A stretch of DNA of 63,682 bases, filler included, from Phoronis australis (Eukaryota > Animalia > Phoronida): NCBI GenBank assembly GCA_002633005.1. It is 6 parts of 6 records of this genome, joined end to end, with 100 filler letters (N's around TTAATTAATTAA, not from the genome) between each part and the next. Parts side by side here need not be neighbours in the genome. Positions count along the whole stretch, not along the records: positions 23,176 to 41,187 come from NMRA01000500.1; 5 more parts are not named here. One strand, given 5' to 3'. The position numbers were made by a program, and so were the translations under genes. This document shows, piece by piece, positions 1-63,682 of the stretch; positions within the stretch are counted from its first letter, which is position 1, and every line of letters begins with the position of its first letter. A model generated the notes under the pieces. It was not told where the DNA came from and did no database searches. It saw only the letters and a list, made by a program, of their open reading frames with translations.

Positions 1-586
1 CATTCTGACCCATTTCCAATATGGCGGCGTTGCAACTCCGCTATTGAAGTGTCTCTTGACACGGATTTTGAAGCAGCTCAAGTGATGACGGGTTATAAGG
101 TTATTTAAGACGTTATAGGCAAGTATGTTTATTACGCCAAATATCTGAAAAACAAGAATTTAAATCATCAGAATTTACATGTTTTAAAGTAAAAATTCCG
201 TAGAATTCGATTTTGATTTTTATCCATCTGATATTAAGTAAATCTAGCAACTGTGCTTTTTGTAAAAATTAGCGAAAAAGATATGAGCATTCATAGCAAA
301 CAAAACGATGAATAACATGAGCAAATTTAGCTTGATATAAATGCTCAAGACAACATCTCAAAAACGCTGACACAGTTTTATGAATTGTCGTTTCGTTTTC
401 GTTTTCTGCATTTTTTCATGAAAATTATACAAGACCTATTTTTACTACCCCTAATGCAAAAGTGGACATTTTATAAACAATGCCTAACAACGTTTTGGAG
501 AACAGTGCATGCAGCATAGCAATATTCTAGCAGACACCCATAATTAATAATATCCCGCCGGTCTGTTATACAGTGTGGGTTACTTG

Positions 587-740
587 CAGGGGCGGATCCA
601 GGATTTTGAGTTAGGGGGGACAGAGTACTAGCCAGGATTTTGCCAGTCAGACATTCGCCACTCCCCTACTGCCAAATGGACTCTGGGAGAATTTTATGAC
701 GGGCCATGGTCCCCTTGGCCACCCTCTAAATGCGCCACTG
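587..740. mobile_element. hAT-like MITE (CAG(G/T)GGCGGAT termini); inverted copy at 2562-2714
   Basis: Starts CAGGGGCGGATCCAGG and ends ATGCGCCACTG. The internal sequence is the diverged reverse complement of 2562-2714. Confidence 0.7.
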
Positions 741-834
741 ACTCGGATGTATAATCTGTGATGTTGGAGGAAAGCGTTCGCGTTATCTCCTGAAAACCAT
801 TTAAGTACTGAACCAGAAAAAACGAAGACTCTTA

Positions 835-3343
835 CAACTGATTTCCTAAAGGTGGTTTAACAAAACAAGGTTTGAGACTTAAACCTGGTCTTCCTAACTA
901 TGGTCTAATTTTAGCCCAAACTAGCATTTCACCAACGTGGCTTTAAAGTCTGAAAGCCTGGTTTTGTTAGGCAAGGGAGCCGGTTTAGTAAAAACAGGTT
1001 TGAAGTATCCAAGCCACCCTGCTGTGCCGATCTGGATTAACCTGACAAAAAACTGTTGAAGTTCTTCGATGAAACCATGATCACGTGGGTATACAATGGC
1101 ACACATTAGTAGAGTCAATGCATACACTTGCGAAAAAGGTCTAAAAGAATTTTTTTCACGAGGGAAATTAAAATATAGTGTCCGTGCCCAACACACGTAC
1201 ACACATTAAAGTATTGTACTCACGATTATCCGCAACATGATAAATATCTAAATTTATTTCCATGACATTTTAGTATTCATTTTTCGCGGCCATAAGGGGA
1301 GAGACTCTTACCCGACAACATTAAATCGGAGACCAATAGAGCTGGAACTCAGAAGAATCAGAAGACGCTGTCTTTAGTCAAACCCGTAGCGCTTACGACG
1401 ATGACGCTCTGCTCGACCAGTTGTATTCTGAGGAATCCACAGGGCACCATCCAGCCCGTACTGGTCTACACATAGGCGGATAAAAGGGGGTCAAGGGATC
1501 CGGACAACCTTTTTCTGTTGACTTTAGTGATATCAAATCTATAATTTTCAAATTGTTGACTTGGTCCCCCCTTTAAAACGTTTTTGACCGACCCCCCATT
1601 AACAATCGTGGATCCGCAATTGTTGCGTCTCGTGTCGTCGTAAAAATGAATATTGAAAATAGTTCATTTTCGCTCTCAAAATGCGTTGTAAATGCACGCC
1701 GCGGCATCATTCAGTTGCACCTATATCGTGCAAGTTGTCATATTTAGCAGTTAAACCTGGGTCTGACCAAGCCTAATTTTAAACCTGGTTTAAGATCTTA
1801 ACACAGGAATAGAGACCTACATTATTTGGTGTGATGAAAACTGACTTAGACCAGGTAAAACTGTAACAGTCGATTTCATAATGGTGGTTTAAAGTTAAAT
1901 CTAGACTTAGACCAGGTTTAAAGATAATCTGCGTATCATAAAGGTGGTTTAATTTTTAGACCAGTTGTTTTGTAAAACCTGGTTTAACTGTACTTTAGAC
2001 CAGGTCTAAGTCACTTTTATTTTCACCAATGACGTATATATTACTTAAACCCGCATTAAGATCTTAAAACAGATTTAACTTTAGACTTGGTCAGACCCAG
2101 GTCTAACACTATTAAATATGGAAAGACTTGTACGATATAGGTGCAACTGAATGATGCTGTGCAGTGCATTTACGACGCAATTCTAGAACGAGAACGGACT
2201 ATTTTCAATATTCAATTTTAAAACGACACAAGATCAAACATAGCAGGGAGGACAAAGAATATTTAAAGGGGGGATCGGATCGAGGATTTTTAAAAGGAGC
2301 GCCTGGGTCAACAATTTGAAAAATATATATTTAATACCACTAAACCCAAAGGAAAAGGGAGTCCGGATCCTTTGAACCCCTGAATTCGCCTCTACGTACT
2401 GAAGTGTGTCCTTTCCTATTTTCTCAGAATATGACGGTTGGAGCAGAGCGTCATCGTCGCGAGCGCTACGCATATGAATGAAAAGGCATCTAATGACTAT
2501 TCTGACCGAGTCCCATCTCAATTGGTTCCCGATATAAGGTTGCCGGAAAGGGGTCCTGCCCCAGTTGCGGATTTAGAGGGGGCAAAGGGGTCATGGACCC
2601 CAAAGTTCTCTCAGATTCCATCTGGTAGTTCGCGGGTGCGAATATCTGACGGGTAAAATCCTGGCTAATACTGTACCCTGCTCCCACTAACTCAAAATCC
2701 TGGATCTGCCACTGTGCCCCCCTTTGGCCGCAGAAAAGTAAAAATGATACGGGAATAAATATGTGCATTTACTGTGTAGCGGTTAATAGTGAACAAGTAC
2801 TTACATGCGTGTACTTTTGATGGACACAGACTGTATAAAATGAAAAATATCTCCTCATTGTATCCTAGATCTGCCACTTGGGCCCTCGCGTTTTTTTTTT
2901 GCATTTTTTCACTAGTGAAGTCTTGAAATTCTCTTTCTGGTCTTCATTCTGGATCAGTGTTTCTCCAAGCCTGCTGCTTACCTTAATTTGATTTGACAGT
3001 AATTTTCTTATGGGAGGCAAGATTTTTCCTCCTTAGAAAAACTTTTAGCCCTTTTCGCAAATGTCTGCTCTGTTTCTACTGCTGTGTACCATTGTGTACC
3101 TTCGTGACCAAGATTTCATTCAAGCACTTCAATAGTTTCCTTGTTGGGTAAATTCGGATCAATACAGTAGGGTGGCTTTTGGTACTTTAAGCCGAGTTTC
3201 ATGGTCTAACAAAACTCGGCATTCGGACTTATAAACCATGATGTTGAAAAATGAAAGTTACGTCTAAATATAGAGCAGGTTTAGGGAGACCATGTTTAGG
3301 TCTTAAATCTGGTTTTGGTAAACCACCTTCATGAAATCGGCTG
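835..3343. repeat. ~2.5-kb degenerate palindrome: inverted duplication of a composite Harbinger-like non-autonomous element
   Basis: 835-1155 matches the reverse complement of 3035-3343, 1160-1295 of 2715-2835, 1300-1620 of 2238-2560, and 1630-1860 of 1990-2235. The ends resemble Harbinger-MITE termini (ATTTC.TAAAGGTGGTTTAA / TAAACCACCTTCATGAAATCGG). Confidence 0.85.
2562..2714. mobile_element. hAT-like MITE inserted in the right arm of the palindrome
   Basis: CAGTTGCGGAT...GATCTGCCACTG termini. Absent from the equivalent position of the left arm (~1295-1305). Confidence 0.7.
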
Positions 3344-4229
3344 ATAATATATTATTAACATAACTATATAACCTAGTTCGCTCCAGTTGATCCCAGCATT
3401 AAGGTTGATATTTCGAGTCTGAACTAAGAAGTTGGAGGTTTACTCAAAATTTTAGCTCGAAAATAGGGGTCAACAAGTGCAAACTTGGACTAGAAACTCA
3501 CAGGCATAAATTCGAACTTAATAAAAATTGACAACTATTTTCACGTTGCAAAAAAAGTAGAACGGAAAATATTCCGAATTCGATTTCGACAACATAGATT
3601 AAAATCCCAGACTCTGGAAGGATATTTTTATCAAGATGTGGTTGCCAAGAAGAATGGATGATTTGGATGTTAAATGTATGGGACTTTTTAGTATAAAATA
3701 ACTTCCAAATCACCTAACCAAAAATGCAATATTTCGGACGCTATATTCGTGCACAGGGTTACAAGTATGTTTCGTTGTTCACTCAGGATTTCGCAATGAA
3801 CGTTTCTGCAGCTTGAAACGTATAAGTAGTAGTTTTGTTTAGTTGAGAGTAGAGTTTTGTTCCGAAGGTACGAACGTAACGGAATAAAGACTGTGAACGA
3901 TGAAAAGTGTCGTGCGTTTAACCAATTCGTATAACCGAAAACTTGCTCCCGAAAAACAGCCAGTAGTACATGTAGCTATGTGTAAATATAGTTAGTAATT
4001 TAGTAATCTTGGGATATTTTCATCTTATCTATTTCGTTCCATTGCCCTCCACATATCAATTGATTACAACATAATGATAAGAGTGCAAGGACTCTGTTGA
4101 GGATATTTTTCAATTCGTTTGCTTACATGTTTAGCAACATTGATCAGTATCTGGCCTCCTTAACTAAAATCAGTTGGTAGTAAGTCTAAATCTTCAAATT
4201 ACTAATTTCTGTCACTACGTAATTTCAAG

Positions 4230-4460
4230 CCAACTTGGCGATCCTGAAGATAACAAAACAGTCAGGCTACAAGGATGACATCAAAGCTGGCTATTCAATA
4301 CGAGCAGTAGATGGCGCTACAAGCTCATTCCCAGAAGATGAAAGAGACACGTGTACGTACACAGACTATGTGAAGAACCCCTACTGGCGAGTTTATTTCC
4401 GTCCGGACAATCACAAACTCCTTATCAAGTACGTCATGATATCAAACGCAAAATTTGGAG
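4230..4460 (+). CDS. F-type lectin (FTP / F5/8 type C-like) domain gene, internal exon A
   Basis: Acceptor tttcaAG at 4229 and donor G|GTGAGT at 4461 (phase 1). Translates NLAILKITKQS...SIRAVDG...CTYTDYVKNPYWRVYF...IKYVMISN, matching the FTP pattern NLA..K...QS/AVDG/C.HT/P.W.V. Confidence 0.85.
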
Positions 4461-4605
4461 GTGAGTGTAGCTGCACTGACAAATCTGCGAGGGGGGGGAG
4501 GGGTCAACAGTGGTGGTGATGTCTTTTTTTCTTATACATGTACATTGCATGGCAATTTTGGAGGCTAAAGCGAAACTGAACAAGGCGAGCAATGGTGACT
4601 TGGAC

Positions 4606-4724
4606 GCAAGCATTGTTAATTAAAACCCATTGGAATGTACCTTAGCAAGCATTGTTATTTAAAACCCATTGTAATGTACCTTAGCAAGCATTGTTAATTA
4701 AAACCCATTGGAATGTACCTTAGC
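4606..4724. repeat. 39-bp tandem repeat, 3 copies
   Basis: GCAAGCATTGTTAATTAAAACCCATTGGAATGTACCTTA at 4606, 4645 and 4684. Confidence 0.95.
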
Positions 4725-6533
4725 TTAGGCAAAAAAGTCGTAATCAATAAAAAATAACACTGTTGCTTAACCCGCTAAATCACGATTTCGACCAAATATA
4801 AACGCCTTGCCATTAAACCAAACGTGAATGTCAACAGGACTTGGAAATCTGTAGGTTGAAGTTAAAGGCTTTGGAGTCATACATATCACTCTCTCGTCGT
4901 ACAAGAAATATTGACAAGCGCACGGCCAAATTACGATTGTAGAAATGCATCTTCAGAAACGATACCACGGATATATTTGGCAGAACAAAGGTCTTCATAT
5001 TAAGTATGGGTTCACTAAAAGATAAATAATACGACTTATATTTCGAGTTTTACCCCGTCGTTTTCATCGTCACTGGTTAACTCATTAACTGTGTATATTA
5101 GCTTGGCGCATTGGCTGGCATTCAAGACTACTTTTATTATGACACTATCACGATACACCTACATGTATTAATCCGCGATTGCCAACGACTTGACTCGTCA
5201 TCGTTTCAAAGATGTAGAAAAAAAGCAAAATGTAACCAATGAATACTGCTAATGCTTCCATAAGACAGTGCCCGAATCAATGAGTTTGTTCGCAATATTG
5301 ATGTATAGATTTTCCCAGTACCCTTTTCCACTTCACTGAATCTGTGTAGTATTTTGGTTTGATGCTCCCAAACAGAAGCCTTACGAAATTGTCTTCGAAC
5401 GTTGGTCTCCAATGTGAAGTGGTTGGTTCCACCAGTAAATCCTACGCATACTGCATCACTGACCCACATGCAGACTTGAAAACTTTTCACGCAGAAGATT
5501 ATCGATGCACACGCCATCCAATCAATGGAGGTACACTTTCACCACCGAAACCGCAACTTCTGAATCAGATAACATGTCAACAAGTTACGTGTGGTGCTGG
5601 CAGAGGTTTACAGTCCAACAATTATTACCCCACATTGCATTTGAAAATCGACAGTAACGACGTGGTATCGATCCAGCCCCAGCGCGTACTCGGCTTTTTG
5701 ACTGCAGCTTCAATGACTACACTGCACAATATGGTATCAAATAGTGGACTGAAGACTTCAACTGAATTGCACAACTGTACAAACTGAATATTTTTTCTAA
5801 GACGCTAACAAGCAGTCTTGGAATTTCTGTGTAGTTTTCCGTAGTGAGCTTCAATTTTACTAAGGGCTTATTGCTTATTACGCTTCCCTGACTGAGCATT
5901 ACTCGGAGAACTGGAAATTACCCAAGATTTCCAGTGATTCTGATTTAGTATTTTTTGTGCCATCCAGAACAAGAATCTTGAATTAATATTTATACCAACT
6001 GAACTTAACTATCATTGCTACAGGGTTTTATACACAACGTGAGTCATTCCCAATTTTCGAGTCCTAGAAAATGTCATTAAATAATTCTATGACATATGAG
6101 TTGAAGAGAAATATTGACTGTTTCAATCGGAATCACTTAGGGACGACTTAAATCTGGGTTCCTCCTGTTAAAATGGCTAGACTGAAACGAAAGGTTGAAT
6201 CCTCATCTGAATCACTTTGGAATTGAAATTATTACCAGGCAAGCTTGTCCGGTCTTGAATTTCTGTCGATGAGCCTGCGGCTCAAGTCTTAGTTAATGCG
6301 TACATCCGCCATTTCCGAATTCACAAATTAATGGTTGCCGAACCCCTAATAAATTCTTAGGGGTTTTCTTATTTTCTAATGTTTTCGGCGTTCTTGTTAA
6401 TAACGGAAAAAAGAATCGTACTTCTGCAATAAAAGAGTAAAAGGAGACCTATTTTTTGAAAGAACATTTTTAGAACTTGATTTTGGTTGTGGTCAGAACA
6501 GAGCTATATGTAACTTATTCTTTTTTATTTCAG

Positions 6534-6755
6534 GGCTTTACCTGAATAACTTTGAAGTAACGGTGATTCCGCATCACGGCTCAGATATACGGAAGCTGTG
6601 TTATCGTTTCTATGGGCAGTTTCCGGTTGGAGGAACACGATTACTGAAATGTGACTCGCATAATCTCATAGGAGTAGGAGTTGAAATCAAGGTTTTGAAG
6701 AGAGAACGAACATATTTAGCGCTGTGTGAGGTGGCAGTGTTTCAAACTCACCCAG
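6534..6755 (+). CDS. F-type lectin domain gene, internal exon B
   Basis: Polypyrimidine tract plus cAG at 6533, donor G|GTAAAT at 6756, phase 1-1 and in frame with exon A. GLYLNNFEVTV...LC...C...GVGVEI...LALCEVAVF is the typical FTP C-terminal half (L.LCEV.V). Confidence 0.87.
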
Positions 6756-7303
6756 GTAAATTGTTGCGTTTCGGGATGTACTTGTGTACGGACGGTTCTC
6801 TTCACTGTTGTTTAAAACGATACCAATTCTTTCTTTCGCCATTGTTTAATTTCGGTGAGACCACTATAGTCAAAATAATTTTCACAAGCCAGTTAAAGTG
6901 AGAATAATTTGAAGACTCATTAGGGTTATCGGAAACGAATAGCTACAACCTGAACTGGCGACCTAAAGTGGAATTCACCACACGTCACCTATGCTCCCAC
7001 TCAAAATGCAAATTGCCAAGTAAATTATTTTCCTGGCGTATTTTACACATGGTTCCAGTTAACAAGCGAACAAGATTCGTCGTTTTCAGGCAATGCAATA
7101 AGTACATGTGAATGCCCTTAGACCAGCAACTAAGACACTCGTTTCATTTATGCTGGCTGTTAGAGTATTTGCTATATCGATGGGCGTCACTCAGAATTTT
7201 CTTGAGGGGAGCGACACCTGTTGATAACGACTTTCTCAGGGAACTGCAAACGGTTGGGAAGTGCGTGAGCTGAACGATGGTTTTATCTCCCCATAGACGT
7301 ACA

Positions 7304-8165
7304 TTTTTTAGCGCTCACATATTTTTGTGTGAGGTCATTATGCCGTCATATCTGTCCTTCCGTCCATCTCTTCGGCGTCTGCGGCTGTATCTCAAAATCT
7401 CCTGGGTGCATGTTAATACAATTTTGCAGATATGTTTTCTGTATGATTGGGAAGGCTTGGGAATTTCCAAACGGATCCAAGTACCTAGGTAGCCCCTAGT
7501 GGCATTATCGGATTTTTACGTTTGCTTCTGTATCTTCGGAGTTCCTTAACGGATGTTCACCAAACTTGGCTAATATGTATCTAATAGTACGATGACGCCA
7601 CATTACGTAATCGAGTGGATTTGGTGTATTTTGTGCCACCCGATGGCAATTTTCCTGTCGGTTTATTGGCTATCCGGCCCTCTAATGGCCAAAGCACTGT
7701 AAATGAAAATTGACATGCAAGTTCCTACTAAAATAGGACGTCTGGCGAACATTTTCGAACGGCTGCAAAGACAGGGCGTCCTACCTGTACTAGTGACAGT
7801 TTCGTTTTTTGCGTCCATGGTTTTTTCTCCTAAGCCACCTGCTAGTTCTTTGTTGAATTTGGCAAATGGATCTGAAAACCTCTATCCCGTGACACTTTGA
7901 ATTTTTTCGTTTACTTCTGTATCTTTGGAGTTCCTTGATGGATTTTGTAATGAAAATTGACAAGTAGGTTCCTATTAGTGACCCGATGACATCCTTTCCA
8001 GATGGATTTGACGTAGTGCACATGTGTACCCTTCTAGTGGCCGTTTTAATTATGTTTAAATTTGTTTTAGGCGTTCATCTCTCTATCGACGCAAGGCTGT
8101 TTTAAGTTTGGTAGCTTTGCTCAAATTTAGAGAAATACATATCAACGCCGTGTGTTGCTCTTGTT
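7304..8165 (+). mobile_element. Degenerate Helentron-type non-autonomous element (HINE), same family as 44549-46058
   Basis: 5' TTTTTTAGCGCTCACATATTTTTGTGTGAGGTCATTATGCCGTCAT, decayed GTCC microsatellite and diverged internal monomers; 3' CAACGC..GTGTTGCTCTTGTT hairpin end. Confidence 0.75.
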
Positions 8166-8389
8166 ATCATAGAAGTGGCAGAAACGATTTTGGAAGTCGC
8201 AAAATCGCAAAATCAGAGTTTCGAATCCTTTAAAATTGCAGTTGGTCAATCAACCTAAATGTAACTATTAATTTCGACAAATTGCCGCGGCAGAATTGGT
8301 CTCAAATTGCTTTGTTTTTTTAACGTAGAAAATATATATGAAACTAAATAAGGCCATCCAGATCCTCCCAATGATAACATTGTTTCATG

Positions 8390-9070
8390 AAATGTAGAAT
8401 ATAAATCGGTAAATAAAACAACAAGAATGGATCAACTGAAATTTGAAATTTTCGGATGTAATAACTTCCTTTGTCAACAAAAACAGAAATAAAGTAAAAT
8501 CAAACACAAAATGACAATTGACATATAAGATTTGGTGTAATGAATATGATACATTTTTGCGTAAAAATTCAATGACATATTTTAAGGAGTTTTTATGTTC
8601 AATCCATGAGGTTCTATTGTATTAAGTTTGTCTATCCAATATTGTTCTGTTTTGAGTCTGTGAGGGGTACTGGGGTGTTGGAGTTTTTCTATGATTTGTA
8701 CAGAAAGATCTTGGAAATTATGGTTTTTGGAATTGAAATGGTTACCTATAGTATCAGAAATGTTTTTATGTATTATGTTAAATCTATTATTACGAAACCG
8801 AGTTTGTAGATTATGTTGAGTTTGTCCTACGTATTGGATAGAACATTTTTTACAAGTTATAAGGCAAATAATATTGTTGGTGGTGCAATCAGAATAATGT
8901 TTTATTTCAAAGTTTTCATTGGTTTGGGAAGACTGGAAAAAGTGCTATCGTTGATAAAGTTACACATTTCACACCTAGTTTTGTTACAAAGGAAGTTATT
9001 ACATCCGAAAATTTCAAATTTCAGTTGATCCATTCTTGTTGTTTTATTTACCGATTAATATTCTACATTT
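8390..9070. mobile_element. Element bounded by ~92-bp near-perfect inverted repeats (MITE/foldback)
   Basis: 8390-8482 (AAATGTAGAAT...CTTTGTCAACAAAA) is the reverse complement of 8979-9070. No TSD recognised. Confidence 0.75.
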
Positions 9071-9423
9071 GTTTTTGCGAAGACGAGATGTGACTATTTA
9101 ATTTGAAAAGGTCTGGTCTAAATTTGTTACTCCTCGTGTATACCCTAACCTATTTTGACTTAGGAACAATTTCACAACGCTAAGTTGTCTAAACAAAACT
9201 GTGACGTAAGCCACTTGAACCTACATTCGGCAGTGGTCCGTTTTTTCTCGGGTGGGTAAAAATGTGCCACCCATTAAATGCATGTTTGAAGCTATGACGA
9301 ATCGCTAGAGCTCAGTGGGAACCAATAATTGACAAAAAGTTTGTTGTGCGATGATGTACTGTTTGCTCAAGAACCCTAGAATGTCTACTACAGTTTCAAC
9401 GGTACCTGTGTCAGTCTAACCCA

Positions 9424-9882
9424 TCACCCGTTCCAAACGCCAGAACACCATTCAAGAGTTTAATAAATGCAAGCCGTTACACTCTTGAAGCTCACTGTAA
9501 TATATTACTACAATACATTATACACGTAACACTCTTCAACAAGCGCACAATGAGACGGCCTTTTCTTTGAGCAACGAGTGAAGTCGCGAGACTTAAAAGT
9601 TCGGAAATAGCGGTACTTTCATCTGAGGCTGCCACTTTGTAAATTCGGCGCAAAATGCAGATTGCCGCTAGTCTCGAAGCTGAATATAAGCCAAAATCTT
9701 GGCAACAAAAGTAAATATTGACTTCATCCTGGAGCGCACTGTAACGGGCATGTAAGACTCGTTAAAGAGTGTTACGGTGTATAATGTATGGTAGTAATAG
9801 ATTACAGTTAGCTGAGAGCATGTAACGGCTAGCATTTATTATAATAGACTATTAAATGTTGTTACGGCGTTTGGAACGGTGA
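9424..9882. mobile_element. Palindromic MITE with ~120-bp imperfect inverted arms
   Basis: TCACCCGTTCCAAACGCC...GTAACACTCTT pairs with AAGAGTGTTAC...GGCGTTTGGAACGGTGA. Confidence 0.75.
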
Positions 9883-10923
9883 ACCTATTGGGCAATAAAT
9901 GGATTCCTGTGGCATAAATTCAAACAGTATTCTACATAATATGTTGTCAGATAATATTTCATTTATTTCTGAATTAATACAGACAGAACAAGAGAAATTC
10001 CTCGGCGGTTAAAGATAAATAATGGGTTATAAGCTACTAAACTGTGTACAATAGGTTATTACAATGTGTCCACTTTGGAAGTCAAGAGCAATGTTGATGT
10101 GGACGTCTTTGGACATAGATGCTTACGTCGACAAGAGAACTACTGCATAGTAGTGACTATCGGTCATCGTGGACAGAAACTGCCCGCTTGTGTCACGGGA
10201 AAAACAATATCACCATGTACCATACCCCCGTATTATGGTCAGTATTCGTGAGGATCCTTGAGATTTCCTATGAACACGTACCTGAAGTGCAGTTAACAAT
10301 ATTTAACCTTGGACAAAATATTGTCAATGTAACACAATCTCGTCGGTGAGGGATTGTACGGCTGTTGACTGCAATGAATGAAAATACCAGCCTGGTCAGC
10401 GCAATCTCAAAGATCATTCTACATATTGAAAACAGCTTGATCATTTTTACCCGTTAGGCCTAATATCGCAGCTTGTACTGGGCTGCGTTGTTGGACGCAG
10501 TTAGAAAATTGTAGTGTTCTGGGTGCGACGAGGTTGGATAATTACCTTTTAAAAGCAGCTTGAAGTGGCTATATGCGATTAGCTTTAGTGTATTCGATAG
10601 GGAGCAGGCTGTGTTTTTAAGTTTTTTGTTTTTCCGTCAGGTTGAAGTTGATAACGATAAGGGATCACATTTCTGCGAGACTTATAAACGACCGTTACGG
10701 CAACTGTTGAAAAACTCACGCTATGTTGTTCGGAAGGCAGTAGTTGCATCGTTGTCTATTATACACATCGTCTCCTAGTTATATGCACTGTAAATCATAC
10801 GTCGTTGCAGTCAGGTTTTCCATGGCTGTCATGAGTTACTCGGTACTGCAGTTACTCTGCTGCCGATAAACAGCCTAAGTATGACCCAAAGGTTTAATGT
10901 CCTTATGTACTCATTTGTTTTAG

Positions 10924-11138
10924 ATGATTTCGAATACAAAGTTGCTTGGACAGAATGGACCACCGCAGGATTTTGCGGGAAAGTTGTGTACTCTAGAGTA
11001 AAGCTGTGCAAGAACAACACGTACCATGGTAAAATTTGCCCCAGAAATCCAACGGTTAAAGACACGGAGTGGAAGTACGGACACTTGCCACCTTGTACCG
11101 TGACACCCTCCAACGTCAAGACGATTAGAGTACCCTAG
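10924..11138 (+). CDS. Probable terminal exon of the FTP gene; divergent thrombospondin type-1 (TSP1)-like repeat
   Basis: Acceptor tttgttttAG at 10923, phase 1 and compatible with exon B. WTEWT...CG...SRVKLC...C...PPC followed by a TAG stop. Confidence 0.7.
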
Positions 11139-11484
11139 TAGAAAGAAAGTAGGCGTTTGAAATTTTAAATGCATAAAATGAATTGCGAAGATGTTGTGCT
11201 CACGATATTTGGAAACACGTTATTTGTTCTTACAAGTTGATCTTTCCATCTGTTGTTGAACAACACGTCTGTACAGGTACAGTTTGCAAGGAATGCTGTT
11301 CCATGGTGTGATATTCTACAGTACCCAAAGCTGGCTTATTATGCATAAAGTGTGCAGTATCTAGTGCATCTGTCTACTGAAGGCAACCATCCCTTGACGA
11401 ATGAAATGAAGATGTAATCTACACAAAGTTCTGACGTCAACAAATATGATGTGGTTGATAGATAACCACGTCTTTAAAAACCAG

Positions 11485-11786
11485 GGGCCCGTTCCAAGAA
11501 AACTGTCTTAGCTAAGACAAATCTTAAACTTAAGTCAATTTAAAGACAAATCTTAAGTTTGTCTTAAGTCCGTTCCAAGAAAGTGATCTTAAGTTCGTCT
11601 TAAGTTTTTGACTTAAGTTTTGTCTTAAGTTTGACGTAGCTTACCGGATGTGGAAGTTTCAAAGCTTGGAGGTGGAGAAAGAAGCGCTTTTGCAGCAGAC
11701 GACATGGACAAAAGGAAGCCGAACTTTTCGGTAGCGGAGCTATCTCGCTTGGTTGCTGGTGTGGCCGAGCACAATGACGTTTTATC
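11485..11786 (+). mobile_element. PIF/Harbinger transposon end, truncated by gap
   Basis: CAG|GGGCCCGTTCCAAGAAA terminus (CWG-type target) with repeated CTTAAG subterminal motifs, followed by a Myb/SANT-like ORF. Confidence 0.75.
11704..11786 (+). CDS. N-terminus of Myb/SANT-like DNA-binding protein (Harbinger accessory ORF, NAIF1/MSANTD-like), cut by gap
   Basis: MDKRKPNFSVAELSRLVAGVAEHNDVL matches the KRKPNFS..E...LV..V..H..VL start of Harbinger Myb-like proteins. Confidence 0.72.
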
Positions 11787-11886
11787 NNNNNNNNNNNNNN
11801 NNNNNNNNNNNNNNNNNNNNNNNNNNNNNNTTAATTAATTAANNNNNNNNNNNNNNNNNNNNNNNNNNNNNNNNNNNNNNNNNNNN
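11787..11886. other. Artificial scaffold spacer (44 N + TTAATTAATTAA + 44 N); same at ~23076-23175, 41188-41287, 59273-59372 and 61911-62010
   Basis: Identical 12-mer with stops in all six frames, centred in 100-nt N runs. Confidence 0.95.
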
Positions 11887-12256
11887 TGAAATTTCATTTT
11901 GTACGTTTAAATCAAATGAGAATTTGGTAATGTTTTTGATACCTTAGTTTTCCAATTAATGATCCTTTCTTTTTGCTAAATTAAAAATATGACTGTCACA
12001 TAACCTAGTTAATGAAAGACTGGGAAAAGTCAAAATCAAATTTTGCAGACTTTCTACTTCCAGAAAATATATACCATTACTGTGTTAAAAGTCTATAGTT
12101 TTCTACATCTTTGGCTAATACACAGGCTTGTCAATAAGGTCCTACGTAACATTAATCTTGTTTTGGAGAATTTTGCTGAAATAACCTTTCATTTTTATGT
12201 TACAAATGAATGTGTTAAATATGTGAACAGTTATTCCAGTTGCAATGTGAACTAGT

Positions 12257-12801
12257 AATAATTTAGATTCACCCACAATGAGCCAGATCTATAATAACTT
12301 AGATTCACTCACAATGTGCCAGATCTGTAATAATTTAGATTTGCCCACAATATGCCAGATCTAATAATTTAGATTCGCCAAAAAATATGCCAGATGTATA
12401 ATAATTTAGATTCGCCCCCAACAACCCAGATCAGCAATAATTTAGATTTGCCCACAACATGCCAGGTCTCTAATAATTTAAGAATTGACCGCAACATGCC
12501 AGGTCTGTAATAATTTAGATTCACGCAAAACAAGCCAGACCTATAATAATTTAGATTCACCCAAAATATGCCAGATCTATAATAATTTAGATTCGCCCCC
12601 AACATCCCAGATCAGTAATAATTTAGATTTGCCCACAACATGCCAGGTTTGTAATTATTTAAGATTTGACCGTAACATGCCAGGTCTATAATAATTTAGA
12701 TTTGCCCACAACATGCCGGGTCTGTAATAATTTAGATTCGCCCACAACATGCCAGGGCTGTAATAATTTAGAGTTCACCCACAATGAGCCAGGGCTGTAA
12801 T
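12257..12801. repeat. 36-bp minisatellite, ~15 copies, with a 5-monomer higher-order duplication
   Basis: Consensus ATAATTTAGATTC(A/G)CCCACAA(C/T)ATGCCAG(A/G)TCT(A/G)TA. The order of variants from ~12369 recurs from ~12550. Confidence 0.95.
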
Positions 12802-14564
12802 ACAAGATTGAGTTATTCCACTGATTACGCTTTATTTATCAATGAATTGAATATCATTGAATATCAATTGTTTCTCATCATCCCCTCTTACCATCATTAA
12901 CAATTATTTGAACAGTTGATACCAATGTTTACTTGTCACTTCATAGGATTATTATTCAAAACATTACTGACTAGACAGTGGATATATTCGTGCATTTGTA
13001 CACTTCAATCAGTTGAAGTACAGGTCAACTACCTGAATGGTTCTTGATAAATTAACACACATTTCGAATATATTCCTGCACAACCAAAAAGACCTTTAAA
13101 GGAACATTATAGGAAAGAAAAGTGATTATCTGAGTTCATGGTCAGCACTGCATCATACCTTCAATCCCCAAGGTTGCAGGTGCTCTGCTGCCACAGCTTA
13201 ACACTATCAGATAAATGGCAATAAAGTATTTCAAGCAGTTTTTAAGTGGTAATTAGAGGGCCTTGGTTTCAGTTAATATCTGGCAGACAACAGCAAGAAC
13301 TGTAAAACTGTATAAAGAAAACTTAAATTTAACCGATTTTGTTGTTTTATAGTCTTAATCAAAACAAATAATTCCATGAAGTCTTTTCTAATCTAAAAAT
13401 GTGTTTTCCAATACTGTCTCTTTTAACGTAAAATGTCTCAAATTCAGTGTGTGGTAACGTTGAAGCTAGTGGCTGCTTTTCGATGAATTTTCAGATTATA
13501 AATAAATGTACACGACAAAGATGAAGCTAAATTTATAATATGTTGAATCAATTCTTATCCGATAGGTATTACAATACGATCATGAGATACATCATCAAAT
13601 TCCTAAGTGTAAGTAAAGCAGACGACAAAGCACAATTACAAGCTTCCTTTCAGTCATAAATTTATTGTACTAGATGGCAAGAAAATCAGTCATTAAAATT
13701 GCGGGCAGAAAGTTCTTAACGAGCATCTTTGCGACAGGTAAACTCTAATCAGCCATGGCAGTATAGAATTATTTTTGATGACAAAGAACATAAAAACCTG
13801 CAAAGCAATCTGTTAGGGAAGATCTACGAATTTGGTGATAGGAGGTTTACTGGATCAATACCACCGTTTTGTTATGCGAATACCCTTTTATTGGAGTTGA
13901 AACCCCTTGATTCCACCCGTAGACCCGCCACTAACCGTATAAACCCTCTTCTCTAAAGAATAATAAGTAGCATATAGGTTAAATATGTTAATGTACAATG
14001 TTTGTACCAGCGTGTTACATTTTTTATATCTCCATTGAGATACACAAAAGCATTCAAACTCAGGCTTTGCCCCGATTTAACTACTTACCATAAAATCTCA
14101 CCAATTCAGGTCAAAAACAATTATAAAAATTGACATTTTTTCATTTTTCAATCTTTCAAAATATTGTCTGGTGGTAGCTATGGTGTAGAAATATAAGAAA
14201 ATTAAATTTCACTTTTATGCTAAATTGTGTCCTAAATTGGTGATATTTTACTGTAAGATAACATGAATCAAAACAGAACAAACACTACTAACAAATACGC
14301 ACTTATACAGAACAGTCGTCTGATATGAAGACTACATGTATTGTAGTGACCCTGTGTTACTGTAGGTCATGGAACTGGCAATCTGCCAAACACCTGCCTG
14401 CCATATATTTCGTAAAACACCTTGGATATTGTTTTCACCAACAAAAAAAAGTTTAACTTATTTTATTCGCGTGAGATCAGGCTGCACTGTTACAAGGTTT
14501 AGATATAAGAGGAATGAAAGTTCTCCCAAAGTTACACACAATTTCCATTTTGGCATTCTGTGCC

Positions 14565-15207
14565 CATCTTGTGTGATGTCATCTTGAGAAAATCTCAGAG
14601 AGGAAACAAAGTGTTTCTTTCTTATTTTAGTTACTTCAGAAACTCAAAACCTAACTTCAGAATGTCGACATCTTGACTTCGAGACTCTACTTTTTCTTGA
14701 GATACAACCTACAACTAAATTGAAGAAATCCCACCTACAGTGGTTTTGGTAAATGATCACAAACTGGTCTTAAATTCTTTCATAGCAGACATCGATTCAT
14801 TCCAATTTTTCCAAGGCAAATTTCAGTGGAGACCAACAGATCAGCTTGGAAACATATCTAGGTACTTTACCGCCAAATAAAATTGACATCTTGTGTGATG
14901 TCATCTTGAGAAAATCTCAGAGAGGAAACAAAGTTTCTTTCTTATTTTAGTTACTTCAGAAACTCAAAACCTAACTTCAGAATGTCGACATCCTGACTTT
15001 GAGACTTTACTTTTTCTTGAGATAAAACCTACAACTAAATTGAAGAAATTCCACCTACAGTGGTTTTGGTAAATGACCACAAACTGGTCTTAAATTTTTT
15101 CACAGCAGACATCAATTCATTCCAATTTTTCCAAGGCAAATTTCAGTGGAGACCAACAGATCAGCTTGGAAACATATCTAGGTACTTTACCGCCAAATAA
15201 AATTGAC
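14565..15207. repeat. Tandem duplication of a ~322-bp unit, 2 copies
   Basis: CATCTTGTGTGATGTCATCTTGAG...CCGCCAAATAAAATTGAC starts at 14565 and 14887, with few substitutions. Confidence 0.95.
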
Positions 15208-15419
15208 TAAAGAAACTACTTGGTTTATACGTTACGCCACCTGCTGGAAGAATCTCGTGCAAGTGCACTTATCTTCTTCGTGTCAGGAACTTCCTTTAGA
15301 AAATGGTGGGTAATTGGATTATTTTGACAACTTTCACTTACATTTTTCACAAGTTTTTGTTCTTCCGGAAATCCCACGATGGTTCAGTTTTGATTTGCCA
15401 CAATAATGAATGGAGAACG

Positions 15420-15589
15420 TATGTATCACCGGCGAAGGGAATCATAGACAAAAATACAGATATTGGGTCCTGTGTATTTTTGTCTATGATTCCCTTCGCC
15501 GGTGATACATAACAATGAGATGTAGAAAGTTTAAGTGTATCGCCAGCAAAGCAAATCGTAGACAAAAATACAGAGGACCCAATATCTGC
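15420..15589. repeat. Perfect 39-bp-stem hairpin plus a third, inverted arm
   Basis: 15420-15458 is the exact reverse complement of 15473-15511 (14-nt loop). 15536-15589 is a diverged reverse complement of 15457-15509. Confidence 0.9.
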
Positions 15590-16329
15590 ACAAGCGCAAG
15601 TATGTGTCACTTCTCCCATATGAAATGATTCCATTCACTCTTGTGAGGTATGTATTAACTAATAATGTGGCTCGAAATCACTTCCTCAAGTATCAGGTTT
15701 GGGTTACAGCTAATCTGGTAATATTTACAGAATATGATTTGAGCCACTAACAGCGTTTAAGATTAGCTCAAACCTTATTTAGTGACCGTCATTCTAATTC
15801 ATATATCAAAAAACAGGCTTTGTCAACTAGTGAAAGTATATATTTTCTGGATAAACATAAGAGGTTATAAAAATATGTTTCGTATTGGCGCGCAATTATT
15901 ATTATTACGTCAACACCTTTTTAAAGTCAAAATTCCAATTTTTAAGAAAGGTACATCCATATAGCAAAATAAGCCCTGGTAGATTTTAAATTGTATTTGC
16001 ATACTGTTTAAGATTTTCTTCGATTATTGTCAAGAAAGTTGGACACGTTAATTTTTAAGTATGGCGGAGATTTCTCCATTGCTGCCGGCTAAAATGAATT
16101 TCTAAATATTACTACCAAAATGACTCAAAAAAAAGGTGTCAAAAGGAATGAAATATCTTCCTGGCGTGATCAAAATATTTTAAAAGAGAAATATAAACAA
16201 GGAACTCATACACAACTTTTTCTTAAATTTCCTTGACTTCACAAATGTACCTAACAACATGATCTGTTATTCTCTTAACTCATATGCTAGGATTAACTTT
16301 GAGCTTCCCTTGGTCACACTACTTTTCAG

Positions 16330-16362
16330 ACATAACAACGACAGCGAGTTCAGATACAACAG
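16330..16362 (+). CDS. Candidate 33-nt Thr/Ser-rich micro-exon (mucin-like stalk)
   Basis: cttttcAG|ACATAACAACGACAGCGAGTTCAGATACAACAG|GTGAGA; phase 1-1, frame-preserving; encodes (D)ITTTASSDTT. Confidence 0.4.
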
Positions 16363-17308
16363 GTGAGACACACTACCCTTACCGTGACCTACCCATCAAC
16401 GTTGTTGTTGCTTCTGTTGTTACTGTTGTTATTATCATTATTATCATTATTATCATTATGAATGATGAAATTATCCTAGTAAAAAACCCAATCGTGCTTG
16501 TGATGTAGTACCTATACTGAACTCCCTTGCATCTTACCAGTTAGTAGTTCATCCAGTGTACGGCTTAATAGTACCTTGCAAGTTTAGCAACAACCTGCTA
16601 CAGTTCAACCCAAAATGTAGCTATGGATGCAGTCTTGTGAATGTTGCACAAAAGGGCCTGACCTCTGAAAGTAATACCATGGCCACGGCCAAATCTGTTT
16701 TGTCTAGTTTTCTCACAAAAATAAAGATTTCGACAATGCAAGTCTATAACTGGCATGGTTTGTGCTGTGTGGATGTCATGGTACATTTTCCATTATTTAC
16801 AATAAATCAGCATTTGATCAATGAAAAAATGATAATTTTGTCAATTATTTCAGTGCAAAATAAGTAGAGAATTGCATTACCTATTGATTTGTTGTACATA
16901 ACACCAGCTTAACATGCAACGTCAGATCATCAACCTTTTGAACTCAGAAAAATACCAGCATGGAATTTATTATACTGAAGAGTAATTCATATTACATAAC
17001 AAAAGACATCAATTAATGCAGATTTATTATATTTCAAACTACTCAATGGTTACATAAGAATACAAACCATCATCTCTAAGCACACATGTATAAGCATGAC
17101 ATTGGTTATATTGTGGGTACAAAAACGAAAATGCACGTACTGACATTATCGTACTTTAGTGAAAATATGGTGAAGGTGTGAGCGAAATGACCATTCGGAG
17201 AAAACACCATCCTGACTTCAAAAAAATTCTGTTTTTAAGTGTCCACAGTGATTTTTTAATTTTCTAAATTGAGTGCCCTGGGTATTAACCCAGCCGAGAA
17301 CTGTACGT

Positions 17309-18386
17309 GATCAGTTGGGCACTCACTTTGTGGTTGATAAGCTGAGGAGGTTGATAGTAGGATCCTCACACCAAGTTGCCTAGTACCTCAGATCATTTGG
17401 CCACACGTTGTGGTTTGTAATGATGAAGACGGTGATGGTAAGGTCCTCACACCTAGTAGCCCAGAACCTTAGATCAGTTGGCGACACATGATGTGGTTTG
17501 TAATGATGAAGACGGAGATGGTAAGGTCCTCACACCTAGTAGCCCAGAACCTTAGATCAGTTGGCCACACATGTTGTGGTTTGTAATGATGAAGACGGTG
17601 ATGGTAAGGTCCTCACACCTAGTAGCCCATAACCTCAGATCAGTTGGCGACACATGATGTGGTTTGTAATGATGAAGACGGAGATGGTAGTAGCCCAGAA
17701 CCTTAGATCAGTTGCCTAGTACCTCAGATCAGTTGGCGACACATGATGTGGTTTGTAATGATGAAGACGGAGATGGTAAGGTCCTCACACCTAGTAGCCC
17801 AGAACCTTAGATCAGTTGGCCACACATGTTGTGGTTTGTAATGATGAAGACGGTGATGGTAAGGTCCTCACACCTAGTAGCCCATAACCTCAGATCAGTT
17901 GGCGACACATGATGTGGTTTGTAATGATGAAGACGGAGATGGTAGTAGCCCAGAACCTTAGATCAGTTGCCTAGTACCTCAGATCAGTTGGCGACACATG
18001 ATGTGGTTTGTAATGATGAAGACGGAGATGGTAAGGTCCTCACACCTAGTAGCCCAGAACCTTAGATCAGTTGGCCACACATGTTGTGGTTTGTAATGAT
18101 GAAGACGGTGATGGTAAGGTCCTCACACCTAGTAGCCCATAACCTCAGATCAGTTGGCGACACATGATGTGGTTTGTAATGATGAAGACGGAGATGGTAG
18201 TAGCCCAGAACCTTAGATCAGTTGCCTAGTACCTCAGATCAGTTGGCGACACATGATGTGGTTTGTAATGATGAAGACGGAGATGGTAAGGTCCTCACAC
18301 CTAGTAGCCCAGAACCTTAGATCAGTTGGCCACACATGTTGTGGTTTGTAATGATGAAGACGGTGATGGTAAGGTCCTCACACCTA
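17309..18386. repeat. 83-bp satellite organised as a 255-bp higher-order repeat, running into a gap
   Basis: Monomer AGATCAGTTGGCGACACATGATGTGGTTTGTAATGATGAAGACGG...CCCAGAACCTT. The variant junction CCTTAGATCAGTTGCCTAGTACC recurs at 17701, 17956 and 18211. Confidence 0.95.
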
Positions 18387-20406
18387 NNNNNNGGAGTTTG
18401 GTGGTGGTGGTGGATGTGGTGGAAGCGGGGTGGTGATGGCACCAGCAGTGGCAACAATGATGGATTTAGTAGAGATGGCAAAGATGGCAGCAGTAGTTAT
18501 TGTAGTTATGACTGATTGTATATAGTATATCTATAACAGAAACTGTGATAGCTGCTGTGATATTGACGGTTAGTGCAGAAAGATAACAAAGATGTTAAAG
18601 ACAATAATAGTGCTTGTGATGGTGGTGAAGACAGGGCAGGAAAGAGGATGGTACTACCAGTGCTGGTGCTATTTAGTGTTCACTATAAGGACTATTATTG
18701 TTAGAGTGGAGGTGATGCTTGTACTGGTAGTGCCAACAATAGTTATGCATAACTATTGTTGGTTGCTAAGCAACAATACAAGTAGTACTGGTGAGTTAGG
18801 TGAAGACAACGCTAATGTTATTAGAAACAGTGATGATGATATTGATGACCTTTAGCAATGGTAAAAATTACAAAATGAGAAATCCTCCAAAAGTGCTTTA
18901 TACGAAAACTTGATAAATTGTACTGATATTGAACAATGTAAATGTTTCATTGACAACATAATACATCATGCAATTCTTCCACTAATAGAAGAATCTGATT
19001 TTCTACATTTGCAGCAAATGACTGGATCTTGCCAACCACAATAGGCTCCATAGTGACTGGCAGTGCAGTTCTTATCATGTTGAAATCCTTCATAATGAAA
19101 CTTCTCAACAGGTAATGATGGCAAAGATATTTAAACTTCAAATTCACTTGACTCAAAGAATAAATTTTCTGGTTATCTTAGACAAATCCCCCTTCGGGTT
19201 CTAATTACTTATGTATGTGATGCTACGGAAGTTACATTTGTGGCCAAGATATTTTCTGTCATTTATATATGGTGATTTATTGTGAATATCTGTTGACTGC
19301 ATCTGACATGTTTATGAAAAAAATACCGAAATTATTTGCTGTTGACAAGTGTTCTCCGACAATCCTAGATTGAATTAGAACTTGGCTTCAATAGGATTTA
19401 GCCATTGTTTGATATGTAATGGTCGGGAAATCACTGGAGTCGACGACTACAATTTGAGACTCATTGAGAGAAATGGCACACAGTGAACTATATCACGGCC
19501 AGGCACTAGGAACCTGTTTGTTTGAACCTGAGTACAGTGGCTGAAAATGCACAGACACAGGCAGCGAATGAAGCAAGATGTCAATGATGAACTTAATAAG
19601 ACTTCTCAGAGTTTTCTGTCATGGCAATCTCAGTAGAACATAGGTGTTGATGGGAGTATGACAACATTATATTTTACACTGCTGCGGAATGCAGGGCTGC
19701 TAAAAGGTTCTGGATTGGAGAGTCAACAGCACTGTACATGATGGAGCTGTGCTGGTTGCTGGCCGTGCACACTGCAATAACTATTCACACATGCAGATGA
19801 CACCATCTCTGAGGTCTTGATTCACCAGTTACTGCAGCTCGCAACACTGCGTGTTTCAAAACGGCACTCCCAGCAGGTGGTGACAGAGCAGAGGAAGGAT
19901 GTAACAATGCTACAACAACTTTCTTCAGAACTTGTTATGGAGGAACTTTTCTGATCTCTGCTGACATGTCCTTTATAGTAATTTGAAGGTATGAAATGTT
20001 TGCTGCACTTATAATGGTTTGGCACCACTTTAGCCACTGCATGAAAGGATGGCGTTGCAACGGATCTTGTCACCCAACTGAAGAATGGTGAAACAGAATA
20101 CAGTCATACACTCAGCAAGAACTCATAATTTACATATTCCAGTATACAACAGCCTCCAAGCAGACCAAGTAGACTCAGAGAAAGGCAAATAACAGTCTGG
20201 TAGTTGTTATTGTTGCAATGTGACGTGTACAATGGCACTGAAATAAGGCCTCAAACATCTCTTCCGGGGAAACTTGATCAACTTCAAAATTTGTCCAGGA
20301 TAACCAAAAAGTATGCTAAGAATGGTGGCCTTCTCGTTTAAATTATAAATTTCAAGATTGAAGTAGAGACGGAATGATAAATTTCAAGAAAGAGTGGTAA
20401 AGTGCG

Positions 20407-20520
20407 AAACTGAACACTGGTGCTGAGCCAGACAGTTACCCGAGCCAAATATGGACTCTAAAATTGAAGTCAACAGACTCTAAGTTCAAAGAATATACTG
20501 CAAGGACATTTGCCTACACT
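20407..20520 (+). pseudogene. Highly decayed retrotransposon aspartic-protease-like remnant
   Basis: KLNTGAEPDSYPSQIWTLKLKSTDSKFKEYT resembles the Gypsy protease pattern KLDTGA...LK.T..KL..YTG; the catalytic D is lost. Confidence 0.3.
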
Positions 20521-21025
20521 ACTTTGAATTAGCGCCCTCTAAAGGACACATGCAGTTGACTGGCTAAGTTATGCAACTCGATCAAGGAAAAAAATGAAGA
20601 TTGAACAAATTCTGCCAAAATTTTTGAAACAATCAGTCGCCGATGATGCAAAATTAAATAATAGAAACTGTTTTTTCAGTTGTCAGGAGTTCACATTTTG
20701 CAGAATAGACAATTGAAGATACCTTATTGTTCTAGAATACTACTATCAATGGCAAAAAATAACTGACGGACTTCATTGTGTCGGAATTCTTTTTTATAAA
20801 TGGAAGCACTTGCCTACATTTCGCACTTAGCACTGAGACTTTACCATTGCTACTCTAAAATTCATACATTTTTCAGATGACTTTCTGGTTTAAGGCTAAA
20901 GATTTAATCCGATGATGCTATCATTTGGTTACAGTTGGCACTTATCATGTCAGAAATCAACTCTGTAACTATTACTTTTAACATATTCTCTAATCAATCC
21001 AATGATACTGGCTCTGTGATTATAG

Positions 21026-21671
21026 GAACAAAGATGTTGCCAATCAAGACAAGCCTAGTGGTAATGCGGGGGTTGACAACCCCGACTACATCGATGCCTA
21101 CAATGGCACTCCACTGACATCTCTACAGTCATCCCTTCCTGGTGCTCCTATGACAAAGCTGCCCGTCACAGATCGGATGGTCAACAAAATGACTTCATAT
21201 CACAAAACAATGGAGATAGATGTGGATGCCCTCTACAAACAGTTCAATCCCCCCAATAGGTCCAACACAACGAATGGGGTACCAGTGGGTAGACCAACCT
21301 CAGAGCAGTTCCAGCGACAGTCACAAATAGCAAAGCCATTGCCGGCCAACTCAGTCGTTCCAAACGGTGTCCAACAGCCCAATCAACTGCCAGCTCCAAC
21401 TTTAGCTGTGGTTGATATCAGTCAACTATCTATGTTACAAGCAGGCCCCAACAACAGATCTGTAGTCACAAATGGTGTTAGACCCGTGCAGCCACGACCA
21501 GAGACCGGTAGGATCTCCAGACCCGTAAATATGGGAGTGCAGGACAACGGATTACCTGCACTGACACCTGCAGATGGTGATCTTTACTATGCTTATCAGC
21601 AAATGCCTGAGCAGGACTACTGTTTTTATGGTGAACTTTACCCTCCAACAAAGGGTGTCTACAATGTCTAA
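21026..21671 (+). CDS. Terminal coding exon: cytoplasmic tail of a probable single-pass receptor (NPxY motif, C-terminal YNV PDZ-type motif)
   Basis: Acceptor tatAG at 21025 extends the 173-aa ORF upstream: NKDVANQDKPSGNAGVDNPDYIDAY...PPTKGVYNV*. 214 open codons in otherwise ORF-poor DNA; AATAAA at ~22292. Confidence 0.75.
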
Positions 21672-22687
21672 ATATGTGGAGACACCTATTGGTAAATTAA
21701 CAAGCTAAACCATATATTCAAGTCATCGAGATTGAGTATGTAATACTTTTTAATGAAGTAGTTATAGCACTTACTAAGTGCACTAATAAGTTTAACGAGA
21801 AACAGTCATGTTTTGAGCAAGTAAATACTCCGCGACAATACTGTTACACTTGGCAATAGATGTCACTATCATACACTGAACTAGTACAGAGCAACAAATA
21901 CTAGAATGATCTTGAACACAAATTTTAATATCAACAGCACATCACAAATGTGAAACTGTGACAGACCTGCCATAGATAGTATTTATCTCAGAAGTGACTT
22001 TATTTGTTAACTATGTTTTTAACCTTTTCATTCATTTATTTATATGGTATTTTCCAGCTCATGTAAATTTCTTTAAAGAAAGCATAGGAAACATTTTGTC
22101 TGTTGGGCATTAATGACACTTAGTCCTTGTAGAGTCACTTATGAACAGGGCTTTACAGCTCATAAGCAGTTTATTTTTGTAGAGATTCCGTTATTAGTAA
22201 GCGGATATTATTTAATTTTGCAACAGTTTGGTTGATGTTTTAATTTCCTAACCGTTTACTAATCTGAGTTGTGGGCTGCTAAATATTACTTAATAAACTT
22301 ATCTATGACAGGACAGTATTATATAATTTAACACTAAATAACAGAAACTACAAACTGAGCATTAAATAAAAGTAGCTTTAATGTTTCTTACAATCCATTT
22401 CCCATAATAATAGCAACATAATCATCTAAGCCTTGTCACCAGATGGCGATAGCATATATGGTGAACAGTGTTCTGCATTCTGCATGCTGGTATCGGGATT
22501 CAATGCAGTGGAATTTCTCTAGTGTTTTTTAAGAATACCATGATGACTTTGAATATCCCTTGATGTGCTACGAGATGTAATCAGAAGATTCACATAATAA
22601 TATCCACCTTCTCAAGTTTTTGAAGGACAGATCCTGTTGTTGAACTTGTCAAATCAGCACGTCTTGTCCACTTGAATTAGAAACTGC

Positions 22688-22911
22688 ATCAAGCTAGACA
22701 CTTCTGAGCTCTCACTACACTATCAAGCAAGATGGTACTGAGGTCTCACAACACTATCAAGTTAGGCAATACTGAGCTCTCACTACACTATCAAGTTAGG
22801 CGATACTGAGCTCTCACTACACGTACTATCAAGCTAGACGTTAGTGAGCTCTCACTACACTATCAAGTTAGGCGATACTGATCTCTCACTACACTATCAA
22901 GCCAGGAAATA
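22688..22911. repeat. 34-bp minisatellite, ~6.5 copies
   Basis: CTGAGCTCTCACTACACTATCAAGTTAGGCGATA units at 22704, 22738, 22772, 22806, 22844 and 22878. Confidence 0.92.
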
Positions 22912-22913
22912 CT

Positions 22914-23075
22914 TACCGTAAACGTTCGGGTTAACGCCCTGGGCGGTTAAATTGGCAAACCCAAAAAATCGGGGGTGGGCGGTTAACCAGACATGGGCGC
23001 TTAAACGTGAAATTTCAAGAAATCCAGGGTGGGCGGTTAACCGAACATGGGCGCTTATTACGACAGGCAACCGCC
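22914..23075. mobile_element. Tc1/mariner-pogo-like MITE end (TA|CCGTA...), cut by gap
   Basis: TACCGTAAACGTTCGGGTTAACGCCC terminus with repeated GGGCGGTTAA / ATGGGCGCTTA motifs. Confidence 0.55.
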
Positions 23076-23175
23076 NNNNNNNNNNNNNNNNNNNNNNNNN
23101 NNNNNNNNNNNNNNNNNNNTTAATTAATTAANNNNNNNNNNNNNNNNNNNNNNNNNNNNNNNNNNNNNNNNNNNN

Positions 23176-23298
23176 TTTCGTGCCTTCTTGGACTCTTTTG
23201 ACTGAAACTCTCCAAGCTTCTTGTAATCTGGTGTCTTTTGGAAACTTGTGGACGCCTTTCGATGATTTGCACCCCGGCACACAACAATAGTACGGCAT
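23176..23298 (-). CDS. THAP zinc-finger N-terminus of a DNA transposon ORF (P or ISL2EU/Harbinger type), cut by gap
   Basis: MPYYCCVPGCKSSKGVHKFPKDTRLQEAWRVSVKR fits THAP (C-x4-C...H.FP.D......W). Possible element terminus CAATGGGGCTATT at 23432. Confidence 0.8.
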
Positions 23299-24204
23299 AG
23301 TAAACGACGTAGTTTTACAAAAATTCGACGTTGTTACCATCTGTTTACATCTAGAAAGCGACGCATGCGCAATTCAATCACCACTAGTACAGCAGCGACA
23401 CCGCGAGGAGAATTCTCCGAATAGCCCCATTGCCGTGTTAAGAACTCAAACATGAAACAAAACCATGATGGATTTTGAAGGGAGCTTCAAGAGAACAAAA
23501 ACAAAAACACTTTTATTGATTAAAATACACATTTTCTTTCTCATTCTATTGAAAGTGGATGTTAGTTTATGTGTTCTAACCATTTCCAATCACACAGTAG
23601 TTTTATTGCACGTTGAATGTCATTAAAGTATGAATTTATCAGTGCTTACATTGTTCGGACTGCGCTTCTAACTGAGTATTGATTATTCACCGTTTGGAGC
23701 GCTAGTGTTTCGACCGGTAACCATTGCGGCGAATGGTAAAATGGCGGAGTGAACTCTCCTGCACTAGTACACTCCTTGGTTTGATCTAAAACTCGGTTTG
23801 CTGGTCTTTAAAATACTAAAAACATATAACGAAATCAAACCAGTTCCGACAATTTGTTGTGACATGTACCCAACCTCGTGGCAGGGAAAAACAGTTGATA
23901 GAGGAATAAACGGGAAAAGAAACTGTTCAGGTCAGGTGACGTAATCGCCAAAAGCCTACTCACAAGAGAGCACTTCAATTTTAGCAGTAGATCAGCGACA
24001 GAACGCCAATTTTCCAACACTGGTAGGCTAAATAATTTGGTTTACTCAAAGAAGAACGGGTAGCTTTTAGTGAAACTACTTTTGAGTCAAATATTATTCA
24101 GTCATTTCTACCTACACCGGTGCCAATCTGTAGATTTTGTGTACAGCTTTGACCTAGTCTAGCACAGATCTTGGTGATCGGGAATTTTGTCGGATCGGAG
24201 TCCT

Positions 24205-24280
24205 TGTCCTTGTTGAGTGGCCCTTAAAAGGGTCGTTGGTTGTAGGTATAGTGGGAAATGGTTCTTAAAAGAACAGTTGA
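24205..24280 (-). other. Two tandem histone-mRNA-type 3' stem-loop motifs, each one mismatch from consensus
   Basis: Minus strand: TCAAC-TGTTCT-TTTA-AGAACC-ATT (24260-24275) and CCAAC-GACCCT-TTTA-AGGGCC-ACTCA (24219-24234), followed by purine-rich CAAGGACAAGG. Confidence 0.5.
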
Positions 24281-25280
24281 ATAATTTAACATAAATCACA
24301 CAGTATACCATGCTCACTCAAGTACTGAAGGTCGTCTTCATTCAAGTTTTCATCTGGGAAGGTTGGATGAAAACAGAGGAGAGGACAATATCGATGCCGG
24401 ACAGTTGTAACACCTTTATATAAATGTTACCGTTCTCCAACGTTATCGCGAACCCTGCCTCTTTCAGTTCTTGTTCCTGGATTCAGAAGTAACCCTGAAC
24501 CATAGGGAAAAAGACATACAACGAAAACGAATCAAATTTTGAAAATCATCGCCTTCGTACGATTCCGTGTTGCTGTCGTCAGACTGATGTTCCTCTCCAA
24601 AATCAATGTCAAAATCGACGTTACATGTGATGGAAACTTGTGTCCTTTGTTTCTAACTTTTAACCCATTTTTTAAGAAAGGGGTGCACTGATTTTGTCTA
24701 ACGTTGATAGAGCATACATGTAACTTTTGTTTTTTTTACAATGCATTAATTGTGTTGAATGCATTCATATTAGGTGGCTTCATTCAGTTCAACAGAAAAT
24801 AAATTAAATGTAACACAATAAAGTTTTGAAAATAAATAGAACAGTAACAGGACTCCCTAAAAATCGAACTGTTTTCGAAAACTTTGCGCCATTGGTGATC
24901 TGATTGGTTCATGCATTTACGGCGGGAAAATAATAGACCAAGTATCGTGCACGTGTGCACTGTACCAACACTTTGTATCTTATTCTTATTTGGCCAATCT
25001 GTTGATACAGTAAATTTCCTTATTTATGCCCATCCAGATTTGACTGCAACTTCAGCTTGTTGGGTTCTATCATATATTGGGTTGGCGTTGGGACCCACAT
25101 GATGCTTACTCGAATGGGCTTCATTTTACCAAGTATTTCAAATTGAGGTGAAGTAAATAAACAAAGTGGGTGATTATCATCACCAGAATTCCATCATTAG
25201 TATCTTTTTCCGGGTGCTCAAATTTTCTGAGACTAGGGATTGTTAGATTTGTAAGGTAGAAGTGTTTCGCTAGATTTCCA

Positions 25281-27295
25281 GGGCCCGGTCTCCAATCTCC
25301 GTACTCAGACTCATACTCATACTCGAGATTTCATACACAAAATCGTGCTCACTGGAGTCGTACTCAAGAAAGCGTATCTAATGTTGCATTTCGAGTAGAC
25401 TCCAAACGTAATCAAATCTGACACTCATACTCGAGTTGCTATGGAACTCTTTATGATGTGAAATGCAAAATCACGCAAAGCCACGCTGATTCATCGCTCC
25501 CTATTGGAATAGACCACCCCAAAAACTAGGCCTACATTATCGTCTTCTGTCGCTACAACTACAAGAGTATGTCTATAATGTGGAATTCTGAGTGTTCTGT
25601 AACTGTTATTCATTTTTTAGTTTCAATAAACATTCTTATGCCATTTCTTTGATACATTTGACAATTATTAAGCTTTACTTCTTGAGTTCCTCACCCAGTC
25701 CCGAAAATGTCTTAAGAAATGTGTAACAGCTTATCACACATAGGCGGATTTAGGGGGGGGGGACCCAGGGGTCCCGCCCCCCCCCCTTGGCTGCCGCAAA
25801 AAAACAGTAAGAGCGTAGGGAATTGGTGAGTTTCTTAATTAACCCCGGTAATTAAAATTATACGGATGAAAAAAGATTTAAATGTGTGCAGTTTTAGTGT
25901 TGGNNNNNNNNNNNNNNNNNNNNNNNNNNNNNNNNNNNNNNNNNNNNNNNNNNNNNNNNNNNNNNNNNNNNNNNNNNNNNNNNNNNNNNNNNNNNNNNNN
26001 NNNNNNNNNNNNNNNNNNNNNNNNNNNNNNNNNNNNNNNNNNNNNNNNNNNNNNNNNNNNNNNNNNNNNNNNNNNNNNNNNNNNNNNNNNNNNNNNNNNN
26101 NNNNNNNNNNNNNNNNNNNNNNNNNNNNNNNNNNNNNNNNNNNNNNNNNNNNNNNNNNNNNNNNNNNNNNNNNNNNNNNNNNNNNNNNNNNNNNNNNNNN
26201 NNNNNNNNNNNNNNNNNNNNNNNNNNNNNNNNNNNNNNNNNNNNNNNNNNNNNNNNNNNNNNNNNNNNNNNNNNNNNNNNNNNNNNNNNNNNNNNNNNNN
26301 NNNNNNNNNNNNNNNNNNNNNNNNNNNNNNNNNNNNNNNNNNNNNNNNNNNNNNNNNNNNNNNNNNNNNNNNNNNNNNNNNNNNNNNNNNNNNNNNNNNN
26401 NNNNNNNNNNNNNNNNNNNNNNNNNNNNNNNNNNNNNNNNNNNNNNNNNNNNNNNNNNNNNNNNNNNNNNNNNNNNNNNNNNNNNNNNNNNNNNNNNNNN
26501 NNNNNNNNNNNNNNNNNNNNNNNNNNNNNNNNNNNNNNNNNNNNNNNNNNNNNNNNNNNNNNNNNNNNNNNNNNNNNNNNNNNNNNNNNNNNNNNNNNNN
26601 NNNNNNNNNNNNNNNNNNNNNNNNNNNNNNNNNNNNNNNNNNNNNNNNNNNNNNNNNNNNNNNNNNNNNNNNNNNNNNNNNNNNNNNNNNNNNNNNNNNN
26701 NNNNNNNNNNNNNNNNNNNNNNNNNNNNNNNNNNNNNNNNNNNNNNNNNNNNNNNNNNNNNACTGCTTTCGACGCTTGTTATGACTCGCCGACAAGGGAT
26801 TACAGTGCACCTGTTGCCAGGAATTGTAGAGGTAGAATGGCGGCCATAACATACAGTGATACGGCGGGTTAATATGGTGAAGAATGAGAAGATTTAAGAT
26901 GAAAACTATTATCTCTGAACTGAAATTGAAGTGCTGAGATACGGTAAGAGGACTTATTTTTTTAGATTTGCTGTGTTTCTTGGCTTCCTTTCGATATTTT
27001 GTTCTCTGGCTCGTATTTATTTTCGAGTATGATTTCAAGTACACTGCCATACCAAACTTGAAATTTGAGCATAGACTCCGAATTTTTACTCAAAATCGTA
27101 CTCGAAATAAAGATGAGATACACTTCAGTTCGAGTACACTCGAAAACTGAGTACGTGCTCGAAATTTCGAGTACAGCATTGGATTTTTCGAGTATGACAT
27201 TGAATACACCAAAGCTGAGTCTGTACTCGAGTTGAGTATGAAGTGTGAGTTTGAGCATGATTCGAGTCTGAGTACGGAGATTGGAGACCGGGCCC
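25281..27295. mobile_element. Harbinger-like non-autonomous element with 32-bp TIRs, spanning an N gap; contains a nested hAT-like MITE end at ~25740
   Basis: GGGCCCGGTCTCCAATCTCCGTACTCAGACTC ... GAGTCTGAGTACGGAGATTGGAGACCGGGCCC, with many TACTC/GAGTA subterminal motifs. The right end is repeated at 62011-62178. Confidence 0.85.
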
Positions 27296-28432
27296 TGGTC
27301 TGTGGCGTTATTTATACCGGACCGAAATTAAAAAAACAGACCTTTGTTTAAATCAGGAGCTGCATGATACACATTTATTAGACGTGCGCAGGCATTGCAC
27401 TGATCACTTGGAAACAGTTTTATGGTTTATTTTCTATAGTTAAACCAAGGTGAGGAGCTTGAAACCTGATTCAAGGCAATTTTAGGCAGTGGGATTTTCT
27501 GAAAAATGCTCGAAAGTTGACAACAAAGTTTGATAGCAATGGACTGCAGTTTTGTAGAAACTGTCATAGGTCACAGATTCGTCACAGAGCGTAAATTTGA
27601 TGAATTCTAGCTTACGATTTCACCTGTTTCGGAGACCGGGTTTCAACCACTTCCTGAAGCGGATTTTTCTAAGCGCCCTGGCCGCTTATTAGGGCGAATA
27701 CGGTAATATTTCAGAAGGGCGATACTCAGTATCCTTTATGCACGGGACCCTTTTGTTACATTAGGAGTGGGATTGGCTCATTATGTACCCTACAGGTGGC
27801 ATAGGACCTTACAAAACTGGTTGAAGAATTTTGTTTTCGTCATAAACGTTCGTTTGAATGGCTTAAGTTTGAAACTGTTAGGACATAAGGCGGAAATTTA
27901 AAATCATTTGTGCGCTTACAAAAATTTAACATAGAAGAATAAAAACAACCTTCACACCCCTCTGGTGTTCCTGTTCCATGATTTCAAAGAAGTTGGTTGC
28001 ATTTTCATAGACTACACTCGAGAGATTTTGTGCAGCATATGTTGTGTAACCTGCTGTTGAATTGCGAGATAGAGTTTGACTGGTCCAGGTGGTTATTTCT
28101 GAAGTATTAATGTAATCTTTATTTATGTTAAAGGTTTTACCAGCGTTCTATTTATTTGTACGCGAATGTGAATTTGTTGAAATCGCTGATCCAAATCCTG
28201 GCCAAATGTGCGCATTCTGCTGAGACCAACCGTCTGATCAGGGCCAGCGAAGAGTAATTTGGTTAATTCGCTCACTAGACTATGGCTCCTCGTAAGGACA
28301 GGAATTCATGAGTCACTACCTTTGGAAGAAATTTTGCGGACAATTGTCGTCAAAAAGTTTACCAGATAGTTTTCATCAAAACGGAGAAAAGAAAAATGGA
28401 TTTGTGAGGACAGGATTAAGTAGTAGAGCCTC

Positions 28433-28621
28433 TTAAAAACATTCATCTTCTAAGTGCCTGGAACAAACGTATAAAGTCTTATTGCTGAAACAAATGCCAT
28501 TCACGTTTACACAAGAAGTAAGCTTTTCTTCCCGATTATGGGGTCTTCGGATGGTATGGTAGCTAATTCCTTTGCATTTCGCGTGTGGGGCCGAACAACC
28601 GGTTACACAGTAGCCGACCAT
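28433..28621 (-). pseudogene. Degenerate THAP domain of a DNA transposon remnant (P-like)
   Basis: MVGYCVTGC...ISYH...LYVCSRHLEDECF* retains the C2CH ligands but lacks the conserved P/W spacing. CATAGACTATA-type terminus at 28771. Confidence 0.65.
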
Positions 28622-29079
28622 GATTAGCAGACGACGTACTTGCCGGAAATTGCACCAGAAAATTTAGACAGGTGTCGTCAGTGAATAATGACGTAAGGGC
28701 TTATGCGTAAGATCACAGATTTCGACCATTGAAAGTATATGGAGTTGGCGGTCCATGTACTATAGTCTATGATTAGATGTAATGAGATTAGTAACAGTTC
28801 ACATTGTTTTTGTTGCGTTCATGTATCTAACTTCTAGATAAACTGCCCGATACTCTTAATCTGTAACCAGTTTTAAGTTCTTAGCCGCGACACTATGATT
28901 CTATTTTTGTAATCCTTTAAGTCTGCACTGTCAAACGTACCTTTTTCTCCACAATTTTTTTATTTGTCAGTGATGTATCTCTTTGCTCTTTTCAAGAGCC
29001 ATGGTCTTGTTTCGCCCTCCTCCTCAACATCAACGTCCACGACTCTCTCACGTCTTGGATAGCAAAGTTTTTCAATATA

Positions 29080-29321
29080 TGTGCAAGAGTGACGTCCTGC
29101 AATTATAGTTCAATGACACGTTTACTTTTGTAGTATATTCAAGGTAAGGACACACCAAATACTCACCAAAAATTACAGCAGTGCAAATAGTCGACTTGTC
29201 AGTCTGAATACCACAAAGCTAAGGAAGCAGACGCTCTATTACGGACGCCAAGTCGTGTGTAAGTTTCCCATTGGCTGCCGCCGCCAGCCTTTGAGGGAGA
29301 CAACTCCACAGCTTCACAACA
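29080..29321 (-). repeat. Putative 3' LTR (~240 bp), preceded by a polypurine tract at 29322-29333
   Basis: Minus strand GGTAGGGAGGAA|TGTTGTGAAG...CTTGCACA; contains CCAAT, a G|GTGAGT donor (29166) and an AGTAAA poly(A)-like signal (29121-29126). The same GGGAGGAA|TGT junction precedes the clear LTR at 38074. Confidence 0.6.
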
Positions 29322-29724
29322 TTCCTCCCTACCGTATCTTTTGGAGAGGCGATCCAGCGTCCAGAATATCATGCCAAGGGAGAGGCGGTCCAACTTCCTG
29401 AATTTCTTCCCACCCCCCAAGGGATACAATCATCACCCGGAAGTGAGATTATAAAAACCCCGCGAAAACAATGTGGAGCACTATCCGGGCATAAGTCCAC
29501 AACCGCAAAAAACAAAACAATGATGAACCCTACCCGGATAATATGTGTTCATGCCCGCTTACCTTAACGTATACCCGATCGTATACGTTAATTGCCGACC
29601 CACACAATAAAACAACACATGTATAGTGAAACTATATAACCTCTATTACAAAAAACTTGGAAATTTTATGATTACAACAAAATTGAAATTCCATTTCCCC
29701 TCAACCCCCAATTATAAAAGCCAG

Positions 29725-30873
29725 CTAAATCCGAAAAAGTGTTTTTCCGTTCGCACACGTGCTATCTAATATCCGGAAGAGAGTTGTTTTCCGCAATTCC
29801 GCAACGCGATTGGCCACGATACCCAACATATGAGGATGTCCGGACATATGGGGTTGGCCCCGGAAATGCGACGAGTCTGTTTCAATCAGCAGCCGGTCCG
29901 AAGCGATCTGCGCGATAGCTTCCGCATGCTCCGGTGACGATTTCATGGAGATACTACTGATCGAAAAGTAGGTGTTTGGAAAACTTTCGGCCCACTCATG
30001 GACTTCCGACACCACCCCGGAAAAGCAGTGCAAGTGAATCCCGGTTTCACGCGGCAATTGCTCTCGAGCAATTTGCAACAGTAACCGCCACGCAGCATCA
30101 ATAGGCTCTACACCCTGGCGACGATCACGACAGTGTAGGATCACCGGTCGGCCCAAGCCTATCATGGGATTCGCCCACTCCCGGAACACGGCACTCAAGA
30201 AATTCGACTGGGTAGAAACATCGCTATCGCTCTTAAGATCTAACCCAACTTCTCCTAGCGCCACGACCCGACTATCCTCCAACAACCGAAGCATTTCACT
30301 GGGATCGGACCCCGTTGTTACTTTCGATGGGTGAAACCCGACCGCAATTCGGAAATTGGGATTCTCCAGAAACCCAATAGTCCTCCATACACGCGGATCG
30401 CAGTAAACCGCTACTCCACCCACAATGGACACTTCAACCGGACTGTCCACTGGTCGCTCCATAAAACACCGCCATGACTCCTTCGACAGTTGAGTATTCC
30501 GTATGCAACGATCAAAATGAAAGTGGGCGTCGAAACCGCAACTCATCTCCCGTTGTTTCTGCCGTAGCCTAAAACTCGCTAAAGTGCGTTGACGCACCGA
30601 TAACGATTCTGCACCCCCGGTCGCAGAATCCGCGGTTGGAAGCACCGATAACGTTTCCTCACCCACGGTCGCGGAATCCGCGGTTGGCTCCTCCGGGTCA
30701 GAGTCTAAGCTCGTGTCATCCGAAACACTCGAACCGCTATTCGCTTCCATGTCTTCCGCAGACTGGAGTACCACGCCCAAATCAGACCGGATCAGATCGT
30801 CCGACAACTCAGAAGGAATCCGAGTCAATTCCTTCAATATCGCGCGCAACTTCGCCGGTGCGATCTGCTCCAA
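29725..30873 (-). CDS. tatD: TatD-family DNase (amidohydrolase-fold metallo-nuclease) domain encoded within the retrotransposon; C-terminal part of a longer disrupted ORF
   Basis: Intronless 382-codon frame with DAHFHFD, AVGFHP, VVALGEVGLD, PVILHCRD, HLHCFSG, RLLIETDS and a C-terminal N...LF, preceded by an acidic/Ser linker. Confidence 0.9.
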   Translation of the reverse strand: MEQIAPAKLRAILKELTRIPSELSDDLIRSDLGVVLQSAEDMEANSGSSVSDDTSLDSDPEEPTADSATVGEETLSVLPTADSATGGAESLSVRQRTLASFRLRQKQREMSCGFDAHFHFDRCIRNTQLSKESWRCFMERPVDSPVEVSIVGGVAVYCDPRVWRTIGFLENPNFRIAVGFHPSKVTTGSDPSEMLRLLEDSRVVALGEVGLDLKSDSDVSTQSNFLSAVFREWANPMIGLGRPVILHCRDRRQGVEPIDAAWRLLLQIAREQLPRETGIHLHCFSGVVSEVHEWAESFPNTYFSISSISMKSSPEHAEAIAQIASDRLLIETDSSHFRGQPHMSGHPHMLGIVANRVAELRKTTLFRILDSTCANGKTLFRI

Positions 30874-31595
30874 GAGTCAACGCAACACCACGTGCAAACA
30901 ACACGGCAACAGGCGACTGAAGTTGCTTTACAGCAAAAAACGCCTCAGGAACACCATTCACACAAAGATACTAACGCGATGTTAGCGGCCGGCGTGATTG
31001 ACCTGATCTCCGATTCGGCACGCCACCGACGTCGGACCATCTCATCTAGTTGCGGGATCGACTGCAACTCAAGAGCTTTCAGTATTCGCGACAACACAAA
31101 AGCTCGCGTCTTCGTGAGTCCGACACTCACTTCTCTTACGAACTGGATGTCCGTCACCACGGTTGGCAGATGACACACCCAGGCATGGCTGCCTAACGCT
31201 ACAGTCAACACGATGTTTTAAATTGAGACCGGGCACCGTTTACCCCGCGACTCTCGGCGACCATAGGGCGACGCGCGCTGACTGGTCTCACTCCTCCGCA
31301 TAACACTCGACATCCGACGTGAGGTCTCTTGGCGGTCGAACCGTTCCACCATAACCGGACTCCAGAATGGTTGGTACACCCGGTACATGTCCAACCAACG
31401 CACGTCTCTCTTCACAACCGCGATCTTTTTCTGGCGCCGCACCAGCCCCGCCGCAAACAAGGAATCGTTCCCGAAAAGACGAACCAGCTCCGTGAACAAC
31501 CAGTTCGGCTCGCACACAAGCCCACGACTGTTGGCAAGACCAACATCCCGGATGAACGTGGCCTTTCTCACCTCGATATGGTGCAGAGAATCCAT
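30874..31595 (-). pseudogene. Disrupted N-terminal part of the TatD-containing ORF, with a C2H2-like motif
   Basis: ORFs 31595-31218 and 31211-30945 share a frame and are separated by one TAA: RCPVSI*NIVLTVALGSHAWVCHLP (C-x4-[C]...H-x4-H-LP-like). Further frameshift and stop near 30880-30960. ATG 31595 is the first ATG after the acceptor at 31618. Confidence 0.6.
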
Positions 31596-31766
31596 TTCGT
31601 ACAGATTTCAAGCTAATCTGAAATGAAACACTAATTCAGAATCAATAATCTGTCTTATCCAACGACAGAATTTTTTAAACGATCTGAAAAAAAAAACAAT
31701 CGAAAAACAACTCTAACCCAATAAATAACGGCAACCCAATTAATAAACAAATAACCAAGAACATAC

Positions 31767-31910
31767 TTAATCGTCACACAGCGAGCAACGGAAACTCGGC
31801 AAGCTCGCTTCCTCTTCTTGTGTCAAGCCGAAACACGCCACATAGTACCACAGGCGGCAATCGTCACACTGTACCATAGGCGAGCCGTCGTTTGGTCCAT
31901 GACAAATACA
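31767..31910 (-). pseudogene. PHD finger at the C-terminus of the Gypsy integrase, offset by a 1-nt frameshift
   Basis: CICHGPNDGSPMVQCDDCRLWYYVACFGLTQEEEASLPSFRCSLCDD* is a C4HC3 PHD pattern with His replaced by Tyr. It joins pol at KLY if one base is restored. Confidence 0.85.
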
Positions 31911-32512
31911 TATAATTTTACGTTCCGCGCCAATGCCTTAATCTGCTCTGCTTGAAGCAAATCATTATCAGATCTTAATGTAACAATCCAATCCGGCAAA
32001 GCATGGTCATTACATTTCCTTAGTTTATCATGGTTATAAGTTCCCACAGATCTTTTAAAACGTACCTTAAACAACCGGTCCGACAATTTTGCCACAATGA
32101 TGCCCGGATCGGACCACGGTGGACATAATTTCCGCGATTTACCCACTGGAACCGCATCGCGCCACACCCTAACTAGATCCCCGACGTTGTAAACGAATTT
32201 ATTGACCTTTAAATCATAATCCCTATTCGCGCGCATCTGACTCAAACCCAATTTTTCCCTCGCAACTTTATGGGCCGCAGCCATTGATTCCATTAAGTGA
32301 TTCGCGAAATCCGATGAACCCTGGGGCAACATTTCAAACCCTGTCGCGAACATCACATCAGCAGGAGTCATAACCTCCCTTCCCAGCATCAATTTGTTCG
32401 GTGTAAATCCCGTTGACCGGTTTACACACGCATGAATAGATCCCGCAATTTGCGGGAGGTAGAGATCCCAATCGTTCCGACTGTCGCGTACGTAACACCG
32501 AATCGCGATCAT
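31911..32512 (-). pseudogene. pol: Ty3/Gypsy integrase C-terminal region (pol fragment)
   Basis: DWDLYLPQI...NRSTGFTPNKLMLGREV...YD...YNVGDLV...KLCPPWSDPGII...YNHDKLRKC, i.e. the post-DDE helices plus a GPY/F-like module. Confidence 0.88.
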
Positions 32513-33087
32513 TAAAGCCCTTCTCTCAGGCGTTGTTAATCCTTATTACATGGTTAGAAGATGTTATAAGGATCCAAGAAGTACCTACCCCATAACTAAT
32601 ACACGATCCGTACTCGAAAACAGTTTAAATGAACGCGCCACTCACGATTCGCACCCGAAGAAACACCGCCATTTTGAACTTGCCGCGAACCCGGAAGTAC
32701 AATTCATTCAGGAACCCAGGCCGAGAAAACGCCGTCAGTGCGACTGGAGCAGAGCCGGTACTGTTACCAGCCAGCAAACGGGGATGAAAAAATCGACAGC
32801 GCGCCTTAATTTTGATAAAATCAAACTACGGACAATTTTATGGAATTTGCTGAAGAAATGTGGCGAATAAATTTTGACAGAAATTATTTTGCTAGACTCG
32901 GGACCGCAGCCTATCGGACCCGGTGCGGATCGAGACCAGACACTGGCGAACGGTAAATGCATGCGGTTGCAAGCTGTTTTGTCGAAGTAAAATGGTCAAA
33001 TGATAAATGCTGCATATATTCAAAGGTAGTTTCAGACACTTGCATGAAATTACGGGCTGCGGGTTAGTCCTGTGTCACACTGCTGGC

Positions 33088-34187
33088 CACAAACACAAAA
33101 ACACGAAAATTGAACTATGTTTCTTTTTTGTAGCAACGTTTGTCAAAATGTATCAACGTTAAATCTTCACAAATTACAAAGTAGCCGATTGAACATGCCT
33201 TTCAGTTCAGCAAAAGTCGACATTGTAGGTGCCGCCAGAAATGAGACGATCGAAGTCCAACGGGAATTGTGAGCACATTTATCACTTAATGAGTAACAAC
33301 TGCGAGGCTGAAATTTGGTGAACACTGCTAAATCGTGCAGAATAGTAAGTAAAGATATGTCTAACTAAATTTTACCGTAATTTGTTGACGAAAACAATTT
33401 ACACAAAGTTTTAAACTCGTAACTCATCCCGCTGTCCTCCAATATGGCCCACGCGATCCAAACAAAGTGACCCAAATTTCGCCACAAAACTTGCAATNNN
33501 NNNNNNNNNNNNNNNNNNNNNNNNNNNNNNNNNNNNNNNNNNNNNNNNNNNNNNNNNNNNNNNNNNNNNNNNNNNNNNNNNNNNNNNNNNNNNNNNNNNN
33601 NNNNNNNNNNNNNNNNNNNNNNNNNNNNNNNNNNNNNNNNNNNNNNNNNNNNNNNNNNNNNNNNNNNNNNNNNNNNNNNNNNNNNNNNNNNNNNNNNNNN
33701 NNNNNNNNNNNNNNNNNNNNNNNNNNNNNNNNNNNNNNNNNNNNNNNNNNNNNNNNNNNNNNNNNNNNNNNNNNNNNNNNNNNCACAAACACAAAAAACA
33801 CGAAAATTGAACAAAGTTTCTTTTTTGTAGCAACGTTTGTCAAAATGTATCAACGTTAAATCTTCACAAATTACAAAGTAGCCGATTGAACATGCCTTTC
33901 AGTTCAGCAAAAGTCGACATTGTAGGTGCCGCCAGAAATGAGACGAAGTCCAACGGGAATTGTGAGCACATTTATCACTTAATGAGTAACAACTGCGAGG
34001 CTGAAATTTGGTGAACACTGTTAAATCGGGCAGAATAGTAAGTAAAGATATGTCTACCTAATTTTCACCGTAATTTGTTGGCGAAAACAATTTACACAAA
34101 GTTTTAAACTCGTAACTTATCCCGCTGTCCTCCGATATGGCCGACGCGATCCAAAAAAGTGACCCAAATTTCGCCACAAAACTTGCA
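33088..34187. repeat. Direct repeat of a ~410-bp unit on both sides of an N gap
   Basis: 33088-33496 and 33784-34187 are near-identical with several SNPs and indels; either a tandem array or haplotype overlap. Confidence 0.85.
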
Positions 34188-36258
34188 AAAACTTTACACT
34201 GCTTGCTCCGATTTTGATACTTTTTCGATTTTTACTGATTAGAATGTACTACCTTTCCGATGATAGCAAAGTACTTTTTAAAAACGAGAAAAAAAAGAAA
34301 ACCGTAAAAAATAGGTTCGACCCATATTGGTTCCTAGGTTCGACCGGCCTACATAAGGAACTAAACACCAATGCTACTTTAACATACTAAGTACGCGTAA
34401 CATTCCAAAAAACATCAACGACCACTAACTACAAACTATAAATACACTACATATGCAAACGAATCGCGAGATATTACTAACAAAACAAAATAATGAAGAC
34501 TTTTCGAGTAAGCGATAGCACATTCAGTTACAAGGAAAAAATGGCTTCTTTCAGGACAAGTTCCTGAACTGATGAGCCGGAAATGTGGGTACGGAAATAA
34601 CCGATGACAACCGGTAACCATACGCTCAGAGAGAAGGGTCAAATACTGTTCAAAAATCGCTTTTGGCAAGAAAGGCGAAAAGAATATAAAGAAAGGGTGT
34701 CGAAAATAGGATTTTATGTAGTAAGTATTTTCGGATACTGGAACCACATGGGCAGTTTGAGAGAAGGACTTAAACAGATTTTAGATATCTTAATGTAGAA
34801 GTTAGTGCTTCGTTAAACACACGGAAATTTAATGATACAAGAAAATGGGAAGACTGGAAATGTGTTTTTGAAACATGAGGGGACCCAGAGATTTGACCAG
34901 ATGCCAGAACAGAAACTTAAGTAGTACTTTTTAACTTCGAAGTAACAATGAAATGCTTTCTCGTTATTTTTATGCACAGCTCTGTACGTTGTTGTGTTGT
35001 GTTGTGTTGCGCTGTGTGTATATTTGTATATGTATTTGTCTTTTGTAATAAATGTATTAATTGTGAAAAAAAAAGATTTTAGATATCAAGTTTCAGAGCG
35101 CGTGCGTTTGATAATAACGTGCAGCATTTCACCTTGGCGACTACCCGAGGCGGAACTTCACTCTAAAGAAATTTTTTAGTGCAATGAAAGCAGTATGCCA
35201 TGAAAATTTTCAAACGGTCTGGCTTTCAAGGTAAGATTGACACCATTGGTTAAAAAGGGTGTTGCCTGGAAACGAGTTTCACACAAGTTTCAAAAAGTAG
35301 CAAGGATGTTTGAAGTTTGAAATGACTTAAACAATTTTAAAATTCGCCGCTTGATGGCTTTATTACGGCGTGCAATCATGTTAGTGGTGAATGGTTACCG
35401 TGGAGGAAAGAAATTTAACCTTCAATGCATACGCCTGTATGGTTTTAGGATATTGAAAAACGGTTCCAAAGAAGATGGTCCCATTTGGTGCCAAAAAAAA
35501 AACGTTTCTCAAGCTATACGCCGTACAAAAAATGCTGACTGTTGACTATCGTATCTAATAAGCGTGGTTAAACTGTCAAGTTAATATTCCAAATGACCAA
35601 AAAGAGCTCTTTTAGGACCAAGACCCGCCAGACACAAGAAATCGTTTCGTCACCGCTGAAAAGATTACAGGTGTACAAATTGAGGATCGTTGTCGGCAAT
35701 GAAATGTTTTGTAAGGTGTTTTATTTTATGTTCACTCATGTGTTTGTGTTTGTGATGACACGCACACTCGGTGATCTACTCTTTCAGGTATCACCCGACG
35801 AAACACATGTTTATAGATTATATCATAGATTACTGTAGTCTATGATTATATGAAAGTTTGTTGAACAAACTACTAAAGGCAAAAAACAGTCGGTTATTCA
35901 ATGCAAAATATGAAACACTAGAACACATTAAACACCTCAGACATACTTCTCCTTAGTTCCAGGATATTCAACTGTCTGGGATTAGACGCTGGCCAAATGA
36001 TGTGCTGAAACGAGCAAAATAGCGAGAGCAACAACTATATGGCTATGTTTGCTATGACGTTGTAACTAAAGAACATAGTATCGTTTCGTCACCTGGACGG
36101 CATGGCATTTGTACCACGAGATGCGGTAAATATCAACCCCGAAGAATTTCTACCAGGTACCTAGCCAGCCAGCTAGCTGTATGAAGACTATCGTCAAAAT
36201 ACAGTAGGTACCACCGTGTGTTAATCTTCCATATACCCTGAAATTGCACACAGAGAGC

Positions 36259-36445
36259 AGTGGCGGATCTACATTTTCAGTAAGGGGGGGTTAGGATTCC
36301 CGCAAAGGTCGAATCCGAGGCGCGTGGCGCCGAGCGGAGGGGGAGGTCGGGAGGGGGGTAAACTCCACTCCCGTGTAAGACAACTTTTTGTTTTTGTAGC
36401 CAAACAGTGAAATGTCCATGCATCCTGGTACGTTTCTGGCACTTA
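36259..36445. mobile_element. hAT-like MITE fragment (CAGTGGCGGATCTA...)
   Basis: Same terminus family as 587, 2562, 56431-56442, 58447 and 62209. Confidence 0.55.
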
Positions 36446-37392
36446 ACGTGTCCCTGGAGTTTTTCTAAGATAATTAAAAACCCTTCTCGATTTCGTCACA
36501 TGAACTTGGCTCATAAGTTTCGTGAAACCATATTTGTGCACATCTGGGTATGAGTCACACCACCAGCAAACATTTTTGTTGGAACATCTGCTTACACACA
36601 CCTTTTTAGCATACGAAAAAGTGTGGTCTGTATACAGGGGTTTAGACAACTACCAAATATCCATGAGCATAAGGAGCGTAAAAACTTGAATACCAGATGA
36701 TCGCAAAAGCCTCGAGCTGTTTAAGAATGAAGACCTGTACTGTTAGTCCGGAAATAAACATGTGTCCTGTCTCGTTACGAGAAAAACTGGCGAACGATGG
36801 TGCTCAGCTCATAGTCTATTATTAAAAGCGACAATAAACAATTAAGTATCACTTTATTAAGCTGAATCACGTTGACAACAATTGAAAAACGTAAAATGTA
36901 TCAGGAAACAAATCATCTGAAAACAGTTTCACGAAACCAAAACACTCTGTAGGCTTACACCGTGGTGAAAAGATATACAGGAGCATTTCGCAGAGGGACC
37001 AGATGTACACTGAGAGTACACAAAAACTCTGGCCTGGTCCGTCACGAGACCAAAAGTACAGCTGTGCTTATTACCCCTATAAAAATAGTCGATCTGTCGC
37101 GGGACCAAACAGTACTGGCTGAGATAAATAGTTTTACAAGGCACACTTTGGTAAAAAACATCACAAGACTAGTTCGCCGAAGGACCAGAAGTACACTGAA
37201 ACTCGATATCTACACAAATCAAGCTGGCCTGGTCCGTCGCGAGACTTAAAGCGTACTTTGCAAAAACAATTTGAATTGAAAACTTCTCTCTAGACACTTT
37301 TTAATCCCCAGTGGTTGCTCATACGTGTAGTTTACACATCTGGTGGTCAACTGCTGCGAGAGGTTGTCTAGGAAAAGGTTTTCGCACCGTTC

Positions 37393-38074
37393 TGTAGTAC
37401 TCACTGGAAGAAACAAGTATTGAGTACAGATTTAACTACGCCCTACGTGAAATAAGATTTTGGATATGAAGCAGATACTCAGGTGGAAATACAAACCAGA
37501 ATCAGTTTCTGTGCTCTTGTAGACCCTCTGCTGTACTGGGTAAATTTGGCATGTCTGAAAATAATTTCTACTTCGTTTTCATTGTAAACAAGCATAAAAA
37601 ACGACATTATTACAAACTGTGTATAATTATAACTTATTACCTGGGTGTTTCTCAAGGAACGTTGGTCCTATCTTTCTGTTGACTAGACTACCGAGGAATC
37701 TGTACATCGGATCCAATGGTTTGCCGCTCTTGGAACCATTCTGTACCCATACATCTTCGACGTTTGTTCCTGTTGTAATAAAGAAAGGGTCGGCTGGCTA
37801 AGCAGACACACAGGTTCGGGCCTATTAACACGGTGCAAGAGAAAAGTCCGGAGTATACTCACATTACGTCCATACAGGACGGCAGCGAACTCCAGAAGGC
37901 CCAGACGATCTTGTCACGTGGTCTTGAAGGGTGACTGGTCACGTGATAGAAGGGTGACCTCGGCTGGGCTCTTCTCGCGTTAGATGTCGCACCAGGCCAA
38001 GACCAACATTGTTAACAAAAGGACATCACAACATAGAGACGCCACAGCCGAGACTGACGTCGACATTTACTACA
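37393..38074 (-). mobile_element. Gypsy-type 3' LTR (682 bp) with adjacent PPT and residual internal sequence beyond 38075
   Basis: Inverted termini TGTAGTA...TACTACA. On the minus strand the PPT TTTAGGGAAGGGAGGAA abuts TGTAGTAA. Confidence 0.82.
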
Positions 38075-39589
38075 TTCCTCCCTTCCCTAAAGAAAAGGAG
38101 TGGAGCCCTTATAGCAAATGGCGAACGTCACTCCCAACACCTCAACATAAACCCTTGACCTAAGACAACAGTGACAAGACTTTAAACCCTATAACTAACA
38201 TGATGAGGAGTGACCTTGTAAAGTAAGAATTACTGTTTAAAATTTAATCTAACTATTCACCCCCCCTACCAAAAAACAAATACTAATTAGACACACAGTC
38301 ATAGCATATGTCCACTATAGTAGTCGAACTTGACTAAAAAATAAATAAAATAAAATATGCTCCACTAATACCAGTACCAGGGAGCATAGAATTCCTGGAC
38401 TATGCTATGACAACACTCTGATTGTTGGTGATGACCTGGCGAGAGAATATATACATTTTTTTTTTAAAACTAAAAAACTGAACAGCAAAAGCATACTGGC
38501 CATAAAATGAGTATTCATTACTTTAGTAGTGATGCACCGAGATATAAAATGATATAGTCTTTAATAACATACATAGACTATATAGGAAACTTAACTTAAT
38601 ATACAAAAATAAAATATATAGTAACAACTAATACATAATACTATAGAAAGTATAGTCTTAAATATATAAATAGACTATATATATGGTATGAAAACTTATA
38701 AAAAATATACTATATAGTTTTAACGAATAACACTACTATATAAAAATGATGGACCAGTACGCCACTTAAGAATGATTCCATATAAAAACCATATGAAAAT
38801 GAAAAATCACTATATACTCAAAAATTCATACAGAGCTAATACTTTGTGCATGTGTTGGGATGCTGGCCCAAAGTACACAGCTGCAATATTTGCACTCAAT
38901 GACCTTTGGTTACCGAGATATGACCTATTTGGCTATAAAGGCATATTTTGCATTTTTTCGTGTCAGTAAAACTGCATTTTTTGAACAGCAAAAAAATCAG
39001 ACTTGGAAAACTAGCGACAAAGTTTGACATTGATGGTCATAAAGACTCATGTAAGGTTAGTAAGAAAATGAAATTTGCAACTCATAGGTACAATTAAATT
39101 TCCAGCAGGGGAGAAAACTCCGAAACCACTTTTCAGGCCAGTCAGTAGTGGCAAGATGTTGCTTAACCTGCCTGCTATATCGGAATATATTTGAAGTTGA
39201 AATTCTCTGTGTAGACACTTCTAAGATTGAACTTTGATAATTGCTTTTAAAAAAACTTGTCTCTTATATATTTAGTGCTAAACGTGGTCCTCGAATTTGG
39301 GCATTTTTGTGATGTGGCCTTACTCTGACTGACAAGAGAATTGAGGCTACTCTTTTAGTTTAGAGATATCACCTAAAATATATGATCGAATATCAACAAT
39401 GCAATATCACAAAAAGTTAAATTTCACTTTTGAGACCCCAATTTTCTAAAACACTCCATGCTTTGTTTAACCTTACCAATAGCACTTTCGGGTTCGAGAT
39501 TACATGCACTTCCTGTCACTGCGAAGAATATGGAGGAATTTCCTTCTTGTACATTTGGTTAATTTTCGTTACATAAGTGTAATCGCGGA

Positions 39590-41187
39590 GGAAATGTGGC
39601 CTTCATTAGCTGTGTTAAAGACGTCAGAAGTCATCTGAAGTCGTGAAAAGTGCCACAGAAGTTTGAAAGTATATCGGAATTACAGCTGATTCTTGCCAGA
39701 GCTGGAGATAGGAGGTTGGACTGGCAAACCAATGGAAATGCGGCGTGATATATTTTACACATCGACATGAGTTTGGACTTGGCTTTAGACAAAAATTGAC
39801 GTGCTGTTATCCAGAACACAAAGCATATTGTCAGAGGGATAAACCAGGAACAAGCAAAACAGGATCTGATGTCATCTCTCACTCCACACATCAGTTTCCG
39901 TGAAGCAGAGTCCGACTGGTTTGGAAAAAAGGATGTCATGGCACGTGGCGGCTTGTATCACAAAGAAAGGTGAAAGCCACCAGATAAAAATAAATCCTCA
40001 ATTAGTATTCAACGTGTTACAAAGTAATTCTCAGATGTGCTCAATATTAAACAGAAAGCCAGTGATGAACAATGTTGTTGCCTTTACCTCTTTTTAGTAT
40101 ATTGATTTACTGTAACAGTACAAGATACGGGGAGTGTGCACTTAATATCTTGTCTTTTTCTCGCTATTTGCCAACAAAAGCTTGACAGTGATGCATTCTT
40201 TGTCTCTTAGTAGATTTTGCACACAAACCTTCATTTTACCTGAAGCCATTTTGTACTTATTATGGATGATTTTCATATCTTTGTGAAGGGGAAATTTCCC
40301 CCTCCCTAGAAATGTTTTGAAGGAGCTACTAATATATTATAACGTGTTGAGACGAACCATGTTTGATGTTGAGTGGTGTGATTGCGGTTTAGGTGGTAAT
40401 AAGATGTAATAAGGTAGTTCTTTAAACTAGCTGACCTATTTGTGTTACATAATTGTTGTATTTCAGGTACATGCTTACATCCATACTCTAGATGCCTGCA
40501 AACAAGACTTTTTCGCTGTTTGCTGTTTAACGCTAGATGTGCTAAGGCAGGTGAAACCTAGGGATCCACAAATAACAATGCAAATTGTTACCATTCAGCC
40601 GCCCTTCTGATTCATTTGTTCTACATATCTGGTAACACCGGCATCTCCATTCTGCGTTACGACTTCAGTGAAAGTCAGAAGGGAAAAGACATCTGTGACA
40701 GGAAAATCGCACAGTTGAAGTCCAATGCCAAGTACTTCGTCAATGAAGGCAACAAAATGCAGTCGACCTGAAATATGCGCTAGAGTCTAGAAGAGGTGTC
40801 AAAGGCTGTTATGTGTCGGCCTGTAGTGTGGATGCCCCAAAGGTCCTTTCCAAGCACAGTATCCCAGGGATAAGTTTGCTGACAAACTTTGAGTATTCCG
40901 CGGATGGCATTCGAGCATGGAAGGCCTATAGAGTAGGGGAGGGAAAACTTGTCATCAACAAATCATGTAAACTGTTGCCTCTGAAACTAAAAGTCTTGAC
41001 CTTGCAACACTCGAGTGTTTTACAACTCCAAGGGTTGAGTCGGGGCTGGTATCCAGTGAACGTCATACGAAGTTCACATGCACACACTATGGGTGCTCGA
41101 AATCTTTTCCGACAGATGCTGAGCTAAATGAGCACTTGGATGTTGGTGCTCATTCATCATCCCTCCAGAACGAGAATCAGTAGAATC
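39590..41187 (+). pseudogene. Decayed, intron-containing DNA transposase, probably Sola3-like
   Basis: Fragments ELQLILARAG, HIVRGINQEQAKQD, FREAESDWFGKK(G)MSWHV, KQDFFAV, NANCYH, YDFSESQKGKDICDRKIA and IPGISLLTNFEY...RAWKAYRVGEG, with stops and frameshifts. Superfamily assigned from recalled motifs. Confidence 0.65.
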
Positions 41188-41287
41188 NNNNNNNNNNNNN
41201 NNNNNNNNNNNNNNNNNNNNNNNNNNNNNNNTTAATTAATTAANNNNNNNNNNNNNNNNNNNNNNNNNNNNNNNNNNNNNNNNNNNN

Positions 41288-41476
41288 GTTCGAGTTGGAA
41301 GGAATTAAACACATCGACAACCTCCTCAGGTGTTCCTCTATGTGCAAAAGGTATTTATAACAATGTGACTTTGATGGTTTAGTCGGTGCGAGGCATAATT
41401 CGCCGAAAAGCTTCCGGCGTACAGAGCGCCTATAGCATCTGCTTCGGGCCAACAGAGGCGATGGTCATTGCCTACG
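41288..41476. mobile_element. Terminal fragment of the long-TIR element also at 59606-60373
   Basis: Near-identical to 60173-60373; both copies end ...GGTCATTGCCTACG and then diverge. Confidence 0.8.
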
Positions 41477-41479
41477 GAT

Positions 41480-41575
41480 ATAGCTGTCCCTGATTTAGAG
41501 AACCAGGCAATCACTGAATAACGGGCCCATTATTCAGGGGATGAAACTGGTTCACTAAATCAGGGACCGCTATTA
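41480..41575. repeat. ~95-bp imperfect palindrome (small MITE or hairpin)
   Basis: ATAGCTGTCCCTGATTTAGAGAACCAG...CTGAATAA pairs with TTATTCAG...CTGGTTCACTAAATCAGGGACCGCTAT. Confidence 0.8.
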
Positions 41576-44548
41576 CCGACCAGTCCGAGAATTGTGCACG
41601 AAAATAATTTCGAAGTCTATGTTCAGTAACAGTCACAGCAGTTGTCGTTGTATTTTGTTGTTAGTCTTCATACGGCTAGCCAGATACCTTAGTCCTAGAA
41701 ATTTCGCTGTGCCTGTATATCTGTTAGTCGTCACATTGTTAAACTTTATATCAACATGTAGATTTAAAGACTGGTGGGGGTGAATGCAAAATGTGGGAGT
41801 CAACTGATCGTGCCTGTTACAGCTGTTTAGATGGAAAACAATCTAATAAATGGCATTGCATTGTATAATTCTCCGACTTTTGTAGTCAATGTGAAAGTAG
41901 GGTACACTCGTGACAGTACAGACCATTTGCTGCACATCATCTTTGGAGAGATGATGACAGCTTCGCAGAAGCAAAATTTGCTCAGGCATCCAGTTCGCTA
42001 AGTATAAAAATACTAAAACTTATGATAAAATATAACTGTGCCGATAATTTGTTGTGTCGTGTATAAAAGGGATTGGAAGAAGAACAGTTGGCAAAAAAAG
42101 AAAGTGGCCAATAGGGGACGCTCTATTTCATAGCGCTGAAACTGAAAGCTGCCGCATAACATCACTCCACAGATTTAGTAGCAGAGTACTAGTAATGGTA
42201 GAATGGCATTGTTTGGCATCGGAATTTACTCCGCGAAGAGTGTAGTTTTTAATCACATTAATTTCGTGTCAAATTTTGTTTGACCAGTTTTGTTTACTGA
42301 CATCACCAGTGTAAGACTATGTTTACACAGCTTTGCATTAGGGCTATATCAAGGTACTTTACAACAGTACGTTGGAACATGGGTAAAAAGTGAGCAAATG
42401 AAAATCTGACACAAAATTAATGCCACTAAAATCTAACTTGGATTAAAACTACATTTCAGAGGTCTTAAGATCCAAATTCAAGATATATATAATTTTCAAA
42501 AACAATTTAAATTTACCATTACTTTGGTTTTGAGAAATGTATTTAACCACGGACTTCGTACAGTGCTTTCATACCTTTGTACCTCTTCGAGAACCCAGTC
42601 CTAATCTCAATCCTTGAAATAAATTCCGTTCCTAACCGGTGTTCGAGCTTCAGCAAATAAATGTACTGGCCTGCCGGGCCAATTTCTTGAATATGAGACC
42701 ACGTCCACATACATGTAGGACCAACGGGCCAGCATGTATTTTGAACGGTGTACCTAACACTAATGGTAAGCTTAGCAGAAGTTTAAAAAAATATATCTGA
42801 TCATCTTGAAGCAGTTCCTAGTAGAAAGCATCGGAGTGATACATAAATAATTGTGACTTTGTTTAACTTCTGGACAATATAGACTCTTAAAATGCAAAAT
42901 TACCTTATCTTGGTGAGCGGAGGGAAAACTGCCATTACTACGACAATGTTATTCTACATTTATGATAGTGGACATGTGTCAACTTTTAGCGCTACAAAAT
43001 AAAGCATCTGTTTTCTCCAATTTCTGTTTTCAACAATTCTTCAATCCATGATTGTACTTCTTAAGTTGTTTTTACGTACATCAATCAACTGAAGTTCTGA
43101 GCAGAACTTTTGTTATGGCAACACTGTCACCATCTTCCAAAGACGCCACTTTACCTTTTTACCAAAAATCTAGCAGATGGTACATCCGTGTATGACAAGT
43201 AGACTGCTTTTAAATCGACTTAGACTCTCTTTTTTGTTTCAAAAGTGGGGGAATGATGAAATTCATCAGATTGTGTTTGTTCGAGGGCAATTCCATCTGT
43301 GACAGACGTACAGTCAGAGAACGTTTTGATCAATTGTGAAAAAATGTTCATCCTGGGAAAATAGTTAATACATCAATTGATAGGTCTCATTGATAGCTTT
43401 CAAAACCTGTATCAACTTTTCCCCTATATTTTAATCCGACTGAGGAAATTTCCATTAAAGGGTTGTGACGGACGTACGCAGAGAATTTGAAATTTTTTTT
43501 TTGTTAATTTTCTGTGAATTGCATTAAGTTACAATTTTTTGTTTATATGATGATATAGTGGAATGTTTGCAAAGTACACCACACTACATTTTTGATGATA
43601 TCTTTCAAGAAATTTTTGTCAGCTCGATAGAAGATGAGTTGGTGTGACGGACGTACCCTCTGAATTTCTAGTTTTAAATTGTGTGTTGTGACTATGATGT
43701 CAACTCAAAATGATTCAAACTTTTGCAGTATTTAAGTTATATTGGTCTTTTGCTACCAATTCATTTTTTTAATTAAAATATACCGTTTGACCTTTGGCAC
43801 GATATCATCACAGGTAGGCCTATGCTGGGAACATACTCTAGGATTTTAACTTTTCAATACATTTGATTAAAGCTATAAAACAAACACCTAAAATCTTCAC
43901 TTCCCTTTGAAGATGGTAAGCCATCATAGGTGGAAATGAGAGTGATAATCATTTTGTATTTCAAAGCTGTTAGTTATCAGGAAAATCTATTTTTATGCGT
44001 TAAAATCAATAAGTGAATGTGACTGTCAAAATATAAAATCTAAAATAAAAGTTTAAAACATTACTAATCACTGTCATAAAACACATTTTAATTAATTATT
44101 TTTAAATTAGAACTCGCCCTAAGCTTGCACAAAATTATTCTCTGGACCATGCCGTTGATGGTTCTGATGAATGCCTTGTAAGTACTAATCATGGTGATTT
44201 TTCAAAGTATTAGTAACAGGATGTCAGTATCTTCTTTAAACAAACTGTGAGGCATGGTTTAGTAGACAGCATCAACTGTTGACATTCATAATTGGATTCA
44301 AATTCCCTTTGCTTTCTGTGAAAACAAGACATTTTTATTTTATTGCATTTAGGATTATGATTTAGGAATATGTAGAACTAACTTATCAGATGTTGGTTTC
44401 TATATACATGTAGGGATTAGCATGATTAGGTTTTCATTCAGCTCTTCAACTCATGCCTTCTTTTGAAATTTAAAGAGAGGCTGGTTTAAATTATGTCACA
44501 TCGCAGTACGCACAAGTGCAATTATGAATTTCTTGATCCACGATGGCA

Positions 44549-46058
44549 TTTTTTATGCGCCCACATATTTATATGTGGACGCATTATGCCGTCATCTCAG
44601 TTCGTCCGTCCGTCCGTCCGTCCGGGCAGCGTCCGGCGTCCGCTGCTCTATCTCCAAAACCCTTTGACATACGTTCATGAAATTTGGCACATATGTTCCA
44701 TTCATGAATGGGACGGCATGTGCGAACTTTCGGACGGATCCGACTACCGGTGTTCCCCCTAGTGGCAATTTTAGTTTTTTACGCTTACCTTTGTATCTTC
44801 AAAAGTCCTGAACGGATTTTCATGAAATTTGGTATGTAGGCACCTATTAGTGAGATGACGCTATCCTCTCGTTTTCGGATGGATTCGACATAGTTTGCGC
44901 CACCTGGTGACCATTTTTAGTGTTTTCAAGTCTGTTTTTGTGCGTCCACCCCTCTATCAACCAAACTGCTCAAAGGATGATTGTGAAAATTGGCATGTAT
45001 ATGCTTACTATGTAGAGGACGGTTGACAATGATTTTCCGACGACTTCGGCTACTGTGGTGCCTCCTAGTGGCAGTTTTGTTTTTTTTGCGCCTATGGCTG
45101 TATCTCCTAAACCGTTCGCAGGATCTTTACGAAATTGTGTAAGTGTATTTATATGATGTTAACAATAGAATATGACGACTTTTGGACGGATCCGACTACT
45201 GGTGTGCCCCCTAGTGGCAATTTTAATTTTTTTACGCTTACCTTTGTATCTTCAAAAGTCCTGAACGGATTTCCATGAAATTTGGTATGTAGGCACCTAT
45301 TGGTGAGATGACGCTATCCTCCCGTTTTCAGATGGATTCGACATAGTTTGCGCCACCTAGTGGCCATTTTTAGTGTTTTCGAGTCTGTTTTTGTGCGTCC
45401 ACCCCTCTATCAACCAAACCGCTCAAAGGATGATTGTGAAAATTGGCATGTATATGTTTACTATGTAGAGGACAGTTGACGATGATTTTCCGACGATTTC
45501 GACTACTGTGGCGCCTCGTAGTGGCAGTTTTTTTTGCGCCCATGGCTGTATCTCCCAAACCGTTTGCAGGATCTTTACTAAATTTAGCAAGTGTATTTAC
45601 GTGATGTTGACAACGGACGATGACGACTTTAGGATGATTCGGACTACCGGTATGCCTCTAGTGGCAATTTTAGTATTTTACATTGACCTCTGTATTTTCA
45701 TAGGTCTTCTACTTTGTGTTTCTTCGTGACTATGAAGGAAAAGTTCCAAGTAAAAATTTGTTTTTGGCATTCTACTGCTGTACTAATCTCGTATGTTGGT
45801 AAATTTGTTTTTAATTCTATGTTTCTGTGGTGCTTTAAACAACTGATGTATAGGATGTGCTTGTATTATGAAGATCACTCACATTTTGCTCCTAGCCTAT
45901 TGAGGAGACAATGACCATCCCTTTCCATTTTGCAAAGTACAACATACTACCTATATGCCCTCCACTGGCCACCTAATGGTACCAATAAACAACCCTAGAA
46001 GGATACCGTATACGGTGCAATTGTGGGCGCATTTCAACGCTCTGCGTTGCTCTTGTTT
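44549..46058 (+). mobile_element. Helentron-associated non-autonomous element (HINE / DINE-1-like) with internal tandem array
   Basis: T-run, subTIR ATGCGCCCACA with adjacent inverted copy, (GTCC)n microsatellite, ~150-bp monomers in ~450-bp triplets, 3' subTIR TGTGGGCGCAT, hairpin CAACGC-TCT-GCGTTG and CTCTTGTT end. Confidence 0.88.
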
Positions 46059-48199
46059 CAAGTTTCAAAGAATACTTGGGCAGGTATTTATTCATCTGTT
46101 CTTCCTCTAGTCTCCAACAATTTCCTTTATGATTTCTAATCACCGATTTAATCTCCTCGAAGCTCAGCAGAAAAAAAAATCAGTCTAATTCTTAAATAGA
46201 TTGAGGGATCAAAAATACATAAGATGAGACAATGTAATCATTTGCTTTGAATCATTTCATACAAGCTACCAATGACCACATACACTGAAAAACACAAAAG
46301 GGGTGACTACAGTCAGTGAGGTTGTGACAAAAATGCCCAATAAAATAGGTGACAAGTTCCTACCGCTTAAAAATGCCCAGTATCGGCTTTTTCAACACAC
46401 AATGTCCACAGCATAGCAGGTCAGTGCAGAAATAACATGTTAATTCCAGCGCAATAGCAACTTAACATGTATTTTTTTAGGTCTCTTGTTATTTATACTC
46501 TCGTATGAAGATTTTTGCATCTTGAATTTCCCAAAAGCTAAGCATTTCTTTACAAACACAGGATTCCAACAGATAAGTTCATTAAATTTGCATTTTNAAT
46601 ACAAAAACTATACCAAGTAAGTCCTTAAACCACCTTGAAAAAGTTGAGTTTAGTAACAGGAGTAAATCAGGTATAACTAACTAAGACCAACATAAACACT
46701 CATACAGGTATACTTACGAAGTGACGTGAAATGCTGACATGACGTACTGAGCTAAAATCTTAGGATTAAATGTTCGTTTAGGCTGCGACAGTTGCTTGTC
46801 CTTGTAAATTATTCTGAGCAATGATCGATATGCAGAACAGGCAGTTTTTTGATTATTTGGTCGGTCAATCAATGTGGTGTCGTCTTGTGCTGGTAAACTG
46901 AATGCAGTCTTGTTACTATCTGTTTTTCTCATGACAGTGACTTTGATACCATCTCTTTCAACCATCATGGTCTATGCAACGTTTGAGCTCCTAGGACACA
47001 ATTGCTCCATCGAAATTGGAATCCTAGCGTGAAAGAAATATCTCGGAGTCAAAACAGCTAACCAGCCCGAAAAACAAACCCGGCTTTTAAAACGCGAACC
47101 CCAGTGATCAAATAGGGAACCTTGACAATTTTTCAAATTTTCTAAGACAACGTCAATAGCCTCAAACTGAGCATTTTCTAGTACTTTCCATTTGTTTTCT
47201 GAATTTGTTAAAGATTAGCAATAATAAAACGTAACTTAAGTTATGTTGACTTGTTGCTTAAAACTCGTGCAATTTGTGGTCACCAACTTTTCTGTTCTTG
47301 TCCTCAAGAAGAGTTACTTCAACTCCTCAATGATCACTAAATTTGGAAACGGAATTTCTGAACTCTACGCATTCACATGCTTTTTTGGTAGATAATCCCT
47401 TAGAATTCTGTGACCATTGTGGCATCCACCACTCAAGCACATGTCATTTTTCATTGTTCACCCTGTCTAGTAAACTGTACACACGTCCGCGATCAGTCCT
47501 AAGTTGTTTAAAACAACATATCACATCAACTATTTAAAATAGGTAGATTTATTGTTTCATCAAAATGTGAAATTGATACAAATCGTATGAACACAGAGTG
47601 CTAATAAAGGCACTATTTTCTTGCAATAAACTATGTTGGAAAGCAAGTACAGGAGTGGTGTTTCGGTCCGGGGTGTCCTGTCCGATCTCCAGGGTTTCTG
47701 TTTTAGAGGTCGGGGTTTGTGTTTTTCGGTCTGGTAAGCTGTTTTGAAGGTGCGGTAGTACGTTTTTGACTCTGGTCTATCTGCTTAACACCGTAATACC
47801 AGTTTTGATGGAACATCTTGCTTGAAACGAATACCTCGGAACTCAACAACCACAAAATCACTGACAGAAAAAAGACTAATCAGTCCCCCTGATAAAGGGG
47901 GATATGCCTCCGGTGAAGTGGGCGGATTTTCAGCTTGTGCTTTGGGTGAAGTTTGTGGATTTTTCAGCTGGTTGCTATAGTAAATGAAGGGGACCTTCAG
48001 TGCATGTGTTCTTCACCGCAGTGTGTGTCGATGTTACTGTTAGCCGTGAACTATCGCTGAACGGGGAGTACTTGGCTCAGTAGATGATTAACAGTGACTT
48101 TAACAATTCTTCATAGATATTTGTTCAAATTAATCATACACACCTTTTAAAAATTGAGTCATGAAAAGTAAATCTTTACTTAGTGGCTGCAAAAGATGG

Positions 48200-48764
48200 T
48201 CACATTTCTTACATCATGTCACATCTGTAACAAACTGTTACAGATGTGACTTGAAATGTTTTTTGATTTTTTTGGAACTGGATTGAGATACATTTGAGAA
48301 ATTTTGCTAAATTATGTTGATTAGGGTGAATAAAGAGAAAATTAAATTGTGTTAAAATTGATTTACTTTTTTTCCTAAAATCAAAACTTTTGTTACTTAA
48401 ATGTTACAGATGTGACTTTCACTAATTTGAAAGTTTAATTGGAAATACTAATTATCAAAAAATCAGGTAGTTTCAACTGTTAGTATACTTCTTGTGTAGC
48501 AAATGATGTATTAAAACAATTTTGGCATTTATTTCTTCATGTCTGTAGAAAAAATTGTGAAAAAAGTTATGTCACATCTGTAACGCAAAATTTTACAAAT
48601 AAGAGATAAACCTTCCGATAAAAGCAAAATTTTTAAGACTAACAGAAAATGGACCTGCAGACAACAAAATTCAATGATTAAACTATGTGTTAACATCAAA
48701 ATGAAAGTTAAAAGGCTGATTTGAAATTTTTAAGTCCATGGCACAAATACCGTGGAATGCACCT
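48200..48764. mobile_element. DNA-transposon end with repeated GTCACATCTGTAAC subterminal motifs
   Basis: Motif occurs in both orientations at ~48219, 48237, 48403 and 48571; candidate terminus GTGGAATGCACC. Confidence 0.45.
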
Positions 48765-49557
48765 ACAGCCATGTCACCAGCAATAACTTGTACAGCCCTT
48801 TCTCCAGCAATAACCAACTGTCAATTCTTTCAAAGTCCAGAATCATCTCCAATTTGATTAAGGAGTAAACTTAGACCAATTTCATAACAGTAAGTCACCT
48901 AAATCAATTTGTTTTTTGTCATGAAGTGTGGGCTTATTGCTGCTTCAACATCATTCAGTCGTAATTTAAGGGAACTAGCTAGACTTGGTGCTCGGCTGCA
49001 GCGGCCGCGAAAATACAAAAAATAATACCAAAGTAAACTTAGAGATTTGCATGATCTGTTACGCCTAATAATAATTGCAGTAAATGTTTGTCCTCATCTC
49101 AGGCTATTACGACACTGACCACTTACAGCATTTTTGCGATTAACTGTCTGCCTCGCACTGCGTCGAAATGCAACAATGAGTTCCAACAGATATGTTTTTC
49201 AAAAGCATTAACCAACAGGGTCAATGAGACCTCAGCTTCCAAAGGTGAAAAACTAATAAAAGGAATAAGAATTGAAGAAGAAATACCAGTAGAGGAGTCG
49301 ACCTCAGTTCACCGCACTGCAAAAATGTAACTGCATCCTCTAATACACTTTGCTAGCAATATAAATTGTAATTTCTTCCAAGGTTCAATTTTTGGATAAG
49401 CTCATTTTAGATTTGGACAAGTTGAATTGAAGTACAGTTTTGTCTGAAAGGACAACCAGTCAAAAAAGTTAATGCTGAGACCCGGAGAATCTTTCCAGGA
49501 AGCATTGCTGGCCAAAGATTAGTCTGAAAACTGAAAAGCCTGCTAGTAATTACTTAC

Positions 49558-49674
49558 ATCCTTAAACTGGACCAAACCCATTTCACCCAATTCTGACATC
49601 ACGGTGTAAGAGGCCTCCGACTGGAGAAATAGCTGGCACAGCGCCATCTTCTGGCTGCGAAACAAAGCACCCAT
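49558..49674 (-). CDS. ATP6V0A1: V-type proton ATPase V0 subunit a (116 kDa), first coding exon
   Basis: [39 protein letters not shown]|GTAAGT closely matches the subunit-a N-terminus ([31 protein letters not shown]). Acceptor tatAG at ~49706. The paralogue number is not resolvable. Confidence 0.93.
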
Positions 49675-50948
49675 CTTGACACAGTACCAGGACTATGAAT
49701 CTGACCTATAAATAAATGCACAATACAGATTTACCAAGAATGTAGAAGGGGTAACGTTCTCAAGTTATCACCACATAACAATAAAATATGGCCTTGGAAT
49801 TTACTAGGTAACACTAGTTAAAAATAAACCCTACCAGAAAATCTACACCTGTAGTCGTTTGGTTCCCTTCTGACTAATGTCACAATTACATGTATACAGC
49901 TCTGATACCACGTACTACTGGCTTCTGAGATGATATTTCAAGTTCATGAGTTCTATTGTTAGTCATATACTACATTATATCCTAGTACACAGGTGAGCAA
50001 TTGTCATGAATTATAAACGCACAAAATTGTACAAATGACAGTTGGAGTAAGGGTAGACCGGGCTTTAGGTCATGAACGTCCTCAACAGGATGATGTTTTT
50101 TCCTTTAGAAGCAAAAAGTGTCACTTTCTACATTAAGCATATAGCAAGCTACAGCAACAGCCCATCAAGTCTTCCATCCATGCCTTTCTAACATCACACT
50201 GAGTTAACTCCTTCACTTTGTCTTCCCAAGAAGTGGCTTTTTGGAATAAAGATATAGCTAAGCATTTGCGCACTTCTCCATCAAAGGAGAGAAGTCATTG
50301 AATCTTAGCAGTCCCTGCTGACCTGAGCCAAGTTTGTAATGCTCTGGTTCACAAATGTAAAAAAGTATGTGTTACGTTTGAAAAGCCCTTGAGAAGCAAA
50401 TTCTGTACGTATTTTAAACTACTGTAAGACAAATGGTACGTTGAAATTTGAAGTATAAATTGCATACAGCGTTTAGTGCTTTGAAAATGGCAGTGGTACC
50501 CTAAATAAACTGTTATACATACATGACACAACTTCACATTTCTAAGAATTAGCATTAATTGAGACATGGAGCATGCGTGCAATATATGATGTATGTTTGA
50601 ATTTTTGTCTAGAGGGAGAATCCAAAGGTCGTGCTGGTCACAGCTTGTGTGACATGTTGATGTTTGTAAACAACAACGGTGATTTACGATCAAATATTGA
50701 AAAATCTAAACGGTGTTTAACTTGAGGTCATTTTAGTGAAATCCGCAAAGTACACAAGGTACGATTGGCTGCAAGCTGGATACAATCCTGTGCAGTTTAC
50801 TTGCGGCTATGTATTTTTAACATGTACGCTAATGCTGCAAATGTATGCTAATGTACATGTATGCTAATGTTTGCTTATGCTGCAGAACAGGAATAACCCT
50901 GCTACAGGATTCATCAAGATTTGTAGTTGCGGACAGTTGTGCCTTGAC

Positions 50949-51161
50949 TGGGGACAGCAGGCACGTGCTCCTGGGGATAGCAGGCACGTGCTCCTGGGTA
51001 TAGCAGGCACGTGCTCCTGGGGATAGCAGGCACGTGCTCCTGGGGATAGCAGGCACGTGCTCCTGGGTATAGCAGGCACGTGCTCCTGGCGATAGCAGGC
51101 ACGTGCTCCTGGGGATAGCAGGCACGTACTCCTGGGGATAGCAGGCATGTGCTCCTGGGGA
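50949..51161. repeat. 23-bp minisatellite, ~9 copies, most containing CACGTG
   Basis: TAGCAGGCACGTGCTCCTGGGGA units; seven perfect CACGTG and one CATGTG. Confidence 0.95.
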
Positions 51162-51603
51162 TTTGACATCAATGTTTTTAGGGTCTCGCATTCTAAACAA
51201 CTCTGTGAACGCCACTCATAACCGATCTTTGCTCCAGCCAATCTGTGCATTAGAACACTAGGCTAAGCATACTTCACTGACAAACCACGTCACTACCCGC
51301 AGTTGTAGGTGGGGTATTCAATTTACCGAGTTGTACAATACATAACATGGACAATTACCGCAATAACACTGGTATCAGCTAGTTCCTTACTCAGATGGGA
51401 AGGCCTTTCTTACCACATCTACAACCATGTGTAAAGAAGTTCCTCTTTACAAAAAACACGACTTTGATGGTTTAAGCAGTTCTATTGAAGGTCTAAATCT
51501 CCAGTATACAAGGAGTCATGAAACGTGTGTCCCAGTTGACCCCAGCCCTTCCCTTTATATTCAAAAAACTTAATCACCAAAGGTCATTCTCATCACATTA
51601 ACG

Positions 51604-52247
51604 TGTAACGGGGGCGGTATCTACGACCAAGGCGCCCCGATTTTACGAGCCCGGTGCGGACTGAGGGTGATATTGAAAACTAAAAGTTGGTGAATAATAC
51701 ATAGGTTTATTGTAAGAATATATAACTACAATATTTCACACTTACAAGCAATCCAGTTGTTCCATGATTTAGTATCGCAGCGTTGTGATTTATACAGTTC
51801 TGATACACGGGCAAGCCAGTCGCTGATTAATAGTTGTGTGTGCAAGAACGGGGCAATTTGGTTATTCAGATCTGAAAGGTGAGATGCAATCAAGCTCTGC
51901 AGGAGCCCGAGAATTGCTGGGGCTAAACTATTGGCAACCAAGTTTGGGAGGAGCCCGAAAGCTGCACACACAGTTGCAATTTGGTGTGAGTGAAGGTGTT
52001 AATGTTTACTTCTTGAACTCTGCGACTGGACTCCTCGTGTCTGACAGAGACAAAGCTTAAGTACACAATTTCAACCAATCAGACACGATCTGAAGGGCAA
52101 GGCCCATAGCTCCTAGGTTCTGACCATATTTGGCCATGTCCAAAGGACTCAAAATCATAGGAAAATTCCATACGTAATACACAGCTTGACCACTAGAGGG
52201 CGCATATATCTTACTTACATAATCATCTCCAGGGCACTCCTGTTACA
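51604..52247 (-). mobile_element. Solo LTR (644 bp)
   Basis: TGTAACGGGGG...CTCCTGTTACA inverted termini; flanks AACG / AACA (4-bp TSD, one mismatch); minus-strand AATAAA at ~51706-51711. Confidence 0.85.
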
Positions 52248-53756
52248 AACATAACAGAAAAATTACTCAAGTTCAAATAATTTCAGTTTAATGCCTCACA
52301 CAGCACCATTTTTGAAAGTCAATGTATTGGTTGTGTTTAATTTTTAGTACACCTTCAGTAATGGGCAACTCCGCAATATATCCTCAAGGCGATAGGCAAC
52401 ATGTAGCGCCCTCGGTTGGCTGGTTAGGAGCTACAACACTTCCCATCGCTTTCTGTACTAATTTCGTCAAGTATATTGTAAACGGGCAGTTGGCGAAATC
52501 CATTCACCGATTAAGAGTTTTCACCTCACACTCAAAACTATCAAAGCGCTTACTTTCTTCAGTGATCCTTTCTGCCTCTACAGATATCTTCGATGAAGTA
52601 CAGCTATGAGAATTAAGGTACTTTGGCAAAGAATGAAAACTCCACTTTTTTGGTCGCCATTAACTTTTTCACCGTGCGCACGATAACCACAAAGTATTTC
52701 AATCGAGTCACATGAGTTATTAAGAGGCTAGCGCGAGACTGAGCGAAGGGTGTGACCTGGCAGCTGACACTTGCAAAATAGCATGAGAAGATCAGGTGAA
52801 ATTTGTAAGATCTGTGTACCATGGACTTTTTGTTCGTCAACAGGCGTGATTTCACGCAGTGAGAGATTAACTAGAGCGAACCGTGACAGATTTTCATGGA
52901 TGTTCAAGTTATGTTAACTAAATTGTATCCAGAGTCAAGGTATGTATTAATTATAGCTCCATGTGCATACAGGCATGTTTCATTCGATTTCATTTGAAGT
53001 ATTTTGAAATGATCAGAGTAACTTTTAATGGGGATGTACTAACACCCCTGTATGCCTGTAGCATTCAGGGCGATGTAATTGCCTACAAGGTGACGAATAA
53101 AGGTCCCATTTTGACACCTGAAAATATAGAGAACAGGAAGCAGATGATGAGAATGGGGACAATTGTGTCATGAGGGTGCCACAAAATTACCCCCCAAAGC
53201 CTATGGGAACGTCCTTTAATTGCTTCACTTGCAACACCTCAAGAATCTTTTGAGTTCCCATTTCACGCAACATGCAGTTCGGGATGAGTGGAGTTCACAG
53301 GTTGTTTCAACAGGTGATTCACAGCCACTAATTTGATTCACACAGAGCAGAAGTTTGCAATTTTGCCTCGACTTAGTGCGACTTTGGTCTTGAACCAGTA
53401 AGTACCAACTCAGAAACAAAAATAATTTGAAAAGCATCCACTAGAGGACGTCTAACATTCTTTCACTTTCCACATTGGCCTGTCTACGTTTTTTTTTTTT
53501 TCTTTTGGTTTACAGCCTGACTTCAAACAGACTTCGAAGACGTTTGTACCACAACAAAGTCAATACACATAACATAATGAAATGAACCGAAGAGGATTAA
53601 GGTGTTCTGCTACCGAACCACGGCACGAATCACGTCGACGACGACGACGATTGTAGTTTGTACACCACGACGTTCTGTTTTGTTTACTTAGACCCCATAT
53701 GTTTGATTTTGATTTATCTCTCTCCCTCGCTCTTCATTCAAAAAATTAAAACTTAC

Positions 53757-54130
53757 GTTCGTTGACGCCTAGCTAGGTTATCTCCAAAGCAACTGAGCTT
53801 TCTTCGGGAACAATGAAAACTTCAGGACACATCGTCTTCCCGAATTTTAGTCGGATAAGCACAGCACGAACGTATTGGTCGAGTCTAACGTCATGTGTTT
53901 AAGCTCAAGTGGAACACACAAATAATACGTTTTTGAAGATGAAACCTTGCAATAAAAATTTAATTTATCTTTTTATTAAAAAGCATGTAATTTCTAACAT
54001 AAAAGCGTACAACAGATGCAAAACGTTGAAGATTTTAAACGTAAAAAGAAGTTCACACCCCTACTATGAAATCGACGCGTGCTCACCGAGGATGCCGACA
54101 GGTGACGAGACGGTTAAATAGGTCACATGC
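53757..54130 (-). promoter_or_regulatory. Probable non-coding exon 1 and promoter of V-ATPase subunit a, with MiT/TFE M-box/CLEAR-like motifs
   Basis: Minus-strand donor GAAC|GTAAGT at 53756; CpG-rich; GTCATGTG at 53890 and GTCACATG at 54122; another GTCACATGA at 52707. Confidence 0.45.
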
Positions 54131-56683
54131 TCAAGTGCAAACGCACCGACTCGTGAGTGTGAAGGCTCTTCCGGACTGAGGAGAACCGTACAAAATAGCC
54201 AGTGGACTGGTCGCTAAAAAGAGTGTCTTTTACACGACCAGTTTTCCTACGAAAAAGGTGCCTTTTCCAACAGAAATGGCCAATTTATCAAATAAAAGTC
54301 CCTACACTGACGGAGCGCGCTGTGACCGAAGATATCGAAGTGAACGATTTTCCAAAAGCTTTTGTTTTTTGACTACAGTGTAGGACATTTAATCTTTTCT
54401 TTGGCTTGTGCTGTCTCGGGATTCATGGCCAGGTTCAGAAATTTTATTTATTTTTGACTACTCGCTGCTGTTTTAACCCTACTTAAAAGTATTTTAGCAC
54501 CGGTGCTGCACATACCGCGGGTACCAGAAAAGGGGTTCTCAGCCTGAGATTGCAGTACGCGGGGCTTTTACTAGCTGTTATCAGTTTACAGCGTTCTCTA
54601 CTGCTAACATATGTGACGGTTTAATCCACGAAAACTTCGATTTTTACAGAAAATGCGCTACCGAAAAACGTGGATTGAAACATTTGAATGAGAAATACTT
54701 TTACTTTATTTCGCCATATAAGAAAACAAATACTGTAAATTGCCTGGTGAAAGTACTCGTAAAATGTTCTCCTACAGCTGAGTTCCATTGACTAGTGTAG
54801 CACTCCGTTTTCAATTCGATTCAAATCTAATAATCATTTCCAATCTGTGTAATGACCAAGATGGGCCGATCTTATATCAGAAGGGACCGAAATCACAGAA
54901 GGTGTGGATTTATTGCCTCTTCAAAGTTGCTACACCCCGAGTTAAAACGGATGTCTTACATGTTAAACATCGAAGCTAATCATGATTTTGATTCAGGTGC
55001 CAAAAATCGCCAATGTCGCGTGACCTTGCATTGTCTAATTATAATAATCGCATTAAATTTAACCGATGTGCCCAAAGTCATAGTCAATCAAACACCAGTG
55101 ACCTAAGCGTTTTTGAAACCTGGCGATCATGTCCAAACCTCAGTTCTCCTTGTCAAAACAATAGATTCGAAACCAAAATTGGTGAAAAGAAAAGATTCAG
55201 TGAATTTAAAGCCATGAACTAAACGAGAGAATACATGAGATCCTTGTAAATTGTTTGCGATTGCAAAACATCTTAAATTTCAGTATGAGCGGGTACACTG
55301 TGTTCTCATGGGCAATTCATTTTTTATGAAACTCAGAACTGCAAATTTAATGCCGACAACAAACTAGTTGTTTATATTTTTTAAATAGTCAGAAAAGTCA
55401 AGTAATAGATCTAATACGGCCACATTTTAGAGAGAAATGCAGGAACCAACATTTTTACTTCACGTGTTTCACATGCTCGTAATATAAAAAAAAACAATTT
55501 CTAGGCCACGTACGTAGGCAGTGCGTCTCTAATGGTGCCGAACCATTTTAACACGCTTTTTATTGACATCGCATTAAAGGTAAACCATCCTACTCGACAC
55601 CGATTCATATTAGCTTTGTTTGATCCACATGAATGCACCGTGAAGATTGTGCATTTGGCTTTGAAGGGACAGCGACACAGTGCAGCGCTACCCAAACTTG
55701 ACGTAACTTGTAGCTGCGTACTTTGGGCCTGTGACTTTGTGAATGATCATAATCAACAAATGGAGACAAGTAGTATTTCCTCCTTATTTGTGAAAAAAAT
55801 GCAATCTGGTGTTGTTTACTGCCAACCGAAGTTCATGTAAAAATTAATACTGAATTTTTAATTTGCGTTAAATACATTTTATGGGATTTAATTTAAGTCC
55901 TTGTTTATCGTTCTTCGCGCGCAAGCGGTTACAAGCCATAAGCTGGACTAAGCTGGGACGCGTGTTTCCATGCTGTTTTACGTGTAATTATAGTGTAAAC
56001 TCTCTCTTCATTGATGGATTTAATGCCTTTTTTGTTAATGAAATTTTGTTATCGTGAAATTTAATTGATACCACAAATTAATTGCGGTACTGATAGTAAC
56101 AACACATAGGCGGATTTAGGGGGTGGGGGCAGAGGAACCCCCTTGGCTGCCGGCAAAAAGATAAAACAGCAAGAGCGTGAGGAAATATTGAGTTAATATT
56201 TAACGCAGACAATTAACATGTGGCGGCTGAGAGGGAGATCAGACCATCGGCGCAAACCTTCTCCCGTTTTCTTTCTTTTAGTCGTCCGTTTGTTTTGTTT
56301 TTTAGTGGAAGGTCCAAGTCCAGAAATCCGAGCCCACTATTTTTTAGCCTGGATGCGCGCATGCAATTATATCGTCCTTTGCGCGATTGGGCCGAGACAA
56401 AATTGTGGACCCTCCCCTTACGATATCCTAGATCCGCCACTGCAAAGTTCCTGATCATAAATAGTTAATTCCACGTATTTCGGTTTCCCTTTCAAAATAT
56501 AACTTCAAAAGTGTTCTATTTGTCGACCACTTTAAAAAAGTAAAATTCATTTTTCGGTCATTTACCCAAAACTACAGACACTGTTACTTACATGCACATG
56601 TATGAGAAGTCGAGATTGTCTATTTCTCCAATGTATTGCGACGAGATGAATCGCTTCTTTATCACAGAAAAAATTTGTCCGAG

Positions 56684-57559
56684 ATAAATATAGATTATTA
56701 CATGGCGAAGACGTTATCCCTCGTTATCTAGAGCCCGAGTGGATTTTGGAGAATTATCGCCCGAGGGGCGTTAGCCCCGAGGGTGATAATTCTACAAAAT
56801 CCACGAGGGCTCTAGATAAGGGGGATAACGACTGAGAACATGTAATAATCTATTTATACCACATACTAAACGAGAAACATTGCAATGAATCGATCTACCT
56901 TTCTCGACTCGCCTCGGCTTTGTAACTACTTTCTATGTCAGAGGCCCGGGGTCGGAGGTCGTGACCTTTTAAGAAAAGCCGAGCTATTTTTGTCAAATAA
57001 TGCTTATACTCAAAACCAATTGGAAATTAAAACAAAATAGAAATGAAGTGAATCTCTAAATTAAGGTTAAGCAACTATTATAGCTTAAAACACGTTTTTT
57101 ACACGCTAAGCTTCGACCGGGAAATTATCGTCTGCTAAAGTAGGTTACCACTGGTAACTGAATATAATTCTCAAGTCAAAGATCCTGACGAGACGATACC
57201 CGCATTCAAACTAGAGATCGGTGATTTATAAGTAAGAGGACATGAGAGAAAAATTTCACCGAATTAAGATATCATTTTTATGGAAATTATGTGTCTTATT
57301 TTTCGTTGCGTATAAGTACAGTACAATGTGGTTTGTTGAACGTGCGATTATTGCGCGTGCTCATTTAAGTATTCTATTTTCAATCTTGATGACGTCAGTC
57401 GCTGCGTGGTGTAGTGGTAAAGTCGGCGACTAGCAATATTAGGGTCCCGGGTTCGACCCCGTCCTAGGTTTCCCGCCAAATCGATATCTCACTAGTGAGA
57501 TAACTTTATGGGTTATTACACGGTTGTATTTGCCATTTGACGCTAATGTTGTGGTATAA
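56684..57559. mobile_element. Non-autonomous element with a ~174-bp terminal palindrome, TTATACCAC/GTGGTATAA inverted motifs and an internal tRNA-like segment (Crypton-like, inferred)
   Basis: 56684-56857 folds on itself around CCCGAGGGGC-GTTA-GCCCCGAGGG; TTATACCAC at ~56854 is inverted at 57551-57559. Confidence 0.6.
57400..57470 (+). pseudogene. tRNA-derived sequence (pol III A and B boxes); not a foldable tRNA gene
   Basis: A box TGGTGTAGTGG and B box GGTTCGACCCC at tRNA spacing; acceptor and anticodon stems do not pair. Confidence 0.6.
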
Positions 57560-58694
57560 TGCCATGTATTGTATGTTATACACTGTGCAACATGACAGCC
57601 GGGTGACCGTAATATTATGATTTGATGCTAAAGTGTTGAACAGCAATTCATTCTAAATCTCTGAGAGTGAATATTGTGTAATGTTGGGTAAACTTAGATG
57701 GTTTATCTCTATACATTGATATACATGAATTGTTATTCACGGACTAAGTGGAGCGAAACACTCACGTACAGTGATACACATTTCGACATGTGAACACTGA
57801 CAACTTTCTTTTGTTATGCTAAAATCACGAATAAAGTAGATCGACGTTAACAAACTGGCCCCAAGGTTTCGCTTAAGCCATGTCAACCATTGTGTCAAAC
57901 GCAATTGGTCTGGAGCTCTTCAACAACTCTGTCAAAATTGACAAGCATGTTTTTTTTTTTACTTTAACATTTATTGAATGGGAATACTTTGATTAGATGT
58001 AGTTCAGTCACCTGATCCTTTTGTTGCGTCTCGTGCAGTGGGCACATGAACCAATACCAATATGCGCGCGGAGCAAAGGGGCACTTGAATCAAGTTTAAG
58101 GCGTGGCCAGGCTGCACACGAGTGAGTGTCATCAAAGGCGCGGTATTAATTGAAATTCCGTAGTATTGTACACAGTGCACGAGAGCGACATCGCGCGACT
58201 GAATGTTCCGTTTCATAATTCAATCGCACGACGTCACCTACCGTCATCGCGTTGCTTAAGGAATCACAGCGCACAAATTTCGATTTTTCCGCTACGTTTT
58301 GTATATTTCCTTTAACATGGAACGTGCATTCTTGGCCGGCCTTGGCATTTTAATATTGGCGGTGGCGCACACATATACAGTACATGTATATCCCTTTAAT
58401 ATCTTGCCGATGTTTGGTTTAATATCCCCAATCTGGCCATTGTGTGCAGTGGCGGATCTAGGATATCACAAGCGGGGGGCCAACATTTTGTCCGGCTGTA
58501 AGCATTTGCGCAAACCACGATTGTAGATGAGCATAGCACCGAATGGGGGGAGGTCGGTTTGCCCCCCTCCCGCCCAGTAAATTTTTCTGTCTTTTCCTCC
58601 AAAAATCAAGCATTTTCCTTGATTCCTGAAGTGTTATCCAAGGAAAGAAGTCAAAAAGAAAAAACGGAGAACGTGTCAAACAGGAAAAAACTGC

Positions 58695-58765
58695 ATGTAC
58701 CACAGAGTCGAACTCACGACCTGGAGGATAGCACGCGCGCGCTTTACCACAAAACCACCACGATG
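58695..58765 (-). pseudogene. Second tRNA-derived (SINE-head-like) sequence
   Basis: Minus strand GGTGGTTTTGTGGTAAAGCGCGCG...GGTCGTGAGTTCGACTC with A- and B-box-like motifs. Confidence 0.45.
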
Positions 58766-59605
58766 CAACTGCTACTCTCATACTAAGAGACCTATTTGTT
58801 TATGGTCCATAGCGTTTGCGCGCGAAACCTACTTCTTTTTGTAATGCTTATTACACGTTTTATATTTAGTGCAATCGGTTCTTAACAATTTTTTTGTATT
58901 TAAAATAGTCTTCAAATTCCCAAAAGACCAAATCCGTTTTTCGTGTTGGCAATAATGACGGGATTGCTTTGGAAATCGTCTTAAGTTAGTTTGACAAAGA
59001 GAGAAGTATGAGTTTCTGAGTGATTCACTAAGGCTTCGATTAAAATTCACATCTTACCAGCAGCTTCTGTTTTTTCATTGTCACTCTGGTTCCATTTTCT
59101 TTAAAAATGAAGTACATCTTCTTCATTGCACAGTGGAGCAGACGACGGAAACGGAGTCGTAGTGCGCAGCGCCACTGCCGGTCGCCTGGGATATTGCGGG
59201 AGAGCCTATAGGCATAGTTCCGTTACGAATTAGCCGTGTTCCGAATTTGAAACTTTAAATTGGATCTGAGCCNNNNNNNNNNNNNNNNNNNNNNNNNNNN
59301 NNNNNNNNNNNNNNNNTTAATTAATTAANNNNNNNNNNNNNNNNNNNNNNNNNNNNNNNNNNNNNNNNNNNNTGTCTAGGTTACGTAGATTTGTAACCAT
59401 AATATTTCAAACTCACAAATTTGATTTGACAGAATTTTTACCAAAAAAAATTGACACAAAAACACCATTTTCTCCGGAACCGTAAGTCCGATTTAAAAAT
59501 TTTTTGCACCGTTCTTTTAGTCTCGAAGAGAGCTTTCTCGTGATGTATATTACATGCACATTTTCAAAAAATTTTGAAAAATGCTGTCCTCGCTAACCTT
59601 AGGTC

Positions 59606-60373
59606 CTAGGAGGTTGTCGATTTCTTTAATTCCTTCCAACTCGAACAAGTACTCCCGTTATGAAACTTTTTCTTCGAGCAGTCCCTATTTCAATTCCCAA
59701 AATCGTGAAATCAACATTTTCATTTTTTTAACCAGGCCGTAGGTCAGAAGTTGCAGTCCTACCGGCGAACTTTGAAAGCTGAAGTTCCCGCCCTTTGCGT
59801 ACGTGCTGCCGGGAACCAGTCGTGCATTTGCCGTGTTGTTGAACATTAAAATGTCAAATATGTGCACAAAGTCTATTAAATGTCATATCAACAGCATTTA
59901 TTTTTATCAAATACAAACAATAATTCATTGAAATACAATCAGTTTCAAGTAACGCCAATTAAAAGACAGTGGCATTTTGGAAACGAACATTTGACTGACA
60001 AGACCGCAATGGCTCACCTTTGGCCTATTTAAAGATTGAGTTCATGAAGTCACATCACCTAGCGAGCGCGGTAAAAATTGGAGCGTGGGCAGTATAAAAA
60101 AATGGTGAGTTCACGATTTTGGGAACTGAAATAGGGACTGCTTGAAGAAAAAGTTTCATAACGGGAGTATTTGTTCGAGTTGGAAGGAATTAAACACATC
60201 GACAACCTCCTAAGGTGTTCCTCTATGCGCAAAAGGTATTTATAACAATGTGACTTTGATGGTTTAGTCGGTGCGAGGCATAATTCGCCGAAAANGCTTC
60301 CGGCGTACAGAGCGCCTATAGCCTCTACATCGCCTCTGCTTCGGGCCAACAGAGGCGATGGTCATTGCCTACG
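59606..60373. mobile_element. Long-TIR non-autonomous DNA element, left arm truncated
   Basis: 59606-59730 is the reverse complement of 60095-60212; the right end is duplicated at 41288-41476. Confidence 0.78.
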
Positions 60374-61314
60374 ACCAACCGTGATGGCGTAATTAAAGAA
60401 ATGCATTGCGATGGCGGATGCAGCAGCATAGCGGTGTGTGCTCTTGACAACAAACCCACCGATAGCATTTGAACAATCTAGGAGTCAACCCAGTAGACCA
60501 CTGGCGAGAATAATTCTTTGGAATAGGCAGGAAGTCTCTTCGATACCAGTAACGCAAGAACGTGCCGTTTGAGTTCTTGATACCCGGATGTCCATGATGC
60601 AACGCAAAACCTGACAAAACACGGTGAATAATTTGGACAAGCAGAAGTAGGGCGGCTCCTAACTCGCGAAAAACCTAATGACCCAAACGTTCATCATACA
60701 GGTAGCTCAAACTTAAGCGGTGTTAAATCCGTGCTAAATGTTAAAAGGTTAGGATTTAGGCTACTTGTAGTTATAACACTTGTTCCTTGCTCACTTTAGG
60801 AGATATGTTTGGGCCATGGAAGGACTGATGGTTCGCAATTTCTCTACACCAATGTCAACAAAGCATGCTGCATTATAAAATAAGGTTCTAATTTTTGAGT
60901 CGTATTAAAGCTGCAACAGAGTCGCTTTTGCAAGCTTGAGAAAAAATCAGTAGTCATCTTTCGCTGAACATAAGGTCAACTACGTTTTTTCCAACTTCTA
61001 AGCGATGGCGTCCTGGTATCAGAACAAACACTATTAGGTCGCTGTGAAATCGTGTCCCTGGTTTCACAATTTAGAGTATTTGGAACAGACAATACGTGCA
61101 TCAAACAATGTCCCCAGCACAAAGTAGCCTACTCATTGCCAGTCTGGCCTCACCATAACAGCGACTACACATGCGGCATTACAACAGAAAACACTGTGCT
61201 ACGACTTCGCATGGCATTTTTCTTGGATCATATAAAGCCTTTCTTCCCGCTGTGAATTAAAACTGATGAACTGACAGACAGACGACCCGTTCAAATGAAT
61301 ACCTATAACAACAT

Positions 61315-61487
61315 AAAGAGGTACGACCCTTCCCACAAAGAGGGACGACCCTTCCCCCAAAGAGGGACGACCATTCCCTCAAAGAGGGACTACCCTTCCT
61401 CAATGAGGGACTACCCTTCCCTCAAAGAGGAACGCCCCTTCCCTCAAAGAGCGACGACCCTCCCCTCAAAGAGTGACGACCCTTCTC
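61315..61487. repeat. 22-bp minisatellite, ~8 copies
   Basis: AAAGAGGGACGACCCTTCCCTC units. Confidence 0.92.
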
Positions 61488-62010
61488 TGCTAGCTGCATT
61501 TCATCATGTTTGGAGGCTAAAACAAACCAGTCCTTTTACTCTGAAAAAACTTGTCTGATAATTTTCCCTACCGTAACAGGATTTCATTTCCGTTACCAAC
61601 AACATAAATCAGTGACTCGAGAAAGGCTTTATTGGGGTTGACAAAGCCTTAAACTGCGAATTTGAAAGTGGCGCATGTACTCATTGCCTGTGACGTGGAT
61701 TACCGGCTCATTCGACAGCTCTTCTCAAGATCGGATGACCGGGGCAAAGCTCAAAACCCCTAAGGCGTTCTGGTTAAAAATTCAAGATGGACAGCTAAAC
61801 AGGGTTGAAATGCAGTTTGAAGTATGCCTATGCGATGTTACATTACACGGAAACACAATGGAGCAACAACTCGATGGTTAATCTACGGTAAAACTGACGA
61901 ATACGCACAANNNNNNNNNNNNNNNNNNNNNNNNNNNNNNNNNNNNNNNNNNNNTTAATTAATTAANNNNNNNNNNNNNNNNNNNNNNNNNNNNNNNNNN
62001 NNNNNNNNNN

Positions 62011-62178
62011 AGATACACTTCAGTTCGAGTACACTCGAAAACTGAGTACGTGCTCGAAATTTCGAGTACAGATTTTTCGAGTATGACTTTGAATACACCA
62101 AAGCTGAGTCTGTACTCGAGTTGAGTATGAAGTGTGAGCATGATTCGAGTCTGAGTACGGAGATTGGAGACCGGGCCC
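62011..62178. mobile_element. Right end of the Harbinger-like element family seen at 25281-27295
   Basis: Near-identical to 27116-27295, ending GGAGATTGGAGACCGGGCCC|TG. Confidence 0.88.
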
Positions 62179-62213
62179 TGATCTCAGCTTCTTTCTGACT
62201 CAACTTAGCAGTG

Positions 62214-62951
62214 GCGGATTAAGAGGGGGGCAAAGGGGTCACTACTAGAACAGTCATGATTTGAATGGGCATGGCATCTGTGTTCGATTGCCACACGTGC
62301 ACGTGATATAGTGTTAGTCTTTGGTTTAGTCACTAGATATTGGGTTTTCTAGGTTTTTTCTCTTGCGAATTATTTACGTTCAGTGTACACACTCGAGACT
62401 ATGTACATTTGTGCAAGATTTCTAGTGCAACTGGACACTCTGTTTTTGTTTTTGTTGTTTCATTGTCTTAATTTGATGAAACGTTCCACTTTCAGTATCA
62501 TACTCACTTGTAGAAAACACTAGAAATGAGATTTGATTGTGAAAAGACAAAATTTGCCAAAATGAGGCAGAAATTTCCCACGGGTTACATGTATGTCAAC
62601 CCCGTTACACCATTTTGCATTCTAGTCCAAGTAACAGAAAACTAAAACAAACACTGTGCTGTACAATCGAATATCCTCACAGCTTTATTGGATATCTTAG
62701 ACCTGTGAAAAGACCTGCGGATTAAGAGGGGGGTCACTACTAGAGCAGTCTTGATTTGGATGAGCATAGCACACCGCTGTTATTGTTCTTTCATTGTCTT
62801 AATTTGAAACTGTTCTGGTGATGAAAAGTTCCACTTTCAGTATGATACCCACTTGTAGAAAACAATGGAAATGAGATTTGATTGTGAAATGTCCAAATTT
62901 GTCAAAATGAGGCTGAATTTTCCCATCCGTTATGTCAACCCCGTTACACCG
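62214..62951. repeat. Diverged local direct duplication (62214-62611 vs 62717-62951)
   Basis: Shared blocks GCGGATTAAGAGGGGGG..TCACTACTAGA, TTCATTGTCTTAATTTGA, TTCCACTTTCAGTAT and TATGTCAACCCCGTTACACC. Confidence 0.8.
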
Positions 62952-63682
62952 TGTTCGGTTAGTCTTTCTGGTTTTACCCAAAGATGTAAAATACGTAGTT
63001 TATGGCATCAACACCATATGAAGGCATTAGATTCACCATCTAACACAAGTATTTGCTCTTTGATTTTCTTTATTAATTTAATAGAACTCACAATATATTC
63101 CATAGTTCAAAATTTGCAATTTTTAGACCCCGCTGCACCTCATAAAAAGGTGCCCTTATCTATTTTTATAATATTTTGAAGCATTTCACAATTAACAACA
63201 CTCAAGCAAGAGTGTCTCTCAAAAAATTCCAAGTTCCTAAGTATGGCGATCTGAAAAATAACAAACACTTGATTTATTGAATTGTCCTCTCCAATACGCA
63301 AAAACTGCTGTGGAATCGCCCAATTGGTGTCCTACTGTATAACTGTACATGTGAACCTACAATATGTGTCACGATAATAAACTGCGCAGTAATTGCATGC
63401 CTTGTACTGGCTGTTAAGCCATTAAAAAACAATGCTTAACTGTAGAAAATAAACAATGATGTCACTGCGCAAAGTTGAAACGAGAGATATTGGTTAGTAA
63501 GTTGTTCTGAAGCTAGTGCAGATTCCAGTTTAGGGTAGCGTGATAAGCGTTCCGGGCTCAAGTCGCAGTGTAAATACAGCAAGAACAAATACTGAAGGAA
63601 GGAAACAGATGTAATATGATCACAATTTTTAGTTGACATTAGTATTTGGTATTTGAGATGCACCGTGCGAGGGTGTGCAAAG

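Follow-up and report, generated by a model that had tools for sequence, protein, structure and literature searches.

The window, the whole stretch of 63,682 nt along which all coordinates are counted, holds on its minus strand the 3' end of a decayed Gypsy LTR retrotransposon. Listed from the truncated pol to the LTR, with the adjoining repeat last, its features are:

31922..32521, minus strand: C-terminal half of the Gypsy integrase (alignment; tblastn identity of 43-49% to pol of relatives L002, L006 and L009); the 5' part of the element is missing
31770..31916, minus strand: PHD finger and the stop codon ending pol (PF00628 at 31916-31773, E 1.5e-8)
31596..31769, minus strand: spacer of 174 nt with two splice-acceptor-like sites (sequence)
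31296..31595, minus strand: start of ORF3 and an N-terminal domain of ~90 residues common to the family (alignment, with invariant L, Q, A and W)
30870..31295, minus strand: basic R/S-rich stretch, then a CCHH zinc-finger-like motif and helical domain, broken (family profile match at E 6.6e-5, the stop being read as X; tblastn pieces)
30541..30869, minus strand: acidic low-complexity linker (translation)
29725..30540, minus strand: TATDN2-like TatD domain, a predicted nuclease, uninterrupted and intronless (PF01026 1-253/253, E 8e-33; mapped residues; tree)
29343..29724, minus strand: 3' untranslated region (sequence; read contigs of other copies cover the region)
29322..29342, minus strand: polypurine tract, PPT (A-run/G-run pattern directly before TG, as in relatives)
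29129..29321, minus strand: 3' LTR bounded by TG...CA and carrying at 29166 a GTGAGT that resembles a splice donor (read-contig depth peak in bin 29141-29287; donor spacing)
32512..33083, no strand assigned: unrelated high-copy repeat adjoining the truncated integrase (summed contig depth >100,000; loose ends at 32512 and 33083)

The element has a GC content of 0.52-0.55 and a CpG observed/expected ratio of 1.2-1.3, compared with 0.39 and 0.75-0.82 in the flanks. Within the window, no second LTR, RT or gag was found. The integrase tail is 41-49% identical to the integrases of TatD-bearing relatives and 24-32% identical to those of other Gypsy elements, and a Pfam search with the tail taken singly gave no match. 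The PHD finger, which is in frame with pol in the relatives, lies here in a different frame from the integrase tail and has lost one zinc ligand. A spacer of about 150 nt had been predicted between pol and the extra ORF; it is present but measures 174 nt, and its acceptor-like AGs end at 31684 and at 31618, the latter 22 nt 5' of the ORF3 ATG.

ORF3 extends on the minus strand from the ATG at 31595 to a stop at 29725 (1871 nt, about 624 codons), in agreement with the ~620 codons of the original prediction. An in-frame stop at 31220-31218 interrupts it within the zinc-finger-like motif, and the reading frame changes at least twice in the region from about 30960 to 30870, while its final 383 codons are open and contain the full-length TatD domain. 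A single read contig covers 30439-32378 with zero differences from the window (from a run that may derive from the same sample as the window), and the breaks in ORF3 are therefore not assembly errors. The N-terminal domain of this copy is the most divergent in the family alignment (16% identity to the first row). Pfam, base composition and residue mapping bear out the description of the TatD domain as intronless, GC- and CpG-rich and in possession of its metal-binding motifs. The predicted PPT and TG...CA LTR are also present, but the LTR more likely ends at 29129 than at 29080, which is possible, since the depth peak lies in bin 29141-29287 and the distance from donor to LTR end fits that of the relatives (37 nt for an end at 29129 and 86 nt for 29080, against about 40-58 nt in 7/8 relatives).

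Linkage of pol and ORF3 in related elements

In 13 other elements pol lies directly before the same ORF3, which was present at all seven loci selected by integrase and at all seven informative loci selected by RT. The gene order of the lineage is gag, pol (protease, RT, RNase H, integrase, PHD), ORF3, PPT and LTR. Pfam recovers the order protease-RT-RNase H-integrase in L002 and L009, together with a gag that matches zf-CCHC, PNMA/retrotrans_gag and, weakly, an N-terminal HhH. The paired LTRs expected around such elements were found in L100, where the 5' LTR follows a host-like flank and precedes a TGG PBS-like site, the 3' LTR follows a PPT, and the two are 99% identical over the 94 bp present. 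A PPT-LTR-PBS order is also seen in the collapsed contigs of L006, L003 and L103. The nine ORF3s examined between start and stop codon are all uninterrupted and encode 666-1093 aa. In a comparison of 13 elements, integrase identity and TatD identity rise and fall together (Mantel rho 0.59, 0/5000 permutations as high). These 13 pol-linked elements represent, with the window, about three independent hosts, because 11 of them come from two MAG records bearing one sample label, and L024, from a third source, is a near relative (83% to L005).

As a statement about the family, we are highly confident that a Gypsy lineage of marine invertebrates carries a TATDN2-like third gene in the env position. 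The original prediction of TatD as a standing accessory gene is upheld by full-length relatives, in which the ORF lies 3' of pol and 5' of the PPT. The window copy, being broken and lacking its 5' part, would suit the view that the TatD ORF arrived as a chance retrocopy or nested insertion and does nothing for the element; that view is contradicted by the shared order in the 13 other elements and at both sets of selected loci, by the covariation with integrase, and by the purifying selection and conserved splice acceptor described below, and we regard it as exceedingly improbable.

L003 was left out of the pol-linked count, because its RT is only a 42-codon piece inside ORF3. At L020 the TatD ORF sits between LTR-like copies and gag and pol are absent; one LTR copy there stops exactly at the donor and is joined to a CHRAC-16-like coding piece. 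A metagenome scan covering 9/64 parts retained 80 loci, 75 of which are not of the eukaryotic type as judged by tblastn score and the absence of pol. Viral contigs yielded one TatD, bacterial and phage-linked, and no RT relative. Among proteins of 1576-4500 aa no pol-ORF3 fusion was found at E 1e-30, which is weak evidence; the very long matches P0186 and P0197 were rejected as fusions, both being host TATDN2-type proteins. The integrase tree is poorly resolved and has long branches. For the 150 representative proteins, genomic context is known only where they were matched to loci.

The TatD domain and the domains preceding it

Pfam finds TatD alone in ORF3, with DEDDy/RNase D domains absent, and no J-domain was found. 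By its full barrel and ligands, the window domain is a class II (HxH) TatD and a predicted nuclease: the motifs HxH, C, H, E, H, HC and ExD are present, and all metal ligands (H118, H120, E209, H248, H283, E332 and D334) are kept. The predicted model of a relative's TatD domain has a pLDDT of 94.7 and returns TatD matches in Foldseek at E 2e-14; its nearest solved folds are YcfH-type DNases. For the residue counts, 37 of 318 sequences had first been left out, their domain not being cuttable. Among the 126 representatives the HxH (126/126), E (126/126) and ExD (125/126) ligands are nearly invariant at about 30% overall identity, and equivalents of TATDN2 residues E593, E705 and D707 occur in 126, 125 and 125. 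Two cysteines, C538 and C656, are called particular to TATDN2 in PMC10711561. With the numbering verified against primate TATDN2 rows, their equivalents were found in 118/126 and 113/126 representatives, and both are present in the window, in the contexts YCDP and HCF. Across 24 bacterial rows the first cysteine is outside the four commonest residues, and the second occurs in 10/24.

In an IQ-TREE analysis of 62 TatD domains, from which TATDN1 and TATDN3 rows were absent and whose bacterial rows were picked for likeness to the query, the TE set (97/92) and host TATDN2 (99/98) form separate groups, and the two together are set apart from 14 bacterial rows with support of 100/99; FastTree support for the TE plus TATDN2 grouping is 0.06. 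The window TatD falls in a 27-row TE clade that is sister to TATDN2 and not nested within it, with long branches present. Joining P0006 and P0276 to the TE clade was not rejected by the AU test (p 0.075). The predicted TE-specific nuclease clade is thus recovered apart from host TATDN2, in a tree that leaves its position relative to TATDN1 and TATDN3 aside. Capture of a nuclease, as proposed earlier, is supported as well, with the source narrowed from TatD in general to a TATDN2-like gene; the ORF3 nuclease likely goes back to a single capture of a host gene. For the pair L005/L006, dN/dS is 0.13 in TatD, 0.19 in the middle domain and 0.32 in the linker, below 1 as expected; dS is saturated in 4/8 TatD pairs and reaches 5.6 in a fifth. 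At the level of sequence comparison, the ORF3 nuclease is shown to be under purifying selection.

Two non-TatD domains, the N-terminal domain and the zinc-finger/helical domain, are conserved across the family and absent from 119/120 proteins of the TATDN2 set. The latter, with ~145 residues ahead of TatD, is confidently modelled. Searches against solved folds gave no Foldseek match at E 0.001, a best VIA Z of 3.0 and no usable Atlas match; these negative results fall short of proof that the fold is new. Their family-wide retention would be expected if the selected function resided in these two domains, for instance as a trans-activator or RNA-export factor, with TatD mainly a nucleic-acid-binding module. 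The near invariance of the metal ligands argues against that reading, to which we give little credence.

Expression and predicted function of ORF3

A splice acceptor lies just 5' of the ORF3 ATG in 14/14 elements, compared with 17% of background ATGs, a count in which three elements were found after the rule was set and in which related elements are not independent draws. A splice donor is present in the LTR of 7/8 relatives. In env-bearing Gypsy elements (errantiviruses) and in retroviruses, too, a third ORF is placed after pol and before the PPT, its ATG preceded by an acceptor, and env is expressed from spliced RNA. Given the acceptor and the LTR donors, ORF3 is likely expressed like env, and from these signals it looks like a separately spliced gene. 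RNA depth on ORF3 is 0-5 and derives from diverged copies; the N-terminal part has zero coverage in two of three RNA runs, and no read across an LTR-to-ORF3 junction was seen at this depth. In contrast to env, the 11 intact ORF3 proteins show no signal peptide or membrane segment (maximum 19-residue hydropathy 0.9-1.6, and at most 0.39 near the N-terminus), and no envelope function is implied, the product being a predicted nuclease.

Human TATDN2 breaks down the RNA of R-loops and of hairpins, acting on the latter as a 3' exo- and endonuclease, requires its disordered N-terminus for binding, and has little DNase activity and minimal activity on simple RNA:DNA hybrids (PMC10711561). The reading we favour, tentatively and at somewhat less than even probability, is that ORF3 encodes a nuclear RNase that acts at the element's own copies and would rid them of R-loops or structured RNA. 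Splicing would join a donor close to the end of the 5' LTR to the acceptor that precedes the ORF3 start codon, and the protein would thereby be produced separately from Gag-Pol. Nuclear entry would depend on the basic stretch, which some copies have only in weak form (2 K/R in 15 residues); contacts with nucleic acid would be made by the zinc-finger/helical domain together with the disordered linkers, and the RNA strand would be trimmed by the TatD barrel. Trimming is predicted to keep the CpG-rich copies transcribable and to remove nascent RNA usable by silencing pathways. Ordinary hybrid removal during reverse transcription, one of the roles first suggested, is now the less probable alternative, since an RNase H is already part of pol and human TATDN2 acts minimally on simple hybrids (PMC10711561). 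TE TatD domains are only about 30-35% identical to anything, a divergence large enough for a changed substrate choice.

One such change would make ORF3 a DNA-directed enzyme, acting as a 3'-5' exonuclease on ssDNA or as an AP endonuclease. It would then trim cDNA ends, repair abasic or uracil-containing cDNA, help to close integration gaps, or destroy dead-end cDNA that the host would sense. A separately spliced protein would have no built-in way into the particle, and integrase itself already processes 3' ends. TATDN3, YcfH and YjjV, TatD enzymes with the same HxH site, act on ssDNA as exonucleases and have AP endonuclease activity (PMC10085689), the nearest solved folds are of this kind, and TATDN2 nicks catenated DNA; the nearest cellular clade is TATDN2, whose human member is weakly active on DNA (PMC10711561 for both TATDN2 activities). 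On balance we think a DNA substrate unlikely, if still a serious competitor.

A further reading, to which we assign a distinctly low probability, is that ORF3 acts in the cytoplasm as a suppressor of RNA silencing by degrading small RNAs or hairpin precursors. The basic stretch and the PHD-bearing integrase point instead to chromatin. The 3' ends of piRNAs, moreover, are methylated and withstand trimming. The hairpin activity of human TATDN2 noted above would be compatible with suppression, and a silencing role has been raised by Rodriguez et al. for a rotifer DEDDy ORF3 (PMC5408684).

Comparison with known elements and with TATDN2

Juno and Vesta of bdelloid rotifers, too, are Gypsy-type LTR elements in which pol is followed by an ORF3 that codes for an enzyme in place of env, a DEDDy 3'-5' exonuclease; catalytic residues are intact there as they are here, and both functions are predicted (PMC5408684). 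The nuclease described here is a TIM-barrel TatD and not an RNase D-like DEDDy fold, and its ORF3 adds two conserved domains, marks a whole lineage and is, by dN/dS, under purifying selection. Animal TATDN2, the nearest cellular clade, shares with the ORF3 nucleases the HxH class, a C-terminal TatD after a long disordered region, both cysteines and the E593/E705/D707 equivalents (PMC10085689, PMC10711561). The ORF3 clade differs from it in being separate and faster-evolving, intronless and located inside LTR elements, and in having FHLDR after HxH where TATDN2 has CHLD. MolGy, PolGy, CsRN1 and C-clade Gypsy elements belong to the same superfamily and hosts (PMC6238403, PMC8556966), and the TatD-bearing lineage probably belongs to one RT-defined mollusc/annelid Gypsy clade. 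The word 'TatD' is absent from the main texts of PMC5408684, PMC6238403 and PMC8556966, as is 'PHD' from the latter two, and literature searches (Repbase lies outside their coverage) found no published description of a TatD-bearing Gypsy lineage.

Accessory genes of LTR retrotransposons reveal the host pressures that elements answer. TATDN2 has only recently been shown to resolve R-loops, and a transposon-borne relative would tie R-loop metabolism directly and testably to retrotransposon survival; many intact natural ORF3 variants exist for assay, and the family brings with it a confidently modelled domain of ~145 residues without a solved relative. In its widest form, which we consider possible but doubtful, the proposal is of an ancient Gypsy lineage in molluscs, brachiopods and perhaps echinoderms, in which env was replaced by a spliced gene combining a captured TATDN2 R-loop RNase with a new-fold zinc-binding helical domain that strips RNA from the element's own loci to escape silencing; many invertebrate 'TATDN2-like' models and symbiont-MAG 'TatD' genes would then be such elements. 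The lineage accounts for a large set of misfiled proteins. In Lingula and Pecten they are 'uncharacterized' RefSeq models, in Mytilus they are labelled 'tatD', and in MAGs of Sedimenticola and Thiodiazotropha, where they appear to be contamination by host retrotransposons, they are entered as 'TatD family hydrolase'.

Layout and decay of the window copy

On the minus strand, the order is the one set out in the original prediction, running from the integrase end through a PHD finger, spacer, extra ORF (ORF3), 3' UTR and polypurine tract (PPT) to an LTR opening with TG. The spacer, put there at about 150 nt, measures 174 nt.

Features of the window copy
32521-31922, minus: integrase C-terminal half
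3' of the integrase tail, minus: PHD finger (PF00628, E 1.5e-8)
between PHD finger and ORF3, minus: spacer, 174 nt
31595 (ATG) to 29725 (stop), minus: ORF3
between ORF3 stop and PPT, minus: 3' UTR
end at 29322, minus: PPT, with the LTR TG at 29321

The final 383 codons of ORF3 are uninterrupted and contain a full-length TatD domain (PF01026, E 8e-33), which keeps the metal-binding motifs attributed to it (HxH, E, H, H and ExD). The window element is nevertheless a dead copy. Its integrase tail and PHD finger lie in different frames. ORF3 carries one stop within the zinc-finger-like motif and, near 30960-30870, two or more shifts of frame. The window lacks gag, RT and a 5' LTR. The breaks in the coding sequence are real, since one read contig matches 30439-32378 with zero differences, although the read run may be the assembly's own source. 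Summed contig depth reaches 125-316 over the TatD 3' half, UTR and LTR, compared to 11-21 for single-copy sequence, and several diverged copies are therefore present in the Phoronis australis genome.

The 3' end of the LTR, originally placed at 29080, is probably at 29129, because read depth drops after bin 29141-29287 and because a donor-like site would then lie 37 nt before the end rather than 86 nt; in 7/8 relatives in which both could be placed, this distance is about 40-58 nt. The stretch 28780-29130 is moderately repeated (summed depth about 125-140, several contigs), extends past the LTR and is bounded by the end of a very high-copy repeat at 28771-28773; it could represent either a repeat of its own or an extension of the LTR. 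A segment of ~370 bp is duplicated on either side of an N gap (33097-33465 and 33794-34158), possibly an assembly artefact. Two short ORFs (28433-28663 and 23128-23373) open, by eye, with Cys motifs that we take to be THAP-like.

Linkage of ORF3 to Gypsy pol

The window TatD domain retrieves proteins of the same build, with a long N-terminal region, a CCHH zinc-finger-like motif, a helical domain with an HWR motif, a linker and a C-terminal TatD domain. Among the 150 best representatives at 50% identity, TatD is preceded by 150 or more residues in 91, and a profile of the middle domain (zinc-finger-like motif and helical domain) matches 76 of these. In a model of middle domain and TatD from the intact relative L102 (pLDDT 94.7), the structure matches TatD barrels. 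The middle domain alone (pLDDT 92.8; C, C, H and H near-invariant) gave no Foldseek match, and its highest Z in a comparison with 48,161 chains was 3.0.

The named members are proteins of Mytilus coruscus, Pecten maximus and Lingula anatina; genomic context was read on contigs of eukaryotic origin found in symbiont MAGs and in metagenomes. Scanning with TatD identified 18 loci, eight of them of the window's ORF3 type; three (L002, L006, L009) are complete gag-pol-ORF3 elements, and in L008 and L004 the pol end precedes ORF3. A metagenome scan added L022 and L023, with five eukaryotic-type loci among the 80 kept. Scans led by integrase or RT are blind to TatD. The former returned seven loci, all with ORF3 (three new). 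The latter returned 28, of which 16 belong to the lineage (RT identity at least 59%): all seven that reach beyond integrase carry ORF3 (three new), one more, on a permuted contig, includes a TatD end, and eight are too short. TatD was found in 0/12 more distant RT-led loci, several being too short to tell.

In total, 13 elements besides the window combine pol and ORF3, 11 of them from two MAG records sharing one sample label. Their pol has the Gypsy order of protease, RT, RNase H and integrase, followed by PHD, and the relative L100 has a 5' LTR with a site resembling a primer binding site and a 3' LTR after a PPT. TatD ORF3 is a genuine, lineage-wide feature, as the proposal of a standing accessory gene had held; in the integrase- and RT-led scans, every lineage locus extending past the integrase carried the ORF, and a chance insertion is extremely improbable.

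The lineage extends a described kind of element, the LTR retrotransposon with an enzymatic, non-env ORF3; the closest described case is that of the rotifer Juno and Vesta elements, with a DEDDy exonuclease ORF3 (accessible text of PMC5408684). Openly available papers seem to contain no description of it: among those retrieved for TatD or TATDN2 together with mobile-element terms, judged by listings and abstract openings, none reports such a family. Annotations of the same family in subscription journals, Repbase or Dfam could predate the present finding. In their accessible portions, the main texts of PMC6238403, PMC8556966, PMC6431247, PMC6338049 and PMC12440569, supplements aside, do not contain 'TatD', PMC12709183 has neither 'transpos' nor 'retro', and PMC6962438 merely lists a TATDN2-like ORF within a squid Hox cluster.

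The RT catalytic motif is FLDD, not the usual YxDD, in L002 (4416-5165), L009, L103, L022, L023, L106, L109, L111 and L115, and YxDD in the more distant Gypsy loci L117, L118 and L120. L118 has a different post-pol ORF (3181-4014) with C2H2-like zinc fingers behind a pyrimidine-rich, CAG-like stretch, judged from translation. L002 and L009 have long AT-rich 5' leaders (about 1-1.8 kb) ahead of gag (1024-3336 and 1294-3231, respectively), and their Gag opens with a motif resembling a helix-hairpin-helix, at a score below cut-off (PF12836, E 0.003-0.005). The GTDB records JBEVXV01/JBEVXT01 (Sedimenticola MAGs), FXLX01 (SUP05) and NZ_JABGC* include numerous contigs with LTR retrotransposons of eukaryotes, representing host or plant contamination.

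Expression and predicted function of ORF3

ORF3 occupies the env slot but is not an env, as no signal peptide or membrane segment was found in it. A pyrimidine tract and YAG lie 1-22 nt from its ATG in every element, 11/11 at first count and 3/3 among those found afterwards, against 210/1219 background ATGs; the L009 ATG was picked by alignment and is not the first. Close to the 3' end of the LTRs is a donor-like site. Locus L020 (242-592 and 3851-4040) has a TatD ORF of the same family between two identical LTR-like copies of ~142 bp, with gag and pol absent. Its upstream copy terminates exactly at a GTGAGT donor, joined to a CHRAC-16-like coding piece (E 0.003). This junction suggests that the LTR donor is in use, and it resembles the DNA copy of a spliced chimera of LTR and host sequence. 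By eye, a LINE endonuclease gene appears to be split by the whole L020 stretch. Three RNA runs yielded no LTR-to-ORF3 junction reads, and a depth over ORF3 of 0-5 that comes from diverged copies.

According to the accessible text of PMC10711561, human TATDN2 breaks down RNA in R-loops and in hairpins, requires its disordered N-terminus for binding, and barely touches plain RNA:DNA duplex. Given this last property, and since an RNase H is already encoded by the element, a role of ORF3 in reverse transcription is unlikely. ORF3 keeps the catalytic set; its linkers are long and rich in R, S and P, and in many cases a basic stretch precedes the zinc finger. Together with the human precedent, these features lead us to propose, tentatively, a nuclear RNase: the protein would enter the nucleus and act in trans, removing R-loops or structured RNA where CpG-rich copies of the element lie. 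Action on cDNA instead, as a DNA exonuclease or AP endonuclease, for which the accessible part of PMC10085689 can be cited, is an unlikely alternative. Suppression of silencing through action on small RNAs is decidedly improbable, and a non-catalytic role is very doubtful.

Selection on the nuclease and its descent

Each of nine ORF3s examined, 666-1093 aa long, reads without interruption between its ATG and its stop. The expectation of dN/dS below 1 among copies was borne out. For the close relatives L005 and L006, values are 0.13 in TatD (261 codons; 35.5 synonymous vs 17.5 non-synonymous changes), 0.19 for the middle domain and 0.32 for the linker; L009 and L103 give 0.15, near saturation, and comparing L005 with the broken L024 yields 0.29. 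Identities in integrase covary with those in TatD across 13 elements (rho 0.59), as expected if ORF3 is inherited together with pol.

In a tree of 62 TatD rows, from which TATDN1 and TATDN3 are absent, the TE domains group in a single clade (97/92), distinct as predicted from host TATDN2, which forms another from sponge to primate (99/98); both stand apart from the 14 bacterial rows (100/99). With FastTree on 281 rows, the grouping of TE and TATDN2 against bacterial rows is without support. Two cysteines, C538 and C656, are singled out as particular to TATDN2 in the accessible text of PMC10711561. Their equivalents are present in the window and in 118/126 and 113/126 representatives, that of C656 also in 10/24 bacterial rows, and these residues agree with a TATDN2 source of the nuclease. 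In the proteins P0276 (Patiria miniata) and P0006, a TE-type middle domain is joined to a TatD much closer to host TATDN2; a test does not reject placing them together with the TE clade (p 0.075), and they may be either a domesticated copy or a slowly evolving intermediate linked to the capture. A single early capture would be the simplest reading.

A CCHC knuckle is present in many further TATDN2-like proteins (P0223-P0322) of about 330-550 aa, found in corals, sponges and other assemblies. Some of these proteins belong to large clusters of up to 246 members, and ticks too have several TATDN2-like paralogues.
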